A model generated the notes under the pieces. That model was not told the origin of the DNA. It saw nothing but the letters and a program-made list of their open reading frames with translations, and searched no databases. Shown here in pieces: positions 1 to 64,000 of a stretch of DNA of 64,000 nucleotides; within the stretch, counting starts at the first letter, position 1, and the number at the start of each line of letters is the position of its first letter. The translations under genes were made by a program, and so were the position numbers. Source of the stretch: an uncultured Clostridiaceae bacterium. Lineage in GTDB: Bacteria > Bacillota > Clostridia > TANB77 > CAG-465. Location: positions 987-64,986 of the forward strand of contig CAMVON010000006.1 in NCBI GenBank assembly GCA_947169155.1, given 5' to 3'.

Positions 1-1
1 T

Positions 2-544
2 AACGAATCAGGTAAAGGATATTCATTTGAATCTAAAATCGTTGGTGGTGTTGTTCCTAAGGAATACGTTAAACCAGTTGATGAAGGTGTTCAAGATGCT
101 ATGAAAGCTGGTATTCTTGCTGGTTACCCAGTTGTTGACGTTAAAGTTGCTTTAGTAGATGGTTCTTACCACGAAGTAGACTCATCTGAAGCAGCATTCC
201 ACATTGCTGGATCTATGGCCTTCAAAGAAGCATGTAAACAAGGTGGAGCATGTCTACTTGAACCTATAATGAAAGTTGACATTGTTGTACCAGAAGAATA
301 CATGGGAGATGTTATCGGTGACGTTAACTCTAGACGTGGTAAAATGGAAGGTATGGATACTGAACAAGGTACAACTACAATCCATGCATTTATACCACTA
401 TCTGAAATGTTTGGATATGCAACTGACCTAAGATCTAAAACTCAAGGTAGAGGAACATATTCAATGGAACCTTGCAGATATGAAGAAGTTCCAAAATCTG
501 TACTTGAAACTATCGTTGCTCAAAGAGCAAAGAAAGAAGAATAG
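2..544 (+). CDS. fusA: Elongation factor G, C-terminal part (5' truncated by window edge)
   Basis: In-frame translation from position 2 ([10 protein letters not shown]...[24 protein letters not shown]) matches the EF-G C-terminal domains IV/V; the stop is immediately upstream of tuf, as in the str operon. Confidence 0.9.
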
Positions 545-570
545 TATAAAATTTTATTTAATTAGTTATT

Positions 571-605
571 TACACTTTTTCTATTGCAAAAATAGAAAAA
601 GTGTA
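571..605. promoter_or_regulatory. Perfect 15-bp inverted repeat with 5-nt loop (tacactttttctatt gcaaa aatagaaaaagtgta) in the fusA-tuf spacer
   Basis: Read directly: the left arm 571-585 is the reverse complement of the right arm 591-605. There is no strong T-run after it, so it is an attenuator, processing-site or operator candidate rather than a clean terminator. Confidence 0.4.
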
Positions 606-673
606 GTAAAATAACATTGATTAATGCACTTTAGTGTGCATAAAATGTGTATTTTTTAAGGAGGAATTTTAAA

Positions 674-1876
674 ATGGCAAAAGCTAAATTCGAAAGAACT
701 AAACCACACGTTAACATTGGTACAATCGGACATGTTGACCACGGTAAAACTACTTTAACAGCTGCAATCACTAAATATTGTAGCTTATTAGGAAAAGCTG
801 ATTTCAAAGCTTATGACCAAATCGACGGAGCTCCAGAAGAAAGACAAAGAGGTATCACTATCTCTACAGCTCACGTTGAATACGAAACAGAAAACAGACA
901 CTATGCTCACGTTGACTGCCCAGGACACGCTGACTACGTTAAAAACATGATCACTGGTGCTGCACAAATGGATGGTGCTATCCTAGTTGTATCTGCAGCT
1001 GATGGCCCAATGCCACAAACAAGAGAACACATCCTACTTGCAAGACAAGTTGGTGTTCCTTACATCGTTGTATTTATGAACAAATGTGATATGGTTGACG
1101 ATCCAGAACTTCTAGAATTAGTTGAAATGGATATTAGAGACCTATTATCTAAATATGACTTCCCAGGAGATACTACTCCAATAATCAAAGGATCTGCTCT
1201 ACAAGTTCTAGAGTCTACTTCTAAAGATCCTAACGATCCAGTATATGCTCCTATTAAAGAATTACTTGATACAGTAGATTCTTATATTCCAAACCCAGAA
1301 AGAGATATCGATAAACCTTTCTTAATGCCAGTTGAAGATGTATTCACTATCACAGGTAGAGGAACAGTTGCAACAGGAAGAATTGAAAGAGGTATCTTAA
1401 AAGTTGGTGAAGAAGTTGAAATCGTTGGACTTTCTGACGAAAAGAAGAAAACAGTTGTTACTGGTATCGAAATGTTCAGAAAATCTCTTGACGCTTGTGA
1501 AGCTGGAGACAACGCTGGTGTACTTCTAAGAGGTATCCAAAGAAACGAAGTTGAAAGAGGTCAAGTTATTTCTAAACCTGGTTCAATTCACCCACACACT
1601 GAATTCTCAGCAGAAGTTTATATCCTAACTAAAGAAGAAGGTGGAAGACATACTCCATTCTTCAATGGATACAGACCACAATTCTACTTCAGAACAACTG
1701 ACGTTACTGGAGTTATTGAATTACCTGCAGGAACAGAAATGGTAATGCCTGGTGATAACGTAACTATGGAAATCAAACTTATCACTCCAATCGCTATAGA
1801 AAAAGGATTAAAATTCGCTATTCGTGAAGGTGGTAAAACAGTTGGTGCTGGATCAGTTTCTGATATCAAAGCATAA
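674..1876 (+). CDS. tuf: Elongation factor Tu
   Basis: [33 protein letters not shown]... shows the canonical EF-Tu G-domain motifs; the RBS aaggagg lies 9 nt upstream. The ORF-track start at 647 is an upstream in-frame ATG with no RBS. Confidence 0.97.
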
Positions 1877-1897
1877 TTTAAACTGAAATAGAAAAAA

Positions 1898-1924
1898 ATA
1901 AGGACTTCGGTCCTTATTTTTTCG
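1898..1924 (+). terminator. Rho-independent terminator after tuf (aaggac-UUCG-gtcctt + T-run)
   Basis: A GC-containing 6-bp stem with a UUCG tetraloop, followed by attttttc. Confidence 0.8.
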
Positions 1925-1975
1925 CCTATTTCTATTATTTTTATGTTATATTTTATAGTTTTTAAGTAAATTTCC

Positions 1976-2004
1976 TTGACAATATTGATTATTTATTAGA
2001 TAAT
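1976..2004 (+). promoter_or_regulatory. Sigma-A type promoter TTGACA-17-GATAAT upstream of acpP
   Basis: The -35 TTGACA is at 1976-1981, the spacer is 17 nt and the -10 GATAAT is at 1999-2004. Confidence 0.5.
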
Positions 2005-2076
2005 TAAGTTATGTTTAGAATATTTTTTTATGAGTAATCATATAAGTTAAAGAAAACCTTAAGGAGGTGTAGTTAA

Positions 2077-2313
2077 ATGGATACAGTTTTAGAGAAAGTA
2101 AAAGAAGTTATTAGTGAACAATTAGACGTAGAAGACGTAGATTCAATAACAACTGAAACTACTTTTATTGATGACTTAGGAGCTGATTCACTTGATATTG
2201 TTGAATTAATTATGGCTTTAGAAGAAGAATTTGATATGGAAATTCCAGAAGAAGAAGCTGAAAAAATTACATCAGTAGGAGATGTTGTTAATTATATTGA
2301 AGATCATCAATAA
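2077..2313 (+). CDS. acpP: Acyl carrier protein
   Basis: A 78-aa acidic protein with the phosphopantetheine-attachment motif [21 protein letters not shown]; the RBS aaggagg is upstream. Confidence 0.93.
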
Positions 2314-2332
2314 TAAATTGTTGAAAATAAAT

Positions 2333-2365
2333 TGTGCCTTAGATTATTCTAAGGTACTTTTTTAT
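2333..2365 (+). terminator. Hairpin (ccttag/ctaagg) plus T6 after acpP
   Basis: The stem is at 2337-2342 and 2349-2354, and the ttttttatt run begins at 2358. Confidence 0.55.
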
Positions 2366-2415
2366 TGAAAAATATTTAATTGTAATATATAATGTAATGT
2401 GAAAGGAGTGAATTT

Positions 2416-3129
2416 ATGGAAAGAGAAAGATTACTTGAGTTAGAACAAAAGTTAAAGTATATTTTTAATAATCATGATTTGCTTAAAATGGCTTTAACAC
2501 ACAAATCTTATGCCTATGAGCATGAAGACCCTAATTATGATAAATATAATGAAAGAATTGAGTTTTTAGGAGATGCAATACTTGAACATATTATTTCAGA
2601 TTTGTTATTTGCACAAGTACCAGAACTTGCTGAGGGGGAAATGACTAAAAAACGTGCTGCAATAGTTTGTGAAGCTTCTTTATCTCAAGCATTGAAAAGA
2701 ATTGGAGGACATGAGTATATATATCTTGGTAAATGTGAGCAAAATTCTAATGGAAAAATGAAGGATGCTATTGTCGCTGATGCTTTTGAAGCTGTTCTTG
2801 GGGCAATATATCTTGATGGTGGTTACGAGATAGCAAGAGATATATGCTTAGAGTTATTAGATCAAGAAATTAAAACTGTTTTATCTGGTGGAAGTTTAAA
2901 TACAGATTATAAAACACAATTACAAGAAATATTACAACGTAATGGCAGTGTTAAAATAGAGTATCGCTTAGCTGGTGAAGAAGGGCCAGAACATGATAAA
3001 ACATTTACAATTGAAGTGTTCTTTAATGATAAGAAAATTGGAACTGGAAAAGGAAAAAGTAAAAAACAAGCTGAGCAAGAAGCTGCTCATCATGCAATAA
3101 TAAATGGAAGTGAAGTATTTGGAAATTAG
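2416..3129 (+). CDS. rnc: Ribonuclease III
   Basis: The RNase III signature ERIEFLGDAILEH is present, followed by a C-terminal dsRBD (KTQLQEILQRNG...GTGKGKSKKQAEQEAA). Confidence 0.95.
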   Translation: MERERLLELEQKLKYIFNNHDLLKMALTHKSYAYEHEDPNYDKYNERIEFLGDAILEHIISDLLFAQVPELAEGEMTKKRAAIVCEASLSQALKRIGGHEYIYLGKCEQNSNGKMKDAIVADAFEAVLGAIYLDGGYEIARDICLELLDQEIKTVLSGGSLNTDYKTQLQEILQRNGSVKIEYRLAGEEGPEHDKTFTIEVFFNDKKIGTGKGKSKKQAEQEAAHHAIINGSEVFGN

Positions 3130-4135
3130 ACTAGATTTAAATGCGGAATTAAAAAATTTCATAAATAAAGATAACCAATATACTATCCCTATTTTTATTC
3201 CACATAAAGGTTGTCCACATGCATGTGTGTTTTGTAATCAAAGACGAATTAGTGGAACAATTAAAGATACAACTGTGGAAGATGTGGATAACATTATTAA
3301 AGAATATTTAGAATATTATCTAAATACAGACAAAAAGATTGAAGTTGCCTTTTTTGGAGGTAGTTTTACTGGAATAGATATTAAACTTCAAGAAGAATAT
3401 TTACGTGTTGCATATAATTACATTCTTGAAGGAAAAATAGATAGCATTAGATTGTCTACTAGACCAGATTATATAAATGATGAAATTTTAACTTTACTTA
3501 AAAAATATGGCGTTAAAACAATTGAGCTTGGTGTTCAATCTATGGATGATAATGTTTTGATGCTTGCTAAACGAGGTCATACAAAAGAAGATGTTGTTAA
3601 AGCATCAAAATTAATTAAAAGTTATGGTATTAGACTTGGACATCAAATAATGATTGGACTTCCAAATAGTACAATTGATACTGAAATATATACTATTAAA
3701 GAATGTTTAAAACTTAAACCTGAACAACTAAGAATATATCCAGTATATGTAATAGAAGATAGTGAATTATATGATATGTATGAAAATAATGAATATATAC
3801 CACTAACAATTGCTGATGCTGTAAAAAGATGTGTCGAAGTTGTTCATGAATGTCAAAAAAGTGATGTGCAAATTATACGTTTAGGGCTTCAAAGTACAAA
3901 TGAAATTACATCTAAAAATGCAAATATTTATGGCCCTGTTTCAGATAATTTTGCTGAATATGTTATGGCTGCTTTGATACGTGATAGAATAGATAAGGAA
4001 AATATTAATAATGAGGATATAGTAGTTTATGTACCTAAAAGATATGTTAGTGCTACTATAGGCCCAAAAAAAGTTAATAAAATATATTTTGAACAAAAAT
4101 ATGGAGTAAAATATATTGTAAAAGGAGAGGACTAG
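3104..4135 (+). CDS. Radical SAM protein (Elp3/TIGR01212-like Fe-S oxidoreductase commonly found next to rnc in Clostridia)
   Basis: The CxxxCxxC motif GCPHACVFCNQ sits near the N-terminus. The ORF overlaps the rnc stop; alternative GTG/TTG starts at 3110 and 3119 are possible. Confidence 0.75.
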   Translation: MEVKYLEIRLDLNAELKNFINKDNQYTIPIFIPHKGCPHACVFCNQRRISGTIKDTTVEDVDNIIKEYLEYYLNTDKKIEVAFFGGSFTGIDIKLQEEYLRVAYNYILEGKIDSIRLSTRPDYINDEILTLLKKYGVKTIELGVQSMDDNVLMLAKRGHTKEDVVKASKLIKSYGIRLGHQIMIGLPNSTIDTEIYTIKECLKLKPEQLRIYPVYVIEDSELYDMYENNEYIPLTIADAVKRCVEVVHECQKSDVQIIRLGLQSTNEITSKNANIYGPVSDNFAEYVMAALIRDRIDKENINNEDIVVYVPKRYVSATIGPKKVNKIYFEQKYGVKYIVKGED

Positions 4136-4600
4136 ATGAAGAAGGTAATTTTTGCTGCAAGTTCAGGTGGACATTTAACAGAGCTTCTAAAAGTTCAAGA
4201 ATTGTTTAAAGAATATGATTATTTACTTGTAACTGAGATGACAGATGTAACTCGAGATTTAAAAGACAAATATAATATTAAATATGTAGATTATGGTCCA
4301 AATAAAAATAAAATTAAGTATTGGTGGACAATATTTAAAAATCTAGCTAAAGCTATAGGTATTGTTGCTAAATTTAGACCAGATACTGTTGTGTCTACTG
4401 GTGCACAAGTTGGTGGATTTTTCTGCTATATTGGGAAATTCTTTGGTGCAAAGGTTATATATATAGAGACTATGGCAAAAATTAAAGAACTTTCTGGTAC
4501 AGGACATAATGTATATAAAATTGCAGATAAGTTTTATGTGCAATGGAAAAGCTTAGAAGAAAAATATGAGAAAGCAGAATATATAGGAAGGTTGATCTAG
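4136..4600 (+). CDS. Alg14-like / PssD/Cps14F-like glycosyltransferase accessory (membrane-anchoring) subunit
   Basis: N-terminal AASSGGHLTELLKV (the GGH motif of Alg14 family members); about 150 aa; immediately followed by the Alg13-like partner. Confidence 0.7.
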   Translation: MKKVIFAASSGGHLTELLKVQELFKEYDYLLVTEMTDVTRDLKDKYNIKYVDYGPNKNKIKYWWTIFKNLAKAIGIVAKFRPDTVVSTGAQVGGFFCYIGKFFGAKVIYIETMAKIKELSGTGHNVYKIADKFYVQWKSLEEKYEKAEYIGRLI

Positions 4601-4601
4601 T

Positions 4602-5069
4602 ATGGTATTAGTAACAGTAGGAACTCAAAAGCAATCTTTTGAAAGATTAATTAAACTTGTTAAAGAAAGCAAAGCGTTAAAAAATGAAGAAATAGTTGTT
4701 CAACGTGGATATACGAAGTGTAATAATTCTAAACGTATACATTCTTTTGATTTTATTCCAATGGAGGAAATGGATAGATATATTGAAGAGTCAGATTTGG
4801 TTATTGCTCATGGTGGCGTTGGAACAATTTTTTCTGCAATAAAAAAAGGTAAAAAAGTAATAGCTGTTCCACGTTTAGAAAAATATGGTGAACATATAAA
4901 TGACCACCAAATTGAGATTTGTGAAGAATTAGAGAAAGAAGGCTACATCTTATACTATAGAGATGGCGAAACTTCTTTAGATGAGCTTATTAGAGAAATT
5001 AAGCATAAAGAATTTGCAAAATATAATTCAGATAGTAATTATATAGATATATTAAGAAAAAATATATAG
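4602..5069 (+). CDS. Alg13-like / PssE/Cps14G-like glycosyltransferase catalytic subunit (GT28 C-terminal domain)
   Basis: N-terminal MVLVTVGTQKQSFERL and the internal IAHGGVGTI motif are typical of the MurG-C/Alg13 family; size 155 aa. Confidence 0.7.
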   Translation: MVLVTVGTQKQSFERLIKLVKESKALKNEEIVVQRGYTKCNNSKRIHSFDFIPMEEMDRYIEESDLVIAHGGVGTIFSAIKKGKKVIAVPRLEKYGEHINDHQIEICEELEKEGYILYYRDGETSLDELIREIKHKEFAKYNSDSNYIDILRKNI

Positions 5070-5078
5070 GAGGTATAT

Positions 5079-5861
5079 ATGACTATAGAAGAATTGGAAA
5101 ATAGAGCAAGACTTTTACGTAAAGATATTGTTGAAATGATATACAATGCTAAATCTGGACATCCAGGTGGATCATTATCATGCATAGATATTATGACTGT
5201 GTTATTTCATGAAAAAATGAATATGGATGAAGATAGATTTGTTTTATCTAAAGGTCACTGTGCACCAGCATATTATGCATGTCTTGCAAGTATAGGAAAA
5301 ATACCACATGAAGATTTAAATACATTAAGAAAAATAGATAGTTATCTAGAAGGACATCCATCAAATAAAATTAATGGTATTGATGTGTCTAGTGGGTCAC
5401 TTGGACAGGGTTTATCTGTTGCAAATGGTATGGCTCTTGCTAAACAATTAGATGGAGAACGTGGTAAAATATATTGTATGCTAGGAGACGGAGAAATTGA
5501 AGAAGGACAAATATGGGAAGCAGCAATGACAGCCAATAAATATTCGTTAAATAATGTAGTTGCTTTTGTAGATTATAATGGCCTTCAAATAGATGGAAGC
5601 ATTATGGATGTTAAAGGTGTGAATAACTTAAAGGAAAAATTTGAAGCTTTTGGATGGAATGTTCAAGAAATCAATGGGCATGACATGCAAGCTATTATAG
5701 ATGCAATAGATAATACTAATGATTCAGATAAGCCTAATGTAATAATTGCTAAAACTATTAAAGGAAAAGGTGTATCATTTATGGAAAACCAAGTTGGTTG
5801 GCATGGAAAAGCACCAAATGAAGAAGAATATAAACAAGCAATGGAAGAACTTTCTAAATAG
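5079..5861 (+). CDS. Transketolase, N-terminal (TPP-binding PP domain) subunit
   Basis: SGHPGGSLSCIDIMTVLF...GDGEIEEGQIWEAAMTA are TK_N motifs of split transketolases. Confidence 0.9.
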   Translation: MTIEELENRARLLRKDIVEMIYNAKSGHPGGSLSCIDIMTVLFHEKMNMDEDRFVLSKGHCAPAYYACLASIGKIPHEDLNTLRKIDSYLEGHPSNKINGIDVSSGSLGQGLSVANGMALAKQLDGERGKIYCMLGDGEIEEGQIWEAAMTANKYSLNNVVAFVDYNGLQIDGSIMDVKGVNNLKEKFEAFGWNVQEINGHDMQAIIDAIDNTNDSDKPNVIIAKTIKGKGVSFMENQVGWHGKAPNEEEYKQAMEELSK

Positions 5862-5870
5862 GAGGGGAAA

Positions 5871-6761
5871 ATGGAGAATATCTCTGTAGAAGACATTAAT
5901 TTTAGGTTAAATAAATTAAAAGAAAATGTCTCTAAAATTAATATTAAAATTGAAGAAAATGATAAAAAGAATCAAGATAGATTTTCATTTGCTAAAGATT
6001 TAGGAATAAGAGTAGATATATTATCTAATGAGATTAATGAAGTAAAAGATGAGCTAGATAAGTATAGTCAAACACTAGATAGTATTATGCAGAAATATGA
6101 TTGTGCATCTGAAGATTCAATAGAGGAAAATGAGTATAAACTTTTGAGTAATATGTTATATTCTGATGATGCAAAATTAAAGAATATAGGAGAAATGCTT
6201 GAAGATAATATTGAGCTTACAACTAAGGAATATATTAATCTATTTGCTAACAAAGCAAATGAACTTATTCGTAAAGAAGAATTAAAAGATATAGATATGA
6301 ATGTGATTAAACTCTCAAAAATTAATTTTATAGAAAAGCTTACTGGAAAAGCAAAAATTAAAAGAGCTTTAATTGAGAACTATAATTTAAAAAGACTTAA
6401 AACAATAAATAAAAAATATGTACCTAGTAATAGAAGTCTATATGAAATAATTAGTATTGCAAATAATTGTGGATATAAATCTAAAGACATAGATTATTTT
6501 GTAAATAGAGTGGTAGAAGAGTTTAAACTAGACAATCCAGAAAACAATGCTATTGCTGTAATTCAAGACAAAAAGAAAATACCATTCTTTTTTAGTAAAG
6601 AATTACTTAATAAGTTAAATGCTGAAAATACAAATCTAGCAGATGATTTAAATAGAAATAAAAATAAACAAGAAAAACTATCTGAGTATTCTATTTATAG
6701 AGAAATGCTAAAAAATGGAGTTGAAACTTTAGAATTATTTAAATTTGAAGAGGTGGTTTAA
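5871..6761 (+). CDS. Hypothetical lysine/glutamate-rich, probably coiled-coil protein inserted between the transketolase subunit genes
   Basis: Strong RBS taggaggggaaaATG; no transmembrane segment and no recognisable domain. Its stop overlaps the start of the TK C-subunit (TAATG). Confidence 0.5.
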   Translation: MENISVEDINFRLNKLKENVSKINIKIEENDKKNQDRFSFAKDLGIRVDILSNEINEVKDELDKYSQTLDSIMQKYDCASEDSIEENEYKLLSNMLYSDDAKLKNIGEMLEDNIELTTKEYINLFANKANELIRKEELKDIDMNVIKLSKINFIEKLTGKAKIKRALIENYNLKRLKTINKKYVPSNRSLYEIISIANNCGYKSKDIDYFVNRVVEEFKLDNPENNAIAVIQDKKKIPFFFSKELLNKLNAENTNLADDLNRNKNKQEKLSEYSIYREMLKNGVETLELFKFEEVV

Positions 6762-7672
6762 TGATATCAACAAGAAAAGCATATGGTGAATTTTTAACTG
6801 AAATTGGAGATAATCCAGATGTTGTTGTACTAGACGCAGATTTAGCTGCTGCTACAAAAACAGACATGTTTAAAAAAGAATATCCTGAAAGACATATAGA
6901 TGTTGGAATTGCTGAACAAGATTTAGTTGGAACTGCTGTGGGTCTTGCTTTAAGCGGAAAAACTGTTTTTGCGTCTACATTTGCAATGTTTATGGCGGGT
7001 CGTGCATATGACCAAGTACGTAATATGGCTGCATATTCACATTCAAATGTTAATTTATGTGCTACTCATGCAGGTGTTATGGTTGGTGAAGATGGACCTA
7101 CACATCAATGTATTGAAGATATAGCAATAATGAATGTTATTCCAACTATGAAAGTATTTTGTCCAGCAGATGGAGTAAGTACAAAAAAGATATTATCTAT
7201 ATGTATGAATGAAGATGGACCAAAATACATTAGACTTGGCAGAAGTGATTTACCAGAGCTATATACAGATGAAGAGTTTCATGTTGGTGGCTCACATACG
7301 TGTGGGGATGGAAAAGATGGTACAGTATTTGCTACTGGTTCTACTGTTTCTATTGCTCTTGAAGCTCAAAATGAGTTAAAAGAAAAAGGTATTAATATTA
7401 GAGTTGTCGATCTTTATAGTATTAAGCCTGTAGATAAAGAAGAAATAGTACGTTGTGCTAAAGAGACTGAAAAACTTGTTACTATTGAAGACCATAGTAT
7501 AATAGGTGGAATAGGAAGTATAGTAAGTGATGTACTTACAGAATTATATCCTAAAAAGGTAGAGAAAATAGGTATAAATGATACCTTTGGTAAGTCTGGA
7601 AAATGGACTGAAGTATATAAATACTTTGGACTTACTAAAGAGAATATAATGTATAAATTTATTCAAGAATAA
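6761..7672 (+). CDS. Transketolase, C-terminal (pyrimidine-binding plus C-terminal domain) subunit
   Basis: MISTRKAYGEFLTEIGDNPDVVVLDADLAAATKT...GIAEQDLVGTAVGLALSGK are typical TK_C motifs. Confidence 0.9.
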   Translation: MISTRKAYGEFLTEIGDNPDVVVLDADLAAATKTDMFKKEYPERHIDVGIAEQDLVGTAVGLALSGKTVFASTFAMFMAGRAYDQVRNMAAYSHSNVNLCATHAGVMVGEDGPTHQCIEDIAIMNVIPTMKVFCPADGVSTKKILSICMNEDGPKYIRLGRSDLPELYTDEEFHVGGSHTCGDGKDGTVFATGSTVSIALEAQNELKEKGINIRVVDLYSIKPVDKEEIVRCAKETEKLVTIEDHSIIGGIGSIVSDVLTELYPKKVEKIGINDTFGKSGKWTEVYKYFGLTKENIMYKFIQE

Positions 7673-7679
7673 AAAAATA

Positions 7680-7716
7680 AAGTAGTTACTTTTAAGTGAC
7701 TACTTTTTTATTTTTC
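7680..7716 (+). terminator. Rho-independent terminator after the transketolase operon
   Basis: agtagttac/gtgactact stem with one wobble pair, then ttttttatttttc. Confidence 0.7.
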
Positions 7717-7743
7717 TAAATCTTTTCTTATGTTAAATTCTCC

Positions 7744-7772
7744 TTGATAATCTATCTAATATATTATATAAT
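7744..7772 (+). promoter_or_regulatory. Sigma-A type promoter TTGATA-17-TATAAT for rarA
   Basis: The -35 is at 7744-7749 and the -10 at 7767-7772. Confidence 0.5.
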
Positions 7773-7807
7773 AGTGTGTGAAATATGTTATTTTTTCGGG
7801 AGGAATT

Positions 7808-9058
7808 ATGGAGCCACTTGCATATAGAATGAAACCTACTAAGCTTGAAGATTTTTATGGTCAGGAAGAGATAGTAGGAAAAGACAAGTTATTATATAGA
7901 CTAATTAAAGCAGACAAGCTTACGTCAGCAATATTTTGGGGACCACCAGGATGTGGAAAAACTTCCCTTGCTCGAGTTATAGCAAGTAGTACAAAAAATA
8001 AATTTGTTACTCTTAATGCAACAACTTCAGGAGTAGCAGATATTAAAGCTGTTGTGGATGAAGCTCAAAATATTTTTACTAATCCTACTGGAAAGGTAAT
8101 ATTATTTATTGACGAGATACATAGATTTAACAAACTACAACAAGATGCACTTTTGCCACATGTTGAAAAAGGTACTGTAATATTAATTGGTGCAACAACA
8201 GAAAACCCATATTTTAGTGTTAATAAAGCGTTAATTTCTAGATCAACAATTTTTAAATTTAAAGAATTGCAACAAGAAGATATTTTAAAAATTCTTAAAA
8301 ATACTATTCAAGATAAAGAGAATGGTCTTGGTAATTATAATTTAGAAATAAGTGAAGATGCACTAAAGTATATAGCAATGTGCTCTAAAGGAGATGTAAG
8401 AACTGCACTTAATGCACTTGAACTTGCTGTACTTACTACAGACATGAATGAAGAAGGTAAAATAATAGTAGATAGAGATATTGCTATGAATTGTGTACAG
8501 CAAAAGAAAGCTGTTTATGATAAAACAGATGATTCACATTATGATGTAATTTCTGCATTTATTAAATCTATGAGAGGCTCAGATCCAGATGCAACTCTAC
8601 ATTATCTAGCTCGTATGTTAGATGCAGGAGAAGATCCAATGTTTATTGCTAGAAGGATTGTTATTCAATCTAGTGAAGATGTTGGACTTGCAAATAGTGA
8701 TGCTTTAAAAGTTGCTGTTGCTGCAATGAATGCTGTTCATCAAATAGGTATGCCTGAAGCAAGAATTATTCTTGCACAAGCAGCACTTACTGTTGCACTT
8801 AGTCCTAAGTCTAATACATCTTATAGAGGAATTAATAAAGCAATGGAAGATGTAAAAAATAGAGATGTTGGAACAGTTCCTATGCATATTAGAAATTCTG
8901 TTGCATCAGGTATGGAACAATTTGGATATGGTGAAGGATATAAATATCCTCATGACTATGATCATGGTAAAGTTGAACAACAATATTTGCCAGATAAACT
9001 TAAAGATGTAAAATACTATGAACCAAGAGAGTGGGAGAATTTTTATGAAGAAGAATAA
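7808..9058 (+). CDS. rarA: Replication-associated recombination protein A (AAA+ ATPase RarA/MgsA)
   Basis: MEPLAYRMKPTKLEDFYGQEEIVG...GPPGCGKTSLARVIA (Walker A) and the C-terminal MgsA domain. The start was chosen at 7808 with RBS ggagg; the ORF-track start at 7778 is upstream. Confidence 0.9.
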   Translation: MEPLAYRMKPTKLEDFYGQEEIVGKDKLLYRLIKADKLTSAIFWGPPGCGKTSLARVIASSTKNKFVTLNATTSGVADIKAVVDEAQNIFTNPTGKVILFIDEIHRFNKLQQDALLPHVEKGTVILIGATTENPYFSVNKALISRSTIFKFKELQQEDILKILKNTIQDKENGLGNYNLEISEDALKYIAMCSKGDVRTALNALELAVLTTDMNEEGKIIVDRDIAMNCVQQKKAVYDKTDDSHYDVISAFIKSMRGSDPDATLHYLARMLDAGEDPMFIARRIVIQSSEDVGLANSDALKVAVAAMNAVHQIGMPEARIILAQAALTVALSPKSNTSYRGINKAMEDVKNRDVGTVPMHIRNSVASGMEQFGYGEGYKYPHDYDHGKVEQQYLPDKLKDVKYYEPREWENFYEEE

Positions 9059-10361
9059 AGATAAAAATTCTACTCTATCTTCAAATGAAACAAAAAAGAA
9101 GAAAAAATCTTTATTAAGTGAAGAAGATTTACAAGGAATAGACATAGTACAAAGAAATAGAGAAGAATTAAAAGATGAAAGAGATAAAAGAATAAATAGT
9201 AAATTTGAAAGAAATGCTAGTGGACAGATGATAGAAGCTCCTCAAGTAAGATATAAAATAAGCGGAAAAGTATTAGCGATAATTGTAATTGCTATTATGG
9301 TTATAGCGTGGCTTTTATATAATGTTGGCCCAATATTTGGGATTCATATTAAACCTGTTAGTTCAAATATTGAGGAAAATAAGATAGAGTTTGTAACTAA
9401 AGAAAGTGATATATACGGAGAATACAATAATGAATTATTTGTATTTTCTAAAAATACTATTACTACATATAACGATAGATGTGAGGTTACTTGGACACAT
9501 AGTTTTTCAGATAGTTTTACACCAAAAATATATGTTAAAGGTAAGTATATGCTTGTTACTAATAATTCAACAGGTACATTATATTTATTTGAAAATAGTA
9601 AAGAAATATTAAATAAGAAAATTGATGGAACTATTAAAAATGTTTTCTTAGATAAATATGGAAATATGGCTATTGAGTATTCTGCTAATTCAGGATATAA
9701 CAATATGGTCAGTGTATATAACAAAAAAGGTGAAAATAGATATGATACATTTTTATCTCAAGAAGGAATAATTGATTTAGAGATGCTAGATAATGCAGAA
9801 AAGGTTGTATTTTGTGAGGCTGTAACAAATTCTTCTACGGTAGGTGTAAAGTTTAGAGTTATAGATATTACAAAAAGCGAAGATGAAATGTTAAAAGATA
9901 TAGTTACTTTAGATAATAGTTTTGTATACAATTTCTTTGTGGATAAAAAAGATATATATGCATTACTAAATGATAAGATTGTTAAAATAAATATTAATTC
10001 TGGAGATATAGAAACTATAAAAGAATTTAATGATACAACACTTATGTATGTTTCAATTAATAAAGACTATTTTACTACTTTAGATAGAAATATTGAAAAT
10101 AACAATTATGTTTTAGATAATGTTGGGTATAGTCAAGATAAAGTTTCACAGACAACTTTAGAATTAGCTCCAAAGAGTATGATTATATCTGGTCTTGTTA
10201 ATTATTTTATTTATCAAGATCATATTCAAATATATAATAAATGGGGAGTAGATTTAGGATCTAGAGAGATTAATTTTATTCCTAAAAAGTCTATTGCTTT
10301 TAATCATGGAAAAAGTTTAGCTCTAATTTATACAAATAAAATTTATATTGTTAATTTATAA
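9045..10361 (+). CDS. Hypothetical membrane-anchored protein (one N-terminal TM, large extracytoplasmic domain)
   Basis: MKKNKDKNST... with the TM helix VLAIIVIAIMVIAWLLY; no recognisable catalytic motif. The start at 9045 (RBS gggaga) is preferred over 9018, which lies inside rarA. Confidence 0.55.
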   Translation: MKKNKDKNSTLSSNETKKKKKSLLSEEDLQGIDIVQRNREELKDERDKRINSKFERNASGQMIEAPQVRYKISGKVLAIIVIAIMVIAWLLYNVGPIFGIHIKPVSSNIEENKIEFVTKESDIYGEYNNELFVFSKNTITTYNDRCEVTWTHSFSDSFTPKIYVKGKYMLVTNNSTGTLYLFENSKEILNKKIDGTIKNVFLDKYGNMAIEYSANSGYNNMVSVYNKKGENRYDTFLSQEGIIDLEMLDNAEKVVFCEAVTNSSTVGVKFRVIDITKSEDEMLKDIVTLDNSFVYNFFVDKKDIYALLNDKIVKININSGDIETIKEFNDTTLMYVSINKDYFTTLDRNIENNNYVLDNVGYSQDKVSQTTLELAPKSMIISGLVNYFIYQDHIQIYNKWGVDLGSREINFIPKKSIAFNHGKSLALIYTNKIYIVNL

Positions 10362-10374
10362 GGAGGAAGTATTG

Positions 10375-11007
10375 ATGATATTAGTTGATATACTTGTTAT
10401 ACTACTAGTTGTACTTGGTGCATTTAGTGGTCATAAAAAAGGATTAGTGGGAATACTTGTTGGATTTGCTGCTTTAATTTTATCTATAGTTTTGGCATTT
10501 ATGTTCCAATCAGTGGTTGCAGATGCAATATATGATACTGGACTTGGACAATCTGTAGCTCAAATGGCAAAAACCAATATGCAAGATATGATGAAAAATG
10601 GCGAAAGCGTTGACAAGTCTATATATGGTAAGGTATTATCTAATGCAGTTACAGATGATAATTTAACAGTTGCATCAGAAAATATATCTAGATTTGTAAT
10701 GAAAGGATTAAGTTTTATAGCAATATTCTTAATTGTAAGAATAATATGCTATATATTACAAATGATACTTAATGTAGTATTTAATTTACCAATATTAAGT
10801 ACAATTAATGGAATGGGAGGTACTATTGTTGGAGGTCTTTCTGTGTTAATTAAAATATGGATTGTTCTTGCTTTAATTTCATTTATATCTCCGCTTCCTA
10901 TGTTTGATAGCATAATTAGTTATATAGATAAAACATTCCTAGTAAAATTCCTTTACAACAATAATTTATTGGTTGCTGTTGTAAAAGCAGGACTTAGATT
11001 AAAATAG
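10375..11007 (+). CDS. cvpA: CvpA family membrane protein (colicin V production protein-like)
   Basis: MILVDILVILLVVLGAFSGHKKGLVGILVGFAALILS... is the typical CvpA N-terminus with four TM segments; the RBS aaggagg is upstream. Confidence 0.75.
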   Translation: MILVDILVILLVVLGAFSGHKKGLVGILVGFAALILSIVLAFMFQSVVADAIYDTGLGQSVAQMAKTNMQDMMKNGESVDKSIYGKVLSNAVTDDNLTVASENISRFVMKGLSFIAIFLIVRIICYILQMILNVVFNLPILSTINGMGGTIVGGLSVLIKIWIVLALISFISPLPMFDSIISYIDKTFLVKFLYNNNLLVAVVKAGLRLK

Positions 11008-11098
11008 GATAAATTATGAGTTAGAAGTTATGGATTCCATAACTTCTAATTTGCTTTTATGGCTTAGTTACAAATTTAGATTTAAATTATAGGAGGTA

Positions 11099-11689
11099 AT
11101 GATGAAAAAGGTAATTATTAAATTTTTAGAATTTGTAAGTAAGTATAAGTCATATATCATTGTAGTTATTATATTTATTGCTTCTGGTATCTCTTTGGTG
11201 ATGGAAAATAGTAAAAATAAAAACAATATTACAATAAATGATAATGAGATTGTAAATAAAAAAGGATTAATTGCTGTATATATAACTGGAGAAGTAAACA
11301 ATCCAGGAGTGTATTATATAGATGATGGAATGAGACTAAATGACATAGTTGAGCTATGTGGTGGGTTTAAAGATACGGCAGATTTAAGCGAGGTTAATCT
11401 TGCTGAAAAGTTAAATGATTCAGATAAAATATATATACCAAAGCTTGTTAATGAAAGTAATGAAGAAATAGATTTAGAAGAAAATTCAAATAATGATTAT
11501 GGAAAAATTAATATCAATACTGCAGATAAATTTCAGTTAAAAGAACTTGAAGGAATAGGCGATACACTTGCAGATAATATAATAAAATATAGAAATAAAA
11601 CTAAGTTTAAAAATATAGAAGATATTTTAAATGTTGAAGGGATAGGACAGGCTAAGTATGAAAAAATAAAAGAATATATTTGTATTTAG
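11099..11689 (+). CDS. comEA: Competence protein ComEA (SLBB plus tandem helix-hairpin-helix DNA-binding domain)
   Basis: N-terminal TM; ININTADKFQLKELEGIGDTLADNIIKYR...ILNVEGIGQAKYEKIKEYI is the ComEA HhH signature. Confidence 0.85.
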   Translation: MMKKVIIKFLEFVSKYKSYIIVVIIFIASGISLVMENSKNKNNITINDNEIVNKKGLIAVYITGEVNNPGVYYIDDGMRLNDIVELCGGFKDTADLSEVNLAEKLNDSDKIYIPKLVNESNEEIDLEENSNNDYGKININTADKFQLKELEGIGDTLADNIIKYRNKTKFKNIEDILNVEGIGQAKYEKIKEYICI

Positions 11690-11705
11690 TATACTATTAT
11701 TTAGT

Positions 11706-12233
11706 ATGAGATTATATTTATATATGAATAAAGAGTATTTAAGATTAATTGCTCCTAAAATACTAAATTTATCTTTAGATATTAACTATTATGAGTATTC
11801 TGAAAGAAGGTCTTGTTCGCAAAACAATAATATTGGTGTTAAGCCGGAAATAAGGTTTAATGAAGAAAAAAAGAATGATGGAAAAATTGAAATAATTAAA
11901 GATAATGGTGAAATGTCTAATGTTGAAATTACTAAAAGATATATAAATATTGAAGATGTAACTCAGATAAAGAATAATTATTTATATTTTAATATTATTG
12001 AAAATATAGTAGAGGATAATAATGTTATAATGATATGTGGAGTGATTGAAAATGTAAATGAAGATAATACATTTAGTATAAATAATTGTATCGTTATATA
12101 TCCAAATGAATGTGAAGACATTATTAGAGAATTGTACAAGTTTAAGTGTGAAATAAAATGCTTTGTATTTAAATTAAAATGTGCTAAAAATCCAATTTTG
12201 ATATCAAAACTACTAACTATATTCTTAGAATAG
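11706..12233 (+). CDS. Hypothetical protein (cysteine-containing, no recognised domain)
   Basis: ORF with only a weak RBS; an alternative start at 11724 is possible. Confidence 0.35.
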   Translation: MRLYLYMNKEYLRLIAPKILNLSLDINYYEYSERRSCSQNNNIGVKPEIRFNEEKKNDGKIEIIKDNGEMSNVEITKRYINIEDVTQIKNNYLYFNIIENIVEDNNVIMICGVIENVNEDNTFSINNCIVIYPNECEDIIRELYKFKCEIKCFVFKLKCAKNPILISKLLTIFLE

Positions 12234-12237
12234 AAAA

Positions 12238-12275
12238 AGCCTTAAATAGTCAATTTGCTATTTAAGACTTTTTAA
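12238..12275. terminator. Bidirectional hairpin (cttaaatag/ctatttaag) between convergent genes
   Basis: A 9-bp stem at 12241-12249 and 12258-12266, with T-runs on both sides. Confidence 0.65.
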
Positions 12276-13288
12276 AATTCATTGTATATTTGTTCAACAT
12301 AACTCATGTTATTTTTTACCATGTTTATATATTGTGGTGCAAGTTCTGGATCAAATTGAGTTCCTGCACCTTTTTCTATTTCTGTAAGTGCAAACTCTAT
12401 TGTTTGCCCTTCCTTATATGTACGTTTTGATACTATTGCATCAAAGGAGTCACATATAGTTAATATTCTTGCTAGATATGGTATTTGTTTTCCTCCAATA
12501 CCAGCTGGATATCCTTTTGAATCATATCTTTCATGATGATGATACATTATTGGATAAATATCTTTATATATATCTGATACTGAAAAAATATTTGCAGCAA
12601 TTACTGGATGAGTTTTAATAACGTTATATTCTTCATCTGTAAGTCTTGATGTTTTTAATAATATATTGTCTGGTATACCAATCTTTCCTATATCATGGAA
12701 AGCAGCTGCAATTTGCAAGTCAGATTTTTGTCTTTGATCTAAATTCAAGTAGTTTGCAAAAGCAATACATAATAGAGTTACTCTTCTTGAATGTTCTTCT
12801 GTATAATGATCCTTAGCTCCAATTGTTTGTAGTAGAATTTTTGCAAAATCTACTAAGTAATGATCCAATTGGTTGTTCATTGTTTTAATTTTATTTATTT
12901 GTTCAATGTACTTTATTCCTCCTTGAATAAGCAATATTAGATTATCAAAGCGATTACTTTTTTCATAGTAAGCTTGTATATCTAAATGTTGCATAGTTTC
13001 AATGGAAGGTGCTAGGTCTTTATGAATAGACATTAGAATTATATATATTTCTTTATTAAATTCTCTGACTGTTTCTACAATTTTATCGCCTTTTACTGGT
13101 GTCATCAAATAGTTGACAAGTAAAATATCATATTTATTTCTTCTGAGTTCCTCTATAGCTGCTAGGGGTTCAGTGTATGTTTTCACTTCGTGTCCATACC
13201 TTCTTAATACAACAGAAAGAACATCCATCATATTTACGTCGTCATCGATAACTAGTATTTTGGCTCTAACTAATTTATCGTTATTCAT
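12272..13288 (-). CDS. Response regulator with HD-GYP domain (c-di-GMP phosphodiesterase, RpfG-like)
   Basis: N-terminal REC domain (ILVIDDD...D...K). C-terminal HD (AAFHDIGKIGIP) ... HHHERYDSKGYPAG, which is the GYP signature. Confidence 0.85.
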   Translation of the reverse strand: MNNDKLVRAKILVIDDDVNMMDVLSVVLRRYGHEVKTYTEPLAAIEELRRNKYDILLVNYLMTPVKGDKIVETVREFNKEIYIILMSIHKDLAPSIETMQHLDIQAYYEKSNRFDNLILLIQGGIKYIEQINKIKTMNNQLDHYLVDFAKILLQTIGAKDHYTEEHSRRVTLLCIAFANYLNLDQRQKSDLQIAAAFHDIGKIGIPDNILLKTSRLTDEEYNVIKTHPVIAANIFSVSDIYKDIYPIMYHHHERYDSKGYPAGIGGKQIPYLARILTICDSFDAIVSKRTYKEGQTIEFALTEIEKGAGTQFDPELAPQYINMVKNNMSYVEQIYNEF

Positions 13289-13308
13289 ACATTTTCACCT
13301 ATGCGTAT

Positions 13309-13337
13309 AGTATAACAAATTATGTCAAAATAATCAA
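13309..13337 (-). promoter_or_regulatory. Minus-strand sigma-A type promoter TTGATT-17-TATACT for the HD-GYP regulator
   Basis: Read on the reverse complement: cttgatt attttgacataatttgt tatact, followed by ...aggtgaaaatgt ATG. Confidence 0.45.
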
Positions 13338-13397
13338 GATAAACATTGTATTCAAACTACATAATTAAAGATTTTTCACTAAAAATTGAAAATATGC

Positions 13398-13426
13398 TTG
13401 ACAAAACATCAAAACAGCATTATACT
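13398..13426 (+). promoter_or_regulatory. Orphan plus-strand near-consensus promoter TTGACA-17-TATACT inside the 425-nt intergenic region (points antisense into mecA)
   Basis: TTGACA at 13398-13403, a 17-nt spacer and TATACT at 13421-13426. There is no plus-strand CDS downstream for about 1 kb. Confidence 0.35.
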
Positions 13427-13680
13427 TTATGCGGCTTTTTAAAGAAGCTGCTAATCAATCCAAAAATAACAAAAAAATTCATACTAATTTTTATATAAAT
13501 AGCTCAGTCTAAACGAGTTTATTTTTAATCACATTTATTTTATTCAAAAGAATTCTATAATATAGTATAGTGTTTTATAAATACAAAAATATAAACCAAA
13601 TTTCAGTTTTTTGTTTATTTAATTTAATATACTATTTTTTCTATTAATTTTTAAAATATAATGTGTGTATATAATTTTCT

Positions 13681-13708
13681 AAAAAAAGAGCAGGCTTTAT
13701 AGCCTGCC
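13681..13708 (-). terminator. Rho-independent terminator of mecA (gcaggct-ttat-agcctgc, T-run on minus strand)
   Basis: The stem is at 13690-13707, and aaaaaaag at 13681-13688 reads as a U-run on the minus strand. Confidence 0.75.
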
Positions 13709-13713
13709 TAAAT

Positions 13714-14304
13714 CTAAATCTTAGATAATTTGTGTAGAGCTCTGTTTTGAATAATTACAGATCCTTTTTCTGAAATTGTTGCATAGTGCATGTCATATGC
13801 ATAGTATCTTGAACAGAACTCACTCATCATAACATACGTTTTAATAAAACGTTTATTTCTAATAGCACTTTCACTAAATAATAAGAAATATTTATCTTGG
13901 TACTTATATAGTGTATTAGTTCCAAAAAATAGGCTTTCACTTTTTGCTATTTTGCAAAAATCTAGAATTGCATCAAGTGAATTAAACTCATATAGACGAG
14001 AGTCTATCCTATATTGCACTTTACCTTTCTTTTGGTAACTATTTATATCTGGTAGTGAATCTGTTTTTGTTATGGTTAAAACAAATGTATTTGTATTATC
14101 CGCAGCAGCTTCAATAAATAGCTGAGAGTCTTCGTTATCTATAAATTCTTCATCTAGATTTGACTCTTCTATTAATGACTTAAAGAAATTTCTTGCAAGT
14201 GAGTTGTTCATTTGCAATTCAGATATAGATATATTTCTCATCTCAAGTTCTTCAAGAGATAGTATTATTTTCACTTTATTTTCGTCAACTTTTTCTATTT
14301 TCAT
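13714..14304 (-). CDS. mecA: Adaptor protein MecA (ClpC adaptor / negative regulator of competence)
   Basis: N-terminus MKIEKVDENKVKIILSLEELEMRNI and C-terminus YKYQDKYFLLFSES...ATISEKGSVIIQNRALHKL follow the B. subtilis MecA pattern (MEIERINEHTVKFY...EYGKLIISEHALETIKKHF). Confidence 0.8.
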   Translation of the reverse strand: MKIEKVDENKVKIILSLEELEMRNISISELQMNNSLARNFFKSLIEESNLDEEFIDNEDSQLFIEAAADNTNTFVLTITKTDSLPDINSYQKKGKVQYRIDSRLYEFNSLDAILDFCKIAKSESLFFGTNTLYKYQDKYFLLFSESAIRNKRFIKTYVMMSEFCSRYYAYDMHYATISEKGSVIIQNRALHKLSKI

Positions 14305-14412
14305 AGTTATCAGCCCCTCTCAAAAGAGTGTTCCTTTAGTAATTATATGTATTATATAATTAAAGAGTTACTATGTCAATAATAGAATATTTACAAAAGA
14401 ACTAATTATTTC

Positions 14413-14441
14413 TTGCAAATTACATAATATTATGGTATAAT
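14413..14441 (+). promoter_or_regulatory. Sigma-A type promoter TTGCAA-17-TATAAT for rpsF-ssb-rpsR
   Basis: -35 at 14413-14418 and -10 at 14436-14441. A 7-bp hairpin (actatac/gtatagt) follows in the leader, a candidate S6:S18 autoregulatory element. Confidence 0.5.
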
Positions 14442-14508
14442 AGTGCACGTATAAAATCCTTACTATACATAAAGTATAGTCTGAGTCCACGAGGAGGTGA
14501 GTAGAGTC

Positions 14509-14793
14509 ATGAATAAATATGAATCAGTTATAATACTTTCAGCTAACGCATCAGAAGAAGCTATGGCAGCTTTTGGTGAAAAAATGAAAGAACTAATTTC
14601 AGCTAATGGCGAACTTACAAGTGTTGATGAATGGGGTAAGAAAACTTTCGCATACGAAATCAAAAAAGAAAAAGAAGGTTTCTACACTTTATTCACATTT
14701 ACAGCTAAACCAGAATTTATAGCTGAACTTGATAGAGTTTTAAGACTAGATGAAACTGTTCTAAAACACATGATAGTTAAATTAGAAGACTAA
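14509..14793 (+). CDS. rpsF: 30S ribosomal protein S6
   Basis: MNKYESVIILSANASEE...; RBS gaggagg at 14491-14497. The ORF-track start at 14497 is a GTG inside the RBS. Confidence 0.93.
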   Translation: MNKYESVIILSANASEEAMAAFGEKMKELISANGELTSVDEWGKKTFAYEIKKEKEGFYTLFTFTAKPEFIAELDRVLRLDETVLKHMIVKLED

Positions 14794-14813
14794 TATTTAT
14801 AGGAGGTAATGAA

Positions 14814-15224
14814 ATGAATAAATTTCAATTTATGGGAAGATTAACAAGGGATCCTGAAACAAGAGTATTACCAAACAGCAGTACAAACGTTACTACTTTT
14901 TCACTAGCTGTTAATAGAAGATTTGCAGATGCAAATGGAGAAAGAAAAACAGATTTCTTTAACTTGACTGCATTTGGAAGATTAGCAGATTTTTGTGGAA
15001 AGTACTACAAAAAAGGACAACAAGTATTAGTCGAAGGAAGAATCCAAAACAGATCATGGGATGATCAAAATGGTCAAAAAAGATATGCTACAGACTTTAT
15101 AGTTGAAAATGCATACTTTGCTGATTCTAGAAGAGATCAAGACATGCCTGCTGGAGAAGTACCTTCATCTAGTATGGATGGTGAATTTATCACAGTAGAA
15201 GATACAGATGATTTACCATTTTAA
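14814..15224 (+). CDS. ssb: Single-stranded DNA-binding protein
   Basis: OB-fold core (RLTRDPETRVLPNSSTNVTTFSLAVNRRF) plus the acidic C-terminal tip ...DTDDLPF. Confidence 0.93.
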   Translation: MNKFQFMGRLTRDPETRVLPNSSTNVTTFSLAVNRRFADANGERKTDFFNLTAFGRLADFCGKYYKKGQQVLVEGRIQNRSWDDQNGQKRYATDFIVENAYFADSRRDQDMPAGEVPSSSMDGEFITVEDTDDLPF

Positions 15225-15256
15225 TTAATAATTAGTTGATAGGAGGATAATTAAAA

Positions 15257-15514
15257 ATGGCTGATAACAAAAAAAGAGGCGCTAAAAACGACAAACCATA
15301 CAGAAGACCAAGAAAAAAAGTTTGCGTATTTTGTGCAGATAAAGTAGATAGCATTGATTATAAAGATGCTGAAAAATTAAGAAAATATATTAGCGATAAA
15401 GGTAAAATTCTACCAAGAAGAGTAACTGGATGTTGCGCTAAACACCAAAGAAAAGTAACTGAAGCCGTTAAAAGAGCAAGAACAATTGCACTTTTACCAT
15501 TTACAGTTAAATAA
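15257..15514 (+). CDS. rpsR: 30S ribosomal protein S18
   Basis: [22 protein letters not shown]...[24 protein letters not shown] matches S18. Confidence 0.95.
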
Positions 15515-15526
15515 TATATGAATTTA

Positions 15527-15555
15527 GGACAACCTTATGGGTTGTCTTTTTTTAT
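15527..15555 (+). terminator. Rho-independent terminator after rpsR (ggacaacc-ttat-gggttgtc + T7)
   Basis: Stem at 15527-15546, then ttttttt. Confidence 0.8.
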
Positions 15556-15607
15556 TCTGTTTAGCAATAATTATTTTTATTCATATACTATCTTGAGGTG
15601 TTATTTT

Positions 15608-16474
15608 ATGGATTTTAAGATAGGAGATATAGTAGCTAGAAAATCGTATAACTACGATGTGCTATTTAGAGTTATACATATTAGTAATGATGGAGTTGCA
15701 GATCTTGTTGGTATTACAACTAGAATTTTAGCTGATGCTTATCTTTATGATTTAAAATTAATTGGTAAAGATGAATTAAATGCTAGATTAAAAAATATTT
15801 CAAATAGCAGAAGGACTAGAATGAATAGATCATATGATAATTTAAATAAAAATAGAGGTGTCTTTAATAATTATCGTGAAAACTCAAATTTTAGTAAAAT
15901 GTACCAAAGAGAAAAAACATATAAAAAGCCTGGAAGCGTTTTACATCTTGATGGAGATGGAGAATATTGCAAGGAATGCAAAAAGATATATAAGGAAATG
16001 GGACTAAATGCTATAATATATAATTTGAATGAAAAAGACCAATACAAGCATGTTCCAACATTACTTAATAGGTATAAGCCGGAAATCTTAGTTTTAACTG
16101 GGCATGATGCTTTTGTTAAAAGACGTAATGATATATATAATATAGATAATTACAAAAATTCAAAGTATTACATTCAAGCTGTACTTGAAGCTAGAAAATT
16201 TGAACATAATTTAGATAATCTTGTTATATTTGCAGGTGCTTGTCAAAGTTATTATGAGGCAATAGTGTCTGCTGGAGCAAATTTTGCTAGTGCACCTAAA
16301 AGAGTTTTAATAGATATGATGGACCCAATGATAGTAGCTCAAAGTGTAGCGTATACACCAGTTAATGAGTTTGTATCACTAGAAAATATAATATCAAATA
16401 CAAGAGAGGGGATAAATGGAATAGGTGGTCTTCAGACACGAGGACAATATAGAATAGGGATGCCTGGATTATAA
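15608..16474 (+). CDS. yabG: Sporulation-specific protease YabG
   Basis: MDFKIGDIVARKSYNYDVLFRVIHI... gives a 288-aa YabG-like protein. The start was chosen at 15608 (RBS gaggtg); the ORF-track N-terminal extension is likely spurious. Confidence 0.75.
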   Translation: MDFKIGDIVARKSYNYDVLFRVIHISNDGVADLVGITTRILADAYLYDLKLIGKDELNARLKNISNSRRTRMNRSYDNLNKNRGVFNNYRENSNFSKMYQREKTYKKPGSVLHLDGDGEYCKECKKIYKEMGLNAIIYNLNEKDQYKHVPTLLNRYKPEILVLTGHDAFVKRRNDIYNIDNYKNSKYYIQAVLEARKFEHNLDNLVIFAGACQSYYEAIVSAGANFASAPKRVLIDMMDPMIVAQSVAYTPVNEFVSLENIISNTREGINGIGGLQTRGQYRIGMPGL

Positions 16475-16524
16475 GCTTGATTATTTTTAATTCTTGGTTT
16501 ATTATTATATTAGAGGTGTTCTGA

Positions 16525-16980
16525 ATGAAAAATAAAATTGTAATTTTTACGATAATTTTTTTATTGATTATAATTCTAATAGTTGGTGTTATTCTAAGAA
16601 ACAAAAATATAAAAGAGTTATCTACATATTGTGATGAAACAAAACAAGTTGAAATTGTTGAAAAAATAATAAAAGAAATTACTTCTGATATTGATACGCA
16701 AAAGTATAACGTTAGAATTAATAGAACTTGTTATCATAATTTCTTTATTGACACTAGCTCATTTGATTTAAAAAGTACTGAAAGATTAATAATGGATCAA
16801 ACATTGTCACCCGAAAATGAACATTCATATATTATTTCTATTATAGGTGACAAAAAAACTAAAGAATTAACAGTAATTGTTGATAGTGATGATGGATTAG
16901 ATACTAGTGTGTATAGATATAAACTGTTAATTGTAAATGATGAATTAGTATTAGATGATTATAAAAAAGAAGTCATGTAA
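16525..16980 (+). CDS. Hypothetical membrane-anchored protein
   Basis: N-terminal TM IVIFTIIFLLIIILIVGVIL; no recognised domain. Confidence 0.45.
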   Translation: MKNKIVIFTIIFLLIIILIVGVILRNKNIKELSTYCDETKQVEIVEKIIKEITSDIDTQKYNVRINRTCYHNFFIDTSSFDLKSTERLIMDQTLSPENEHSYIISIIGDKKTKELTVIVDSDDGLDTSVYRYKLLIVNDELVLDDYKKEVM

Positions 16981-16998
16981 AATGACTTCCTTTTTATT
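16969..16998. terminator. Bidirectional terminator hairpin (gaagtcat-gtaaa-atgacttc) between convergent genes
   Basis: An 8-bp perfect stem with a T-run downstream on the plus strand. Confidence 0.7.
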
Positions 16999-18415
16999 TA
17001 TATATACTGTATAAATTCATATCCCAAAATACTCCATTAATGTAGTATGATTTTGATCTTTTCCCATGAAATTTTTCTAGTTTTTTGTGTATCTTGTTTG
17101 ATGCAACGTTAAAAGCAAATACATAACTAGAAACAGCATAGTAACCATTAGATAGCAAAACTTCTATTGATTTATCTAGTGATTTTGTTCCTATTCCTTT
17201 ATTTTGTAATGAAGGTTTGATAGCAAGTTCTAATACAGCGTTTCTTCCTCTCTCATTCATTATATTGATAAATCCACAGTACTCATTTTTGCTATTAATA
17301 AGAACATAAGATAAATTTTTAACTAGTTTTGATATGCCATAATTACCATTGCCTTCTTGAATTATATATTTGTCTTCGCCAAGTGGAATAGAAAAATGTT
17401 CTCTATCTTGCAGTGCATCAATGTGTCCTTTTACAATTGATTCTAAAGAAATATTTAACTGCTTTAATTCTTTAGGTGAAATAGCTGTGTATTCATTATC
17501 TATTTTAAAGATTTTTGGAAGTGTTATTGACTTCAAATCATTTACTTTAATTTTTCTATTTTTTGGTAAATATGTTAGTTTTTCTTTTTCCATTTCTGGA
17601 TAATGTTCAAAAAGATATGCAGATTCAATATAGTCATCATATTCCATAGAATAAGGGAGCACACCATAAAAGTTCATTTTACTTTTAAGTAATGAGTCTA
17701 AAACTATAGTGTTACTTGCTGGCACTTCGGCAATTAAACTATATATATTGTTTCCATGTAAATAATCTATATAATGATTTATTGCTGTTGGCAATATTTT
17801 TTCTGCAAGTTCTTCGTTTGCACTTTCATCTAGTTCTATTTTAATTGTTCCACGTTTGTTTGACCAAATTAATGAGTCTACACTAAGTTTTGCAATTAAA
17901 AAATTTCTAAACATTACATTTACAGGATAATTTTTTGAAGTGTTGTCTTTATCTTCAAATAAGTAAAGTGATTTAAGAGTTGCATCTTTATATAATACGC
18001 AGTTATATTGTGTTTTCATTATTTCTTCATTAATAACTGTGATTGTAGTTGTATTTTCTATTCCTAAATCATTGATAAGGAAATTTTCGTATCCTTCAAC
18101 AATATCGTAAATGTCTGGTTTTGGTTTGCTTTTTTCTAATCCGATTACAATTGATGCATAGTTTTTGCTTGTGTTGATATCTTCAACTCCTATGAACCCT
18201 ATTAGTTCGTTGGTTTTTTTATCTAAAATGCTTCCACGATATGCAGTTGGCATATTGCTAAACATATCATCTACAGCAATTGTATTTTTTCCTTTGTTTT
18301 TTAAAAACATACGACCAATTTCTTTGGCCCTTTCTTCGTAGACATCAAAGCTTCCTATTACATAGTTACCAATGTCTAATTTTGGAATAAAATTCCTACT
18401 ACTATTATAATCCAT
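16994..18415 (-). CDS. GNAT-family N-acetyltransferase, two-domain protein (about 474 aa)
   Basis: The C-terminal GNAT fold is visible (CGFINIMNERGRNAVLELAIKPSLQNKGIGTKSL...YAVSSYVFAFNVASNKIHKKLEKFHG). The start is taken as the internal ATG at 18415, which has an aaggagg RBS; the ORF-track start at 18553 lacks one. Confidence 0.65.
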   Translation of the reverse strand: MDYNSSRNFIPKLDIGNYVIGSFDVYEERAKEIGRMFLKNKGKNTIAVDDMFSNMPTAYRGSILDKKTNELIGFIGVEDINTSKNYASIVIGLEKSKPKPDIYDIVEGYENFLINDLGIENTTTITVINEEIMKTQYNCVLYKDATLKSLYLFEDKDNTSKNYPVNVMFRNFLIAKLSVDSLIWSNKRGTIKIELDESANEELAEKILPTAINHYIDYLHGNNIYSLIAEVPASNTIVLDSLLKSKMNFYGVLPYSMEYDDYIESAYLFEHYPEMEKEKLTYLPKNRKIKVNDLKSITLPKIFKIDNEYTAISPKELKQLNISLESIVKGHIDALQDREHFSIPLGEDKYIIQEGNGNYGISKLVKNLSYVLINSKNEYCGFINIMNERGRNAVLELAIKPSLQNKGIGTKSLDKSIEVLLSNGYYAVSSYVFAFNVASNKIHKKLEKFHGKRSKSYYINGVFWDMNLYSIYK

Positions 18416-18550
18416 AGCAGTTCCTCCTTTAATAATAATTTTTCCGGACAAAGTATAATAAACATCCGCTATTATTATAGCATAATGAAGGATAAAATAC
18501 AAGTTATGTAAACAACATTGCTTTTTAATTGAATATATATTTGAAATTGG

Positions 18551-18580
18551 CAAAAAAATAAGAGCCCTAAGGCTCTTTAT
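18551..18580 (-). terminator. Rho-independent terminator of rpsT (agagcc-ctaa-ggctct)
   Basis: The T-run lies on the minus strand (caaaaaaataa on plus at 18551-18561). Confidence 0.7.
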
Positions 18581-18589
18581 TTATCTTAA

Positions 18590-18844
18590 TTATTTGTTTA
18601 GCATTTTAGCTAAGCTTGATTTTTTTCTAGATGCAGTATTTTTAGCTAATACACCTTTAGTCCAAGCTTTGTCTATTTTGCTAATAGCTTCATTATATAA
18701 TTCTTCTTTATTGCTTGCATTTTCTGCTACAGCTGCTTCAAAAGCTTTTATTGCTTCTTTGTATGCTTTTTTAGTAGCTCTGTTTTGAAGAGTTTTAGTT
18801 TCGATAGTTTTTACTCTTTTTTTAGCTGATTTAATATTTGGCAT
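18590..18844 (-). CDS. rpsT: 30S ribosomal protein S20
   Basis: MPNIKSAKKRVKTIETKTLQNRATKKAYKEAIK... matches S20. The start is at 18844 with RBS aaggaggtg. Confidence 0.93.
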   Translation of the reverse strand: MPNIKSAKKRVKTIETKTLQNRATKKAYKEAIKAFEAAVAENASNKEELYNEAISKIDKAWTKGVLAKNTASRKKSSLAKMLNK

Positions 18845-18943
18845 TAAATTGCACCTCCTTATGCGTACACTTAACGATTTACTTAAACATTGTAGCATAA
18901 AAGGAAATAAAAATCAAGATATTTCTTTAAAAATAATAAAAAA

Positions 18944-20227
18944 CTATTCTTCTGTTGACATATTTCTATATTCAGATGCTAAGTATAGAGAACCAGTGAT
19001 AAGTATTAGGTCTGGATTTTCTTTGCTTAGCATGTATTCTTTAGCCTCTTTTAATGTGTTAAAACTCTTAGCTTCTATGCCTAATTCTTTTGCAATATTT
19101 ACAAGATTTTCTGGCTCTTCAGGTGTTCTATATTTGTTTGATGTGTATTTAACAAATGCTATTTCTTGGAAATATGATCCAATTTCTTCTAAGAAACTTT
19201 TAGGGTCCTTATTACTTGAGAAACTTATTATTGCATAGTTTCTTTTTCCTTTGTATTCATATAAGAAATTTTTTAGTGATCTTGCCCCTGCAGCATTATG
19301 TGAGCCATCTAAAAATACTGTTGGGTTGTCTTGCATTTTTTCAAGTCTTGCTGGAAATTTTGCATCAAATATTCCGTTTGTAATTGCAGAAAATGGAATT
19401 TTATATCCCATATTTATTAATATGTTTGATGCAACAATTACCATTAGTGCATTATATATTTGGAATTGTCCAATTAAGTTTAGCTTATAATATGTACCTT
19501 TATAGCTAAAGTAATTTATGTTGTGGTTACTTTTTATTATATCTAAAAGTTTTATGCTAGGAATAAATAATTTGTTGTTATTTTTTGCACAAAATTTTCT
19601 TATTGTATTTAGTACTTCAGGCTGTTGTTGTGGATAAGTTACTGTGATTTTGTCTGGTTTAATTATTCCACATTTTTCTGTTGCTATTTGCTCTAATGTG
19701 TCTCCTAGTATATGTGTGTGATCATAATCTATAACTGTTATAATTGATATTACTGTTGTTTTAATAACATTTGTAGGGTCAAGTCTTCCACCTAGTCCTA
19801 CTTCTAAACATACAATATCACAATTATTATCTTTAAAGTACATGAATGCTATAGCAGTAATTAATTCAAATCCTATTGGAGCGTCTCCTTCTTTGGTCAT
19901 TTCATCTACAATTGGTTTGATTTTTTCAATGTACTTTGTTAATTCCTCGTTTGTTATATATTCATTATTTATTTGTATTCTTTCATTAAATGAAACTATA
20001 TACGGAGAAATAAATTTTCCTACTTTATATCCACTGTTTTTTAAGACTTCAGCCATCATTGTAGTTGTAGAACCTTTTCCGTTAGTTCCTGTAATATGGA
20101 TAAATTTTAAATCATCTTGTGGATTACCTAATTTATCCATTAGCTTTTCCATTCTGCTGATGTCCTTATCTTGTTTAATTGCTTTTCTGTCTTCATATAT
20201 GTAAGACATTATTTCCTCGTTTGTCAT
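18944..20227 (-). CDS. folC: Folylpolyglutamate synthase / dihydrofolate synthase
   Basis: HITGTNGKGSTTTMMAEVL (P-loop) ... CLEVGLGGRLDPTNV (Mur-ligase/FolC motifs). Confidence 0.9.
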   Translation of the reverse strand: MTNEEIMSYIYEDRKAIKQDKDISRMEKLMDKLGNPQDDLKFIHITGTNGKGSTTTMMAEVLKNSGYKVGKFISPYIVSFNERIQINNEYITNEELTKYIEKIKPIVDEMTKEGDAPIGFELITAIAFMYFKDNNCDIVCLEVGLGGRLDPTNVIKTTVISIITVIDYDHTHILGDTLEQIATEKCGIIKPDKITVTYPQQQPEVLNTIRKFCAKNNNKLFIPSIKLLDIIKSNHNINYFSYKGTYYKLNLIGQFQIYNALMVIVASNILINMGYKIPFSAITNGIFDAKFPARLEKMQDNPTVFLDGSHNAAGARSLKNFLYEYKGKRNYAIISFSSNKDPKSFLEEIGSYFQEIAFVKYTSNKYRTPEEPENLVNIAKELGIEAKSFNTLKEAKEYMLSKENPDLILITGSLYLASEYRNMSTEE

Positions 20228-20260
20228 ATTTAACCTCCAGTCTAACTAAGATGGTATAAA

Positions 20261-20830
20261 TTAAAAGTTAAGTATGTTCTTAATTTCCTCTTTTCCTTTT
20301 TCTGTATCAGTTGATACATTATATACTTTTATATTTGGATATTTATTTTTTATTTCTTCTGCCATCTTAAGATATTCGTTTTGTTGATTTATACTACTTT
20401 CAATATTGAATTTTGCGTATTTTGGAACGGCTTTTCCGCTACGCATTAATCTTTCTTCAAATATTGATGTATCTTTTACATATAATGTAATGTAGTAGAT
20501 ATCAAAATCTAATTTACTAAATCTATCTAATAGTTTATCATATACATCTGTAAAACTATATTCTTTAAAACCTAATCTACAGTATATTTCTTCTGTAAAG
20601 AATGTTCTATCAAATAAAAGATTTATGCTTTTGTTTTCTAGTTTTTCTAGATAATCTAATAAATCTATATACATGTCTTCAGCTTTTTTCTTTCCTTCAG
20701 GAGAACTATCTGAAGTTCCACATAGTCTATATAGATTTGTATATTTTAATCCGTGCCTTATTAAATCTGTTATTGTTGTTTTACCTGCACCTTGAGCACC
20801 TTCGACAACAATTAATTTTGAGTTTGCCAT
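20261..20830 (-). CDS. P-loop kinase of the thymidylate-kinase / deoxynucleoside-kinase fold (substrate unknown)
   Basis: VVEGAQGAGKTT Walker A (Tmk-like ExxGxGKTT), a DRT/ERS-like motif LLFDRTFFTEEIY and a LID-like segment ERLMRSGK. Size 189 aa. Confidence 0.6.
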   Translation of the reverse strand: MANSKLIVVEGAQGAGKTTITDLIRHGLKYTNLYRLCGTSDSSPEGKKKAEDMYIDLLDYLEKLENKSINLLFDRTFFTEEIYCRLGFKEYSFTDVYDKLLDRFSKLDFDIYYITLYVKDTSIFEERLMRSGKAVPKYAKFNIESSINQQNEYLKMAEEIKNKYPNIKVYNVSTDTEKGKEEIKNILNF

Positions 20831-20841
20831 AGAGATATCAC

Positions 20842-21498
20842 CTAGCCTTCTCTTGGAGTTGTTATTAACTCACTATATGGAAATTCTTCTTCAATAAATT
20901 TACAGAAGTCTCTAAATTCTCTTTGCTTGTGATTTTTTCTTGCTCTATATACATTTCTCATAGTTTCATAGTTTCCTGTCCATGTTGATCTAAAGTTGTA
21001 GTTTTGAGGAGAATCAAAAACTATATCTCTCCACATACGAGTTGCTTCTTCCATTTTACCATCAGCTTTTAGTTGTTGGTATTCTTTTATTCTTCTATTT
21101 AAATCTTCCATTACATATTTTCTAAATGGAGTTATTTGAATATTTCCATCTTCGTCATCAAAACTAAAATCTTCTTCTGTTAGAAGTCTAGTTCCAAGTT
21201 TATGCATTCTACTTGTACTGTTTCTTACTGTTGCTACTTTATATGTATCAAAGTCCCACCACCAAGACATAGGTGCTGTTATATCCATTGATACAAATAT
21301 TTGTCTTAAAAATTTAGAATGGTCTGATCCAGATTTTGTTAGTTTAAGTGCTAACTCTAGGTCTTTAGGACCAACTACATATTTTCCTGTTTCTTTATCA
21401 TAATAACTATCACTTTTGCTCCATGATTCTAAAGGATTCCTCATTCCTCTTAATGCTCCTTCAAAATTAAGGACTTCTAAATTTTCAATTTTTATCAT
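20842..21498 (-). CDS. ThyX-fold (flavin-dependent thymidylate synthase superfamily) protein lacking the canonical RHR motif
   Basis: Aligns by eye with T. maritima ThyX: ours DHSKFLRQIFVSMDITAPMSWWWDFDTYKVATVRNSTSRMHKL versus [42 protein letters not shown]. The downstream S..R is kept but RHR is replaced by DTY(K). The C-terminal block NFRSTWTGNYETMRNVYRARKNH resembles [23 protein letters not shown]. Confidence 0.6.
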   Translation of the reverse strand: MIKIENLEVLNFEGALRGMRNPLESWSKSDSYYDKETGKYVVGPKDLELALKLTKSGSDHSKFLRQIFVSMDITAPMSWWWDFDTYKVATVRNSTSRMHKLGTRLLTEEDFSFDDEDGNIQITPFRKYVMEDLNRRIKEYQQLKADGKMEEATRMWRDIVFDSPQNYNFRSTWTGNYETMRNVYRARKNHKQREFRDFCKFIEEEFPYSELITTPREG

Positions 21499-21713
21499 AT
21501 ATTATTACCTCCCCAAATATCAAAAATATGATACTACAAATTGATAAAATGTTCAATGGAATTTGTATAATGTAATATAAAATATAAGAGTGGTAATGTT
21601 GTTGTCACAATAGGTGTTTTAATTTATTCTTTATGTAAATTATGGTATAATATATATGTGAGCAATATTATATTTTGCTTTGAAAAAATTTTTTAAAAGG
21701 GAGGTCTCTAGAT

Positions 21714-22130
21714 ATGAATAGAGAAAATTTCAAAGAAGCTTTATGCGGTACGGTTGAGGCTTATGCAAGCGTAGTATTTGTAGGATGTGGATTAGGATTA
21801 CTTGCTTTATTTACTTCACCAATATGGTGTGGGATATTAACACTTTTAGGTGTGATAGGACCTGAAAATGGTATGGCTGCTCAAGCTAGTGCAGTTTTAT
21901 TTAATTTTATATGCTTAATGGTATTTGTGTGCCACTATACTGATAAATTAATTAAAAATAGAATTTTGAGTGTTGTTGCATATTTTGTTATTATGGCTGC
22001 ATTATTAGGATTATTAATGTTATATGTTAATGAAACATTAAAAATTTCTACACTTACCGCTGTTATTTTAGGCTTTGTTAATATTGGTATTGTAGCAATA
22101 CTTATCATTGATTGGTTGAAAAACCAATAA
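21714..22130 (+). CDS. Hypothetical integral membrane protein (4 predicted TM)
   Basis: A hydrophobic 138-aa ORF with RBS agggagg. Confidence 0.5.
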   Translation: MNRENFKEALCGTVEAYASVVFVGCGLGLLALFTSPIWCGILTLLGVIGPENGMAAQASAVLFNFICLMVFVCHYTDKLIKNRILSVVAYFVIMAALLGLLMLYVNETLKISTLTAVILGFVNIGIVAILIIDWLKNQ

Positions 22131-22134
22131 AAAA

Positions 22135-22160
22135 TCTGGTTAAATAACCAGAATTTTTTT
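22135..22160 (+). terminator. Rho-independent terminator (tctggtta-aa-taaccaga + T7)
   Basis: Stem at 22135-22152, then tttttttg. Confidence 0.8.
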
Positions 22161-22252
22161 GCTTTTATTACAGAAAAATGTCGATTTTTAAAGGTTACTT
22201 TTTATTCTCGAAAAAATAAGTAAATCTTTTTACATAAATTTTAGAAAAAAGC

Positions 22253-22281
22253 TTGATTTTTTATTAATAGTAATGTATAAT
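22253..22281 (+). promoter_or_regulatory. Sigma-A promoter TTGATT-17-TGtTATAAT (extended -10) of the S10 operon
   Basis: -35 at 22253-22258, TG at 22274-22275 and -10 at 22276-22281. Confidence 0.6.
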
Positions 22282-22505
22282 ATGGGTGTTGATTTGCGTT
22301 GAAGTAGAATGTGGCTACCCAGCGAGGTAGGGAACTTCTATGGAGCATGTCTGATTTTAAATCGGGCGGCAAGTATAGAATTAACATGTATTTGCCAAAT
22401 TACCACTTGTGTGGAATTTGGTTTTAATATATGTAAAATGTGAAACACACGGGGTGGTGTAAAACTTGTCAAACCGACAGATGTTAGAAAAGGAGTGTTT
22501 TACAT
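22282..22505 (+). promoter_or_regulatory. About 220-nt structured 5' leader of the S10 operon (candidate L4-mediated autoregulatory leader)
   Basis: A long untranslated region between the promoter and rpsJ, with several GC-rich hairpin segments such as ggctacccagcgaggtagggaac and cacacggggtggtg. Confidence 0.4.
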
Positions 22506-22823
22506 ATGTCAAAAGAACAAACTAAAAAAATGAGAATAAGACTTAAAGCTTATGATCACGTTGTGCTTGAACAAGCAGCAACAAAAATTGTTGAAGTAGC
22601 TAGAAAAACTGGTTCTGAAGTATCAGGTCCAATTCCACTACCAACAGAAAAAGAAATCATTACAATATTACGTTCTCCACACAAACACAAAGATTCAAGA
22701 GAACAATTTGAAATGAGAACTCATAAAAGAGTTATTGATGTATTATCACCAAACCAAGCTACAGTTGATGCTCTAATGTCAATTGATATGCCAGCTGGTG
22801 TTGACATCGAAGTAAAATTATAA
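22506..22823 (+). CDS. rpsJ: 30S ribosomal protein S10
   Basis: [23 protein letters not shown]... Confidence 0.97.
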
Positions 22824-22927
22824 TCTTCGAAAGTTTTGATAGGTCATCCTAATATTAGGCAATGACATACCCTGATATCATAAACTTGGTTGAAGACAAA
22901 AAGTAAATTTAAAGGGAGGAAACAAAA

Positions 22928-23554
22928 ATGGTAAACGAAATTTACGGAACAAAAATTGGTATGACTCAAATTTTTGATGAAAATGGAGTTGCTATACCAG
23001 TAACAGCAATCGAAGCTAAACCATTAACAGTAGTTGCTAAAAAAACTGCAGACAAAGATGGATACAATGCAATCGTTGTAAGCTTTGGTGATGTTAAAGA
23101 AAAAAATGTAAATAAACCAAGAAAAGGATTATTTGCAAAAGCTGGTGTTGAAGTACAAAGACACCTAAGAGAAATCAAAGTTGAAAATGTTGATGAATAC
23201 GAAATTGGAAGCAAAATTACAGTTGAAGCTTTAAACGATATTAAAGCTGTTGACGTACAAGCTACATCAAAAGGTAAAGGATTCCAAGGTGTTATCAAAA
23301 GACATGGACAACACAGAGGACCTATGGGACATGGTTCTATGTATCACAGAAGACCAGGTTCAATGGGATCAACAACTACTCCAGGTAGAGTATTCAAAGG
23401 TAAAAAATTACCAGGACACATGGGAAGCAAAACTTCTACAGTATTAAACCTAGAAGTTGTTAAAGTAGATACTGACAAAAATGTTGTTTTAGTTAAAGGA
23501 TCTGTTCCAGGAGCTAAAAAAGCAATTGTTAGAGTAAGAAAAAGTGTTAAGTAG
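22928..23554 (+). CDS. rplC: 50S ribosomal protein L3
   Basis: IYGTKIGMTQIFDENG... Confidence 0.97.
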   Translation: MVNEIYGTKIGMTQIFDENGVAIPVTAIEAKPLTVVAKKTADKDGYNAIVVSFGDVKEKNVNKPRKGLFAKAGVEVQRHLREIKVENVDEYEIGSKITVEALNDIKAVDVQATSKGKGFQGVIKRHGQHRGPMGHGSMYHRRPGSMGSTTTPGRVFKGKKLPGHMGSKTSTVLNLEVVKVDTDKNVVLVKGSVPGAKKAIVRVRKSVK

Positions 23555-23574
23555 TAAGGAAGGAGGAGAAATAA

Positions 23575-24195
23575 ATGCTAAAAGTTGACGTTTTAAATAT
23601 GAAAGGTAAAAAAGTAGAAGACTTAGAGTTAAACGAAAACGTATTTGGTGTTGAGGTAAATGAAGTTGCTGTTCATGCTGCACTTGTAAACTTCCAAGCT
23701 AACCAAAGACAAGGAACTCAATCTACTAAAACAAGATCAGAAGTTTCTGGTGGTGGAAGAAAACCATGGAAACAAAAAGGAACTGGTAGAGCAAGACAAG
23801 GATCTATAAGAGCTCCACAATGGATCAAAGGTGGTATCGCATTAGGACCAAAACCAAGATCGTATAGTTATTCAATTCCTAAAAAAGTAAAACAATTAGC
23901 TTTCAGATCTGTACTTACTTCTAAAGTACAAGACGGAAAATTAGTTGTAGTAGATAAATTAGAACTTAAAGAAATCAAAACTAAAGAAATGGTTAACGTT
24001 TTAGGAAACTTAAAAGTTAACAACGCTTTAGTTATGTTAGATGAAAAGAACCTAAATGTTCAAGCTTCAGCTAGAAACATTGAAGGTGTTAAAACTACAT
24101 TAGTAAATACTATGAACATATATGATTTATTAAAATATGATTCTCTAGTATTAACTAAAGATGCAGTTAAGAAATTAGAGGAGGTGTACGCATAA
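23575..24195 (+). CDS. rplD: 50S ribosomal protein L4
   Basis: SGGGRKPWKQKGTGRARQGS... Confidence 0.97.
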   Translation: MLKVDVLNMKGKKVEDLELNENVFGVEVNEVAVHAALVNFQANQRQGTQSTKTRSEVSGGGRKPWKQKGTGRARQGSIRAPQWIKGGIALGPKPRSYSYSIPKKVKQLAFRSVLTSKVQDGKLVVVDKLELKEIKTKEMVNVLGNLKVNNALVMLDEKNLNVQASARNIEGVKTTLVNTMNIYDLLKYDSLVLTKDAVKKLEEVYA

Positions 24196-24557
24196 TGAGA
24201 CACGCAGAAGACGTTATAATCAAACCTATAATGACTGAAAAAAGTTATAGTGAAATTGCTAACGGAAAATATACTTTTGAAGTTGCTATAAACTCTACAA
24301 AAGTTGAAATCAAAAACGCAGTTGAAGAACTATTCGGTGTTAAAGTTTTAAAAGTAAACACTTTAAGATACGATGGAAAAGCTAAAAGAATGGGAGTACA
24401 CCAAGGTACAACTAAAGCTTGGAAAAAAGCTATAGTAAATATTGATACTAACCCAGCAGAAGTTAAATACACTGCAAAAGGTGGAAAAGACACTAAAGTT
24501 AATAAAAAATACAAAACTGAAATTGAAGAAATTAGTTCAGCATTTGGAAATAACTAG
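24195..24557 (+). CDS. rplW: 50S ribosomal protein L23 (with about 24-aa C-terminal extension)
   Basis: IIKPIMTEKSY...KYTFEV matches L23; the ORF is 120 aa against the usual ~95-98 aa. Confidence 0.9.
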   Translation: MRHAEDVIIKPIMTEKSYSEIANGKYTFEVAINSTKVEIKNAVEELFGVKVLKVNTLRYDGKAKRMGVHQGTTKAWKKAIVNIDTNPAEVKYTAKGGKDTKVNKKYKTEIEEISSAFGNN

Positions 24558-24570
24558 GAGGGAATAAAAA

Positions 24571-25398
24571 ATGGGAATAAAAACATTTAAACCTGTTACT
24601 CCATCATTAAGAAATACAACTACATTAACTAACGATGAGATTACTAAAAATGCACCAGAAAAAAGTTTATTAACTGCTCTTAAAAAGAATGCAGGAAGAA
24701 ACAATACTGGTAAAATTACAGTAAGACATCACGGTGGCGGAAACAGAAGAAAATATAGAGTAATCGATTTTAAAAGAAATAAAGTAGATATGGAAGCAAC
24801 AGTTATAGGAATCGAATATGATCCAAATAGAACTGCTAATATCGCTTTAATCGAATACGAAGATGGTGAAAGAGCATACATCATTGCTCCACTAGGACTT
24901 ACAGATGGTGATAAAGTTATATCTGCTCAAAAAGCTGATATCAAACCAGGTAACTGTATGCCAATCGATAGTATCCCAGTTGGTACTATGATATACAATA
25001 TTGAATTAAATAAAGGTAAAGGTGCACAACTAGTAAGAAGTGCTGGTATGTCAGCTCAACTTATGGCTAAAGAAGGAAAATATGCACATGTTAGAATGCC
25101 TTCAGGTGAAATGAGACTTATAAGCGTTGAATGTAGAGCTTGTATCGGTCAAGTTGGTAACCTAGAAAAAGAAAATGTTAAATTAGGTAAAGCCGGAAGA
25201 ACTAGACATATGGGTGTTAGACCTACAGTTAGAGGTTCTGTTATGAACCCAGTAGATCACCCACATGGTGGTGGTGAAGGTAGAGCTCCAGTTGGACATA
25301 CTGGACCAAGAACTCCTTGGGGTAAACCAGCTCACGGATATAAAACAAGAAAAACTAACAATAGAACAGATAAATATATTGTTAAGAGAAGAAAATAA
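24571..25398 (+). CDS. rplB: 50S ribosomal protein L2
   Basis: [12 protein letters not shown]...[13 protein letters not shown]. Confidence 0.97.
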
Positions 25399-25416
25399 TT
25401 TTTGGAGGTATAGAAG

Positions 25417-25695
25417 ATGTCAAGATCACTTAAAAAAGGACCTTATGTTGATGCTAGATTACTAGCTAAGGTTGAAAAATTAAATGAAGAAGATAAAAAA
25501 GAAGCAATTAAGACTTGGTCAAGATCCTCTACTATTTATCCTCAAATGATAGGTCACACTATTGCAGTTCACGATGGAAGAAAACACGTTCCAGTATATG
25601 TAACTGAAGAAATGGTAGGACACAAGTTAGGAGAATTCGCTCCTACAAGATTATTCAGAGGACATGCAGGAGACAAAAAGTCTAAAGTTAAATAA
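25417..25695 (+). CDS. rpsS: 30S ribosomal protein S19
   Basis: [12 protein letters not shown]...[12 protein letters not shown]. Confidence 0.97.
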
Positions 25696-25723
25696 GAAAC
25701 TTAAATGAAGGAGGAGCCTTAAA

Positions 25724-26065
25724 ATGGAAGAAAAACAAGCAAGAGCTGAGTTACGCCATGCAAGAATAAGTGCTAGAAAAGTTAAAATAGTAATCGATAC
25801 TATTAGAGGAAAAAATGCTAAAGAAGCAGTAGCAATCTTAAAATATACTAATAAAGCAGCTGCACCTGTAGTTGAAAAATTAGTTAAATCTGCAATGGCA
25901 AACGCAGTAAACAATCATCAAATGGATGAAACTAAATTATATATTTCTGAAATATATGCTAACCAAGGAACAACAATGAAGAGAATACAACCAAGAGCAC
26001 AAGGTAGAGCAAATAGAATAAGAAAAAGAACTAGTCACATTACTGTTGTGTTAAAAGAAGCATAG
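25724..26065 (+). CDS. rplV: 50S ribosomal protein L22
   Basis: [18 protein letters not shown]... Confidence 0.95.
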
Positions 26066-26081
26066 AGGAGGTAAGTTTAAA

Positions 26082-26744
26082 ATGGGACAAAAAGTTAGTC
26101 CACACGGACTTAGAGTTGGAATTATAAAAAACTGGTCTTCAACATGGTATGCTAATAAACAAGATTATTCTAATAACCTAGTAGAAGATTACAACATTCG
26201 TACATATCTTAAAAACTTATTAAAACCTGCTGGAATCTATAAAATAGAAATCTCTAGAAAAGGTGACAGAGTTTTAGTAGATATACATGCAGCTAAACCT
26301 GGAATGATCATCGGAAAAGGTGGAGCAGCAATCGAAGAAATTAAAAATAAATTAAGCAAAAAAATCGGTAAAGAAATATCTTTAAATATTGTTGAAGTTA
26401 AAGGTAAAGACGTTAACCTTGCAGCTCAACTAGTTGCTGAAAACATTGCTCTACAACTTGAAAAGAGAATATCTTTCAGAAGAGCTATGAAACAAGCTAT
26501 GAAAACAACTATGGAAGCTGGAGCACTAGGAATTAAAACTGCTGTATCTGGAAGATTAGGTGGAGCAGAAATTGCTAGAACTGAAACATATCACGAAGGT
26601 ACAATTCCTCTTCAAACTTTAAGAGCAGATATTGATTATGGTTTTGCTGAAGCTAAAACTACATATGGTATTATCGGTGTTAAAGTTTGGATATATAAAG
26701 GAGAAGTACTTCCTACAAGAAAAACTGAAGAAGGAGGTAACTAA
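26082..26744 (+). CDS. rpsC: 30S ribosomal protein S3
   Basis: [18 protein letters not shown]... with KH domain. Confidence 0.97.
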
Positions 26745-26746
26745 TA

Positions 26747-27175
26747 ATGCTTACACCAAAAAGAACTAAATATAGAAAAGTACAAAAAGGTATCTTAAAA
26801 GGAAAAGCACAAAGAGGAACTCAAGTAACAGATGGAGAATACGGAATTCAAGCTTTAGAACCAGCATGGATCACAGCTAACCAAATCGAATCTGTCAGAG
26901 TTACTATCTCAAGATATACTAAAAAAGTTGGTAAATCTTGGATTAAAATATTCCCAGATAAACCTATTACTAAACACCCAGCAGAATCTCGTATGGGTTC
27001 AGGAAAAGGTAATCCAGAATATTTCGTAGCTGTAGTTAGACCAGGAAGAATTTTATTTGAAATTGCAGGTCTAGATGAAGCTACTTCTAAGGAAGTTTTA
27101 AATAAAGCTATTCACAAACTTCCAATTAGATGTAAAATAGTTAAAAGAGAAGATCAAGAAGGAGGAGTACAATAA
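26747..27175 (+). CDS. rplP: 50S ribosomal protein L16
   Basis: [15 protein letters not shown]... Confidence 0.97.
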
Positions 27176-27375
27176 TGAAATCTAGTAAAATCAATGAATA
27201 TAAAAATATGTCAGTTGAACAACTACAAAAAGAGTTAAAAGAACTTAAAAATGAACTTTTTAAATTAAGATTTCAAAACTCTCTAAACGGCCTTGATAAC
27301 CCTAAAAAAATTACTCTAGTTAAAAAAGAAATTGCAAGAGTAAATACATTAATAACTGAGAAGGAAAATGATTAG
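27175..27375 (+). CDS. rpmC: 50S ribosomal protein L29
   Basis: A 66-aa protein, ...[14 protein letters not shown]; positioned between L16 and S17. Confidence 0.9.
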
Positions 27376-27389
27376 TGGTAAAGGAGGAA

Positions 27390-27650
27390 ATGAACGTGGA
27401 AAGAAATTTAAGAAAAACTAAACAAGGTAAAGTTGTAAGTAATAAAATGGATAAAACAATCGTTGTTGCAATCGACGATAAAGTTAAAGATCCACTTTAT
27501 AACAAAATCAAAAACCATACTTTAAGAATTAAAGCTCATGATGAAAACAATGAATGTTCAATCGGAGATATCGTTGAAGTAATGGAAACTAGACCACTAA
27601 GTAAAGATAAAAGATATAGACTTGTAAGAATTGTGGAAAAAGTTAAATAG
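27390..27650 (+). CDS. rpsQ: 30S ribosomal protein S17
   Basis: [23 protein letters not shown]...; the start is ATG at 27390 or GTG at 27396, after RBS aaggagg. Confidence 0.93.
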
Positions 27651-27680
27651 TAAAATTAATTTTGAGAGGAGGACTAATCC

Positions 27681-28049
27681 ATGATACAACAACAAACATT
27701 ATTAAAAGTTGCAGATAACACTGGAGCTAAAGAATTAATGTGTATTAGAGTTCTTGGTGGTTCTTACAGAAAATGGGGTAACATCGGAGACGTTATCGTT
27801 GCATCTGTTAAGAAAGCAGCACCTAACTCTGCAGTTAAAAAAGGCGATGTTGTTAAAGCTGTAATTGTTAGAAGTAAAAGAGGTCTTAGACGTGAAGACG
27901 GTTCATATATTAGATTTGATGAAAACGCAGCTGTTTTAATCAAAGACGATAAAACACCAAGAGGAACACGTATTTTTGGACCAGTAGCAAGAGAACTAAG
28001 AGATCAAGAATACATGAAAATCTTATCTCTAGCACCTGAAGTTCTTTAA
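27681..28049 (+). CDS. rplN: 50S ribosomal protein L14
   Basis: [18 protein letters not shown]... Confidence 0.97.
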
Positions 28050-28069
28050 TATACGGAGGTGAAATTAAA

Positions 28070-28390
28070 GTGTTAACAAAAATGAAATTAAAAAAAGGTG
28101 ATACTGTAATCGTAAATACAGGCGCTGAAAAAGGTAAAAAAGGAACTATACTAGACATTGATAGAAAAACTGGTAAAGTAACCGTTAAAGATATAAATGT
28201 TAGAACAAAACATGTTAAAGCTAGAAAGCAAGGTCAAGAATCTGGAATCATTAAAGTTGAAGGACCAATCTATGCATCAAAAGTAAGCTATTTCTGCGAA
28301 AAATGTGGAAAAGGTGTAAGACTTGGTGTTAAAGTAAACGAAGATGGTACTAAATCAAGATATTGCAAAAGCTGTAATGAAATGAAGTAA
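28070..28390 (+). CDS. rplX: 50S ribosomal protein L24 (KOW) with C-terminal four-Cys zinc-ribbon-like tail
   Basis: KLKKGDTVIVNTGAEKGKKGTIL is the KOW motif. The C-terminus FCEKCGKGVRLGVKVNEDGTKSRYCKSCNE has CxxC...CxxC. The start is GTG at 28070 (9 nt after ggaggtg) or ATG at 28082. Confidence 0.9.
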   Translation: MLTKMKLKKGDTVIVNTGAEKGKKGTILDIDRKTGKVTVKDINVRTKHVKARKQGQESGIIKVEGPIYASKVSYFCEKCGKGVRLGVKVNEDGTKSRYCKSCNEMK

Positions 28391-28409
28391 TAAGGAGGGA
28401 AAAAGTTAA

Positions 28410-28949
28410 ATGAACCTTAAAGAAACATATAAAGCTGAAGTTGTACCTGCTATGATGAAAAAATTCGGATATAAATCAATTATGCAAGTACCAAAGCTAG
28501 ATAAAATAGTTATAAACATGGGTGTTTCAGAAGTTAAAGATAACTCTAAAGCATTAGACGTTGCTATGGGTGAACTTGAATTAATCGCTGGACAAAAACC
28601 TGTTGTTACTAAAGCTAAAAAATCTATAGCTGCTTTCAAATTAAGAGAAGGTATGAATATAGGATGCAAAGTAACACTTAGAGGAACAAAAATGTACGAT
28701 TTTGCTACAAAATTCTTTAACGTAGCACTTCCACGTGTAAGAGATTTTAAAGGTGTAAACCCTAACTCTTTTGATGGAAAAGGAAACTATAACATGGGAG
28801 TAAAAGAACAAATTATTTTCCCTGAAATAGAATATGATAAAATTGATAAAGTAAGAGGAATGGATATCGTATTTGTAACAACTGCAAATACTGATGAAGA
28901 AGCTTACGAATTATTAAAACTTCTAGGCTTACCATTCGCTGAAAAGTAA
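28410..28949 (+). CDS. rplE: 50S ribosomal protein L5
   Basis: [22 protein letters not shown]... Confidence 0.97.
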
Positions 28950-28962
28950 GGGAGGACTTGAG

Positions 28963-29148
28963 ATGGCAAAGAAATCTATGATAGCTAAACAACAAAGAGA
29001 ACCAAAGTTTAGCACAAGATATTATAACAGATGTAAAATATGTGGAAGACCACACTCTTACATGAGAAAATATGGAATATGCCGTTTATGCTTTAGAAAA
29101 TTAGCATATCAAGGAGATATACCAGGTGTTAAAAAAGCAAGCTGGTAG
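28963..29148 (+). CDS. rpsN: 30S ribosomal protein S14 type Z (zinc-binding)
   Basis: A 61-aa protein with [20 protein letters not shown]. Confidence 0.95.
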
Positions 29149-29167
29149 AAAAGGAGGAATAAAGGCA

Positions 29168-29560
29168 ATGAATACAACAGATCCAATTGCAGACATGTTA
29201 ACTAGAATAAGAAATGCTAACGCACAAAGACATGCAACAGTTGACGTTCCTTATTCTAAAGAAAAGGAAGCAATAGCTAATATTTTAGTTGCTGAAGGTT
29301 TTGTTGAGACTGCAGATATTATCGAAGACAATCACAAAACAATCAGAATAACATTAAAATATAAAGATAATGTTAAAGTTTTACAAGGTTTAAAAAGAAT
29401 TAGTAAACCTGGTTTAAGAATATATGCAAGTGTAGAAGATCTACCTAGAGTATTAAATGGTTTAGGTATTGCAATCATTTCTACATCAAAAGGAATTATG
29501 ACAGACAAAGCTGCAAGAAACGCTAACGTTGGTGGCGAAGTTATAGCATATGTTTGGTAA
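29168..29560 (+). CDS. rpsH: 30S ribosomal protein S8
   Basis: [17 protein letters not shown]...; RBS aggagg at 29152-29157. The ORF-track start at 29126 is a GTG inside rpsN. Confidence 0.95.
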
Positions 29561-29585
29561 TAAGAAATAAAGGAGGGTATACCAA

Positions 29586-30122
29586 ATGTCAAGAATAGGT
29601 AAAAATCCTATCACAATACCAGCTGGTGTTGAAGTTAAAGTTGAAGGACATACAGTTACAGTTAAAGGACCTAAAGGCACATTAACACAAGAATTCTTAC
29701 CTTATGTTAATATTGCTGTTGAAGGAACAGAAATTAACGTTACAATAGACAATGAAGCTCACGGAAACATTCATGGTCTAACTAGAACATTAATAAACAA
29801 TATGGTAATTGGTGTTACTAACGGATTTGAAAAAACACTAGAAGTAAATGGTGTAGGATACAGAGCACAAAAACAAGGTAACAAATTAGTACTTACTGTA
29901 GGTTTCTCTCATCCAGTAGAAATTGCTGAAGTTGAAGGAATTACTATAGATGTACCAAATCCAAATACAATAGTAGTAAAAGGAATTGACAAACAATTAG
30001 TTGGTCAAGTTGCTGCTAATATTAGAGAAAAGAAACTACCTGAACCATATAAAGGTAAAGGAATTAAATATGCTGGCGAAAGAATAATCAGAAAAGAAGG
30101 AAAAGCTGGCGGTAAAAAATAA
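29586..30122 (+). CDS. rplF: 50S ribosomal protein L6
   Basis: [19 protein letters not shown]... Confidence 0.97.
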
Positions 30123-30150
30123 TCTTAGAAGTTAAGGAGGGAGTCTTAAG

Positions 30151-30510
30151 ATGATAAATAAGACAGATAGAAAAGCTACTAGAGCTATTAGACAAAAAAG
30201 AGTTAGAACTAAAGTTCAAGGTACTTCTATGAGACCAAGACTATGTGTATTTAAATCAAATGAAAATATTTATGCACAAGTTATTGATGACGAAAAACAA
30301 GTAACTTTAGTTAGCGCATCAACTCTAGATAAAGAAGTTAAAACTAAAGCATCTAATGTTGAAGCAGCTACTGAAGTTGGTAAATTAGTCGCTGAACGTG
30401 CTAAAAAAGCTAAAATAAACACTGTAGTCTTTGATAGAAATGGTTACTTATACCATGGAAAAGTTAAAGCATTAGCAGAAGCAGCTAGAGAAGCTGGATT
30501 AGAATTCTAA
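30151..30510 (+). CDS. rplR: 50S ribosomal protein L18
   Basis: [29 protein letters not shown]. Confidence 0.95.
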
Positions 30511-30527
30511 TGAAAGGAGAAACTAAA

Positions 30528-31019
30528 ATGGCAGAAACTAAAACTGAATTAAAAGAAAAAGTTGTTAATGTAAGTAGAGTTGCTAAAGTTGTTAAAGGTG
30601 GTAGAACTTTTAGATTTAGTGTAATGGTTGTTGTTGGTGACGAAAATGGTCACATCGGCGTAGGTACAGGAAAATCTTCAGAAGTTCCAGAAGCTATCAA
30701 AAAAGCAACTGAAGATGCTAAGAAAAACTTAGTTGAAGTATCACTAGTAAATGGTACTTTACCTCATGAATATACAACAAACTTTGGTTCATCTAAAGTT
30801 ATATTAAAACCAGCAGTTGAAGGTACTGGAATTATCGCCGGTGGTGCGGTTAGACCAGTTCTAGAACTTGCAGGGGTTAAAAACGTAACAGCTAAAACTC
30901 TTGGTTCTCGTAATAGTAGAAATATTGTATATGCTACAGTTAAAGCATTACAAGCTATGAGAACACCAGAAGAAGTTGCAAAACTTAGAGGAAAAACAGT
31001 AGAAGAAATACTTAAATAA
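30528..31019 (+). CDS. rpsE: 30S ribosomal protein S5
   Basis: [20 protein letters not shown]...; the start is at 30528 after RBS aaaggag. Confidence 0.95.
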
Positions 31020-31064
31020 TGATATAATGATTACTAGTAATTGATAAGAGAGGAGGAAGCTTGA

Positions 31065-31505
31065 ATGAAGATACACGAATTAGCCCCAGCATACGGTGCT
31101 ACAACTACCTCTAAAAGAGTAGGAAGAGGTATTGGAAGTGGTCTTGGAAAAACAGCTGGAAAAGGACACAAAGGTCAAAAAGCTAGAACAGGCGGAAAAA
31201 TTAGAAGAGGATTTGAAGGTGGACAAACACCTTTATATAGAAGATTACCTAAAAGAGGATTCAAAAATCACTTTGCTAAAGAATACGCTGTTGTTAACTT
31301 AAGTGATTTAGAAAAATTTGAAAACGGAACTACAGTTAACGCTGAATTATTACTTTCAGAAGGAATAATTAGAAAAGAATTAGATGGCGTTAAAGTATTA
31401 GGTAATGGAACATTAACTAAAAAATTAACTGTTGTAGCTGCAAAATTCTCAAAAACTGCTGAAGAAAAAATACAAGCTGCAGGTGGAAAGACTGAGGTGA
31501 TGTAG
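31065..31505 (+). CDS. rplO: 50S ribosomal protein L15
   Basis: [30 protein letters not shown]...; it follows S5 directly after a 45-nt gap, so there is no rpmD (L30) gene. Confidence 0.95.
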
Positions 31506-31506
31506 T

Positions 31507-32817
31507 ATGTTAGATAACATCAAACAAATATTCTCAGTTAAAGATATTAGAAAGAAACTTTTATTTACTTTCGCAATATTATTAATATTTAGAATAGGTA
31601 CTTTTATTACAATACCTGGTCTAGATAAAATTACAATAAATCAACAATTAGGTGCAAGTAATGGTTTAACTGCAATGATCAACCTAATTTCTGGTGGAGC
31701 ATTTAGCAGATTATCTATATTCTCAATGACTATAGGACCATACATTACAGCATCAATTGTATTAAACTTATTACAATTTGTAATACCAAGTCTTGAAAGA
31801 CTAGCTAAAGAAGGAGAAACTGGAAGAAAGAAACTTGGAAAGTATACTAAATATTTAACAATTGCTTTTGCACTTATTGAAGGTTTAGGTTTATACTTTA
31901 CATATAGAGCTTACTTACTAGCTCCATTAACATATGGTGCAGGTAAAGTTCTAGGATTATTCATATTCCTTATTTCTCTAATGGCTGGTACTTCACTATT
32001 AACATGGCTTGGAGATAAAATAACTGAATATGGAATCGGAAACGGTATTTCAATGATAGTATTCTTTGGTATCGTTGCTGGACTTCCAACTACTATTAGA
32101 GCATTCTGGAATCTTGGAGGAGCTGGATTTACAGGAATCCTTGTATTCGCACTTTTAATGGTAGGATTAATCGCAGTAATTACAGGAGTTGTATTTGTTC
32201 AAAAAGCTGAACGTAGAATTCCAGTAAACTATGCAAAAAGAGTTGTAGGTAGAAAAATGTACGGTGGACAAAGCACACACATTCCTATCAAACTAGCTAT
32301 GGCAGGAGTTATGCCACTTATATTTGCAATGTCATTTATGTCATTCCCAAGTATAATAATTAGCTTAGTTACAGATACTACACAATTATCTGGATTCTGG
32401 GGTGGAGTATATAAACTATTTACAGCATCTCAAGGTAGCCATTGGGGTTACTTACTTGGATATGCATTAATCTATATGGCATTAATTATTGTATTTACAT
32501 TTGTTTATACAATGTTCATAATTAATCCAGTAGAAATTGCTAACAATTTAAAGAAAAATGGTGGATTTATACCAGGAATTAGAGCTGGTAAAAATACATC
32601 AGACTATATAAATAACGTTCTAATTAAAATTACAGCTGCAGGTTCAATTTTCTTAGCTGCAATTGCAATTTTACCAATAATTTTACAAGCTTTCACAAGC
32701 CAATCTGTTTCATTTAGTGGAAACTCAATACTTATCTTAGTAAGTGTTGGATTAGAAGTACTAAGTACAATAGAAGCGCAAATGGTAAGCAGAAATTATT
32801 CAGGATTCTTAGGATAA
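31507..32817 (+). CDS. secY: Preprotein translocase subunit SecY
   Basis: A 436-aa, 10-TM protein in the spc-operon position. Confidence 0.95.
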   Translation: MLDNIKQIFSVKDIRKKLLFTFAILLIFRIGTFITIPGLDKITINQQLGASNGLTAMINLISGGAFSRLSIFSMTIGPYITASIVLNLLQFVIPSLERLAKEGETGRKKLGKYTKYLTIAFALIEGLGLYFTYRAYLLAPLTYGAGKVLGLFIFLISLMAGTSLLTWLGDKITEYGIGNGISMIVFFGIVAGLPTTIRAFWNLGGAGFTGILVFALLMVGLIAVITGVVFVQKAERRIPVNYAKRVVGRKMYGGQSTHIPIKLAMAGVMPLIFAMSFMSFPSIIISLVTDTTQLSGFWGGVYKLFTASQGSHWGYLLGYALIYMALIIVFTFVYTMFIINPVEIANNLKKNGGFIPGIRAGKNTSDYINNVLIKITAAGSIFLAAIAILPIILQAFTSQSVSFSGNSILILVSVGLEVLSTIEAQMVSRNYSGFLG

Positions 32818-32830
32818 TAATGTATAAAAA

Positions 32831-32862
32831 GGGTGATACTATTTTGTATCATCTTTTTTTGC
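32831..32862 (+). terminator. Hairpin (tgatac-tatttt-gtatca) plus T8 after secY
   Basis: A short stem followed by tcttttttt. Confidence 0.55.
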
Positions 32863-32887
32863 TTTTTAAAAATAGCTAAAATCGCTC

Positions 32888-32916
32888 TTGCATTTTACAT
32901 AAATATATGTTAAAAT
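32888..32916 (+). promoter_or_regulatory. Sigma-A type promoter TTGCAT-17-TAAAAT for helD
   Basis: -35 at 32888-32893 and -10 at 32911-32916. Confidence 0.45.
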
Positions 32917-32949
32917 GTGAAAGCGTTTTTGAATATAAAGGAGGGTATC

Positions 32950-35061
32950 ATGGAAGATTTAGAGTATGAAAAGCAAAAACTTGAAAATGTTGAGTCAAAT
33001 TTGGAAGACATTCAAAAGGGAGAAGAAGAAATTCTTAGGGATTTACCTAAAAAATATGGTAGTAATCCTGTGCTTCTGGCAAATCTAATGAGTACATCAG
33101 CTACTAAAATTGCAAATATACAAAAAATTAAAGAAAAACCGTATTTTGCAAGAATAGATTTTAAGGAAGATAAGAAGAATACTAAAGATAAGCTGTATAT
33201 AGGAAAAATTGGAGTTACAGACTTAAATGGAAGAGTGGTAGTAACTGACTGGAGAGCTCCAGTATCCACATTATACTATGATAGCAATCTAGGACAAGTT
33301 GAATATGATGCACCTTATGGAAAAATTCATGGAGAGTTATCTTTAAAAAGACAAATTATTATTCAAAATAAGAAGATTGAATCAATTTTTGATGTTGATT
33401 CAGTATCGGATGACGAGTTATTGAAACCTTATCTTGGAGCAAGCGCAGATAGTAGACTTAAAAATATAGTTGCTTCAATACAAGGAGAACAAAATGAAAT
33501 TATTCGTAAAAATATTGAAAAGAACTTAATAGTTCAAGGTGTTGCAGGTAGTGGTAAAACTACAGTAGCACTGCATAGAATTGCGTACTTGATGTACAAT
33601 AATTCAGATAAATACAAGGCTAATCAATTTATGGTAATTGGCCCAAACAAATTTTTTATCAATTATATATCTAATGTTTTACCGGATTTGGATGCTTCAA
33701 ATGCGGTACAATTGACGTATGAAGAACTTGCTTCAAATTTTATTGGAGAAAAGATTTCATATGAGGATTCAACTAAAAAGCTAAATGATATTATTGATGG
33801 AAGAGACACAATTTCTAATGTTAAATATAAGACAACACTTGAGTATAAAGATTTACTAGATAAATATTTAAATACTATTGAATATGATATTATTGCAGAT
33901 AATGGTCTTGTAATTAATGATGTTTGCGTATTAACTAAAGATGAAATTTTAGAGGTATATAAGCAAACACAAGGTGAGAGTATAAAGCAAAGATTAGATA
34001 TTGTTGCTCGTAGAATTGCAAATAATATAAAAAATGATGATGAAATCTATTCTAGAGTAAAATCTCAAATGGATGCTTTAGAACTTGCTCAAACAGATGT
34101 TGAACAAAGACGAAAGATAATAAAAAAAGAATTAGATATGCTTAAAGATCTTAATAATACGGGCTTTGAAAAACAATTAAAAAAATTACTAGATATATCT
34201 AATTTAAAAGTAATTCCAATTTACCAAAAATTTGTTGAAAGTGTGGATAACATTCCTGAAATTATACGTAGTTCAACAGTTAAATCTTTAAAATCTAGAG
34301 TAATAGAAAACGAAGATATAGCACCAATTATGTATATAAAATTAAGATATTTTGGAAATGAGGAATTTAAAAATATTAAATGTGTAGTAGTCGATGAAGC
34401 ACAAGACTTTGGCGTGTTTAGTTACTACATTTTAAGAAATGTGCTAAATCAAGCAAATTTTTCAATATTTGGAGATCTTGCTCAAGGCATTTATTCATAT
34501 AGAGCAATAGAAAATTGGCATGATATACAAGATGGCATTTTTGAAGATTCTGAGTACTTAAATCTTAGAAAATCTTATAGAACTTCTATAGAAATAATGA
34601 GTGAGGCTAACAAGATATCTTCTGCAATTAATCTTGGTGAAGCAAAACCAGTAATTAGAGAATCTGGACCTGTTATTAAAACTAAAGTAGATAGTAAATC
34701 TAAAAATGAATATATTGCCAAAAAGGTTAAAGACTATCTAGATGATGGATATAAATCTATTGCTATTGTATATAAAAATCAAACAGAAATGGCAAAAATT
34801 AGTAAATTGTTGAAGGAGAAAAATATAGATAATGAAATAATATACAAGGATCAAGAAAAGTATAATGGTGGAGTTTGTATATTAACTTCATATTTGTCTA
34901 AAGGTCTTGAGTTTGATGTTGTTATTGTTGCAGATTCAGATGAGTCTAATTATGTAAGTAGCAATGTATTAGATATGAAATTACTATATGTTGCAATGAC
35001 TAGAGCACTTCACAAATTAGAGCTTATTTATACAGATAAAATTTGTAAATATTTAGTTTAA
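32950..35061 (+). CDS. helD: HelD (helicase IV-like UvrD/Rep superfamily 1 helicase; RNA polymerase recycling factor)
   Basis: N-terminal coiled region, then VQGVAGSGKTTVALHRIAYLMYN (Walker A) and C-terminal UvrD-like motifs. The start is at 32950 with RBS aaggagg. Confidence 0.8.
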   Translation: MEDLEYEKQKLENVESNLEDIQKGEEEILRDLPKKYGSNPVLLANLMSTSATKIANIQKIKEKPYFARIDFKEDKKNTKDKLYIGKIGVTDLNGRVVVTDWRAPVSTLYYDSNLGQVEYDAPYGKIHGELSLKRQIIIQNKKIESIFDVDSVSDDELLKPYLGASADSRLKNIVASIQGEQNEIIRKNIEKNLIVQGVAGSGKTTVALHRIAYLMYNNSDKYKANQFMVIGPNKFFINYISNVLPDLDASNAVQLTYEELASNFIGEKISYEDSTKKLNDIIDGRDTISNVKYKTTLEYKDLLDKYLNTIEYDIIADNGLVINDVCVLTKDEILEVYKQTQGESIKQRLDIVARRIANNIKNDDEIYSRVKSQMDALELAQTDVEQRRKIIKKELDMLKDLNNTGFEKQLKKLLDISNLKVIPIYQKFVESVDNIPEIIRSSTVKSLKSRVIENEDIAPIMYIKLRYFGNEEFKNIKCVVVDEAQDFGVFSYYILRNVLNQANFSIFGDLAQGIYSYRAIENWHDIQDGIFEDSEYLNLRKSYRTSIEIMSEANKISSAINLGEAKPVIRESGPVIKTKVDSKSKNEYIAKKVKDYLDDGYKSIAIVYKNQTEMAKISKLLKEKNIDNEIIYKDQEKYNGGVCILTSYLSKGLEFDVVIVADSDESNYVSSNVLDMKLLYVAMTRALHKLELIYTDKICKYLV

Positions 35062-35107
35062 GATAAAAAAAGATAGTGACCTTAAAATCACTATCTATTT
35101 TTTTTGA
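35062..35107. terminator. Strong bidirectional terminator (agatagtga-ccttaaaa-tcactatct) shared by helD (+) and the SASP gene (-)
   Basis: A 9-bp perfect stem flanked by A7 upstream and T9 downstream. Confidence 0.85.
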
Positions 35108-35112
35108 TTTAA

Positions 35113-35328
35113 TTAGTTATTTGAATTGTTTTGCATTTGGTTTGCAGCGTTAGCTACAAGTCTTTTAACCATTTCACCACCAACTGAACCAGCTTCTTTA
35201 GATGTTAAATCTCCATTATATCCTTGTTTAAGATTTACTCCGATTTCGTTTGCAACTTCATATTTGAATTTGTCTAAAGCTGCTTTAGCTTGTTTGTTAG
35301 TCATTTTGCTATTTGTAGAGTTAGCCAT
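35113..35328 (-). CDS. Small acid-soluble spore protein, alpha/beta type
   Basis: KFKYEVANEIGV...GYNGDLTSKEAGSVGGEMVKRLV is the alpha/beta-SASP signature. The start is at 35328 with RBS ggaggtg. Confidence 0.9.
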   Translation of the reverse strand: MANSTNSKMTNKQAKAALDKFKYEVANEIGVNLKQGYNGDLTSKEAGSVGGEMVKRLVANAANQMQNNSNN

Positions 35329-35376
35329 GTTTGAATTCACCTCCAATTTAAGTATTAAAGTGTTAACACTTTACAT

Positions 35377-35408
35377 TAGTAATGTGTGCAAATTTTTATT
35401 ATTCATAC
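35377..35408 (-). promoter_or_regulatory. Forespore-type (sigma G/F-like) promoter GTATGAATA-N15..18-CATTACTA upstream of the SASP gene
   Basis: The minus-strand read agtatgaataataaaaatttgcacaCATTACTA fits the sigma-G consensus GHATR-N17-18-CATNNTA. Confidence 0.4.
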
Positions 35409-35451
35409 TAAAAAAAGTTTAAATTATTATTTAAAATAATAATTTGAAAAT

Positions 35452-35458
35452 TTCGACA
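35452..35458 (+). promoter_or_regulatory. Perfect Spo0A-box heptamer TTCGACA (reverse complement TGTCGAA) about 30 nt upstream of the spo0A -35
   Basis: Exact match to the 0A-box consensus. A single 7-mer can occur by chance in 64 kb, so this is suggestive only. Confidence 0.3.
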
Positions 35459-35488
35459 AAAATAGTGCACGAAAAATTGCTTTTTTAC

Positions 35489-35517
35489 TTGATTTTACTC
35501 GCTTTCAATTGTATAAT
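35489..35517 (+). promoter_or_regulatory. Sigma-A type promoter TTGATT-17-TATAAT for spo0A
   Basis: -35 at 35489-35494 and -10 at 35512-35517. Confidence 0.5.
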
Positions 35518-35556
35518 AGTGTTGCTTTATAGGATAGACTGGAAATGGAGCACAAA

Positions 35557-36345
35557 ATGGATAATAAAAATAATTTTAAAATTATGATTGTTGATGATAA
35601 CAAAGAATTTGTTAAATTATTAAATATGTACATCAACACACAAAAAGATATGATTGCGCTTGATCCTTTATATGATGGAACAAACGCAGTTTCAGCCATA
35701 AAACAGTCGAAACCAGATGTATTACTACTAGATGTAGTAATGCCAGAAAAGGATGGCCTTACTGTACTTGAAGAATTAAATGATGAAGTGGGTATGGACA
35801 AGCCAACTATTATTATGATGTCTGCAATAGGACAAGAAAAGATTACTCAAAAAGCTATATCACTAGGTGCTACATACTATGTAGTTAAACCTTTTGATAT
35901 GATTACTCTAGTAGATAGAATTAGAGATATTTTAACAGAAACAGAAGAAGTTAAAAATGAATTTATGGTAGCATATGGTAATAAAAATTTACCAATTGAG
36001 GTAAGAGTTACTCAAATGATACATGATGTTGGTGTGCCAGCTCATATTAAAGGATATCAATATATTCGTGAAGCTATCATTTTGGCGGTAGAAAATGAAG
36101 ACATACTTAATTCTGTTACTAAATCATTATATCCAACTCTATCTTCAAAATTTAATACAACGCCATCTCGTGTTGAAAGAGCAATTAGACATGCTATTGA
36201 GGTTGCTTGGAATAGAGGACAAATAGAAATGCATGAAAAGATTTTTGGGTATACAGTTAACTCAAACAAAGGAAAGCCAACTAATTCAGAATTCATTGCT
36301 ATGATAGCAGATAGAATAAGATTATCTGAAAAAGTTGCAGTATAG
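35557..36345 (+). CDS. spo0A: Stage 0 sporulation protein A (master sporulation response regulator)
   Basis: REC domain (IMIVDDNKEF...DVVMPEKDGL), then the Spo0A-specific C-terminal effector domain GVPAHIKGYQYIREAI...SRVERAIRHAIEVAW...KPTNSEFIAMIADRIRL. The start is at 35557 (GGAG 6 nt upstream) or 35545. Confidence 0.9.
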   Translation: MDNKNNFKIMIVDDNKEFVKLLNMYINTQKDMIALDPLYDGTNAVSAIKQSKPDVLLLDVVMPEKDGLTVLEELNDEVGMDKPTIIMMSAIGQEKITQKAISLGATYYVVKPFDMITLVDRIRDILTETEEVKNEFMVAYGNKNLPIEVRVTQMIHDVGVPAHIKGYQYIREAIILAVENEDILNSVTKSLYPTLSSKFNTTPSRVERAIRHAIEVAWNRGQIEMHEKIFGYTVNSNKGKPTNSEFIAMIADRIRLSEKVAV

Positions 36346-36389
36346 TTTTTGAAAAGAAAATATAATGTAAAAATTATATTTTCTTTTTT
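36346..36389 (+). repeat. 44-nt terminator-like hairpin, copy 1 (tttttgaaaagaaaatataat-gtaaaa-attatattttctttttt)
   Basis: A 13-bp perfect stem aagaaaatataat/attatattttctt plus a T-run. Identical to 38227-38270. Confidence 0.85.
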
Positions 36390-36390
36390 A

Positions 36391-36420
36391 TTGTAAAAAG
36401 TTATGTTTTTATTATATAAT
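36391..36420 (+). promoter_or_regulatory. Candidate promoter TTGTAA-18-TATAAT driving the cassette
   Basis: -35 at 36391-36396 and -10 at 36415-36420. Confidence 0.35.
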
Positions 36421-36436
36421 TGTTTTGGTGATAATT

Positions 36437-36544
36437 ATGGGATATTATGGTAGAGGATCTGGACAGATTCAAATTTTAATAAATAAAAATATGCAGTTAG
36501 TTGGTATTAATATGCAAGGTGGACATCATGCTGAACAAGAATAA
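36437..36544 (+). CDS. Small 34-aa ORF with RBS (GGTGA); same frame as, and separated by a single TAA from, the downstream 364-aa ORF
   Basis: MGYYGRGSGQIQILINKNMQLVGINMQGGHHAEQE then TAA at 36542-36544. The frame stays open (FEGDDPELENQSFEDTIVKDSKDIC) up to the annotated ATG at 36620. Confidence 0.3.
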   Translation: MGYYGRGSGQIQILINKNMQLVGINMQGGHHAEQE

Positions 36545-36619
36545 TTTGAAGGAGACGATCCAGAGCTAGAAAATCAATCTTTTGAAGATACTATAGTAAA
36601 AGATTCAAAAGATATATGC

Positions 36620-37714
36620 ATGGTAAAAACAGAAGACGGAAGAATAATTGTTTTTTCAGGAGATTCTGAACATGAATATACTCCTGAAGAAATACAAGGT
36701 ATTCTTAATGATATTAATTATCATAAGAATGATGATAGAGCTATTTTAGAAAATAGCGGAGCATCAGATTTTGACTTGATGCTTAATATGAAAAAAGATT
36801 TAGAAATTTTAGAAAGTGATAGACCACAAGAAGAAAAAGATATTTTATTAAGTGATAGAAAGTCTATTTATGGTACTTGGGAAAAAGGCGGAAAATTTGC
36901 TATGGTTTCTCAAAATGAACAAGGTGCAAAAGACTTAGCTGAATTATTTGAAAATATTGAAAGAGGCAATGTTTCTGTGTCTACAAATCCATATGTAAAC
37001 AATGAAAATTACAATAATCCTCGTAGTATGTCTTTTACTATTGTAGATAGACTTAAAGAAATGAAAAAGGAAGAACAAGAAATAGAATCTAAAGAAACAT
37101 ACGAAGAAAATGATAAAAAAGATTTAACTCAAGAAGAAATTGAAAATGCTGTTGAAATAGATAATTATAGTGATGCAGATTCTAAATTGTCTAGTAGAAT
37201 TGATGCAATGAACCATCCAGAAGAACAAGATGAAAAATATGAAAAAAATTCAACTAAAAAAGGTGAGATTTTTATTAGTGATGATGAGAACAAAAAAGGT
37301 GAGTATGCAATAGGCGATTTTTTTCAAAATGATGGATATAAGGATGTTTTTGAATTTTATTCTTTAGATGGTAAAGATAAGAGCCTTGGATATTTATCAT
37401 ATTTTGAAAGAACAGGAAAAAGTATTTCTCCTGAAGAAGTTGATAAGCTTAAAGAACAAGTTGAAAAGTATGAACACGAACAATATGAAAAAGAGCAAAA
37501 AGAGTCAGATCTTCAAGAAATGACAGATGAAGAGCTAAAAGAAATTTTTGACAATGAGACACCACAAAAAGAATCTTTATTTAAAATTGCGTCTAGACAA
37601 ACAAAAAAAGCAATAGATAAAATTTCTTCTTTATTCAAATCTAGAATTAAAGATTATAAAGAAAAATCTCAAGATGAACCTAATAAAGATGAGAATGATA
37701 TTGATATAGATTAG
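36620..37714 (+). CDS. Hypothetical highly acidic (E/D/K-rich) protein, possibly the 3' portion of a gene interrupted by an in-frame stop at 36542
   Basis: A 364-aa ORF with no recognised domain and no convincing RBS at its own ATG. Confidence 0.45.
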   Translation: MVKTEDGRIIVFSGDSEHEYTPEEIQGILNDINYHKNDDRAILENSGASDFDLMLNMKKDLEILESDRPQEEKDILLSDRKSIYGTWEKGGKFAMVSQNEQGAKDLAELFENIERGNVSVSTNPYVNNENYNNPRSMSFTIVDRLKEMKKEEQEIESKETYEENDKKDLTQEEIENAVEIDNYSDADSKLSSRIDAMNHPEEQDEKYEKNSTKKGEIFISDDENKKGEYAIGDFFQNDGYKDVFEFYSLDGKDKSLGYLSYFERTGKSISPEEVDKLKEQVEKYEHEQYEKEQKESDLQEMTDEELKEIFDNETPQKESLFKIASRQTKKAIDKISSLFKSRIKDYKEKSQDEPNKDENDIDID

Positions 37715-37723
37715 GAGGTATGT

Positions 37724-38191
37724 ATGGAAAGTACAATATATTTAAATTCACTTTCAGAGTTAAGTGAAATTATAAAAAACTTAGGTGAGAAAATTAGAGC
37801 TAAGATTCCAAATGATGTTATTGATTATATTGAAAATAATAAATCACAAACTTATAAATGGAATTATAATCCTGATTTACCTTTAGATGAACAAAATATG
37901 CTTCCTGAAACAGAAGAACTTTTGACTGCAATATATAGAGATTATATTTGTACAGATGCTGAAAAAGAAAAAGTTGATGAAGTTCTTGTTGATAATGAAA
38001 ATTATATAGAAGAAAGTAATAGAAACGTAATTGAAAACGAAAAAATAGAAAAAAGTCTTAATGTAGATACTATTGCTCAAAATTATAAGTATAGGGAAGA
38101 AGAATTTATTTCTAATTCCCCTGCAATAGTTGAAAAACAAAACTTTTTTGTAAAAATAATTAATAAAATTAAATCTATTTTTAGTAAATAA
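37724..38191 (+). CDS. Hypothetical protein (155 aa)
   Basis: Good RBS taggaggtatgtATG; no recognised domain. Confidence 0.45.
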   Translation: MESTIYLNSLSELSEIIKNLGEKIRAKIPNDVIDYIENNKSQTYKWNYNPDLPLDEQNMLPETEELLTAIYRDYICTDAEKEKVDEVLVDNENYIEESNRNVIENEKIEKSLNVDTIAQNYKYREEEFISNSPAIVEKQNFFVKIINKIKSIFSK

Positions 38192-38226
38192 GCAAATATT
38201 GTTTTTTAATCTAAAAAACAATATAA

Positions 38227-38270
38227 TTTTTGAAAAGAAAATATAATGTAAAAATTATATTTTCTTTTTT
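38227..38270 (+). repeat. 44-nt terminator-like hairpin, copy 2 (identical to 36346-36389)
   Basis: A perfect direct repeat of copy 1, followed by a T7 run. Confidence 0.85.
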
Positions 38271-38326
38271 TGTGCTTATATAGGTATTTTACGTATTTCA
38301 AAGGCCCTTGAAACCCTTTATTTTAC

Positions 38327-38355
38327 TTGACATTTATTAATATTAATAGTACAAT
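38327..38355 (+). promoter_or_regulatory. Sigma-A type promoter TTGACA-17-TACAAT for gdpP
   Basis: -35 at 38327-38332 and -10 at 38350-38355. Confidence 0.5.
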
Positions 38356-38393
38356 ATAATGGAATTATAGGGAGAAAAGGAAGTTTGAGTTTT

Positions 38394-40370
38394 ATGGCAA
38401 AAGATTCTAGAAAAAAATCCGGATTTTTTAAATCTTTATTAACCAAAATAATTATAATTGCTTTTATTCAAATAATATGTGCAATTGTATCAATAATATT
38501 CCCATTATCGCTTTTCATAGACATTGCGATAATTGTTTTATTATGCCTTTTTGCCATAGGAATGTGTATTGTTGAGTTTAAAAATAAAAAATTCAGACTT
38601 GGCGAAGTATCTAAAAATGTAGATGTAATTTTTAAAGATTCTTTAAATCTTATAGATATTCCAATGGCAATTGTTGGAACACAAGGAAATATTATTTGGA
38701 AAAATGCATCTGCAGATAATTTATTAACAGATGATTATATTGAAAAATCTGCAATTAAACTTGAAGGACTAAAAAAGAAAAATGTCAATTCTAGTATTCT
38801 TGAGGAAAGTCCAGATGGAGATATATATAATGTAATTTGTAATCCAATTAGATTTGAAGATTTTGATTGCTTACTTGTATCATTTATAGATAAAACTTAT
38901 GAGACAAGTTTAAAACAAAGCTTAGAAGATTCTAGAGTAGCAATTGGTATGCTTTTTGTAGATAATTATGAAGAAACATTACAAGGTTTAGATGAAATGC
39001 AAAAAGCAGAAGTTAAATCTGTATTAACTAAAGAAATTAGAAGCTGGGCAAGAGAAAATCAAGGGGTTCTTGCAAGATTAGATAAAGATAAATATGTTGT
39101 ATTTGTTGAGAAAAAATACATAGATAAGATGGAAGAAAATTCTTTTGATATCTTAGAAAGAGTTAGAAACTGTACTAATTTAACTAAACTTCCAATAACT
39201 GTTTCTCTTGGTGTTTCTTATTCAGAAGATACACTTGAAGATAGATACAATGCTGGTAGTTCTGCATTAGACATTGCTCTAGGTAGAGGTGGTGACCAAG
39301 CAGTTGTTAAAAAGGATAAAAAATATGATTTCTTTGGTGGTTCAAATGCAGGACTTGAAAAAATAAGTAAAGTTAAAGCAAGAGCGGTGGCTCAAGCTTT
39401 TAAAGAGCTGGTTGAAAAATCTGAAAACGTTTATGTTTGTGGACATAGAAATTCAGATTTAGACTGTATTGGTGCTGCAATAGGTGTTGCAAGAATTGCT
39501 AGATATTTAGGTAAAGAAGTAAAAATTGTTGTAGATGGAAAGCCAACTGCTTCAACTCAAGGAGTAATAGAAAAAATTCAATATAGTGAAGAATATAAAG
39601 ATACATTTGTAACATATGCAGATATTAGAAATGATGATTTTACTAATAGTTTACTTGTTGTAGTAGATACACATAAACAATCATATTTAGTAGAACCAGA
39701 TTTGTTAGATCATATAGAAAATGTTGCTGTAATAGACCATCATAGACGTGGTCCAGAATTTATAGAAAAAGCAGTGCTAACATATCATGAAATATATGCT
39801 TCAAGTGCTACAGAACTTGTTGCAGAATTAATAATGTTACTTGAAGGAATAGAATTATCATCTAATGAAGCAGAATGTATGTATGCAGGACTTGTTGTAG
39901 ATACTAAAAACTTCATGTTCAAAACTGGTGTTAGAACATTTGAAGTAGCTGCTTTCCTTAAAAAATTTGGTATAGATGTAGCCGAAATTAAGCTTCTATT
40001 CCAAAATAATTTTGATACTTATGTAACAAAAGTAGATATAGTTAAAAATGCTAAATTCTATAAAGATAACATTGCTATCTCTATGACAGATGCACAGCAC
40101 AAAGATATGCCAATTATTGCAGCACAGGCTGCAGATGAACTATTATCAATTTCAGGTATTCAAGCATCATTTGTGCTATGTATGGTAGATGGTGTTGTAA
40201 TGATATCTGGTAGATCAATGGGAGATATAAACGTACAAACTATTCTAGAAAAAATAGGTGGTGGCGGACACTTAACATTTGCTGGAGCCCAAATTGCAGG
40301 TGTTGAGTTAGAAGAGGCTAAATCTAGACTTTTAGATAGTATAGATGAATATTTAGAGGATAATGAATAA
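38394..40370 (+). CDS. gdpP: Cyclic-di-AMP phosphodiesterase GdpP (YybT): 2 TM + PAS + degenerate GGDEF + DHH/DHHA1
   Basis: N-terminal TM helices; a DHH motif block (VCGHRNSDLDCIGAAIG...VVVDTHKQSY...IDHHRRGPEF) and C-terminal DHHA1 (GGGGH). Conserved position upstream of rplI and dnaB. The start is ATG at 38394; the ORF-track start at 38385 is a TTG. Confidence 0.88.
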   Translation: MAKDSRKKSGFFKSLLTKIIIIAFIQIICAIVSIIFPLSLFIDIAIIVLLCLFAIGMCIVEFKNKKFRLGEVSKNVDVIFKDSLNLIDIPMAIVGTQGNIIWKNASADNLLTDDYIEKSAIKLEGLKKKNVNSSILEESPDGDIYNVICNPIRFEDFDCLLVSFIDKTYETSLKQSLEDSRVAIGMLFVDNYEETLQGLDEMQKAEVKSVLTKEIRSWARENQGVLARLDKDKYVVFVEKKYIDKMEENSFDILERVRNCTNLTKLPITVSLGVSYSEDTLEDRYNAGSSALDIALGRGGDQAVVKKDKKYDFFGGSNAGLEKISKVKARAVAQAFKELVEKSENVYVCGHRNSDLDCIGAAIGVARIARYLGKEVKIVVDGKPTASTQGVIEKIQYSEEYKDTFVTYADIRNDDFTNSLLVVVDTHKQSYLVEPDLLDHIENVAVIDHHRRGPEFIEKAVLTYHEIYASSATELVAELIMLLEGIELSSNEAECMYAGLVVDTKNFMFKTGVRTFEVAAFLKKFGIDVAEIKLLFQNNFDTYVTKVDIVKNAKFYKDNIAISMTDAQHKDMPIIAAQAADELLSISGIQASFVLCMVDGVVMISGRSMGDINVQTILEKIGGGGHLTFAGAQIAGVELEEAKSRLLDSIDEYLEDNE

Positions 40371-40404
40371 AAGTAAAATATAGTAATAGAGGAGGTAATT
40401 AAAG

Positions 40405-40851
40405 ATGAAAGTAGTATTAAATCAAGATGTAAAAGGAGTTGGAAAAAAACTCCAAATAGTTGAAGTAAGTGAAGGGTATGCTCGTAATTTTTTATTACCT
40501 AAAAAGTTAGCTGTTGTTGCAGATAACAAAAATTTAAATATGGCTCAAGGAAAGATAGATTCACAAAAATTTAAAAAGAAAACAGAACTTGAAGCTGCAA
40601 ATGAAAATAAGAAAATTATTGAAAATGGATTTATTGAATTTAGACATAAAGTTGGTGAAGGAAATAAGCTTTATGGAAGTGTTACAGAAAAAGATATAGC
40701 AGATAAAATTAAAGAAAAATTCAATATAGAAGTAAATAAAAAGAAAATTACTATATCTGATCCTATTAAATCATTAGGTTCATATACAGTAAATGTTAAA
40801 TTGTACGAAGGAGTAATAGCAAAGTTAAAAATATCAGTAGTAGGAATGTAG
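40405..40851 (+). CDS. rplI: 50S ribosomal protein L9
   Basis: MKVVLNQDVKGVGKKLQIVEVSEGYARNFLLPKKLA. Confidence 0.95.
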   Translation: MKVVLNQDVKGVGKKLQIVEVSEGYARNFLLPKKLAVVADNKNLNMAQGKIDSQKFKKKTELEAANENKKIIENGFIEFRHKVGEGNKLYGSVTEKDIADKIKEKFNIEVNKKKITISDPIKSLGSYTVNVKLYEGVIAKLKISVVGM

Positions 40852-40861
40852 GTGTATATAT

Positions 40862-42232
40862 ATGGAAAACGAAGTAGTAAATAAAGTACAACCCAATGAT
40901 ACATTAGCAGAACAAGCTGTTCTTGGTTCTATGTTATCAGATAAAGATGCAGTGCAAACAGCATTAGAAACATTAAAACCTGAAGATTTTTATAGAGAAG
41001 ATAATAAAGAAATATTTGCAGCTATGGAAGATATATATAGTGTTGGTAAAGAAGTAGATATTATTACTGTTGGTGAACAATTAAAACTTAGAGGAACACT
41101 TGAAAGAGTTGGTGGAACTCAAAATTTAGCTACACTTATAGATAATGTGCCTACTACATCTAATGTTGCTAGATATGTTGAAATTGTTAAACAAAAAGCT
41201 CTTTCAAGATCAATTATTAAAGTAAATAATGATATTTTAAAAGTTGCATATGATCAAACTGAAGATGTTGATGCTATTTTAGAGCAAGCTGAAAAAAATA
41301 TTTTTGAAATTGCTCAAAATAGAAATACTAAAGATTATGCAGTTATGAAAGATATATTAATAACAACACTAGATAATATAGAAAAAATGCAAAACAAAAA
41401 AACTAGATTATCTGGTATGGAATCTGGATTTTATGATTTGGATGAAAAAATATCTGGTCTAAATAACTCAGATTTAATTATAGTTGCAGCGCGTCCTGCC
41501 ATGGGTAAATCTGCTTTTGTATTAAATATAGCAACATACGTTGCTATGCATAATAAAGTTCCTGTTATGGTATTTAACTTGGAAATGTCAAAAGAACAAC
41601 TTGCAAACAGAATTCTTAGTGGTGAGGCTGAAGTAGATAATAAAAAAATTGCTAATGGAGATTTATCACCAGATGAATATGTAAAGGTTGCAGAAGGAAT
41701 GAATAGACTTGCTGGAACTCAATTATATATTGATGATTCATCTGTTCTTTCACCTTCAGAAATCAGAGCTAAATGTAGAAAAGCAAAACTAGAAAAAAAC
41801 ATTGGCCTTGTTATTGTCGATTACTTGCAACTTATGGAAGCAAAAAGCCCAAGTGGTTCAAGACAACAAGAGATATCTGAAATTTCTAGAGGACTAAAGA
41901 TTCTTGCAAAAGAATTAGATGTTCCTGTTATTGCACTTTCACAACTTAGTCGTGCTACTGAAGCTAGAGCAGACCACAAGCCTATGCTTAGTGATCTTCG
42001 TGAATCTGGTTCAATAGAGCAAGACGCGGATATAGTACTATTTATTCATAGAGATGATTACTATGATCAAGAATCAGAAAATAAAAATACAGCTGAAATT
42101 ATTGTTGCTAAAAATAGACATGGTGAAACTGGAACTGTAAAACTTGGTTGGGAAGGTAAATATACTAGATTTTCTAATCTTGCTAAAGGAAATACAAATT
42201 TAGAAGGAATAACAGAATATGATCTTAGATAA
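40862..42232 (+). CDS. dnaB: Replicative DNA helicase (DnaB family)
   Basis: N-terminal domain (AEQAVLGSML) and RecA-like domain with Walker A (AARPAMGKSAF), Walker B (VIVDYLQLM) and the arginine finger region. Confidence 0.93.
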   Translation: MENEVVNKVQPNDTLAEQAVLGSMLSDKDAVQTALETLKPEDFYREDNKEIFAAMEDIYSVGKEVDIITVGEQLKLRGTLERVGGTQNLATLIDNVPTTSNVARYVEIVKQKALSRSIIKVNNDILKVAYDQTEDVDAILEQAEKNIFEIAQNRNTKDYAVMKDILITTLDNIEKMQNKKTRLSGMESGFYDLDEKISGLNNSDLIIVAARPAMGKSAFVLNIATYVAMHNKVPVMVFNLEMSKEQLANRILSGEAEVDNKKIANGDLSPDEYVKVAEGMNRLAGTQLYIDDSSVLSPSEIRAKCRKAKLEKNIGLVIVDYLQLMEAKSPSGSRQQEISEISRGLKILAKELDVPVIALSQLSRATEARADHKPMLSDLRESGSIEQDADIVLFIHRDDYYDQESENKNTAEIIVAKNRHGETGTVKLGWEGKYTRFSNLAKGNTNLEGITEYDLR

Positions 42233-43193
42233 AGTAAAGAATAATATTATAGAAAATGAATTAATTAAAAATGGAGATAAGGTTGTTGTAGCAGTATCTG
42301 GTGGACCAGATTCTATGTGCTTACTAGATACTTTAAATAAGCTTAAAGATGAACTTAACTTTTCTATCTGTGTTGCTCATGTAAATCATGGAATTAGAAA
42401 AGAGTCAGATGATGAAAAGGTATATGTTGAAAATTATTGTAAAAAATATAATATTCCTTTTCATTATTTAAAAGTAGATGTTCCTAAGCTTTCTAAAGAA
42501 AATAAAATGAGCGAAGAAACATATGGCAGAAAAGTTAGATATGATTTTTTTGAACAAGTTAGAATTGAAGAAAGTGCTTCAGCTATTGCTGTTGCACATA
42601 ATCTTAATGATAACGTAGAAACAGTACTGTTAAACGAACTTAGAGGCTGTGGATTAAAAGGTTTAACTGGTATGGATTTTAGATTTGGTTACATTATTAG
42701 ACCTTTACTTAATATTGAAAAAAAAGATATTATATTATATAATAATGAACTAGAGTTAAATCCTTGTATAGATAAAACAAATAGTGAGGAAATATATCTT
42801 AGAAATAAAATTAGACTTAGTTTAATTCCTTATCTTCAAGAATTAAATCCAAATTTTGTTGAAAATATTTCTAGAATGAGAAAGATTCTAAAAGAAGATA
42901 ATGATTTTATTGAACAATATGTAGATAAAGTTTTTGCCACTACTATTGTTGAAGAAAATAATAATAGTATTATTTTTAATTACAAAGATTTAATGAATGA
43001 ACATGAAAGTATTCAAAAAAGAGTAATTAGAAGAATCATTGAGAAAAAAATAACTAATTTAGATGGAATTGAGAGTATACATGTTTTAGATATTCTAAAA
43101 CTGTTAAATAATAATATAAAAGGCAAAAAGTATATAATCGGTAACAAATTTACAATTGAAATTGTTAAAAAGAATACTGCAATTATTTACTAA
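42219..43193 (+). CDS. tilS: tRNA(Ile)-lysidine synthetase
   Basis: PP-loop VVAVSGGPDSMCLL; located upstream of ftsH as in Bacillus. Confidence 0.85.
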   Translation: MILDKVKNNIIENELIKNGDKVVVAVSGGPDSMCLLDTLNKLKDELNFSICVAHVNHGIRKESDDEKVYVENYCKKYNIPFHYLKVDVPKLSKENKMSEETYGRKVRYDFFEQVRIEESASAIAVAHNLNDNVETVLLNELRGCGLKGLTGMDFRFGYIIRPLLNIEKKDIILYNNELELNPCIDKTNSEEIYLRNKIRLSLIPYLQELNPNFVENISRMRKILKEDNDFIEQYVDKVFATTIVEENNNSIIFNYKDLMNEHESIQKRVIRRIIEKKITNLDGIESIHVLDILKLLNNNIKGKKYIIGNKFTIEIVKKNTAIIY

Positions 43194-43208
43194 TTGAAGG
43201 GAGAAAAT

Positions 43209-45146
43209 ATGAGAAGAAGAAACGCAATTAGGACTTTACTTACATATATTGCTCTTATTGCACTAGCAATTTGGGCAATTACTGCATTAGATTCTACAAC
43301 AACAAAAGAAATGTCCTATACAGAGTTAATGCAAAAAATTGAAACTGAAGATGTTAAGAGTATAGAGCTTGGAACAACTAGACTTAACGCTAAAGTAATC
43401 TTAAAGGATGAAGAAAATATTACTAGAATTGTAGATATACCATCATCTTCAACTTTTATTGAGTCAGTACAAGATAGAGTAGCTAGTGGTCAATTTGAAT
43501 TAACTGTTGCACAAGAAACTGTGTTTGAGACTTTAGCTCCATATATTCCAAATGTTTTATTACTTCTTGGTACATTATTTATTTTAATGTTTGTACTTAG
43601 AAAGACAAATGATAGTAATAATAAAGCTATGGATTTTGGAAAGAGTAGAGCTCAAAAGATAGATAAAAATTCACCAAAGAAAGTTACTTTTAAAGATGTA
43701 GCTGGACTTGATGAAGAAAAAGAGGAATTACAAGAAGAAGTTGAATTTTTAAAAAATCCCAAAAAATATATAGATATGGGTGCAAGAATTCCAAAAGGAA
43801 TACTTCTTGTAGGTCACCCTGGTAATGGTAAAACATTACTTGCAAAAGCAGTAGCAGGTGAGGCAAATGTACCATTCTTTAGTATTTCTGGATCAGACTT
43901 TGTTGAAATGTTTGTTGGTGTTGGTGCATCAAGAGTTAGAGATATGTTTAAAGAAGCAAAAGCAAATTCTCCATGTATTATATTTATAGACGAAATTGAT
44001 GCTGTTGGTCGTCAAAGAGGTGCAGGTCTTGGTGGTGGACATGATGAAAGAGAACAAACACTAAACCAATTACTTGTTGAGATGGATGGATTTGCTACAC
44101 ATGAAAGTATAATAGTTATGGCTGCTACAAACAGACCAGATATCCTAGATCCTGCTTTACTTAGACCTGGTAGATTTGATAGACAAATTGTTGTTGGTTC
44201 ACCAGACGTTAAAGCAAGAGAAGATATACTTAAATTACATGCAAAAAATAAACCTTTTGTTGAAGGTATAGATTTTAAAGTTATTGCTAAAAATACTGCT
44301 GGATTTAGTGGTGCAGATTTAGAGAATATGATTAATGAAGCAGCTCTTCTTGCTGCAAGAAAAAATAAAACTAAAATAGACTTAGATGATGTTGAAGCAG
44401 CTATGGTTAAAGTAATGATGGGACCAGAAAAGAAGAGTAAAGTAATTACTGAAAAAGAGAAAAAACTTACTGCTTATCATGAAGCAGGTCATGCGGTAGT
44501 TGCTAGATTCTTACCAAATCATGATGATATACATGAAATATCTATTATACCAAGAGGTATGGCTGGAGGTTATACTATGTATAGACCAACAGAAGATAAG
44601 TCTTATGTTTCTAAAGCTGAGATGAAAGAACAAATTGTTTCTCTTCTTGGTGGTAGAATGGCAGAAAAACTTATTTTAGATGATATTTCTACTGGAGCTT
44701 CAAATGATATTGAAAGAGCAACAAAGATTGCAAAACAAATGGTTATGAAGTATGGTATGTCAGATGTTATGGGACCAATTATGTATGGAACTAGCCAAGA
44801 GGAAGTTTTCTTAGGTAGAGATATGACTACTCATTCAAAAGATTATAGTGAGCAAACTGCTGCTGAAATAGATAAAGAAGTAAAAGCAATTATAATGAAT
44901 GCATATAAGAGTGCAGAAAACATTCTTAAAGATAATGTAGATAAACTACATGCTGTTGCTAAAGTTCTTATTGAAAAAGAAAAAATTACAGGAGAAGAAT
45001 TTGATGCAATATTTAGAGGAGAAGATGTTTTAGCTAAAGTTAAAGAAGAAAAGAAAAAAGCTGAAGAAGCAAAAGCTGAAGAAAATAAAAATGAAGAAAA
45101 AGTAGAAGAGAAGAAAGAAGATAAAAAGGAAGAAGAGAATAAATAG
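43209..45146 (+). CDS. ftsH: ATP-dependent zinc metalloprotease FtsH
   Basis: Two TM segments, an AAA module ([17 protein letters not shown]; ...[14 protein letters not shown]) and the M41 protease motif HEAGHAVV. The start is ATG at 43209 with RBS aagggag; the ORF-track start at 43194 is a TTG. Confidence 0.95.
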
Positions 45147-45158
45147 TATAAACTAATA

Positions 45159-45188
45159 AAGATGGGGTGAAAACCTCATCTTTTTTAT
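45159..45188 (+). terminator. Terminator hairpin (gatgggg-tgaaaa-cctcatc + T6) after ftsH
   Basis: A 7-bp stem with one G-U pair, followed by ttttttatg. Confidence 0.7.
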
Positions 45189-45220
45189 GTATATTTTAGC
45201 ATTATTTTTGCTTTTATCTG

Positions 45221-45249
45221 TTGCGTTAGAGATTAATCTGTGGTATAAT
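45221..45249 (+). promoter_or_regulatory. Sigma-A promoter TTGCGT-17-TGgTATAAT for rpsB-tsf, followed by a ~130-nt leader
   Basis: -35 at 45221-45226, an extended TG and the -10 at 45244-45249. The leader at 45250-45379 contains hairpin-capable segments (a candidate S2 autoregulatory leader). Confidence 0.5.
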
Positions 45250-45379
45250 AATACCGCTGTATGTTTATTCTAGTAGACATACAAGTACACACATGGTCGA
45301 GTTTTACACTTCTTCCACAAAAGTGGACATCGTAAAATGCTGAAAACCATGGAGGATTGAAAGAAGGAGGAATTTTAAA

Positions 45380-46261
45380 ATGGCAATCGTACCAATGAAA
45401 TCATTACTAGAAGCTGGTGTTCATTTTGGACATCAAACAAAAAGATGGGACCCAAGAATGGCTCCATACATATATACTGCAAGAAATGGTATATATATTT
45501 TAGATTTACAAAAAACATCTAAAAAATTACAAGAAGCATACAACGAAACTAAAAAAGTTGTTGCTGAAGGTGGATTAGTTCTATTTGTTGGAACTAAAAA
45601 ACAAATTCAAGAAACTATCAAAACTGAAGCTGAAAGATGTGGAATGTACTACATTAACAGCAGATGGTTAGGTGGTACTCTAACAAACTTTGCTACAATT
45701 AAAACAAGAATAGCAAGATTAAACGAATTAGAAGAAATGCAATCTAACGGAACTTTTGAAGTTCTACCTAAAAAAGAAGTTTCTCAATTATTAAAAGAAA
45801 AAGAAATTCTTGAAACTAATTTAGGTGGTATCAAGAACATGGAAAAACTTCCATCATTAATTTTCTTAGCAGACTCTAAAAAAGAATATATCTGTACTAG
45901 AGAAGCTAGAAGATTAAACATTCCTACAATTGGATTAATTGATTCAAACTGTAATCCTAACGATGTAGATTTTGTAATTCCAGGTAATGATGATGCTGTT
46001 AAATCAGTAAGCTTAATCGCTGGTAAAATCGCTGATGCTGTTGTTGAAGCAAAAGAAGGAAACTTAGCTACTGCAGATGATGAAGAATCTGAAACAATGC
46101 AAGAGTTAGTTGAAAAAGAAGGTATCGATAAAATCGAAAGAAAACCAAAACAAAACAACAGAAGAACTTATCAAAGAAGAGATAACAGAAAAGAAGAAGC
46201 TACAACTGAAGAAACTAAAACAGAAGAAGTAGCTGAAGAAGCTGAAAAAACTGAAGAATAA
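45380..46261 (+). CDS. rpsB: 30S ribosomal protein S2 (with about 50-aa charged C-terminal extension)
   Basis: [32 protein letters not shown]...; the ORF is 293 aa against the usual ~235-260 aa. Confidence 0.95.
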
Positions 46262-46287
46262 TATTAATATATAGGGGGTGCTTTATT

Positions 46288-46935
46288 ATGGCAATTACAG
46301 CCGAACAAGTTAAAGAATTAAGAGATAGAACTGGTGCAGGTATAATGGACTGCAAAAAAATCCTTACAGAAGCTGAAGGAGATATGGAAAAAGCTATTGA
46401 GCTTTTAAAACAAAAAGGTATGGCAAAAGCTGCTAAAAAAGCAGGAAGAATTGCTGCAGAAGGACTTGTTGATGCATATATTCACAATGGTAAATATGGT
46501 GCATTAGTTGAAGTTAACTCTGAAACAGACTTCGTTGCTAAAAACGATGACTTTAAAGCATTTGTTAGAGATATCGCTATGCATGTTGCAGCTGCAGCTC
46601 CTCAATATGTAAAAAGAGAAGATGTACCTGAAGCAATTGTTAACAAAGAAAAAGAAGCACAAAAACAAAAAGCTATTGAAGAAGGAAAACCTGAAGCAAT
46701 CGCTGAAAAAATCGTTGAAGGAAGAATGGATAAATTCTATTCTGAAATCTGTCTTCTAGATCAACCATTCGTTAAAGATCCAGACAAGACTGTTGGACAA
46801 TTACTTACTGAATTTATCGCTAAAATTGGTGAAAACATTGTTATTAGAAGATTTGTAAGATTTGAAAGAGGCGAAGGAATCGAGAAAAAAGAAGAAAACT
46901 TTGCTGAAGAAGTTATGAAACAAGTAAACGGTTAA
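46288..46935 (+). CDS. tsf: Elongation factor Ts (short 215-aa form)
   Basis: [44 protein letters not shown] (UBA-like N-terminus) plus one core domain. Confidence 0.93.
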
Positions 46936-46939
46936 TAAT

Positions 46940-46972
46940 ATAGAGTGACTATTTTTAGTCACTCTTTTTTTG
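46940..46972 (+). terminator. Rho-independent terminator after tsf (agagtgact-attttt-agtcactct + T7)
   Basis: A 9-bp perfect stem. Confidence 0.85.
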
Positions 46973-46980
46973 TATTTAAA

Positions 46981-47009
46981 TTGACGATAGTTTTTCAAAA
47001 TGATATAAT
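46981..47009 (+). promoter_or_regulatory. Sigma-A type promoter TTGACG-17-TATAAT for pyrH
   Basis: -35 at 46981-46986 and -10 at 47004-47009. Confidence 0.5.
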
Positions 47010-47042
47010 CATTTAAGAATTGATGTTTGGAGGAGTTTAAAA

Positions 47043-47744
47043 ATGTATAAAAGAATATTAGTTAAATTAAGTGGTGAAGCAATTGGTGAAGCTGATGGTA
47101 GAGGTATTGATAGTGATAAACTAGAAACTGTTGCAGATCAAATAGTAGATTTAAATAAAGCTGGAACAGAAATTGCAATAGTTATTGGTGCTGGAAACTT
47201 CTGGAGAGGAAGATATGGTGGAAACTATATCAAAAGAACAACATCAGATTACATGGGTATGCTTGCTACAACACTTAATGCCTTGGCATTACAAGAAATG
47301 CTTGAATCAAAAGGTGTTCAAACAAGAGTACAAACTGCAATTGAAATGAAGCAAGTAGCAGAGCCATATATTAGAAGAAAAGCCGTTAGACATTTAGAAA
47401 AAGGAAGAGTAGTTATTTTTGCATGTGGTACAGGAAGTCCTTTCTTTACAACAGATTCTGCAGCTGCTCTTAGAGCTGTAGAAATGGATTCAGATGTTAT
47501 ACTTCTTGCTAAAAATGTTGATGGAGTATATAATAAAGACCCTAAAAAATATGATGATGCTATTAAGTATGATGAAGTAACTTATATGCAATCAATTAAT
47601 GAAAAACTTGGAGTGATGGATACTACTGCTATTACACTATGTATGGAAAACAAAATTCCAATTTTAGTATTTGCTTTAAATGAAGAAAACTCAATTAAAA
47701 GAGCAGCATCTGGAGAAAATATTGGAACAATAATTAAAGAGTAG
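47043..47744 (+). CDS. pyrH: UMP kinase
   Basis: [15 protein letters not shown]...[12 protein letters not shown] matches the amino-acid kinase family PyrH. Confidence 0.93.
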
Positions 47745-47763
47745 AATTTATTGGAGGTAGATT

Positions 47764-48444
47764 ATGGAAGAAAAAGGTGAAGTGTTATATGAGCTTGGAC
47801 CTAAATTTGATTTCTTTTATGAACTAACTATGCCTACTGGAAAGAAAATGAAATCATCATTTATTGCAGTAATTGTTGCTTTAGTAATTAATGTTATTAT
47901 TGAAATTGCAAGAAGCATGGCACAAGATGCTGGAAATTATGCAACTATGCCAATGTTTAAAATCATTACTGTAATTGGACTTATATTTTTAGCATTTTTT
48001 GTTTTACTTTTTATTGCAAGAATTGTTATGCAGGTTCTTGAATATAAAGGTATTAAATATACGTTTTATAAAAATTGTATGGTGTATGAAAATAAATTCT
48101 TAAATCAAACAAAGAAAACAATTGAATATTCTAATATTCGTGAAATTGAAATAAGAAGAACGTTACTTGATAGAATGCTTAATTATGGTGTTATTATTAT
48201 TTATACTAATGCAGAAAAAGCCTATGGTAGTGCAACTGTTATTTATGCTGTTAAAGATATAGAAAAACATTACAATAACATTGAAAGTATAGTACACAAT
48301 GGTAATATAATGAATAACCCTATTAAGACAGGAGATGTTTCTAAAGATTATGAAACACATGATCAGTTTGTTGATGCTATAAATACCGGTAAAGTAGAGC
48401 AAAATATTTCAAAAGAAAGTGTTGAAAATGAAGAAATTAAGTAG
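47764..48444 (+). CDS. Membrane protein with bacterial PH (bPH_2 / YdbS-like) domain
   Basis: Two TM helices flank a YdbS-like domain (IEYSNIREIEIRRTLLDRMLNYGVIIIYTN). It occupies the position where frr normally follows pyrH. Confidence 0.55.
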   Translation: MEEKGEVLYELGPKFDFFYELTMPTGKKMKSSFIAVIVALVINVIIEIARSMAQDAGNYATMPMFKIITVIGLIFLAFFVLLFIARIVMQVLEYKGIKYTFYKNCMVYENKFLNQTKKTIEYSNIREIEIRRTLLDRMLNYGVIIIYTNAEKAYGSATVIYAVKDIEKHYNNIESIVHNGNIMNNPIKTGDVSKDYETHDQFVDAINTGKVEQNISKESVENEEIK

Positions 48445-48482
48445 TACCAAAATTAATAGTTTTTTAATGTAACATAAATGAA

Positions 48483-48511
48483 AAAGAGGACCAAAAATCC
48501 TCTTTTTTTCT
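48483..48511 (+). terminator. Rho-independent terminator (agagga-ccaaaaat-cctct + T7)
   Basis: Read directly. Confidence 0.75.
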
Positions 48512-48535
48512 ATGTCAAAAGTTGTTGTAAAATTG

Positions 48536-48564
48536 TTGACTTAAAAGTATATAAATAGTATAAT
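48536..48564 (+). promoter_or_regulatory. Sigma-A type promoter TTGACT-17-TATAAT for secDF
   Basis: -35 at 48536-48541 and -10 at 48559-48564. Confidence 0.5.
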
Positions 48565-48589
48565 TACAAGTGTTATAGGAGGGATTTAA

Positions 48590-49906
48590 TTGAAGAAAGA
48601 CAATATTATTAAAATAGTAATTTCTATTGTAGTAATGCTTCTTCTAGGATATCTTGCTATATTTGGACTAAAATTTGGTGATAAGACTATAATTAAAAGT
48701 GCAAAAGAGGTTAAGACAGGACTAGATATTAGTGGCGGTATTACCATTACATATCAAGCTGAAGTAGAAGACGGACAAGAAATTACAGCGCAAGATTTAG
48801 AAAAATCTAAAGTAGTTATTCAAACAAGATTAGAAGCTATGAACATCTATGATTATATTATTAGAACTGATACTAACACAAATCAAATTAATGTGGAAAT
48901 ACCAACAAATACTAGTGATGAATCAGTAGATCCCCTAGCAGCCGTACAAGGCTTAGACAGAACAGCTGTTGTTCAATTTAGAGATGGTGAAGGAAATATA
49001 TTACTTGAAGGTGAAGATATTGTATCTGCTAAATATAGTGATGATCCAACATCTAGCACAGGACTTCCTGAACCACACGTTGTATTAAATTTTAGCACAG
49101 AAGGATCAACAAAATTTGCTCAAGCTACTGAAAAAATGGTTGGTCAAGCTATGCCTATATACTTAGATAATGAGGTTATATGTGCTCCTGTAGTTAATTC
49201 TAAAATACAAGATACATCAGCTATTATAACTGTTGGTGGTTCAACTAATGCAGAAAAGAAAGCTCTTGCTGAAGAATATGCAATGCTTATTGATTCTGGT
49301 AGTTTACCATTTAACTTAAAAGTAATTAACAAAGAATATATTGGACCATATGTTGGACAATCTGCTTTAGCATTAAGTGTTAGAGCTGGAATTGTAGCAT
49401 TTGTTTTAATATGTGTGATTATGATTGCTATATATAGATTACCTGGTGTTGTTGCATCATGTGCATTAGTAGATTATGTTGCAATACTATTATTAATACT
49501 TGCAAATACAGGAGTTTCATTAACACTTTCTGGTATTGCTGGTTTAATTCTATCTGTAGGTATGGCAGTAGATGCAAATGTTATTATATTTGAAAGATTA
49601 AAAGAAGAACTTGGTCAAAAAGTATCATACAAAAAAGCATTTGAAAAAGCATTTAAGAATGCAACTAGCACAATTGTTGATGGTAACGTTACTACAATAA
49701 TTGTTGCACTTGTATTATATATTTTAGGTTCTGGTATGGTAAAAGGATTTGGACTAGTACTTGCACTTGGTGTTGTACTAAGTTTATTCTCTGCACTTGT
49801 TATTACAAGATTTATGCTTAAACAAGTAATGCCATGCGCAAATAAGAGTACCTTCTTATTTGGAGTTAAAAGAGAAAAGGAGGTAGTAAATAATGAAGAC
49901 AATTAA
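48590..49906 (+). CDS. secD: Protein translocase subunit SecD (TTG start)
   Basis: N-terminal TM, a periplasmic domain and a C-terminal 5-TM SecD/F core. RBS aggaggg sits 6 nt before the TTG at 48590. Confidence 0.88.
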   Translation: MKKDNIIKIVISIVVMLLLGYLAIFGLKFGDKTIIKSAKEVKTGLDISGGITITYQAEVEDGQEITAQDLEKSKVVIQTRLEAMNIYDYIIRTDTNTNQINVEIPTNTSDESVDPLAAVQGLDRTAVVQFRDGEGNILLEGEDIVSAKYSDDPTSSTGLPEPHVVLNFSTEGSTKFAQATEKMVGQAMPIYLDNEVICAPVVNSKIQDTSAIITVGGSTNAEKKALAEEYAMLIDSGSLPFNLKVINKEYIGPYVGQSALALSVRAGIVAFVLICVIMIAIYRLPGVVASCALVDYVAILLLILANTGVSLTLSGIAGLILSVGMAVDANVIIFERLKEELGQKVSYKKAFEKAFKNATSTIVDGNVTTIIVALVLYILGSGMVKGFGLVLALGVVLSLFSALVITRFMLKQVMPCANKSTFLFGVKREKEVVNNEDN

Positions 49907-50801
49907 TTTTCTTAAACATAAAAATATTATTTTAGCTATCTCTATTATAGTAGTTCTTGCAGGACTTATTTATGGTGTTGTTACAGATTATGTTTTTGAT
50001 ATAGACTTTAAAGGCGGTACAAGAATTAAAGTAGACTTTAATGAAGAATATCAAGAAGCAGATATTAAAAATATTGTTTCAACTGTAACTAATCAAGTAC
50101 CAGAATTACAAACAAGTAGTTCAGGAAATAATGCTTTAACTATTACTACTCAAACACTTAGTGAAGATGAATCTAATGCTTTAATTGACGCATTAAGAGA
50201 AAAATATACAAATATGGGTGAACCAACAATTAGAAATGTACAAGCATCTTATGGTAAAGAACTACTAAATACAGCTATTATTGCTGGTATTGTTTCTATT
50301 GTATTATTACTTGTATATGTAGCAGTAAGATTTAGAACTCTTGGATATGCAGCTGCATTTTCTGCAATACTTGGACTTATCTTTGATGTTTCATTCTTAT
50401 TTGCAATTTATGGAATTTTCAAATTTTCAATTAACTCAACTTTTGTTGCAGTACTTTTAACAATTGTTGGATACTCTATTAATGATACAATTATTGTTTA
50501 TGATAGAATTAGAGAAAATAGAAGATTAGTAACTAAATCTGAAGATCCTAAAGATGTAATTAACCAAAGTATTACACAAACTATGAAGAGAACAATTATT
50601 ACTTCACTTACTACATTAGTTGCAATTGGAGTTGTATTAGTATTTGCTCTTGTAAAAGACCAAGAAACATTAAAACAATTCTCAATTCCACTTTCAATTG
50701 GTATTGCTGAAGGAACATTCTCATCAATCTTTATAGCTACAAGTATTTGGTATTCTTTAGACAGATTTATTAACAAAAATAAAAAAGCTAAAAACAAATA
50801 G
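49893..50801 (+). CDS. secF: Protein translocase subunit SecF
   Basis: The SecF core (VYDRIRENRR... with 6 TM) overlaps the end of secD. Confidence 0.9.
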   Translation: MKTINFLKHKNIILAISIIVVLAGLIYGVVTDYVFDIDFKGGTRIKVDFNEEYQEADIKNIVSTVTNQVPELQTSSSGNNALTITTQTLSEDESNALIDALREKYTNMGEPTIRNVQASYGKELLNTAIIAGIVSIVLLLVYVAVRFRTLGYAAAFSAILGLIFDVSFLFAIYGIFKFSINSTFVAVLLTIVGYSINDTIIVYDRIRENRRLVTKSEDPKDVINQSITQTMKRTIITSLTTLVAIGVVLVFALVKDQETLKQFSIPLSIGIAEGTFSSIFIATSIWYSLDRFINKNKKAKNK

Positions 50802-50812
50802 TATAAAATTAA

Positions 50813-50841
50813 AAGCTCACTTTTTAGTGAGCTTTATTTTT
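50813..50841 (+). terminator. Rho-independent terminator after secF (aagctcac-ttttta-gtgagctt + T-run)
   Basis: An 8-bp perfect stem. Confidence 0.8.
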
Positions 50842-50849
50842 TTGTTTTA

Positions 50850-51206
50850 TTGTACATTTTATCTCTTTATGATATATTAAAAATAGTGATTGATATGAAA
50901 GAAGAACGTTTAGAAAAGAAAATAAAAAAAGTAACTTTAAACAAAGAGTATACTAAAGCTAGAATAATACTTGAAAATGAGTATATTAAAATGTTTAAAA
51001 AAATGCTTAAATACAAAAAGGTTAAAATGGGTAATACTATGTATTTTCATGATTACTTAAAGATGATTTCTAAATATTATTCTTCATATTACAAAAATGA
51101 AATTAATGATTTAGAAAAAATAATGTATTCAGAAAAGTATTCAGACAAGCAACAAATATCTTGGCTTTTAGAAAATTGTAATATTTTTGATGATTATAAA
51201 TTGTAG
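50850..51206 (+). CDS. Hypothetical lysine/tyrosine-rich small protein
   Basis: ORF only; the start may be at 50895 (MKEERLEKK). Confidence 0.3.
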   Translation: MYILSLYDILKIVIDMKEERLEKKIKKVTLNKEYTKARIILENEYIKMFKKMLKYKKVKMGNTMYFHDYLKMISKYYSSYYKNEINDLEKIMYSEKYSDKQQISWLLENCNIFDDYKL

Positions 51207-51217
51207 GAGGAAAGCGT

Positions 51218-51823
51218 ATGAATATTTTATCTTTAGTTTTTAGTATAACAGCATTTGTGTGTGCATTTGTTCCAATATATGGAATACCATTTGCAGTAGT
51301 GTTATCTATAATTTCTGTTATAATAGCGTATATAAAAACAAATAATAATAAAAATAAAGAAGGAGAAATTATAGCAGTAGTTCTATCGATTTTTGCAATT
51401 GTTGTTTGTGTAATTGTTAATGCTATATATATTCCAAAACATATGAATAATAGTGCTGAAGGTGTTGATGTATATAAAGATATGGTTGAATATCCATTAA
51501 CTGTAGATGAAATTTATACTGCAGAGTTTAAAATTCATATAGATAATATTATTTATGATGATACTAAAACAAATGTTACTTTAAAGCTAGAATCAATTAA
51601 AGATGAGAGTTGGTATTCAATTTATGATTTTTCATTATATGGTGGAAATTCAAATAATTTTACTACAGTTGAACTAATTGATCCAACTGTAAAAATTAGC
51701 CAAAGGTTAGATGCAGGAGATAGTGTTACTATTAATTTAACTTTTAATAGAGGACTATATGAAGATAATGATAATTTTCTTGTTTTCAAGAACAGTGAAA
51801 ATGGTGTGAAAATTAGACTTTAG
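51218..51823 (+). CDS. Membrane protein with C-terminal DUF4352-like beta-sandwich domain
   Basis: Two N-terminal TM helices; RBS ggaggaaagcgtATG. Confidence 0.5.
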   Translation: MNILSLVFSITAFVCAFVPIYGIPFAVVLSIISVIIAYIKTNNNKNKEGEIIAVVLSIFAIVVCVIVNAIYIPKHMNNSAEGVDVYKDMVEYPLTVDEIYTAEFKIHIDNIIYDDTKTNVTLKLESIKDESWYSIYDFSLYGGNSNNFTTVELIDPTVKISQRLDAGDSVTINLTFNRGLYEDNDNFLVFKNSENGVKIRL

Positions 51824-51824
51824 T

Positions 51825-51846
51825 GGGCATGTATATGCCCTTTTTT
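51825..51846 (+). terminator. Rho-independent terminator (gggcat-gtat-atgccc + T6)
   Basis: Read directly. Confidence 0.8.
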
Positions 51847-51912
51847 ATTGACAAAGAAATTAAAATAGTGTACGATATATTTGTATAAAAACATAAAGAA
51901 AAGAGGGTATTT

Positions 51913-53502
51913 ATGGAAAAGAAAACTGGCAAAAATAAAGAAAATGTTATAGGTAAAATATTAAGAAGACCTATAGTTAGAATAGCTTTATTATTAGTAA
52001 TTATAATTATTGGAATTATAATAATTGCAAATAATGCTGGTTCTAAAAAAGCTACTTCTAAGTTAGTAGGATATCAAAGATTAATTAATGTTACAGATGA
52101 TACTTATACATTTTTAGATTTAAATGGAAAAGTTAGAAAGTATTCTGGATTTAATTCAATGAATGATTTTTATTATGATGTAACTTGTGCATCAAGAATA
52201 AATGAGAAAACTGGCGTTTCTGAAGTGGCTGTTATAGATAAAAATAAAAAACAAGTAATTAAATTTGGAGAATATGAAAATATTATTCAAGTTGTAGGTG
52301 GAAAATATTACAAAGTTCAAAAAGATGGAAAATATGGAGTTGTAACTAATTCTGGAAAAATTATAATTCAACCAGAATATGATTATATTTCTATGACTAC
52401 TGTTCAAGAAGCAAGTGAAATTGTTTTTGAATGTCAAAAAGATGGAGTATATACATTTGTTAATGAACAAGGTAAAGCTTTCTTTGAAACTTCTGTAGCA
52501 CTACATAGTATTTCATATGCAAACAAATTTAATTCAGATTATGATACAATAGTTTATATCTCTGTAGATGGGCAAAAAAATTATTTTGATCTAGTTACAG
52601 GTGAAAGACTATTTGAAGGAATTGAAAATGTAGATATTTCATATAACATTTTGAAAACAGATGATAAAATTACTTTCTATGATAAAAAAGCAAAAGTTAA
52701 AACAGAAATAGATACTTCAGGAGATTATACAGTAGATAGCAGAGTATATTTTAGAAAATATGTTGTTATTGAACAAAGAAATACAAGCTCTGGTACTAGA
52801 GAGAATACTTATACAGTATATGATAGTGACTTTAAAAAAGTAGTTGAATCAAGCAATAGAATTAATCCAGTACAAGATGTAAATGGAGATGTATATTTCA
52901 TAATTAACGAATCAGATTGTGTTAGAATAGTTAATGAAAATAAAAAAGAAGTTAAAGTTCAAGGATATGAGTTTAATGGAAATGAAATTAGTAATCTTCA
53001 ATACTTAGTATTAAATCCAAGCAATAATTTCTCTAAACATGAAGTTTATGATTTCAAAGGAAAGAAAATTGCTGAAGATGTAACAGAATATTCTCAAAGA
53101 GGTTTTGGATTAATTATTTCTAGATATATTAATGATACTTTAACTAGAACTTTATTGCTTGGTAAAAATGTATCAATTGATTTAGTTCCAGAAGATGGAA
53201 TTATTCCAACTAATGACTATATTATTATTGAAAATGCTAATGCAAATTATATTAGCGTAGTAAATAAAGATGGAAAAGTTGTTATAGATAAAGCATCAGG
53301 CTCTAGACTTTTTGATAATAACAAATATATTGCTGTACAAGATGGAGAAAATGTAAATCTATATGATATGGCAACAGGTAAACAAACACTTACTTATGCA
53401 CAAACAGACTATGTAAATAAAGATGATACAGTAAGTATGGTAGAACTAAAGACTGGTTATTATACTTTTGGTGGTAAATTAGTTCTTGAAAAAGTACAAT
53501 AA
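51913..53502 (+). CDS. Membrane-anchored WG-repeat (KWG) containing protein
   Basis: N-terminal TM and a repeated motif of the form ...GKYYKVQKDGKYGVVTNSGKIIIQPEYDYI... (WG_beta_rep-like). Confidence 0.55.
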   Translation: MEKKTGKNKENVIGKILRRPIVRIALLLVIIIIGIIIIANNAGSKKATSKLVGYQRLINVTDDTYTFLDLNGKVRKYSGFNSMNDFYYDVTCASRINEKTGVSEVAVIDKNKKQVIKFGEYENIIQVVGGKYYKVQKDGKYGVVTNSGKIIIQPEYDYISMTTVQEASEIVFECQKDGVYTFVNEQGKAFFETSVALHSISYANKFNSDYDTIVYISVDGQKNYFDLVTGERLFEGIENVDISYNILKTDDKITFYDKKAKVKTEIDTSGDYTVDSRVYFRKYVVIEQRNTSSGTRENTYTVYDSDFKKVVESSNRINPVQDVNGDVYFIINESDCVRIVNENKKEVKVQGYEFNGNEISNLQYLVLNPSNNFSKHEVYDFKGKKIAEDVTEYSQRGFGLIISRYINDTLTRTLLLGKNVSIDLVPEDGIIPTNDYIIIENANANYISVVNKDGKVVIDKASGSRLFDNNKYIAVQDGENVNLYDMATGKQTLTYAQTDYVNKDDTVSMVELKTGYYTFGGKLVLEKVQ

Positions 53503-53512
53503 TATAAAAACG

Positions 53513-53542
53513 GCAGAGTAGAAAAATCTACTCTGTTTTTTT
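53513..53542 (+). terminator. Rho-independent terminator (cagagtaga-aaaat-tctactctg + T7)
   Basis: A 9-bp perfect stem. Confidence 0.85.
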
Positions 53543-53584
53543 GCATAAAAATTAATATTATTAATATATTTGTTATAGATACTT

Positions 53585-53908
53585 ATGGACAAGAAAAAGA
53601 ATAAAAAAATATTTAATAGAATTAATTTTAAAAAAAGTATGAATAATGCTAAAGAAAATTTTATAGATATATTAAACTTACCTAAGGAACTTAGTGGAAA
53701 TTATTCTAAAATTACAATGATTGAGAATAATGAGCTTTTAATAGAAGGAGAGACTAGCGTAGTAGATTATTATGATAACTATATAAAAATTAAATGTAGT
53801 AACATTTTTATGCAAATAGATGGGTATAAATTAAAAATTGAAGAACTATCTAATATCGAATTATTGGTTTCAGGTAGTATAGTAAATATTAGTTTTCAAA
53901 ATAGGTAG
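53585..53908 (+). CDS. yqfC: Sporulation protein YqfC (YabP/YqfC family)
   Basis: A small protein directly upstream of yqfD; ...ITMIENNELLIEGETSVVDYYDNYIKIK is the YabP-type beta pattern. Confidence 0.7.
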   Translation: MDKKKNKKIFNRINFKKSMNNAKENFIDILNLPKELSGNYSKITMIENNELLIEGETSVVDYYDNYIKIKCSNIFMQIDGYKLKIEELSNIELLVSGSIVNISFQNR

Positions 53909-53913
53909 GTATT

Positions 53914-55089
53914 ATGAAATTAAATGATGAAATAAAAAACATATATGGAATTGTTGAAGTAGAGGTAGAAGGCTTTTTTACAGAAAGGTATATTAATCTG
54001 TGTAGGATTAACAATGTAAGTGTATGGGACATAGTTACCAAAAGTAATGGTATAATTATTTTTAAAATGTTTGCTAAAGATTTTAAAAAACTTAGAGCAA
54101 TTAATAGAAAGACAAAATGTAAGTCTAAAATTTTAAAGAAAAAAGGAGTTTATTTTAATTATTTTAGATATAGAAAAAGAAGATTTGTTATAATTTTAGT
54201 CGCACTATTTTTAGTTATTAGCATAATTTCAACTAAATTTATATGGAAAATTAATGTAACAGGAAATAGTAAAATAAGTGATGAACAAGTTATAGATGTA
54301 TTAAGAAATTATGGTGTTCATATTGGTAAATGTGTTTTGGGAATCAATACTAGAGATATTGTTAAAAACTTAAGAGCCAGTCTTGAAGATGCAACCTGGA
54401 TAGGAGTTGATATTGATGGTGTAACTCTAGATGTGGAAATTGTGGAAAAAACTACAGCACAAATGGAAGCAAAATATCAAAATGGAGATATTTTAACTAG
54501 TAAAGCTGGTACTATTTCAAAAATAGTAGCAGAAAATGGTACTCCTATTAGTAATGTTGGAGATTATATAGAAAAAGATAGAATTGTAATAGAGGGAAAA
54601 ATATATACTAGAACAAATGAAATTCTTGATGTTGAAGCAAAAGGTAGTGTTTTTGTTGAAAACGAGTATGTGTTTAGTAATACATATTCATATAAGCAGT
54701 TTAATAAAAAGTACACTGGAAAAGAAAAGTATAGCATAGGTGTCGACATAAATAATAAAGAAAAATACATAAATTATTTGGATAAATCTTTAAAGTATGA
54801 TATAATTAAAAATAGCAGTGATATTAAACTTTTTGGTAATACTATTTCTTTTTGCTCATATAAATTTTTAATTTATGAGCTGGAAGAGTATTATTTATCT
54901 AAAGAAGAAATAATGGATATGGCCAAAAGTGATGCTAAAAACTTTTTATATAATGATATTTTACCTAATTGTAAAGATGCTGAAGTCCTTACTGAGGATA
55001 TTGAAGTAACTTACGAGGATGAAGAAAAAATATCACTAAATGTGATTTATAAAATAAATGAAGAAGTTGGATATTTTAAAGGAAGGTAA
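53914..55089 (+). CDS. yqfD: Sporulation protein YqfD (stage IV sporulation)
   Basis: N-terminus IYGIVEVEVEGFFTERYINLC, a central TM and about 390 aa; conserved yqfC-yqfD-ybeY context. Confidence 0.75.
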   Translation: MKLNDEIKNIYGIVEVEVEGFFTERYINLCRINNVSVWDIVTKSNGIIIFKMFAKDFKKLRAINRKTKCKSKILKKKGVYFNYFRYRKRRFVIILVALFLVISIISTKFIWKINVTGNSKISDEQVIDVLRNYGVHIGKCVLGINTRDIVKNLRASLEDATWIGVDIDGVTLDVEIVEKTTAQMEAKYQNGDILTSKAGTISKIVAENGTPISNVGDYIEKDRIVIEGKIYTRTNEILDVEAKGSVFVENEYVFSNTYSYKQFNKKYTGKEKYSIGVDINNKEKYINYLDKSLKYDIIKNSSDIKLFGNTISFCSYKFLIYELEEYYLSKEEIMDMAKSDAKNFLYNDILPNCKDAEVLTEDIEVTYEDEEKISLNVIYKINEEVGYFKGR

Positions 55090-55096
55090 TAAACTA

Positions 55097-55618
55097 ATGA
55101 ATAATATATCAATAGATTTAGACAATGAACTTGTAAAGTATATCAAAGAAAAATGTGATAGAGATATAACTCAAGATATAGAGACAATAATTAATATAGC
55201 TTTAGAAGAAAAAAATATTAAAGATCAAAATGTTTCTATTTCTATTAGTGCAGTAGGAAAAGATGAAATTCATCAAATCAATAAAGAGTATAGAAATGTA
55301 GATAGACCAACAGATGTCTTATCTTTTCCAATTTTTTCTAGAGATGAAATTAATGAATTTTCTTCTTTAGACGATAGCAAGAAAGTTAGAGAATTAGAAC
55401 TTGGAGATATAATAATGTGTATAGATGTCCTTCAAGAGCATGCCCAAGAGTATGGTACAGGAATTTTGAGAGAAATGCTTTATATGATTACTCATGGCGT
55501 TTGTCATTTACTTGGATATGACCATATGATTGAAGAAGAAAAGAAAGAAATGCGTGCTCTAGAAGAAAAAATATTAGAAAAAATAGGGGTAGGAAGAATC
55601 AATGGCGAAGGAAACTAA
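55097..55618 (+). CDS. ybeY: Endoribonuclease YbeY (rRNA maturation factor)
   Basis: HGVCHLLGYDH is the zinc-binding motif; the start is at 55097, MNNISIDLDNE. Confidence 0.9.
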   Translation: MNNISIDLDNELVKYIKEKCDRDITQDIETIINIALEEKNIKDQNVSISISAVGKDEIHQINKEYRNVDRPTDVLSFPIFSRDEINEFSSLDDSKKVRELELGDIIMCIDVLQEHAQEYGTGILREMLYMITHGVCHLLGYDHMIEEEKKEMRALEEKILEKIGVGRINGEGN

Positions 55619-56396
55619 AGAAAATATTGAAAATATTAATAGTGAAAAGACTGTTGAAGAAATTAAAAAAAATAAAAACTTTGTAACAGCTCTTCATCAT
55701 TCAATTGATGGTGTTATAAAAGCTTTTAAAACTGAAAGAAATTTACGTATAGACTATTTAATTGCGCTAGTTGTAATGATTGCTGGTGTGGTGTTGGGCC
55801 TAGATAAAACAGAATTTGTATGCTTGTGCTTAACAATAGGATTTGTTTTGTTTTCTGAAATGATGAACTCAGTTTCTGAATATATTGTAGATTTGATAAC
55901 AGACAAATATGATAATAGGGCAAAAGCTGCAAAAGATATTGCTGCAGGTGGGGTTTTGATATCATCTGGTATATCTGTTATAGTTGCATATTTCTTGTTT
56001 GCGGACAAGCTTCAAAATGCAACATCTACATTTTTATCTGCTGCTATTAGCTCAAGAGGTAATATTTTTATGACTATTCTTTTTGCTATAGTTGTAACTG
56101 TAGTTATACTTAAAGGGTGGTTTGGCAGAGGTGAAGAATATGCACATACTGGTCCAAGCTTAAATGTAGCACTTGCATTTGGTCTTACAACTTATGCTTC
56201 ATTAATAACTAGAAGTTTTTTAGTAGGTGCAGTTTGTGCAGTGTTAAGTTTAATGATATTTGTTCTTAAAGTTACTAATACTAAAGCTAGAAAAATTAAT
56301 ATGGTATTTAGTGCGGCACTTGGAATTCTTATTGTTTTATTTGTTTATCAATTGGTCTTATTTGGACCAGAAATATTTAAATTATTTAATTTTTAA
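55602..56396 (+). CDS. dgkA: Diacylglycerol/undecaprenol kinase (DgkA family) with an extra ~110-aa C-terminal multi-TM extension
   Basis: The DgkA core is ALHHSIDGVIKAFKTERNLRIDY...SEMMNSVSEYIVDLITDKYDNRAKAAKDIAAGGVL. The ORF is 264 aa against the usual ~120-130 aa. Confidence 0.75.
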   Translation: MAKETKENIENINSEKTVEEIKKNKNFVTALHHSIDGVIKAFKTERNLRIDYLIALVVMIAGVVLGLDKTEFVCLCLTIGFVLFSEMMNSVSEYIVDLITDKYDNRAKAAKDIAAGGVLISSGISVIVAYFLFADKLQNATSTFLSAAISSRGNIFMTILFAIVVTVVILKGWFGRGEEYAHTGPSLNVALAFGLTTYASLITRSFLVGAVCAVLSLMIFVLKVTNTKARKINMVFSAALGILIVLFVYQLVLFGPEIFKLFNF

Positions 56397-56408
56397 GGAG
56401 GATGTTAT

Positions 56409-56819
56409 ATGAATCAAAGTGAACTTTTAAGTATTGCTAAAAACGCTTCTAAAAATGCGTATGTCCCTATTAGTAACTATCAGGTTGGAGCTGCACTTTT
56501 GGCTAAAAGTGGAACTGTATATATTGGTGTTAATGTTGAAGATCCAGCAATACCAGCAATGAGTGTATGTGCTGAAAGAAATGCTATACAAAATGCCATA
56601 TCTCATGGAGATAAAGAATTTGTAGCAATTGCAGTAGTTGGAAAAATGAAAGATAACGACTATTTTGACGAAACTTTGACACCATGCGGAATGTGCAGAC
56701 AATACATGATAGATATGTGCAAGGATATTGATATAATATGCTATATCGAAGGTATTGAAAAAGTTTTAAAGCCAAGTGATTTACTAGCTTATACATATGA
56801 TTTTGATGATAAAAAATAA
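56409..56819 (+). CDS. cdd: Cytidine deaminase
   Basis: CAERNAIQNA...TPCGMCRQ are the zinc ligands of homotetrameric CDA. Confidence 0.9.
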   Translation: MNQSELLSIAKNASKNAYVPISNYQVGAALLAKSGTVYIGVNVEDPAIPAMSVCAERNAIQNAISHGDKEFVAIAVVGKMKDNDYFDETLTPCGMCRQYMIDMCKDIDIICYIEGIEKVLKPSDLLAYTYDFDDKK

Positions 56820-56858
56820 TTAAAATAATATAAATAATAGTTTGAGCATATAATTGTT

Positions 56859-57545
56859 ATGGGTGATAATATGAACCATAAACAATTACTTGCTCTTTTT
56901 TTATCTTTAGTAATAATTTTATCTCCAACTATTGTATCTATTGAAAATGAAAAGGTTGTTGATGTTAAAGCGGTAAATAACAATATAGATGAAATTACTA
57001 TAGAAAGTATTATTGAAAATAATGATGATGTAGATATTAATATTTATTATCCTGTAACTAAAAATTCAAAAGTTAATAATATGATTAAAGATAAAATTGA
57101 TTCATATATTACTAAACTAAAAGAAACAAATTCTTTTGACAGCACAAAAAAACTGAACATTTCTTTTGAAACTTTTAAAAGTGGAGAATATATTTCTTTA
57201 AAGTTCAATGTTTCATCAAGTGCTGGAATTACACACAAAACTGATGAAGTATTCACTTTTGTATATACTAATGATGAGATTGTAGATATTGATACTTTAA
57301 CTAAAAGTAATCCACAATTAATAGAAAATCTTTATTCTATCTGTAAAGAAGAATTGCTAAAAAATGAAAAATTCAAAAAATATTCAAATATAGAATGGCT
57401 AAATAGAGGATTACTAAAAAATAAAAATACTTTTTCAAAATTCATTTTTGATGGTGATAATATGATTGTAATATTTAACCCTTATGAAGTTGCTCCCTAT
57501 GTTGCTGGCATTTTTGAAATTAAAATTTCATGTAATTTAATATAA
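56859..57545 (+). CDS. Secreted/lipoprotein-like DUF4163/DUF3298 (RsiV/PdaC C-terminal domain-like) protein
   Basis: Signal peptide LLALFLSLVIILSPTIVS and the ...NIYYPVTKNSKVNNMIKDKIDSYI... pattern of DUF3298-family proteins. Confidence 0.5.
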   Translation: MGDNMNHKQLLALFLSLVIILSPTIVSIENEKVVDVKAVNNNIDEITIESIIENNDDVDINIYYPVTKNSKVNNMIKDKIDSYITKLKETNSFDSTKKLNISFETFKSGEYISLKFNVSSSAGITHKTDEVFTFVYTNDEIVDIDTLTKSNPQLIENLYSICKEELLKNEKFKKYSNIEWLNRGLLKNKNTFSKFIFDGDNMIVIFNPYEVAPYVAGIFEIKISCNLI

Positions 57546-57599
57546 TTAATATTGATATTTTATATAAATTATGGTATTGTATTATCAGGAGGGGATTTT

Positions 57600-58052
57600 A
57601 TGTATTCTTCATCATTATATAGTAATTCAAGCGCACTAACAAAAGCAGCATCAGGTGCAGCTACATTAGGAGTTTGGATGATTATTTCTATTATAGTAGC
57701 AATTGCTGGGGGAATTGCACTATACTTTACTTTCTTAAGTAAAAAGAACGAAGGAAAGTTCCATGGATTTTTAGGTTGGATGTATGATACATTAACTTTT
57801 AAAAACATGGCAGTTGAGATGTTATTAAAAATAACATACTTAATTGGAGCTATCTACATTACATTATTCTCTTTAGGACTAATTGCTGTTAATATTTTAG
57901 CATGCTTAGGATTATTAATATTTGGTAACCTAGCTCTAAGAGTAACATATGAATTAGTACTAATAAGCATAATTACATGTAGAAATACTACTGAAATTAA
58001 CAGAAAAATGAAAGTTTCAGAAACTAAAACTGAAGAAGGAAGACCTGAATAA
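57600..58052 (+). CDS. Hypothetical membrane protein (3-4 TM)
   Basis: The start is at 57600 after RBS aggagggg; the ORF-track start at 57552 is upstream. Confidence 0.45.
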   Translation: MYSSSLYSNSSALTKAASGAATLGVWMIISIIVAIAGGIALYFTFLSKKNEGKFHGFLGWMYDTLTFKNMAVEMLLKITYLIGAIYITLFSLGLIAVNILACLGLLIFGNLALRVTYELVLISIITCRNTTEINRKMKVSETKTEEGRPE

Positions 58053-58070
58053 AAAAACTATTTATATTTA

Positions 58071-58099
58071 AACTGCTATATTCCGTTATAGCAGTTTTT
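58071..58099 (+). terminator. Rho-independent terminator (actgctata-ttccgt-tatagcagt + T5)
   Basis: A 9-bp perfect stem. Confidence 0.8.
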
Positions 58100-58147
58100 T
58101 GTTATATTATTTAAATTCTATTAATACAATATAATGAGGTGGATTGT

Positions 58148-59350
58148 GTGAATAAATCATTTAAAATTCTTACAGTATTTGCTTTGTTATTTGTATTATT
58201 TTTTTACTCAAATTTTATATATGCAAATGGTTATTTATACGATTTAATACAGAGAAGTGATGTTAGTAGTATAGCGACAAATGCAAATCCTTCATTTAGT
58301 TTTGAATCAGAAGCGCAAGTTTTGATGGAAGTGGAAACTGGAAATATACTATATGCAAATAATGCAGAAGAAAAAATGCTTCCAGCGTCTGTTACTAAAC
58401 TTATGACCCTGCTTTTGCTTATGGAAAAAATAGACTCGGGAACAATTAGTTATTCAGATACAATAATTTGCAGTAAAAATGCATCTGAGATGGGTGGCTC
58501 ACAGATTTGGTTTGAAGAGGGTGAATCATTAACTGTAGATGAAGCTTTAAAGGCGATTTGTGTGGTTAGTGCAAATGATGTTACTGTTGCTGTTGCAGAA
58601 AAAATTGGTGGTAGTGAAGAGAACTTTGTTCAAATGATGAATGAAAAAGCAAAGTCTCTTGGAATGAATAATACTCATTATATAAATTCACATGGAATAG
58701 ATGAAGACGGACATTATACTTGTGCATATGATCAAGCACTTCTTGCAAGAGAATTAATAACTAAACATCCAAATATTTTAAAGTATACTTCAATTTGGAT
58801 GGATACTTTAAGAAATGGAGAAACTGAGCTTACAAGTACTAATAAATTAATTAGATTTTACGATGGCGCAACAGGGCTGAAAACTGGTTATACTTCTCTT
58901 GCAATGTATAATTTGGTTGGAAGTGCAACACGTGGTAATACAACTTTTATTTCAGTTATTATGAAAGCGCCTAGCTCAGATGTAAGACTTAAAGAAACAA
59001 AAACATTGTTAGATTATGGTTTTTCAAATTTCGAAACAAAGAAACTTGTATCGCAAAATAATGATTTAGATGAAATTGATGTAGATAAAAATATAACTGA
59101 AAAATTAAAAACTAAAATTTGTGAGGATGTCTATGCGCTATGTGAAAAAGGTTCACAGCCAAATTTTGAAACAAATATTGTTTATAATGAAAAGATTTGT
59201 GCACCGTTATATGAGGGTGATGTTGTTGGTAAAATTCAAATACTTAATAACGGAGAGTTGTTTGATGAAAAAAATATAATTTGCACAAATGATGTTTTAA
59301 AGTCTAATTTTTTAGATTATTTTAAATATCTTTTTTATAACTTTTTTTAA
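58148..59350 (+). CDS. D-alanyl-D-alanine carboxypeptidase (low-molecular-weight PBP, DacF/DacB-like)
   Basis: Signal peptide, then the SxxK motif (LPASVTKLMT), SxN and KTG (GLKTGYT). The start is GTG at 58148 (RBS gaggtgg) or GTG at 58139. Confidence 0.85.
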   Translation: MNKSFKILTVFALLFVLFFYSNFIYANGYLYDLIQRSDVSSIATNANPSFSFESEAQVLMEVETGNILYANNAEEKMLPASVTKLMTLLLLMEKIDSGTISYSDTIICSKNASEMGGSQIWFEEGESLTVDEALKAICVVSANDVTVAVAEKIGGSEENFVQMMNEKAKSLGMNNTHYINSHGIDEDGHYTCAYDQALLARELITKHPNILKYTSIWMDTLRNGETELTSTNKLIRFYDGATGLKTGYTSLAMYNLVGSATRGNTTFISVIMKAPSSDVRLKETKTLLDYGFSNFETKKLVSQNNDLDEIDVDKNITEKLKTKICEDVYALCEKGSQPNFETNIVYNEKICAPLYEGDVVGKIQILNNGELFDEKNIICTNDVLKSNFLDYFKYLFYNFF

Positions 59351-59382
59351 AACTCAGTAATTAATTTTACTGAGTTTTTTTC
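59349..59382 (+). terminator. Rho-independent terminator (aaactcagtaa-ttaatt-ttactgagttt + T-run)
   Basis: An 11-bp perfect stem. Confidence 0.85.
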
Positions 59383-59565
59383 ATTCTTAAAACATAAGCA
59401 AAACAAACCTATTTCGACAATATTACATTTATATTTCAATTCAAAATACGACCTTAGTTTTGTTTTTTCTCGGTTGATTTTTTATTATATTATATATATA
59501 ATTAAAAGAGAAATTAACTTAAAAATTAAGTATTATTAAATATTTTTTATGGAGGTTGATAACAA

Positions 59566-60597
59566 ATGATAGGAATGAGTCAAATCAAAAAGAAAATGAT
59601 ACAAGGTATTGTTATTGGTGCAAGTGCTGGTATTGTTCTAGCTATTGCTGTAGGAGTTTTTTCTTTTTTCACAATTAGATCTTATAGCAATGGTACAAAT
59701 AGCAATTATATTAAAAAATATACAACACCAGTAGTTGTTCTAAAGAGGGATATTGTACAAGGTGAAGTAATAACTTCAGATATGATAGATACTGTAAATG
59801 TTAATAATAGTACAGTTCCAACTGGTACAGTTACTGCTGCTTCTATTGTTGGACTTACAGCTAAATACAATATTGCTGCAAAAGTACCTATTACAGAAAA
59901 TATGGTAAGTAGTGAAGTAGTTGCTGCTGACGTTAGAGATGTTGAAATTAATACAGTTCTTATGCCTTCAGATTTAGTAGAAGGAGATACTGTTGATGTA
60001 AGAATAATGTTCCCTAATGGTACAGACTATATTGTACTTGCACAAAAAACTATAGATAAAATTTATGATACAACTTTCTGGCTAAAATTATCTGAAGATG
60101 AAATTGAATTATTAAACAGTTCAATTGTTGATTCTTTCTTAAACAGTGGTTCTAAATTATATGCTTTAAGATATACAGATAGTGATTCTCAAGTGAAATC
60201 TTCAGAAGATATTGAAAGTGAAACTAAAGGATATCTTGAAACAGTTATTGAAAAAGATTGGGAAAAAATTGTGGATATGGATGCTACAGAAGGAGCAAAC
60301 AAATTATACGAGTACATCTATAAATATAAAAACTTTGCAAATGCATCTACTAAAACAACACAAAACTATCAACCAAATACATATGTTATGACTGCTATGA
60401 AATCTAACCAATATTTACTAAAAAATGCAACTTCAGAACTTGCAAGATTAAATGCTGAGACAAGATCTACTATTGAAAGTGGAATTAAAAATTATCAATC
60501 TCAAAATAGTGGAAGTTATGAAAATATAGTAACTGGAGCACAACAATCTATTATTACACAACAAACACAAAGAGAAAATTTACTTGAAGGTAAATAA
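59566..60597 (+). CDS. cpaB: Flp/Tad pilus assembly protein CpaB/RcpC-like (SAF domain)
   Basis: N-terminal TM, then TPVVVLKRDIVQGEVITSDMI (SAF/CpaB N-terminal domain); RBS ggagg. Confidence 0.7.
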   Translation: MIGMSQIKKKMIQGIVIGASAGIVLAIAVGVFSFFTIRSYSNGTNSNYIKKYTTPVVVLKRDIVQGEVITSDMIDTVNVNNSTVPTGTVTAASIVGLTAKYNIAAKVPITENMVSSEVVAADVRDVEINTVLMPSDLVEGDTVDVRIMFPNGTDYIVLAQKTIDKIYDTTFWLKLSEDEIELLNSSIVDSFLNSGSKLYALRYTDSDSQVKSSEDIESETKGYLETVIEKDWEKIVDMDATEGANKLYEYIYKYKNFANASTKTTQNYQPNTYVMTAMKSNQYLLKNATSELARLNAETRSTIESGIKNYQSQNSGSYENIVTGAQQSIITQQTQRENLLEGK

Positions 60598-60625
60598 TAG
60601 AATTTAAAAAAGAGGGGGAGATAAA

Positions 60626-61333
60626 ATGCAAGCATTAGGAATGTACGGGTATGTAGATAAATATGATTTCGTTATTACTGTAGCTAAAACATTAGGCATA
60701 ATGGGAAAATCAGTACTAGTAATAGATGCTACATCAGATGAAAAGTATAGATACTTAATTCCTGCTATAGATAAAAGCCAATGCTATTTAACTCAATACA
60801 GTGAAATAGACTTTGCTGTAGGTTTTACATCATATGAACAATTACAATCTTATCTTGTTGAAAGAGGAATAGATATTCAAAGATATAGCTATGTAATTCT
60901 TGATGTAGAAAATTATGAAGGCTATAGAAAATATAAAGGCTTAGAAATAAATAAAGCGTATATGTTTATAGATACAAATGTTGTATCTGTAGCAAGAAAT
61001 GATGAATTGGTTCGAGTTATGCGAGGAGAAAATCCAGAAAAAGAACTTTTATTTACAAAGGTACTATATAGAGCTTATATGTCTAGAGCAGCTAATAATT
61101 ACTTGGAGGAGAAAATTGGAAATTATGCTGTAAAGTGGACTGATGAAGTTTACGAAATAAGTATGGATGAACAAGATGTTATGGTTAATATCGATTCTCA
61201 GTATAGCGGAATGGTAGAAATTAAAAGGCATACAAAACCTTTTGTATTATACTTATGCGAATTTGTATCTAAGATTTTAGGAGATACAAGCTCAAAAGAA
61301 ATACTAAAAGAGATTAAAAGGAGGAAGAACTAA
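60626..61333 (+). CDS. ParA/MinD-fold (CpaE/TadZ-like) protein with non-canonical Walker A
   Basis: AKTLGIMGKSVLVIDAT resembles a deviant Walker A carrying an extra residue; a SIMIBI-fold beta-strand/P-loop pattern is present; RBS agaggggg. Confidence 0.45.
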   Translation: MQALGMYGYVDKYDFVITVAKTLGIMGKSVLVIDATSDEKYRYLIPAIDKSQCYLTQYSEIDFAVGFTSYEQLQSYLVERGIDIQRYSYVILDVENYEGYRKYKGLEINKAYMFIDTNVVSVARNDELVRVMRGENPEKELLFTKVLYRAYMSRAANNYLEEKIGNYAVKWTDEVYEISMDEQDVMVNIDSQYSGMVEIKRHTKPFVLYLCEFVSKILGDTSSKEILKEIKRRKN

Positions 61334-62145
61334 TGGCTAAGATTGTATTTTGGAGTCCAGAAGAAGGTAAATCAGGATGCACTCATGTTGCTATTGCTGT
61401 TAGCTCGCTTCTTGGAATAACACATAAAACATCATCATTACTTATAGATGCAAATTCAAATGCAAAAAAGATTGCATCATCTTTTACAATGTATGATGAT
61501 TTGGTAAATGCTAATAGTTTTAATGATACTAATATGGGAATGAATGCAATTATGAGACTAATTAAATCTAATAAATTGTCACCAGATATCATTCAAAACT
61601 ATTCAAAACCAGTTCTAAAAGGAAGATTAGATATTCTTTATAGTGCAATAGCAAATACAAATACTGAAGAGAGAGAAAATTTAATAAGTATGCCTCTAAT
61701 AGCTAAGAATGCAGATGAGGTTTATGATTTAGTTTTAATTGACCTTCCAAAAACTATGACAGATGATAGTGCAATTAGAGTTATGGAACAAGCAGATATT
61801 TTAGTTTGTGTTGTTCCACAAGAAATTGAAAAACTATCTAATTTTATTAAGAAAATAGAGTTTATTGATAGCATAAAAGATAAAACAAAGATATATGTAA
61901 TTGGAGATTATGAACCAAATTCAAAATATAATTTGTTTAATTTAAAACTAAAATTTAAAATACCAGATCCTTGTTTGGTATTACCACATAATTATTTATT
62001 TGCTGATGCATGTAATGATGGAAATGTGTTAGATTTCTTATATAAAAATCTAAATGCTCAAGCAGGAGACTACAATGGTAACTTTATGCTAAAAGCAACA
62101 GAAATTGTAGAGGAAATAGTAAAGATATTAAAAATAAAAGAGTAA
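61333..62145 (+). CDS. ParA/MinD-fold (CpaE/TadZ-like) protein with degenerate Walker A
   Basis: KIVFWSPEEGKSGCTHVAIAVS stands where MinD has SGKGGVGKTT; a Walker B-like segment YDLVLIDLP is present. The start overlaps the upstream stop. Confidence 0.45.
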   Translation: MAKIVFWSPEEGKSGCTHVAIAVSSLLGITHKTSSLLIDANSNAKKIASSFTMYDDLVNANSFNDTNMGMNAIMRLIKSNKLSPDIIQNYSKPVLKGRLDILYSAIANTNTEERENLISMPLIAKNADEVYDLVLIDLPKTMTDDSAIRVMEQADILVCVVPQEIEKLSNFIKKIEFIDSIKDKTKIYVIGDYEPNSKYNLFNLKLKFKIPDPCLVLPHNYLFADACNDGNVLDFLYKNLNAQAGDYNGNFMLKATEIVEEIVKILKIKE

Positions 62146-62155
62146 GAGGGGTGAT

Positions 62156-64000
62156 ATGATGTCAGTTGCATTTGTATTTAATATTTTGTTAATACTATTA
62201 CTACTTGCATTTGTAGCTGCATTTTTCTACTATAGGGTAAAAAAATCTGGTGCAGATCAAATGGTAGAAGATAGTTTAACAAGAGAAAAGACAACATATA
62301 GTCTTTCTACTATGCAAAATTATATTAAAAAACAATTTGATGAAATCACAAGAATGAACTTATATGATTTGGCTCTTTCAGAAGAAGAATTTGAAAGAAG
62401 AAAAAATGTTAAATACGAATTAAAGAGAGCTTTAAAAGGTGCTGGATATGCAGATTCAAATGATAAGAAATACGTTAAATCTCTTATGTTTGATTTACTA
62501 AAAAATGATTATAAGGTAAATAACTTTAACATTAACCATGCAATACCTTTTAATAACTTTAATGAGTTAACATCTCAGGATAAATTTGAAATAATAATGC
62601 ATATGTATAAGAAAACATATAAGGCAGAAGCCTTAACAAAGATAATTACTAAGTATGCACTAGATTATCCTAAATATGAGTTTGATGAAACAGTTCCATC
62701 ATATGTAATAACTCCAAGAGAGATAGATGAGATATTTACAGATGAAGTTTCACCAGAAACATTATCTTTTGAAGATAAACTTGAAATAGTAGTTCAAAGA
62801 ATTTACCAAGAATATAAAGGATACTCAGTAGTAGATGACATTAGAGATATGAATATCGATGGTGTATCTGGTGGTGTATCTGGTATTCCACCATCATTCT
62901 TAGATCAATTAAGTGACATGGATGATTATTTACAACAAATGAATGAAAGTAAAATACCAATGTCATACGATTCAGTATGGATATTCTATAAAGGTAAAGC
63001 AATGTACTTATCATTCTTATCTTTTGGAAGTGAAGCAGAATTAAAGAGAGTATGTCAAAATATATATAAATATAATAATCCAGGACAATTATCTGAATCT
63101 GTAGGTTACAAAATAAATGAAATGAAAGATGGTTCCAGAGTTGTTGTTTTAAGACCAAACTTCTCAGAATCATGGGCGTTCTTTGTAAGAAAGTTTGCTC
63201 CACCTACATTAATTTCTCCTGAACAATTGCTTATTCATGAGAATAAAGAAAATGTTATTGAATTATTAAAATATTTAATTAGAGGAGCACGAGTTACAGC
63301 AATCACTGGTGAGCAAGGTTGTGGTAAAACTACATTGCTAATGGCGATTATGAAATTCTTGTATCCAACTATTACTATTCGTGTACAAGAAACTGCATTC
63401 GAATTACACTTAAGAAAAATTTATCCATATCATAACATCTTATCTTTAAGAGAAACAGATACAATAACTGGACAAGAAGGTCTAGATGTTCAAAAGAAAA
63501 CAGATGGTGGTGTTAATATCTTAGGAGAGGTTGCAACTGACCCAGTTGCTGCATGGATGATTCAAATGGCCCAAGTTGCTTCTAAGTTTACACTATTTAC
63601 GCATCACGCTAAGACTTTTCCTAACTTAATAACTTCTCTTAGAAACTCATTATTAAAGATTGGAATGTTTAATAGTGAAAATGTTGCTGAAGTTCAAGTT
63701 GTTCAAGTTATAAACTTTGATATTCACTTAAAGAGAGCTGTTGATGGTACAAGATATATTGAAAGAATAACAGAATGTATCCCACTTGAACAAACTTATA
63801 CATACAATAATGACTATAGAAAAATGAAGGATACAAACCAAAAATTAGATAAATTTATGGATAATGCTGTAGAGTATTTCCAACATATGACTCAAGCACA
63901 AAATTATACATATAGAAATATAGTTGAATTTGTAGATGGAAAATATGTATTTACAAATCCAATAAGTGAAGAAAACATTAAAGCTATGAGAGATAATATG
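62156..64000 (+). CDS. CpaF/TadA-type secretion ATPase (VirB11 superfamily) with ~300-aa N-terminal extension beginning with a TM helix; 3' truncated by window edge
   Basis: Open frame from ATG 62156 (RBS aagagggg) to the window end, not in the ORF track because it has no stop. Contains Walker A TGEQGCGKTTLL, Asp box, Walker B and His box FTHHAKT. The N-terminal MMSVAFVFNILLILLLLAFVAAFFYY is a TM helix. Confidence 0.7.
   Translation, partial: MMSVAFVFNILLILLLLAFVAAFFYYRVKKSGADQMVEDSLTREKTTYSLSTMQNYIKKQFDEITRMNLYDLALSEEEFERRKNVKYELKRALKGAGYADSNDKKYVKSLMFDLLKNDYKVNNFNINHAIPFNNFNELTSQDKFEIIMHMYKKTYKAEALTKIITKYALDYPKYEFDETVPSYVITPREIDEIFTDEVSPETLSFEDKLEIVVQRIYQEYKGYSVVDDIRDMNIDGVSGGVSGIPPSFLDQLSDMDDYLQQMNESKIPMSYDSVWIFYKGKAMYLSFLSFGSEAELKRVCQNIYKYNNPGQLSESVGYKINEMKDGSRVVVLRPNFSESWAFFVRKFAPPTLISPEQLLIHENKENVIELLKYLIRGARVTAITGEQGCGKTTLLMAIMKFLYPTITIRVQETAFELHLRKIYPYHNILSLRETDTITGQEGLDVQKKTDGGVNILGEVATDPVAAWMIQMAQVASKFTLFTHHAKTFPNLITSLRNSLLKIGMFNSENVAEVQVVQVINFDIHLKRAVDGTRYIERITECIPLEQTYTYNNDYRKMKDTNQKLDKFMDNAVEYFQHMTQAQNYTYRNIVEFVDGKYVFTNPISEENIKAMRDNM

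Follow-up and report, generated by a model that had tools for sequence, protein, structure and literature searches.

A distinct branch of ThyX-fold proteins, probably thymidylate synthases, that occupies the thyA position upstream of folA in Bacillota

Our analysis indicates that a 218-aa protein encoded in the genome of an uncultured Clostridiaceae bacterium represents a ThyX-fold branch of its own, one that is large and for the most part unannotated. In other Bacillota, genes of this family occupy the slot of thyA directly before folA, where they and thyA are mutually exclusive. We consider it probable that the branch is a new group of thymidylate synthases, followed in the lineage studied here by a Tmk-type kinase and FolC. 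To our knowledge, the recognised thymidylate synthase families number two, ThyA and ThyX. These define how dTMP synthesis is coupled to folate recycling, and there is interest in ThyX as a target for selective antibacterials.

The gene lies in a window of 64,000 nucleotides, by which we mean the whole stretch of DNA analyzed. A contig of the sheep-gut Clostridia MAG RGIG5622 shares 99% protein-level identity with the window. Four co-oriented genes follow one another on the minus strand in the order ThyX-like gene, kinase gene, folC and rpsT, with these features:

21499-21713, minus strand: intergenic region upstream of the ThyX-like gene, with several sigma-70-like matches (e.g., 21523-21494)
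20842-21498, minus strand: 218-aa ThyX-fold protein, proposed thymidylate synthase (ORF list, profiles, fold)
20261-20830, minus strand: 189-aa P-loop kinase of the Tmk/dNK superfamily, proposed dTMP kinase (profile matches, predicted fold)
18944-20227, minus strand: folC, folylpolyglutamate synthase / dihydrofolate synthase, 427 aa (TIGR01499; Mur_ligase_M and Mur_ligase_C)
18590-18844, minus strand: rpsT, ribosomal protein S20 (84 aa in the gene calls of identical contigs; PF01649 gene in the same place in loci L003-L006)
18560-18577, no strand: bidirectional terminator-like hairpin just past rpsT, the first such site beyond the four genes

Read directly from the sequence, the stop codon of the ThyX-like gene (TAG) is followed after 11 nt by the ATG of the kinase gene, one nucleotide fewer than the 12-nt gap given in a first-pass annotation of this DNA. 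That annotation was right about the shared orientation of the ThyX-like gene, the Tmk/dNK-like kinase gene and folC and about the 33-nt gap between the TAA of the kinase gene and the ATG of folC, in which we read a GGAGG. From position 21498 down to the hairpin at 18560-18577 we found no terminator-like site, including before rpsT. The count of sigma-70-like matches in the upstream region is not above that expected from shuffled sequence, and in an Rfam search of positions 18400-22600 the S10 leader was the sole match, with no riboswitch ahead of the operon. The genes are flanked by the S10 ribosomal operon and rpsT; the locus is core chromosome, not prophage. FolC was assigned by TIGR01499 with 355.6 bits over residues 24-423 (cut-off 162.65). 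Within the 64-kb window there is no ThyA, ThyX or DHFR gene and no second tmk. A PADLOC search gave no match for the ThyX-like protein and weak P-loop matches for the kinase. The G+C content of the window is 29%.

The relationship of the 218-aa protein to ThyX, first suggested from the sequence, is borne out by its predicted fold. An AlphaFold2 model, full-length and very confident (pLDDT 95.8), was compared with known structures by Foldseek, and every top match was a ThyX (TM 0.55-0.71). Profile searches reached the same family below their curated thresholds: Pfam Thy1 (PF02511) matched residues 58-205 at E=1.8e-4 and 21.8 bits (gathering score 24.8), and TIGR02170 scored 22.6 bits (cut-off 87.9). 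Among 44 relatives, just 8 were matched by Thy1 at E<=0.01. Searches of PDB sequences returned no ThyX with either the single protein (E<=10) or a family profile (E<=1), so the solved structures are linked to this family through fold comparison only. Judged from profiles and model together, the relationship to ThyX is real but remote. The protein corresponds to the phage family phrog_6721 (E=6.5e-62), to which no function is assigned. There are 6531 homologs of the ThyX-like protein in a 90%-clustered collection and 2224 homologs of the kinase, and thus neither ORF is a product of chance.

We aligned the family to the ThyX sequences of T. maritima (Tm) and M. tuberculosis (Mtb), both checked against the PDB, and counted residue conservation over 289 diverse relatives. 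The window protein carries the motifs A15-x-R17-G18-x-R20-N-P...S25, K62/R65, A75-P76, T85-Y86-K87 and N93-S94-x-S96-R97-M98-H99, followed at the C-terminal end by W173-T174-x-N176, T174-G-N176-Y-E178 and R187..H190..E194. Common to the family and ThyX are the blocks A-x-R-G-x-R...S-W-S-K (nearly the same as GRACYQSWSK of Mtb), A-P, T-G-N-Y and R..H...E. The AP and W-T-x-N / R..H blocks that had been described as conserved do align (A75-P76; W173-T174-x-N176; R187..H190..E194). The full ThyX signature, RHRxxS...SxR, is not present. As the first-pass annotation had stated, RHR is missing, and in the alignment with Tm and Mtb ThyX its position is taken by T85-Y86-K87. S96 and R97, which align with ThyX S88 and R90, are both retained in the window protein. 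The claim that the S..R element is kept thus stands for this protein. Across the family the serine is conserved (288 of 289 relatives), and the arginine is typical of the window subclade only (R in 26/289, T in 228/289).

The residues that replace RHR are themselves near-invariant (Y86 in 289/289, T85 in 281/289 and K87 in 274/289), and so the loss of RHR does not reflect decay. Comparable conservation was found for R187 (281 of the 289 relatives), H190 (283) and E194 (277), as well as for R20 (287), S25 (286), K62 (287) and R65 (289) in the N-terminal part. All told, about 20 polar positions are near-invariant among relatives that are merely 40-50% identical. Position 95 is Cys in 131/289 and Thr in 141/289. 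Counterparts of substrate-side residues could be assigned in the alignment: the uracil-binding arginine (Tm R174, Mtb R199) is matched by R187, H178 by H190 and E182 by E194. The ThyX phosphate ligand R147 has no counterpart in the 218-aa protein, and the lid Tyr91 of ThyX is replaced by Met98. By sequence alignment alone, Mtb Ser71 falls on K62 (287/289) and Mtb Arg190 on E178 (223/289), the TGNYR of Mtb reading TGNYE here.

In Mtb ThyX, the RHR motif hydrogen-bonds, together with Ser71 and Arg190, to the AMP phosphate, ribityl and FMN phosphate of FAD; of its residues, the first arginine alone reaches the isoalloxazine ring and dUMP as well (PMC6514825). The RHR arginines had been taken as holders of the dUMP 5'-phosphate in the first-pass annotation, an assignment that this paper contradicts. 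The dUMP ligands in Mtb ThyX are Arg87, Ser105, Arg107 and Arg199 (PMC6514825), and the window protein retains counterparts of three of these four (S96, R97 and R187). All known FAD-phosphate ligands of ThyX are changed (RHR to TYK, Ser71 to K62, Arg190 to E178), suggesting that FAD is bound differently or not used. The dUMP-phosphate positions R74 and R90 of ThyX correspond to residues 81 and 97, which covary: K81 occurs with a non-basic residue at 97 (T97) in 228 relatives, a non-basic residue at 81 with R/K97 in 38, and basic residues at both in none. The window protein has W81 and R97, and positions 92 and 171 show a swap parallel to that at 81/97. This covariation fits a retained anion-binding pocket, and the remodelling appears to concern the cofactor site rather than the site of the substrate phosphate.

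The 189-aa kinase has a P-loop (G11-A-Q-G-A-G-K17-T-T), a D74-R75 motif after strand 3 and a flexible lid at about residues 129-140, features of the superfamily that comprises Tmk (PF02223, TIGR00041) and dNK (PF01712). It scores below the curated cut-offs of both: TIGR00041 (dTMP kinase) matched residues 1-73 at E=5.6e-6 and 26.2 bits (cut-off 83.25), PF02223 gave 16.3 bits (gathering score 27) and PF01712 reached 11.5 bits over the P-loop only (gathering score 27). The phage family phrog_761, "thymidylate kinase", matched residues 1-183 at E=4.3e-9, and a precomputed table lists PF02223 for several orthologs of about 72% identity. These profile matches favour a dTMP kinase over a deoxynucleoside kinase. 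Foldseek matches of the predicted structure (pLDDT 88.5) mix Tmk (3tmk, 2ccg) and deoxyadenosine kinase (2jas, 2jaq) at similar scores (TM 0.55-0.64), and the substrate is thus not settled by the fold.

The arrangement seen in the window, with this kinase and folC beside the ThyX-like gene, does not hold up as a general pairing. We found it in the window lineage only (relatives at least 82% identical), and the folC linkage is missing in loci L098 and L099. As a general partner of the family the window kinase was rejected, being absent from 80 viral and 67 other genome loci; elsewhere, other kinase subfamilies take its place. A Pfam-positive Tmk lies directly downstream of the ThyX-like gene in L099, an 80%-identical sister, and in the unrelated L159; the one in L099 resembles the window kinase only in its P-loop. 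A DNMK-like kinase adjoins the gene in L007 and a Tmk in the viral locus L076. Kinases adjoining ThyX-like genes share little with one another beyond the P-loop. That different dTMP/dNMP kinases have been recruited again and again suggests that the product is a nucleoside monophosphate, which would be dTMP.

The gene neighborhood outside the window lineage provided the most informative result. First, we scanned genomes with a query alignment of 13 sequences from the ThyX-like family. In 16 of 68 genome loci outside the window lineage, a DHFR gene (PF00186, 142 bits) lies directly downstream of the ThyX-like gene, often overlapping it by 4 bp. These 16 loci form two clades with about 52% mutual identity and different flanking genes, and their chromosomal flanks are unrelated (e.g., CbiC, NlpC/P60, NUDIX and NfnAB-like genes). 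Second, we searched metagenomes with a DHFR query, which yielded 80 loci. The gene directly upstream of folA was the ThyX-like gene in 38 and thyA in 34, and both together in none. Of the remaining eight, four were truncated and two others had LexA or dUTPase upstream of folA. Canonical ThyX was absent from every locus retrieved, each covering 10 kb or less around the hit. One pair of arrangements is especially close: L219 (thyA-folA) and L198/L203 (ThyX-like-folA) are 89% identical at the nucleotide level from inside folA to the contig end and share nothing upstream, and the gene downstream of folA in L219 encodes a protein 94% identical to its counterpart in the ThyX-like-type loci. At the sequence level, this looks like a synthase exchange at a single locus.

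The coupling of thyA to folA is due to the production of dihydrofolate by ThyA. Bacteria without a recognisable DHFR mostly use ThyX, not ThyA (PMC1971073; PMC7824862), which is why a ThyX-fold protein in the thyA slot is so informative: this family is tightly linked to DHFR, in contrast to ThyX, which is typical of bacteria lacking it (PMC1971073). The DHFR coupling is a hint, though no proof, that the reaction yields dihydrofolate, as that of ThyA does. The tie to folate and thymidylate metabolism drawn in the first-pass annotation is supported.

Near the ThyX-like gene, about 10 genome loci and many metagenome loci encode a GltD/NfnB-like flavoprotein, which we considered as the family's own reductase partner. 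The gene that separates folA from the flavoprotein gene in the ThyX-like loci has a 94% identical counterpart downstream of folA in the thyA-type locus L219, and on this ground the candidate was rejected as specific to the family: the neighbor follows folA, whichever type of synthase is present. In the viral loci, a "nucleotide kinase" lies directly upstream of the ThyX-like gene in 21/82, and other frequent neighbors are MazG, dUTPase, NrdD/NrdG and helicases.

In the reading that we prefer, the ThyX-like protein would convert dUMP and 5,10-methylene-tetrahydrofolate to dTMP, the divergent Tmk-type kinase of 189 aa would phosphorylate dTMP to dTDP, and FolC, encoded in the same transcription unit, may supply the polyglutamylated folate cofactor. 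The order dUMP to dTMP to dTDP is simpler than a nucleoside-first route. Recurrent adjacency to dTMP/dNMP kinases, dUTPase and NrdD/G speaks for the role as synthase; the missed curated ThyX thresholds, the absent R147 counterpart, the presence of both a ThyA-like and a ThyX-like gene in L076 and the restriction of the folC link to one lineage count against this reading. For the dTMP-kinase step, the match of the kinase fold to dNKs as well as to Tmk is a point on the other side.

ThyX (FDTS; EC 2.1.1.148; PF02511, TIGR02170; PDB 1O26, 3AH5, 2AF6) has a fold in common with the family and has RHR where the family has an equally conserved T-Y-K. ThyA (EC 2.1.1.45; PF00303) is of unrelated fold, and the family has no invariant cysteine, yet the family sits in the same operon position upstream of folA and may likewise release dihydrofolate in the same net reaction. 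It is conceivable, albeit doubtful, that, mechanistically, the family constitutes a third type of thymidylate synthase, built on a ThyX-fold scaffold that has given up the ThyX FAD site. Such an enzyme would act without flavin, or with flavin or another cofactor bound anew, and methylene-tetrahydrofolate would be oxidised to dihydrofolate in a ThyA-like manner. If true, this would explain both the repeated replacement of thyA in the thyA-folA pair of anaerobic Bacillota and the abundance of the family in their phages. PolB, the ThyX-like UMP/dUMP C5-methylase of polyoxin biosynthesis (PDB 4P5A), keeps flavin chemistry. It was deposited and named as a ThyX and is encoded in an antibiotic biosynthesis cluster, unlike the present family, which is without the ThyX motif and is found in housekeeping or phage replication contexts.

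An explanation that we regard as improbable is that the family makes a modified pyrimidine nucleotide (e.g., 5-hydroxymethyl-dUMP or a C5-modified dCMP) for DNA hypermodification, with a dedicated kinase to phosphorylate it, and that the bacterial copies are domesticated phage genes. Phage contigs are indeed rich in the family (more than 600 matches), which resides there in modules for replication and nucleotides that also contain dNMP kinases and MazG. The viral locus L076 carries a ThyA-like and a ThyX-like gene with an adjoining carbamoyltransferase, so that the two are not always redundant. Homing-endonuclease insertions, which are typical of phage nucleotide-metabolism genes, would also be in keeping with a phage origin; in some family members we observed such insertions in frame, of the HNH/NUMOD4 type. 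However, cellular copies are embedded in the core chromosome, in the window next to the S10 operon and rpsT, elsewhere with cobalamin-biosynthesis genes on one side and cell-wall genes on the other, and they form clades that are almost wholly cellular. Moreover, in the 80-locus DHFR scan the family took the thyA slot before folA and was never found together with thyA, and a hydroxymethylase would leave this coupling to DHFR unexplained.

Less probable still is the model of the first-pass annotation, in which a non-phosphorylated pyrimidine nucleoside undergoes C5 methylation or hydroxymethylation and the neighboring kinase then phosphorylates the product. The lack of RHR, the missing counterpart of R147 and a kinase model that resembles deoxyadenosine kinases as closely as Tmk would agree with it. 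Yet RHR is chiefly a motif for the FAD phosphates and not the dUMP-phosphate site (PMC6514825), and the protein keeps counterparts of three of the four dUMP ligands, S96 and R97 among them, with residues 81 and 97 covarying as if lining an anion pocket. The nucleoside kinase that the model calls for is likewise disfavoured, by dTMP kinase profiles (TIGR00041 and phrog_761, against 11.5 bits for dNK) and by the true, Pfam-positive Tmk in the same slot of L099 and L159, and replacement of thyA before folA also argues against the model. A non-catalytic ThyX relic that binds nucleotide or folate as a regulator or sponge is equally hard to credit: the canonical cofactor motif is lost and no curated family matches, but the near-invariant polar positions include counterparts of ThyX R174, H178 and S88, operons with DHFR or Tmk are consistent, and the predicted fold is complete and very confident.

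The thymidylate synthase role that we favor would have consequences beyond this lineage. The family comprises 3285 clusters at 50% identity and was found on more than 600 viral contigs and at more than 540 genome loci. A family of thousands, invisible to Pfam, goes under the name "hypothetical protein", both in isolates of Lachnospiraceae and in phages whose hosts are Clostridium, Clostridioides, Enterocloster and Fusobacterium. Should its members do the same job, thymidylate synthesis would be wrongly scored as missing in metabolic reconstructions of many gut anaerobes. Whether flavin is used and whether tetrahydrofolate or dihydrofolate is released would bear on antifolate and trimethoprim sensitivity and on the evolution of ThyX chemistry. 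In agreement with the first-pass annotation, which did not recognise a described system, we found no description of the family in the published literature. Desulfovibrio is a further host of named carrier phages. RefSeq and UniProt label the proteins of Anaerocolumna, Zhenhengia, Hungatella and Lachnoclostridium "hypothetical" or "uncharacterized", and the NCBI name "FAD-dependent thymidylate synthase" is attached to the protein of the window lineage only.

An apparent exchange of thyA and the ThyX-like gene next to the dihydrofolate reductase gene folA can be traced in the metagenome comparison loci. From position 3106 onward in the downstream direction, L219, a thyA-type locus, shares 89% nucleotide identity with L198 and L203, two loci of the ThyX-like type. 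Since the identity begins approximately 140 nt inside folA, we placed the recombination breakpoint within this gene; upstream of it lies thyA in L219 and the ThyX-like gene in L198 and L203. Farther downstream, folA is followed by NfnA/PyrK-like and NfnB/GltD-like (Fer4_20 plus Pyr_redox_2) genes in L133, L164, L130 and many of the loci L188-L207, and these may supply NADPH for DHFR. An NfnA/PyrK-like gene also follows folA in L219, with the contig ending within it.

A single locus, the viral L076, was found to carry ThyA-like and ThyX-like genes together:

IMGVR_UViG_3300045988_164467 (L076), 3603-8462: gene set around the ThyX-like gene.

Its gene order is Tmk, ThyA-like (PF00303, 86 bits), dUTPase, ThyX-like and a NodU/CmcH-type carbamoyltransferase, a set that may constitute a hypermodification cassette. 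On a second viral contig, L007, the ThyX-like protein is 71% identical to that of the window, and its gene and that of a DNMK-like kinase are followed by a nucleoside 2-deoxyribosyltransferase-like gene (7189-7614).

Within the ThyX-like family alignment, a correlated swap was found at four positions (window residues 81, 92, 97 and 171). The majority of the family has K81/A92/T97/R171, whereas the window protein and its counterparts in phages phiCTP1 and PMBT24 are of the W81/R92/R97/S171 type. Six relatives from outside the window (P0139, P0149, P0193, P0211, P0218 and P0263) are 400-478 aa long and carry HNH_3 and NUMOD4 (plus HTH) homing-endonuclease modules in-frame in the middle of the enzyme. 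These modules could be insertions, or introns that the gene caller read through.

Three features flank the operon in the window:

22291-22372, plus strand: S10-Clostridia ribosomal-protein leader match (RF03136), at 33.8 bits slightly below the gathering score of 35.1.
21714-22130, plus strand: 138-aa hydrophobic protein, transcribed divergently from the operon.
16994-18553, minus strand: long protein with GNAT acetyltransferase domains, downstream of rpsT.

The leader match lies upstream of rpsJ. The hydrophobic protein has no recorded Pfam match in identical contigs. The GNAT-domain protein is a 519-aa open reading frame in the window, versus 473-474 aa called from a later start in related contigs, in which the protein is conserved.

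Follow-up and report, generated by a model that had tools for sequence, protein, structure and literature searches.

The window, by which we mean the full 64 kb stretch of DNA and within which all positions are numbered, carries a two-gene cassette between spo0A and gdpP, bounded on each side by one copy of a directly repeated hairpin. The features of this locus are as follows:

35545..36345, + strand: spo0A, the target gene (Pfam Response_reg and Spo0A_C, E = 1.5e-44)
36338..36389, + strand: hairpin copy 1, the spo0A terminator-like hairpin (perfect 44-nt part 36346-36389; same hairpin after spo0A in all relatives), with arms at 36351-36366 and 36373-36388, loop at 36367-36372 and then a T-run
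36391..36420, + strand: sigma-70-like promoter of the cassette, TTGTAA-18-TATAAT (10/12 in a consensus scan; conserved in L001-L008)
36437..37714, + strand: gene A, acidic, 425 aa when intact (codon comparison with relatives)
37724..38191, + strand: gene B (155 aa), preceded by a GGAGG ribosome-binding site of its own
38196..38224, + strand: terminator-like hairpin owned by the cassette (13-bp stem, 3-nt loop, then TTTTT)
38219..38270, + strand: hairpin copy 2, the duplicated spo0A terminator (perfect 44-nt part 38227-38270)
38327..38355, + strand: promoter-like element of gdpP, TTGACA-17-TACAAT (11/12 in a consensus scan)
38385..40370, + strand: gdpP, the right-hand neighbour (Pfam GGDEF_GdpP, DHH and DHHA1; synteny), whose start in relatives is annotated at the ATG at 38394

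The first-pass annotation had reported a perfect 44-nt direct repeat here, and our window-wide search for TTTTTGAAAAGAAAATATAATGTAAAAATTATATTTTCTTTTTT confirmed exactly two plus-strand copies, at 36346-36389 and 38227-38270, with no further copy in the 64 kb even when 3 mismatches were allowed (chance expectation 0). With 2 mismatches the repeat extends to 52 nt (36338-36389 and 38219-38270), so that the left copy takes in the final codons and the stop codon of spo0A; this stop codon, where the duplicated segment has its left edge, is TAG in the window and TAA in all relatives. No other near-perfect repeat of at least 25 nt occurs in the window, in agreement with the earlier remark that no intergenic element is similarly duplicated. 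The 6-nt loop and the T-run (six to seven T) were also described correctly, but the stem, given as 13 bp, has 16 bp when folded, including one G-C and one G-U pair. Copy 1, whose stem begins 5 nt past the spo0A stop codon, folds at -14.3 kcal/mol (z = -5.1 against shuffles). Copy 2 folds like copy 1, begins 36 nt past the stop codon of gene B and ends the cassette upstream of the gdpP promoter, and it is identical in all cassette-bearing relatives.

Pfam bears out the identities first given to the two flanking genes, and the promoter-like element claimed for the cassette was recovered at 36391-36420, with a GGTGAT ribosome-binding site between it and the ATG at 36437; this promoter is presumably active. 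The promoter-like element of gdpP is kept in occupied and empty loci alike, as seen in the intergenic alignment. The cassette-owned hairpin at 38196-38224 had been missed by the first-pass annotation. It lies immediately before copy 2, is variable or decayed from one lineage to another and, when folded together with copy 2, yields -23.2 kcal/mol (z = -5.9). Its 3' arm supplies CAATATAA, which lengthens the repeat, and the right junction shows a TATAA(TTTTT) microhomology common to this arm and the end of spo0A.

Both copies of the repeated hairpin resemble intrinsic terminators in that a stable stem-loop directly precedes a T-run on the coding strand, just downstream of the stop codon of a co-directional gene, with copy 1 following spo0A and copy 2 following the cassette. 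They differ from such terminators in two respects. The stem is almost pure A-T rather than G+C-rich, having 1 G-C in 16 pairs in a genome of 29% G+C, and a consensus terminator scan that demands at least 3 G-C pairs did not call it. Moreover, the whole 40 nt, loop included, are invariant across lineages whose synonymous sites are saturated: outgroups carry the same 40-nt hairpin, whereas fourfold sites are only 43-55% identical. Between the two sister lineages that bear the cassette, only 1 position differs over both copies, a G-U-compatible A>G change, against about 20 or more expected for an unconstrained sequence. By contrast, the SASP/uvrD terminator and the own hairpin of gene B vary in the loop or upper stem. 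On these alignments, conservation of the spo0A 3' hairpin far exceeds the neutral expectation, and both copies appear to be kept almost unchanged through purifying selection on the hairpin sequence. No known RNA family was found in 35000-38600 at E <= 1.

Since invariance of the loop exceeds the strict need of a terminator, it hints at an additional, sequence-specific role. At its most far-reaching, the hairpin might be a recombination- or uptake-type element, or a protein- or RNA-binding regulatory site, that steers gain and loss of the cassette and allelic exchange beside spo0A, with A-B as one cargo of a hairpin-targeted recombinase-in-trans system undescribed in Clostridia; we regard this as a long shot. 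Outside the window, seven species-representative MAGs and four metagenome contigs each yielded a single hairpin, always after spo0A, in scans that detect only loci that retain the sequence. A dispersed motif, the reading that the first-pass annotation had set against its own proposal, is rejected by these counts, which are two copies in the window at up to 3 mismatches and a single copy in each of the seven species genomes.

Gene A of the window carries an in-frame TAA at 36542-36544 at the place of a tyrosine codon, TAT, in relatives (including L001 and L002). The strongly acidic 364-aa ORF described at first is present (36620-37714, pI 4.5) and is the longest that remains, but it has no obvious ribosome-binding site and omits the first 61 residues, which are conserved; the suspicion that the protein might be longer proved right, the intact gene in relatives spanning 36437-37714 and encoding 425 aa. 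Gene A is knocked out in the window by a nonsense mutation, TAT>TAA. Programmed read-through and an altered genetic code were considered for this TAA and rejected because it is unique to the window genome, the relatives having TAT. The 155-aa ORF is likewise present, at 37724..38191, and the product of gene B has a helical domain at the N-terminus, joined by a variable linker to a C-terminal helix that is conserved (FFVKIINKIKSIFSK). The C-terminal ends of A and B are similar basic amphipathic helices.

Neither protein has a recognisable domain, as had been judged from the translations: Pfam, NCBIfam, PHROGs and PADLOC gave nothing significant for A or B, a recombinase domain included, and the sole borderline match was that of B to PHROG 33465, of unknown function (E = 1.2e-4 over 25 residues). 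The remote-homology check of both proteins ended the same way, with no match in PDB sequence-profile searches and no fold match for the predicted structures, which show a moderate N-terminal alpha/beta domain in A (mean pLDDT 52) and a good helical N-terminal domain in B (mean pLDDT 67). The A family comprises 114 proteins, and that of B 3096 clusters at 50% identity (E <= 0.001), more than 1000 of them at E <= 1e-10; plasmid, phage and IMG/VR viral collections returned no match to either. Between the two sister lineages, the dN/dS of the cassette genes is 0.17-0.20, which indicates that A and B are under selection.

At other loci of related Clostridia, the A-B pair is always adjacent but stands in differing neighborhoods, and neither this hairpin nor any flanking repeat surrounds the distant pairs (L009, L010). 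In L024 and in L025/L027, homologues adjoin the mobilisation genes TnpV and Mob_Pre, and in L030 they lie about 3 kb from a phage-type integrase. The adjacency to TnpV and Mob_Pre might come from residing in the same variable region and not from A-B being cargo. A-B is an obligately paired, moderately constrained accessory module. Horizontal acquisition, as suggested in the earlier description, is plausible. The G+C content is 27.9% in gene A and 22.9% in gene B, against 29.0% in the window, and A-B pairs elsewhere sometimes stand beside mobilisation genes.

Mapping the spo0A-gdpP interval in relatives, we found the cassette with both hairpins in 10 independent assemblies from several studies (L001-L008, L019, L028). 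One sister lineage comprises the window and L001, and the other L002-L008 and L019, with L028 counted among the cassette-bearing contigs of the latter. Ten further loci (L011-L018, L020, L021) are empty and have the order spo0A, one hairpin, gdpP; joining the left flank of copy 1 to the right flank of copy 2 through a single hairpin reproduces their sequence. Nine of these are more distant and represent about six lineages (L020; L011/L018; L012/L013; L014/L021; L016; L017). The tenth, L015, is a contig of the sheep-duodenum MAG RGIG5622 that is empty though its lineage otherwise carries the cassette, and it is 97.4-99.6% identical to the cassette-bearing L002 group in uvrD, spo0A, gdpP, rplI and dnaB. 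The single hairpin of all cassette-free loci, together with the non-dispersed nature of the motif, supports the original proposal of an insertion that duplicated the spo0A terminator.

The dS of the cassette between the sister lineages (0.40 for A, 0.41 for B) falls within the range of the flanks (0.19-0.63), showing that the insertion is old and has co-diverged with its flanks. It is not recent, as it predates the split of the two lineages. Given this age, the empty site of L015 is most simply read as an apparently precise secondary loss of the cassette between the repeats. In L001, a recombination breakpoint between the lineages maps to copy 2. Thus, of the further idea that the cassette recombines via the hairpin, repeat-mediated loss in L015 and one breakpoint at copy 2 are borne out, and a dedicated recombination system is not.

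We consider insertion with terminator duplication, followed by vertical inheritance and repeat-mediated loss, to be the best overall account of the locus, with a probability of roughly 70%. In the clade, made up of uncultured Clostridia from gut and rumen, the ancestral order would have been spo0A, one A/T-rich terminator hairpin, the gdpP promoter and gdpP. The A-B operon, self-contained with its own promoter, ribosome-binding sites and terminator, would have entered at the 3' foot of the hairpin in the common ancestor of the two sister lineages, and its insertion would have produced a second copy of about 50 nt that begin with the TATAA at the spo0A stop codon and end with the T-run of the hairpin. 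With this stretch re-copied, one hairpin would still terminate spo0A and the other would terminate the cassette, and copy 2 would preserve the original spacing to the gdpP promoter. The 50-nt direct repeats would also permit precise loss of the cassette, as in L015, and the identical stretch would let lineages recombine, as in L001.

As no recombinase lies nearby, we can only infer how the operon entered. Our tentative first choice is one illegitimate copying or repair event guided by microhomology, with synthesis jumping back to the TATAATTTTT that ends spo0A; involvement of a dedicated recombinase seems less likely. Five to ten bases of A/T-rich microhomology could arise by chance. A target duplication of about 50 nt would also result from a hairpin-bearing circle that recombines with the chromosomal hairpin.

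Other histories account for parts of these data. That A and B are ordinary conserved genes which never inserted, with a terminator that resembles that of spo0A or was gene-converted to it, would fit the same four-gene order and near-identical hairpins of the two sister lineages, but it is hardly credible against ten empty loci with exactly one hairpin and matching flanks, a repeat that takes in the TATAA at the spo0A stop codon, and a gene B that already has a different terminator hairpin of its own just upstream of copy 2. If the cassette and its two hairpins were instead ancestral to the whole clade, the empty sites would derive from several independent repeat-mediated deletions. Precise deletion between 50-nt direct repeats is easy, with one case in the L002 lineage (L015), and distant A-B homologues in related Clostridia suggest that the pair is old. 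However, this history calls for precise loss on at least five or six separate occasions where one gain and one loss suffice, the distant pairs sit at unrelated loci without the hairpin, and an earlier insertion with duplication is required anyway, so that we find it quite improbable. The empty site of L015 might also be an assembly artefact in which the loop between the repeats was skipped, the cassette then being fixed in both lineages without any loss. L015 is a MAG contig, direct repeats produce cycles in assembly graphs, and several assemblies are fragmented near the repeats into contigs of 1.8-1.9 kb. Nevertheless, we think this unlikely: every cassette-bearing contig of the L002 lineage (L002-L008, L019, L028) has a G variant in copy 1, which leaves only 16 identical bases leftward, too few for a k-mer collapse to give the L015 sequence. 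Moreover, other assemblies routinely resolve the 50-nt repeat, and the junction is base-for-base as a crossover predicts.

A further alternative is that the hairpin is an att- or attC-like site, and A-B plus one hairpin a non-autonomous cassette that a recombinase encoded elsewhere moves in and out, in the manner of integron cassettes or cis-mobilisable elements (CIMEs). The hairpin is the precise point of insertion, flanking the cassette on both sides and standing once in the empty site, the loss in L015 is apparently precise, the L001 breakpoint falls on copy 2, the hairpin with its loop is more invariant than a terminator needs, and A-B homologues stand beside TnpV/Mob_Pre (L024, L025, L027) or near the integrase of L030. 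We nonetheless hold this to be distinctly unlikely. The genes within 10 kb on either side encode or include ribosomal proteins, secY, a uvrD-like gene, SASP, spo0A, gdpP, rplI, dnaB, tilS, ftsH, rpsB, tsf and pyrH, with no integrase, transposase or relaxase in the window or any relative, and no recombinase was found among the other window ORFs checked. The hairpin, single after spo0A in each of the seven species, never accompanies other cargo or forms arrays, the nine outgroup loci are simply empty, and A-B pairs elsewhere lack this hairpin and any flanking repeat. In addition, attC core sites are absent (no GTTRRRY) from a perfect stem without extrahelical bases, the two short cassette contigs (L028, L029; 1.8-1.9 kb) are linear chromosomal pieces that run into the spo0A or gdpP flanks rather than circles, and the cassette has passed down vertically in both lineages since their split.

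Insertion with terminator duplication makes the locus a base-resolved case of an accessory operon placed between two core genes with neither disturbed. The upstream gene retains its terminator, and, because the terminator was copied, the downstream gene retains its promoter context; the same repeats later permit clean removal of the cassette. The analysis also flags two uncharacterised protein families, devoid of any recognisable domain or fold, whose members always co-occur in gut Clostridia with small genomes. As a case of accessory genes gained and lost, the locus is clean but fairly ordinary, and it leaves current views of sporulation control and mobile elements unchanged, unless the hairpin proves to act specifically in recombination or regulation.

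Literature searches turned up no relevant account of an equivalent. The locus shares parts of its design with several known systems. DDE transposons and MITEs have terminal inverted repeats, a target-site duplication of 2-14 bp and usually several copies; here about 50 nt are duplicated, there is a single copy of the element, and the cassette ends show no convincing terminal inverted repeats, only low-identity (about 72%) A/T-rich matches. The two subterminal hairpins of IS200/IS605-type elements and PATEs are part of the element, so that no hairpin is left in an empty site, and a TnpA is encoded somewhere, whereas the empty sites described here keep the hairpin as the conserved spo0A terminator of all lineages. 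Integron gene cassettes are, like the present one, short cassettes between directly oriented hairpin-forming sites whose loss leaves one hairpin. However, no integrase (IntI) with attI and Pc lies within 10 kb on either side, the 44-mer lacks any GTT and pairs perfectly along its stem, in contrast to the RYYYAAC ... GTTRRRY core motifs and extrahelical bases of attC, and in place of an array there is one cassette, each of seven species genomes has a single hairpin, and ten loci are empty; the cassette here also has its own promoter and two genes. Tn4451/Tn4453-type clostridial mobilisable elements encode the excisionase-like protein TnpV and the Mob_Pre relaxase TnpZ. Genes of these kinds adjoin A-B homologues in L024, L025 and L027, but they are absent from the window and its close relatives, and A and B have no matches in plasmid, phage and viral collections.

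In architecture, the locus resembles CIMEs and small genomic islets that sit at the 3' end of a gene between attL/attR direct repeats. As in these, repeats some tens of bases long lie on both sides of the insert and a single one marks the empty site; the target gene remains intact, its stop codon being covered by the repeat, and no recombinase is encoded within the insert. Unlike these, the spo0A locus has no known cognate integrase or parent element with the same att site, neither in the domains of A and B, nor within 10 kb on either side, nor in the plasmid, phage and viral collections. Its repeat is a terminator that the target already had, not one that a mobile element also carries, and the element occurs in one copy that has been inherited vertically since insertion. 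In mechanism, the locus resembles slipped mispairing or template switching between short direct repeats, since it combines a 50-nt duplication with junction microhomology and apparently precise loss in one lineage; hairpin-forming repeats are known to stimulate illegitimate recombination of this kind, and the event proposed here differs in that it would also have brought in 1.84 kb of foreign sequence.

Comparison with related loci supports the view that an accessory operon of two genes (A and B) was inserted long ago at the terminator of spo0A, about 50 nt of which were duplicated in the process. The insertion had been proposed in the first-pass annotation from the sequence of the window, and it is now supported by loci that lack the cassette and carry one hairpin with matching flanks.

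Features of the spo0A-gdpP interval (window coordinates)
35545-36345, + strand, spo0A (Pfam)
36346-36389, + strand, hairpin copy 1
36391-36420, promoter-like element TTGTAA-18-TATAAT, directly 3' of copy 1
36437, true start of gene A
37724-38191, gene B (155 aa), with its own GGAGG ribosome-binding site
38196-38224, B's own hairpin (13-bp stem), different from the 44-mer and abutting copy 2 on its upstream side
38227-38270, + strand, hairpin copy 2
38385-40370, + strand, gdpP (Pfam)

A search of the 64-kb window recovered the two perfect direct copies of the 44-nt hairpin at the positions first reported, and exactly these two, with no third copy at up to three mismatches (chance expectation, 0). 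In a repeat search the match grows to 52 nt with two mismatches (36338-36389 versus 38219-38270), its left extension consisting of the final codons and stop codon of spo0A, and no other near-perfect repeat of at least 25 nt occurs in the window. As RNA, the 44-mer pairs into a 16-bp stem closed by a 6-nt loop, with a T-run behind it (-14.3 kcal/mol; z = -5.1 versus shuffles), but was missed by a consensus terminator scan because its stem has one G-C pair and the scan needs three.

Gene A of the window is interrupted by an in-frame TAA (36542-36544) where every relative has a Tyr codon (TAT in L001, of the window's own lineage, and in L002 of the sister lineage); it is either a one-base nonsense mutation unique to this genome or a sequencing error. 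The product of the nearest relative is 425 aa long and 98% identical, and the leftover 364-aa ORF has no obvious ribosome-binding site and lacks the first 61 residues, which hold six invariant positions of a four-sequence alignment; thus, gene A is probably inactive in this genome. Both predicted proteins are acidic (pI 4.5 for A and 4.55 for B) and have similar basic amphipathic helices at their C termini; our best guess is that they form a two-protein accessory module working as a complex.

All of the window's nearest relatives come from metagenomes, as contigs of gut samples (cattle, sheep, and others). Occupied relatives share the order uvrD-like helicase, SASP gene, spo0A, A, B, gdpP, rplI, and dnaB, and both hairpins are also present in the cassette-bearing L001-L008, L019, and L028. 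At the empty loci (L011-L018, L020, and L021), a single hairpin separates spo0A from the gdpP promoter and gdpP, with A and B absent, and the sequence matches exactly the left flank of copy 1 joined through one hairpin to the right flank of copy 2. This is the pattern that the first-pass annotation had looked to as support for an insertion. A pattern scan of one genome per bacterial species found the hairpin in seven MAGs (titled uncultured Clostridia), each with a single copy, which excludes a dispersed motif, the alternative set against insertion in that annotation, and a scan of metagenome contigs added four further loci; lineages that have lost the sequence escape such scans.

Nucleotide identity groups the window with L001, and L002-L008, L019, and L015 with one another in a sister lineage whose flanking genes are 88 to 96% identical to those of the window. 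L020 is an intermediate outgroup (Spo0A 94% identical in amino acids), and the remaining outgroups are farther (spo0A about 81% identical in nucleotides). Since the cassette occurs in both sister lineages and every outgroup is empty, the simplest history would be a single gain in their common ancestor. Between the sister lineages, dS of A (0.40) and B (0.41) lies inside the range of the flanking genes (0.19-0.63), and dN/dS is 0.17 to 0.20 for the cassette versus 0.01 to 0.08 for housekeeping neighbors, which argues that the cassette was inherited with its flanks under purifying, though relaxed, selection. L015, a sheep-gut contig, has flanks 97.4 to 99.6% identical to those of cassette-bearing contigs, yet its site is empty. 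An assembly that skipped from one repeat to the other is unlikely there, because copy 1 carries a G variant in all cassette-bearing contigs of that lineage (L002-L008, L019, and L028), leaving just 16 identical bases on its left. L015 would be most economically explained by a precise secondary loss, with recombination between the repeats or slippage from one to the other. The spo0A-gdpP locus is a presence/absence polymorphism today.

The hairpin itself is conserved to an unusual degree. At four-fold degenerate sites of spo0A and gdpP, identity is 73 to 79% between the sister lineages and 43 to 55% between the window and distant outgroups; despite this saturated synonymous divergence, the 40-nt hairpin, loop included (36351-36388, 38232-38269, and L011-L021), is the same in every lineage, the sole exceptions being a loop base in L016, the G-U-compatible A>G in copy 1 of the L002 lineage, and a loop change in L019 and L028. 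Between the stop codon and the hairpin, four or five bases vary freely, as does the sequence past the T-run. B's own hairpin varies between lineages and is partly decayed in the L002 lineage, and a control terminator 3' of the SASP gene kept its 9-bp stem base with changed loop and upper stem. These comparisons indicate strong sequence constraint on both copies, seemingly somewhat above that expected for a terminator alone.

Today, copy 1 keeps the position of the spo0A terminator, the cassette ends in B's own hairpin plus copy 2, and copy 2 leaves the conserved gdpP promoter (TTGACA-17-TAMAAT) at its original distance. The sequence of L001 is mosaic, being window-type to 2076, L002-type over 2140-4244 (gdpP and its promoter; 97.3% identical to L002-type versus 91.9% to the window), and window-type again from 4307, with spo0A, A, B, and rplI 97 to 99% identical to the window. 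The left breakpoint (2076-2140; window ~38210-38290) falls on hairpin copy 2, and the right (4244-4307; window ~40370-40440) on the gdpP/rplI boundary. The invariant hairpin evidently serves as a perfect-identity stretch for DNA exchange between lineages.

How the cassette entered is less clear-cut. Neither the cassette nor the 10 kb to each side of it has an integrase, transposase, or relaxase gene, no recombinase-type gene was found among the other window ORFs checked, and no convincing inverted repeats mark the cassette ends. The duplication, at about 50 nt, far exceeds the target duplications made by transposases; the hairpin lacks the core motifs of an integron attC site; and, unlike in IS200/IS605-type elements, it stays in the empty site. 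At the right junction, the 3' arm of the B terminator ends (C)AATATAA-TTTTT and spo0A ends GTATAA-TTTTT. Given this microhomology, the duplication length, and the missing recombinase genes, inverted repeats, and attC motifs, we favor one illegitimate event of copying or repair, with a probability a little short of even. Synthesis would leave the chromosome past the T-run of the hairpin, copy an A-B operon from a donor, and switch back at TATAATTTTT, copying the hairpin a second time. Recombination of a hairpin-bearing circle with the chromosomal hairpin would yield an identical product.

In a profile search, the A family came to 114 proteins, one named just "unknown [Clostridium sp. CAG:269]"; A is usually either one protein of 381 aa or a 258-aa protein with a distinct 108-aa piece after it. 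The split form occurs in many genomes (L025:6001-7162, L027, L031-L033, and L010:8158-9322), with 374 member sequences in one 258-aa cluster; a recurrent frameshift might account for it, or the split may itself be conserved. The family of B is far bigger than that of A, with 3096 clusters (50% identity) for E <= 0.001 and 1110 for E <= 1e-10, and no entry is named among the 10 cluster representatives looked up. One member, P0264, joins a B-like N-terminal domain to a GGDEF diguanylate cyclase domain, a hint that the B-like domain could act as a module for regulation or interaction.

Neighbors of A-B homologue pairs at other loci in related Clostridia
L009: glmM and mgtE
L010: Fic gene
L022-L024: upstream radA-disA-PPIase or TnpV + Mob_Pre; downstream MFS transporter
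L025, L027: downstream TnpV + Mob_Pre
L030: upstream HD-domain gene; downstream acetyltransferase gene, with a phage-type integrase ~3 kb away
L031-L033: MFS and amidotransferase genes

Because B lies directly 3' of A at all loci examined while the surrounding genes vary, the pair is, on gene order, a portable module of variable regions. It twice adjoins Tn4451-type mobilization genes, and neither A nor B had matches in plasmid, phage, or viral collections. In the Clostridium sp. CAG:269-like L022-L024 (5663-8901), a 3.2-kb A-B-MFS block is 99% identical across contigs, with wholly different left or right flanks (core genes versus TnpV + Mob_Pre), which indicates a mosaic variable region. In L030, the gene at 13196-13885, ~5 kb downstream of A-B, encodes a response regulator of 229 aa that weakly matches Spo0A_C, and the integrase gene lies between it and A-B.

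Near the cassette, the distant outgroups L012, L014, and L016 have an extra gene between the uvrD-like helicase and SASP genes, whose product of ~150 aa has a hydrophobic segment at its N terminus; it is missing from the window's lineage (site ~35062-35112), making another small indel nearby. The unusually compact region 22506-45146 (S10/spc ribosomal operon, secY, uvrD-like helicase, SASP gene, spo0A, gdpP-rplI-dnaB, tilS, ftsH, rpsB, and tsf) suggests a small, streamlined genome (29% G+C) and a place for spo0A next to an origin-proximal gdpP-rplI-dnaB block.

Events of this type are already known as small islets bounded by direct repeats. Two features are less usual here: no recombinase seems to be involved, and it is the terminator hairpin of the target gene itself, an unusually conserved one, that forms the repeat.

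What the first reader, a model, noticed from the sequence alone, without database searches (positions are those of the whole stretch)
59566..64000. Atypical Tad/Flp-like locus: CpaB, two ParA/MinD-fold proteins with degenerate Walker A, and a CpaF/TadA ATPase carrying an N-terminal membrane anchor
Four translationally coupled genes, each with a good RBS, follow a 215-nt AT-rich leader that contains an exact Spo0A-box heptamer (TTCGACA at 59413-59419).

The first gene is a clear CpaB/RcpC (TM plus SAF domain). The next two have the SIMIBI/ParA fold layout, but their P-loops are AKTLGIMGKS and EEGKSGCTHV rather than KGGxGK[ST]. They are probably non-hydrolysing TadZ/CpaE-like organisers.

The fourth is an unmistakable VirB11-family ATPase (Walker A GEQGCGKTT, His box FTHHAKT). 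It carries about 300 extra N-terminal residues that start with a transmembrane helix, whereas CpaF/TadA are normally soluble. No pilin, TadB/C or prepilin peptidase genes are visible before the window ends.

A Tad-type machine with a membrane-tethered ATPase and twin pseudo-ATPases, possibly Spo0A-controlled in a spore-former, is not a configuration I recognise as described.
Basis: partly seen in the sequence, partly recalled or inferred. Interest (0 to 1): 0.55.

Follow-up and report, generated by a model that had tools for sequence, protein, structure and literature searches.

The report
Published TANB77 gut-bacterium Tad-like pilus cluster
This is the start of a highly divergent Tad-like pilus operon that nearly all species of the uncultured gut order TANB77 carry; a 2024 paper already described it, so the locus is real and odd in its details but not a new discovery.

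Summary
The four genes are real and conserved. The order CpaB-like / ParA-fold B / ParA-fold C / ATPase / polytopic platform recurs in all 80 related loci fetched, and at least 589 species genomes encode a relative of the ATPase.

Confirmed points:
- The ATPase is closest to CpaF among solved structures.
- Its N-terminal membrane helix is present in 61 of 61 diverged family representatives, so it is not a start-codon artefact.
- Downstream, outside the window, lie a 684-aa platform protein and at least 7 pilin-like genes.

- The P-loop named for gene B (AKTLGIMGKS) is really helix 1 plus strand 2. The true loop is GYVDKYD.
- The Spo0A heptamer occurs at chance frequency and is not conserved.
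- Only one gene junction actually overlaps.
- The configuration has been described. Kim et al. 2024 (Nat Commun, PMC11680825) annotated the same cluster: CpaB, TadZ-like, CpaE-like, TadA with 1 TMH, fused TadC/TadB, and pilin-like genes.

Still unexplained: non-Flp pilin N-termini (MDNAQKA|IMIGVG), no nearby prepilin peptidase, and the role of the tethered ATPase. Interest is modest.

The parts
59349..59378 (+). Intrinsic-terminator-like hairpin ending the upstream DD-carboxypeptidase gene. It marks the pilus operon as a separate transcription unit.
   Evidence: 12-bp stem followed by a T run
59474..59502 (+). Sigma-70/SigA-type promoter candidate, TTGATT-17-TATAAT
   Evidence: 10 of 12 consensus matches. 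The TTGATT / GATATACT block is conserved upstream of cpaB in related species.
59566..60597 (+). CpaB/RcpC-like protein of 343 aa: N-terminal membrane helix (residues 14-32), SAF domain (residues 55-114), and a poorly conserved C-terminal extension
   Evidence: Pfam SAF 1.5e-9. TIGR03177 scores 34.5 bits, below its cutoff of 71. It is the first gene of the conserved order in 74 of the 77 loci whose DNA reaches it.
60626..61333 (+). Gene B, 235 aa: single-domain MinD/ParA-fold protein with a degenerate, shortened Walker A loop (GYVDKYD, residues 8-14; family consensus GxxDKTD). No Pfam family.
60644..60667 (+). True P-loop-equivalent of gene B (YGYVDKYD)
61333..62145 (+). Gene C, 270 aa: single-domain ParA/MinD-fold protein. 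The Walker lysine is replaced by Cys16 (EEGKSGCTH). Its start overlaps the gene B stop (TAATG).
   Evidence: AlphaFold2 pLDDT 92. Foldseek ParA 3ea0 2.8e-10, MinD and Soj with TM about 0.7. Other clades of the family keep TGKT.
62156..64000 (+). CpaF/TadA-like secretion ATPase: 615 of 632 aa, cut by the window end
   Evidence: Family profile against PDB: CpaF 1.2e-27, FlaI 1.1e-15. Pfam T2SSE in 48 of 61 representatives.
62162..62233 (+). N-terminal membrane anchor of the ATPase (residues 3-26), followed by basic residues (cytoplasmic side)
   Evidence: Present in 61 of 61 full-length representatives at 31-49% identity.
63308..63334 (+). Walker A of the ATPase, GEQGCGKTT (residues 385-393)
   Evidence: G390 and K391 invariant in the family
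63380..63406 (+). Asp/Glu-box region, RVQETAFEL (E412 and E416 invariant)
63512..63532 (+). Walker B region, VNILGEV (E458 invariant)
63596..63616 (+). His box, FTHHAKT (H484 invariant)

Best explanation
The window holds the 5' part of the pilus gene cluster that is conserved across the uncultured gut Clostridia order TANB77. It is a very divergent, monoderm, Tad-like (type IVc / archaeal-Epd-related) type IV filament machine.

Inferred working model:
1. A SigA-type promoter drives one long operon.
2. A hexameric CpaF-like ATPase retains all catalytic motifs. It is held at the membrane by its own N-terminal helix and powers a polytopic platform protein. That platform is a single 684-aa polypeptide here and two genes in some species.
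3. The platform inserts or extracts pilin-like subunits that carry a short conserved leader and a hydrophobic N-terminal helix (MDNAQKA-IMIGVGLF...). One subunit has a LamG lectin-like domain, a likely adhesin.
4. The two small ParA/MinD-fold proteins stand in the position of TadZ/CpaE. With their crippled P-loops they probably act as nucleotide-independent or poorly hydrolysing scaffolds or localisers for the ATPase.
5. The membrane-anchored SAF-domain CpaB-like protein probably forms the extracytoplasmic collar or alignment element.

Shown here: gene content, conservation, folds of genes B and C, ATPase family and motifs, conservation of the anchor, and downstream gene content. Inferred: filament formation, adhesion function, scaffold role, and leader cleavage.
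For: - Gene order cpaB-B-C-ATPase-platform in all 80 related loci, followed by pilin-like genes.
- At least 589 species genomes, all uncultured gut Clostridia MAGs by their record titles, encode a relative. One is Ca. Merdicola, which is classified in TANB77/CAG-508.
- Kim et al. 2024 describe a cluster with the same order and near-identical sizes (358/231/280/640/693 aa against 343/235/270/632/684 aa here). They report the same TMH pattern and CpaB/TadZ/CpaE/TadA/TadC+TadB structural matches.
- ATPase profile against PDB: CpaF 1.2e-27, FlaI 1.1e-15, with PilT, VirB11, GspE and PilB weaker. The Walker A residues G390/K391, the Walker B glutamate E458, H484 of the His box and three arginines (R298, R328, R345) are invariant. 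T2SSE matches 48 of 61 representatives.
- Membrane anchor in 61 of 61 representatives.
- Gene B and gene C models (pLDDT 85.7 and 92) hit FleN, FlhG, MinD, ParA and Soj.
- Downstream 684-aa polytopic protein and 7 or more proteins with an N-terminal hydrophobic helix and a conserved leader. LamG domain in the 519-aa one.
- Conserved promoter block.
Against: - No pilus has been seen. The organisms are uncultured, and Kim et al. also only infer a pilus.
- The platform shows no sequence match to T2SSF/TadB/TadC in Pfam or PDB, and its two halves are not detectably homologous. Its assignment rests on position, topology and the published Foldseek result.
- No Flp-type or classical type IV prepilin motif was found.
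- No prepilin peptidase candidate lies in the 64-kb window or within 10 kb of the cluster in 80 loci.
- Curated HMM cutoffs for CpaB and TadA are not reached by the window proteins.
- Assignment of the window organism to TANB77 is indirect.
Confidence: 0.78

Rival explanations
1. A canonical Tad/Flp pilus locus: an ordinary member of the Tad family that only looks odd because the genome is AT-rich and fast-evolving.
For: CpaF is the best solved relative. The order is TadZ-like, then ATPase, then platform, as in tad loci (Denise et al. 2019). A CpaB-like SAF protein is present.
Against: - No Flp pilin: no G/xxxxEY motif and no small ORF. The pilin-like proteins are 130-250 aa with a different leader.
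- The TadZ-like proteins lack the N-terminal receiver-like domain.
- The platform is one polypeptide, not recognised by T2SSF models.
- The ATPase is membrane-anchored.
- Curated family cutoffs are missed by large margins.
Confidence: 0.1
2. A type IV filament-like machine used for something other than adhesion: a pseudopilus for protein secretion, or for DNA uptake or exchange, in these reduced-genome gut bacteria.
For: Many minor-pilin-like genes and several large proteins with N-terminal anchors follow the platform. Type IV filament machines have repeatedly been re-used for secretion and DNA uptake (Denise et al. 2019).
Against: No DNA-receptor or channel genes (ComEA/ComEC-like) and no obvious secreted cargo were recognised in the cluster. 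The LamG-domain subunit and tandemly duplicated major-pilin-like genes fit an exposed adhesive fibre better.
Confidence: 0.1
3. A Spo0A-controlled, sporulation-associated machine.
For: One TTCGACA heptamer lies in the leader. In this genome the sporulation genes yabP and yqfD lie 4.5 kb upstream.
Against: - The heptamer count matches chance.
- The heptamer is absent from the leader in 68 of 73 related loci and is replaced by other sequence in the closest species.
- yabP/yqfD are neighbours in only 2 of 51 loci.
- A conserved SigA-type promoter is present instead.
Confidence: 0.02

Closest known systems
TANB77 pilus gene cluster (Kim et al. 2024, Nat Commun 15:10726, PMC11680825; reference genes 927-938 of CAG-245 sp000435175)
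   Same: - Same gene order and near-identical protein sizes for the five machinery genes.
- Same transmembrane-helix pattern: one helix in the CpaB-like protein and one in the ATPase.
- Same structural assignments, which I reproduced independently here for the two ParA-fold proteins.
- A following block of pilin-like genes, each with one N-terminal helix.
- A homologous cluster occurs in a Merdicola (TANB77/CAG-508) genome (L075).
   Different: - The window comes from a different species or clade: the proteins are about 25-60% identical to that clade.
- The pilin-like gene set differs. Here it is 165, 165, 519 (LamG), 134, 154, 330, 392, 437 and more than 900 aa.
- Gene C has lost the Walker lysine that the CAG-245-like clade keeps.
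- Membership of the window organism in TANB77 is inferred, not computed.
Tad/Flp (type IVc) pili of Caulobacter, Aggregatibacter and Bifidobacterium breve
   Same: - A CpaF/TadA-type ATPase with all catalytic motifs.
- ParA/MinD-fold accessory proteins directly upstream of the ATPase.
- A platform gene directly downstream.
- A CpaB/RcpC-like SAF protein.
- The prepilin peptidase may be encoded elsewhere, as in B. breve (Pelicic 2019, PMC6916266).
   Different: - The ATPase has its own membrane helix.
- There are two short TadZ-like proteins without the receiver-like N-domain and with degenerate P-loops.
- The platform is a single polypeptide, reported as TadC-like then TadB-like, which is the reverse of the tadB-tadC gene order.
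- The subunits are large, lack the Flp G/xxxxEY signature and carry an MDNAQKA/MENASKA leader.
- There are no secretin, TadD or TadG genes.
Archaeal type IV pili and archaellum machinery (FlaI/FlaJ, Epd pili)
   Same: - FlaI is the second-best solved relative of the ATPase profile.
- A single long polytopic platform protein resembles FlaJ-type two-domain platforms (Denise et al. 2019).
- The short leader ends in K-A before a hydrophobic helix rich in G, I, V and A, with no Glu at +5. This resembles archaeal class III signal peptides (my recollection of those sequences; not tested here).
   Different: The system is bacterial, and CpaF matches much better than FlaI (99.7 against 60.3 bits). No FlaH/KaiC-like, FlaX or FlaCDE genes are present. 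A CpaB-like SAF protein is present.
MinD/FlhG/FleN/ParA (SIMIBI deviant Walker A ATPases) and TadZ of Eubacterium rectale (PDB 3fkq)
   Different: - There is no signature lysine and no intact GKT in the window proteins.
- Gene B's loop is shortened, with an invariant Asp before the Lys.
- There is no amphipathic C-terminal membrane-targeting helix evidence and no receiver-like domain.

Membership tests
TANB77 pilus gene cluster (Kim et al. 2024) | Five machinery genes in the order CpaB-like (1 TMH), TadZ-like, CpaE-like, TadA-like (1 TMH), fused polytopic TadC/TadB, with sizes of about 358/231/280/640/693 aa | tested here: met
   Window plus L001 give 343/235/270/632/684 aa with the same order and TMH pattern. 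The order is conserved in 80 loci. The published table was read.
TANB77 pilus gene cluster (Kim et al. 2024) | A downstream block of pilin-like genes, each with a short cytoplasmic N-terminus and one membrane helix | tested here: met
   L001 14010-21092 holds eight ORFs, each with an N-terminal hydrophobic helix. The leader is conserved across loci.
TANB77 pilus gene cluster (Kim et al. 2024) | The host genome belongs to GTDB order TANB77 | not testable with these tools
   The link is indirect. The relatives carry record titles of uncultured gut Clostridia MAGs. One locus is Ca. Merdicola, which PMC13106387 places in TANB77/CAG-508. Window GC is 29%. No GTDB-Tk classification was possible.
Tad/Flp type IVc pilus system | CpaF/TadA-type secretion ATPase (T2SSE domain; Walker A, Asp box, Walker B, His box) | tested here: met
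   Family profile against PDB: CpaF 1.2e-27. T2SSE in 48 of 61 representatives. Motifs invariant. Scored alone, the window protein misses the curated cutoffs: T2SSE 18.4 against 24.9 bits, TIGR03819 25.7 against 373.
Tad/Flp type IVc pilus system | Two paralogous platform proteins TadB and TadC, each with one T2SSF domain | tested here: inconclusive
   There is one 684-aa polytopic protein, split into about 435 + 255 aa in about 12 loci. No T2SSF hit in Pfam for 22 members, no PDB sequence hit, and the halves are not detectably homologous. Only Kim et al.'s Foldseek result supports TadC/TadB similarity.
Tad/Flp type IVc pilus system | Short Flp pilin with the G/xxxxEY processing motif | tested here: not met
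   No such motif in six-frame translations of L001 or window 58-64 kb. There is no room for a small ORF in the leader. The subunits are 130-250 aa with an MDNAQKA/MENASKA leader.
Tad/Flp type IVc pilus system | Dedicated prepilin peptidase (TadV/CpaA, peptidase A24) | tested here: inconclusive
   No polytopic ORF with a GxGDxK-type motif in the window or the 83 loci. The polytopic window ORFs are CvpA, SecY, SecDF, DgkA and others. No conserved polytopic neighbour was seen. It may be encoded elsewhere in the genome, as in B. breve.
TadZ/CpaE | ParA/MinD-type ATPase domain preceded by a receiver-like N-terminal domain | tested here: not met
   The fold of the ATPase-like domain is met. Both proteins are single-domain (235 and 270 aa; models). 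TIGR03815 scores 18.4 bits against a cutoff of 154. The solved TadZ 3fkq ranks only 27th for gene B.
ParA/MinD deviant Walker A ATPases | KGGxGK[ST] loop with a signature lysine and a catalytic lysine | tested here: not met
   Gene B has GYVDKYD: no signature Lys, Asp in place of Gly, and a shortened loop. Gene C has EEGKSGCTH, with Cys in place of the Walker Lys.
CpaB/RcpC | N-terminal membrane anchor, SAF domain, and a full-length match to TIGR03177 | tested here: inconclusive
   Membrane helix residues 14-32. SAF 1.5e-9. TIGR03177 scores 34.5 bits against a cutoff of 71 and covers only profile positions 4-100 of 262. The family profile hits only the FlgA SAF domain in PDB.
Spo0A regulon | 0A boxes that are enriched or conserved in the promoter region | tested here: not met
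   4 observed against 2.4 expected in the window. A box is present upstream of cpaB in 5 of 73 loci and is not conserved at the orthologous position.

The most novel reading that the evidence does not exclude
The TANB77 system may not be a degenerate bacterial Tad locus. It may be a separate, deep branch of the archaeal-Epd/Tad clade. Three features fit that reading. It keeps an unsplit FlaJ-like two-domain platform, reported as TadC-like then TadB-like, which is the archaeal domain order. It keeps archaeal-style leader peptides ending in K-A with no Glu at +5. It has also solved the problem of holding the ATPase on the platform by giving the ATPase its own membrane helix, with two nucleotide-dead ParA-fold proteins as static scaffolds. 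That would amount to a new subtype of type IV filament machine, possibly with its own unrecognised peptidase or with no leader cleavage at all.
Probability: 0.18. Interest if true: 0.6.

Novelty: already known. Interest (0 to 1): 0.3.

Why it matters
The cluster is nearly universal in TANB77, an uncultured human gut order. Kim et al. [quoted passage not shown] Correct annotation of the machinery therefore has practical value.

For pilus biology, Pelicic 2019 asked how the ATPase-platform sub-complex of type IVc machines is held together in monoderms. This system offers a natural variant with the ATPase tethered by its own helix, two crippled ParA-fold partners and non-Flp subunits. These are details within an already published system, not a new kind of system.

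Tried and rejected
- **Exact look-up of gene C:** not on record. I got the downstream context through the full-length ATPase P0002 instead.
- **The search for related loci with the 61-sequence alignment:** failed because the alignment was too diverse. I repeated it with 14 sequences.
- **Platform protein:** no Pfam T2SSF hit, no PDB sequence hit, and no internal repeat by hhalign.
- **Prepilin peptidase:** a motif scan of the window and 83 loci found nothing. Pfam on the polytopic window ORFs gave CvpA and others. No conserved polytopic neighbour was found.
- **Flp and classical prepilin motifs:** none.
- **Spo0A box:** rejected on count and conservation. The sporulation neighbourhood is not conserved.
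- **Gene B against gene C by hhalign:** collinear but weak (E=0.004, probability 8.5%), so paralogy is only suggestive.
- **afdb50 fold library:** unavailable.
- **Supplementary files of Kim et al.:** not held, so I could not compare sequences with their genes 927-938 directly.
- **The listing of cluster members:** gave no useful organism names beyond Clostridium sp. CAG:921.
- **Direct GTDB placement of the window:** not possible with these tools.

Full report
**Observation**

The region holds four same-strand ORFs:
- 59566-60597, 343 aa
- 60626-61333, 235 aa
- 61333-62145, 270 aa
- 62156 to the window end

The last protein is 632 aa in identical database copies, so only 17 residues are missing. 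Each ORF has a strong Shine-Dalgarno sequence.

The upstream DD-carboxypeptidase gene ends in a terminator-like hairpin at 59349-59378. A TTGATT-17-TATAAT promoter candidate lies at 59474-59502. The 215-nt leader is 19% GC, against 29% for the window.

Only the gene B/gene C junction overlaps (TAATG). The other two gaps are 28 and 10 nt.

**The Spo0A lead**

TTCGACA occurs 4 times in the window against 2.4 expected, and 23 of 100 shuffles reach 4. Only 5 of 73 related loci have the heptamer on either strand within 300 nt upstream of cpaB. In the closest species the orthologous position reads differently.

The -35/-10 block (GGTTGATT...GATATACT) is conserved instead. The sporulation genes yabP and yqfD are neighbours of the cluster in only 2 of 51 loci. 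I reject the Spo0A idea.

**What follows the window**

The identical ATPase on an ENA contig (L001) gave 10 kb of downstream sequence. It holds:
- a 684-aa protein with six or more hydrophobic segments;
- eight ORFs of 134-519 aa, each with a single N-terminal hydrophobic helix, one of them carrying a LamG lectin-like domain;
- the start of a protein of more than 900 aa.

Almost none of these has a Pfam family.

**Distribution and conservation**

A scan of one genome per species found at least 589 genomes encoding a relative of the ATPase. The record titles of the 80 loci fetched all name uncultured Clostridia-type MAGs; those that name a host are from human, rabbit, chicken or ruminant gut. 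In those 80 loci the order cpaB-B-C-ATPase-platform is invariant and is followed by variable pilin-like genes. In about a dozen loci the platform is split into genes of about 435 and 255 aa.

The ATPase family is narrow. It has 1175 clusters at E<=1e-3 and 339 at E<=1e-30 among 1.84 billion representatives. Gene B has 837 relatives and gene C has 367 relatives in 5.8 billion sequences. These relatives are almost all unnamed and without Pfam hits. A few gene C relatives carry ParA-type Pfam hits or the name 'MinD-like ATPase'.

**The ATPase**

Scored alone, the window protein is below curated thresholds: T2SSE E=9e-4 and TIGR03819 25.7 bits against 373. Its best solved relative is nevertheless Caulobacter CpaF (8.8e-9, residues 274-551).

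A profile of 61 diverged family members gives:
- CpaF 1.2e-27
- FlaI 1.1e-15
- an archaeal GspE-like ATPase 3e-13
- PilT, VirB11, GspE and PilB weaker still

Pfam T2SSE matches 48 of the 61 members. The invariant residues are G390 and K391 of the Walker A loop, E412 and E416, the Walker B glutamate E458, H484 of the His box, and the arginines R298, R328 and R345. The enzyme therefore looks active.

The N-terminal hydrophobic helix (residues 4-22, followed by basic residues) sits directly behind the ribosome-binding site. The next plausible start is codon 36, and it has no Shine-Dalgarno sequence. The helix is present in all 61 full-length representatives at 31-49% identity. It is real and a trait of the family.

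Caulobacter CpaF already has about 170 residues before the alignable core.

**The two middle proteins**

AlphaFold2 models built with family alignments are confident: gene B pLDDT 85.7 and gene C pLDDT 92.0.

For gene B:
- Foldseek finds FlhG, FleN, MinD, ParA and NifH, with E down to 2.6e-7.

For gene C, Foldseek finds a ParA-family ATPase (3ea0, 2.8e-10), archaeal MinD and Soj, with TM of about 0.7-0.78. Profile-to-sequence searches agree weakly.

Both proteins are single-domain and lack the receiver-like N-domain of TadZ/CpaE.

The alignments locate the P-loop equivalents. In gene B it is residues 8-14, GYVDKYD (family consensus GxxDKTD, with G8, D11, K12 and D14 invariant). It is not AKTLGIMGKS, which aligns with the end of helix 1 and strand 2 of MinD. 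In gene C it is EEGKSGCTH, where Cys16 replaces the Walker lysine. Other clades of the same family still have TGKT.

It remains untested.

**CpaB-like protein**

A membrane helix and a SAF domain are clear. The match to the CpaB equivalog model is partial and below its cutoff. The family profile hits only the SAF domain of FlgA in PDB.

**Pilin-like proteins**

Across all clades these proteins start with a conserved M-[DE]-N-A-[QS]-K-A-[IL]-x-[IM]-[GA]-x-[GA], followed by about 20 hydrophobic residues. Examples are MDNAQKAIMIGVGLFITLL and MENASKALIIAGAILLAIL.

Neither the Flp motif (G/xxxxEY) nor the classical prepilin motif (G/FTLxE) occurs. I found no prepilin peptidase candidate in the window or within 10 kb of any cluster. 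It may be encoded elsewhere, as tadV is in Bifidobacterium breve (Pelicic 2019).

**Comparison with the literature**

Kim et al. 2024 (PMC11680825) report a cluster of 10-14 genes carried by 122 of 129 TANB77 species and nearly exclusive to that order. Their Table 1 lists:
- 358 aa, CpaB, 1 TMH
- 231 aa, TadZ (structural match)
- 280 aa, CpaE (structural match)
- 640 aa, TadA/CpaF, 1 TMH
- 693 aa, 8 TMH, TadC-like first half and TadB-like second half
- seven pilin-like proteins

This is the same architecture as here. One of my related loci is from Ca. Merdicola, which is classified in TANB77/CAG-508. I conclude that the window carries this published cluster in another TANB77 species. The taxonomic step is inferred, because I could not run a genome classification or obtain their sequences.

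**Mechanism**

The best-supported reading is a monoderm Tad-like type IV filament machine. Its parts would be a tethered CpaF-like motor, a single-chain (or split) platform, two ParA-fold scaffolds, a CpaB-like extracytoplasmic element and a set of large subunits including a lectin-domain adhesin. Filament formation, adhesion and leader processing are inferred.

Denise et al. 2019 derive Tad from an archaeal Epd-like system. [quoted passage not shown] Kim et al. report that same domain order for the fused protein. Together with the archaeal-looking leaders, this leaves open a more novel reading: a separate deep branch of that clade. I could not test this.

**Verdict**

The novelty claim is wrong: the cluster and its unusual components are already in the literature, although none of the peculiarities has been studied mechanistically.

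Noticed in passing
L001 14010-19761 (downstream of the window) and all related loci: The pilin-like proteins share a conserved, non-Flp and non-classical N-terminus: M-[DE]-N-A-[QS]-K-A-[IL]-x-[IM]-[GA]-x-[GA] followed by a hydrophobic helix. From memory it resembles archaeal class III signal peptides. No cognate peptidase lies nearby.
   Followed up: partly
L012, L017, L019, L020 (first genes after the platform): Two to four tandem paralogues of the first pilin-like gene have identical first ~30 residues and divergent remainders. This suggests a variable major subunit.
   Followed up: no
window 59430-59465 and the orthologous leaders of L004-L010: A conserved block (ATTACATTT.TGTTTCA..AAAACACGACCTT) lies just upstream of the conserved -35/-10 promoter. 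It is a possible operator for an unknown regulator.
   Followed up: no
window 58139-59350: An S11 DD-carboxypeptidase gene (PBP5-like) lies directly upstream on the same strand. It occupies that position in 19 of 68 related loci and occurs within 10 kb in roughly half. This may be plain synteny, or a link to peptidoglycan remodelling.
   Followed up: partly
L044, L060, L069, L072-L074 and others: The platform gene is split into two ORFs of about 435 and about 255 aa in about 12 of 80 loci. This could be a natural fission or a frameshift or assembly artefact.
   Followed up: no
window 61360-61389 compared with L039, L052, L057, L062, L083: Gene C keeps an intact GKT Walker motif (TGKT[LM]S) in the CAG-245-like clade but has Cys, Ser, Asn or Gln in the window's clade. 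Loss of the catalytic lysine is therefore lineage-specific.
   Followed up: partly
L001 15091-16650 and 17576-18568: The 519-aa (LamG domain) and 330-aa proteins share a paralogous N-terminal ~75 residues (hydrophobic helix, then ...P(V/L)Y..(Y/F)E(K/R)(E/Q)DDISY...). Short 170-180-aa versions of this module are conserved in the distant clade.
   Followed up: no
window 38385-40370 and 51913-53502: Unrelated neighbours: a GdpP-type c-di-AMP phosphodiesterase (GGDEF-like, DHH and DHHA1 domains), and a 529-aa protein with only a marginal WG-repeat hit.
   Followed up: no
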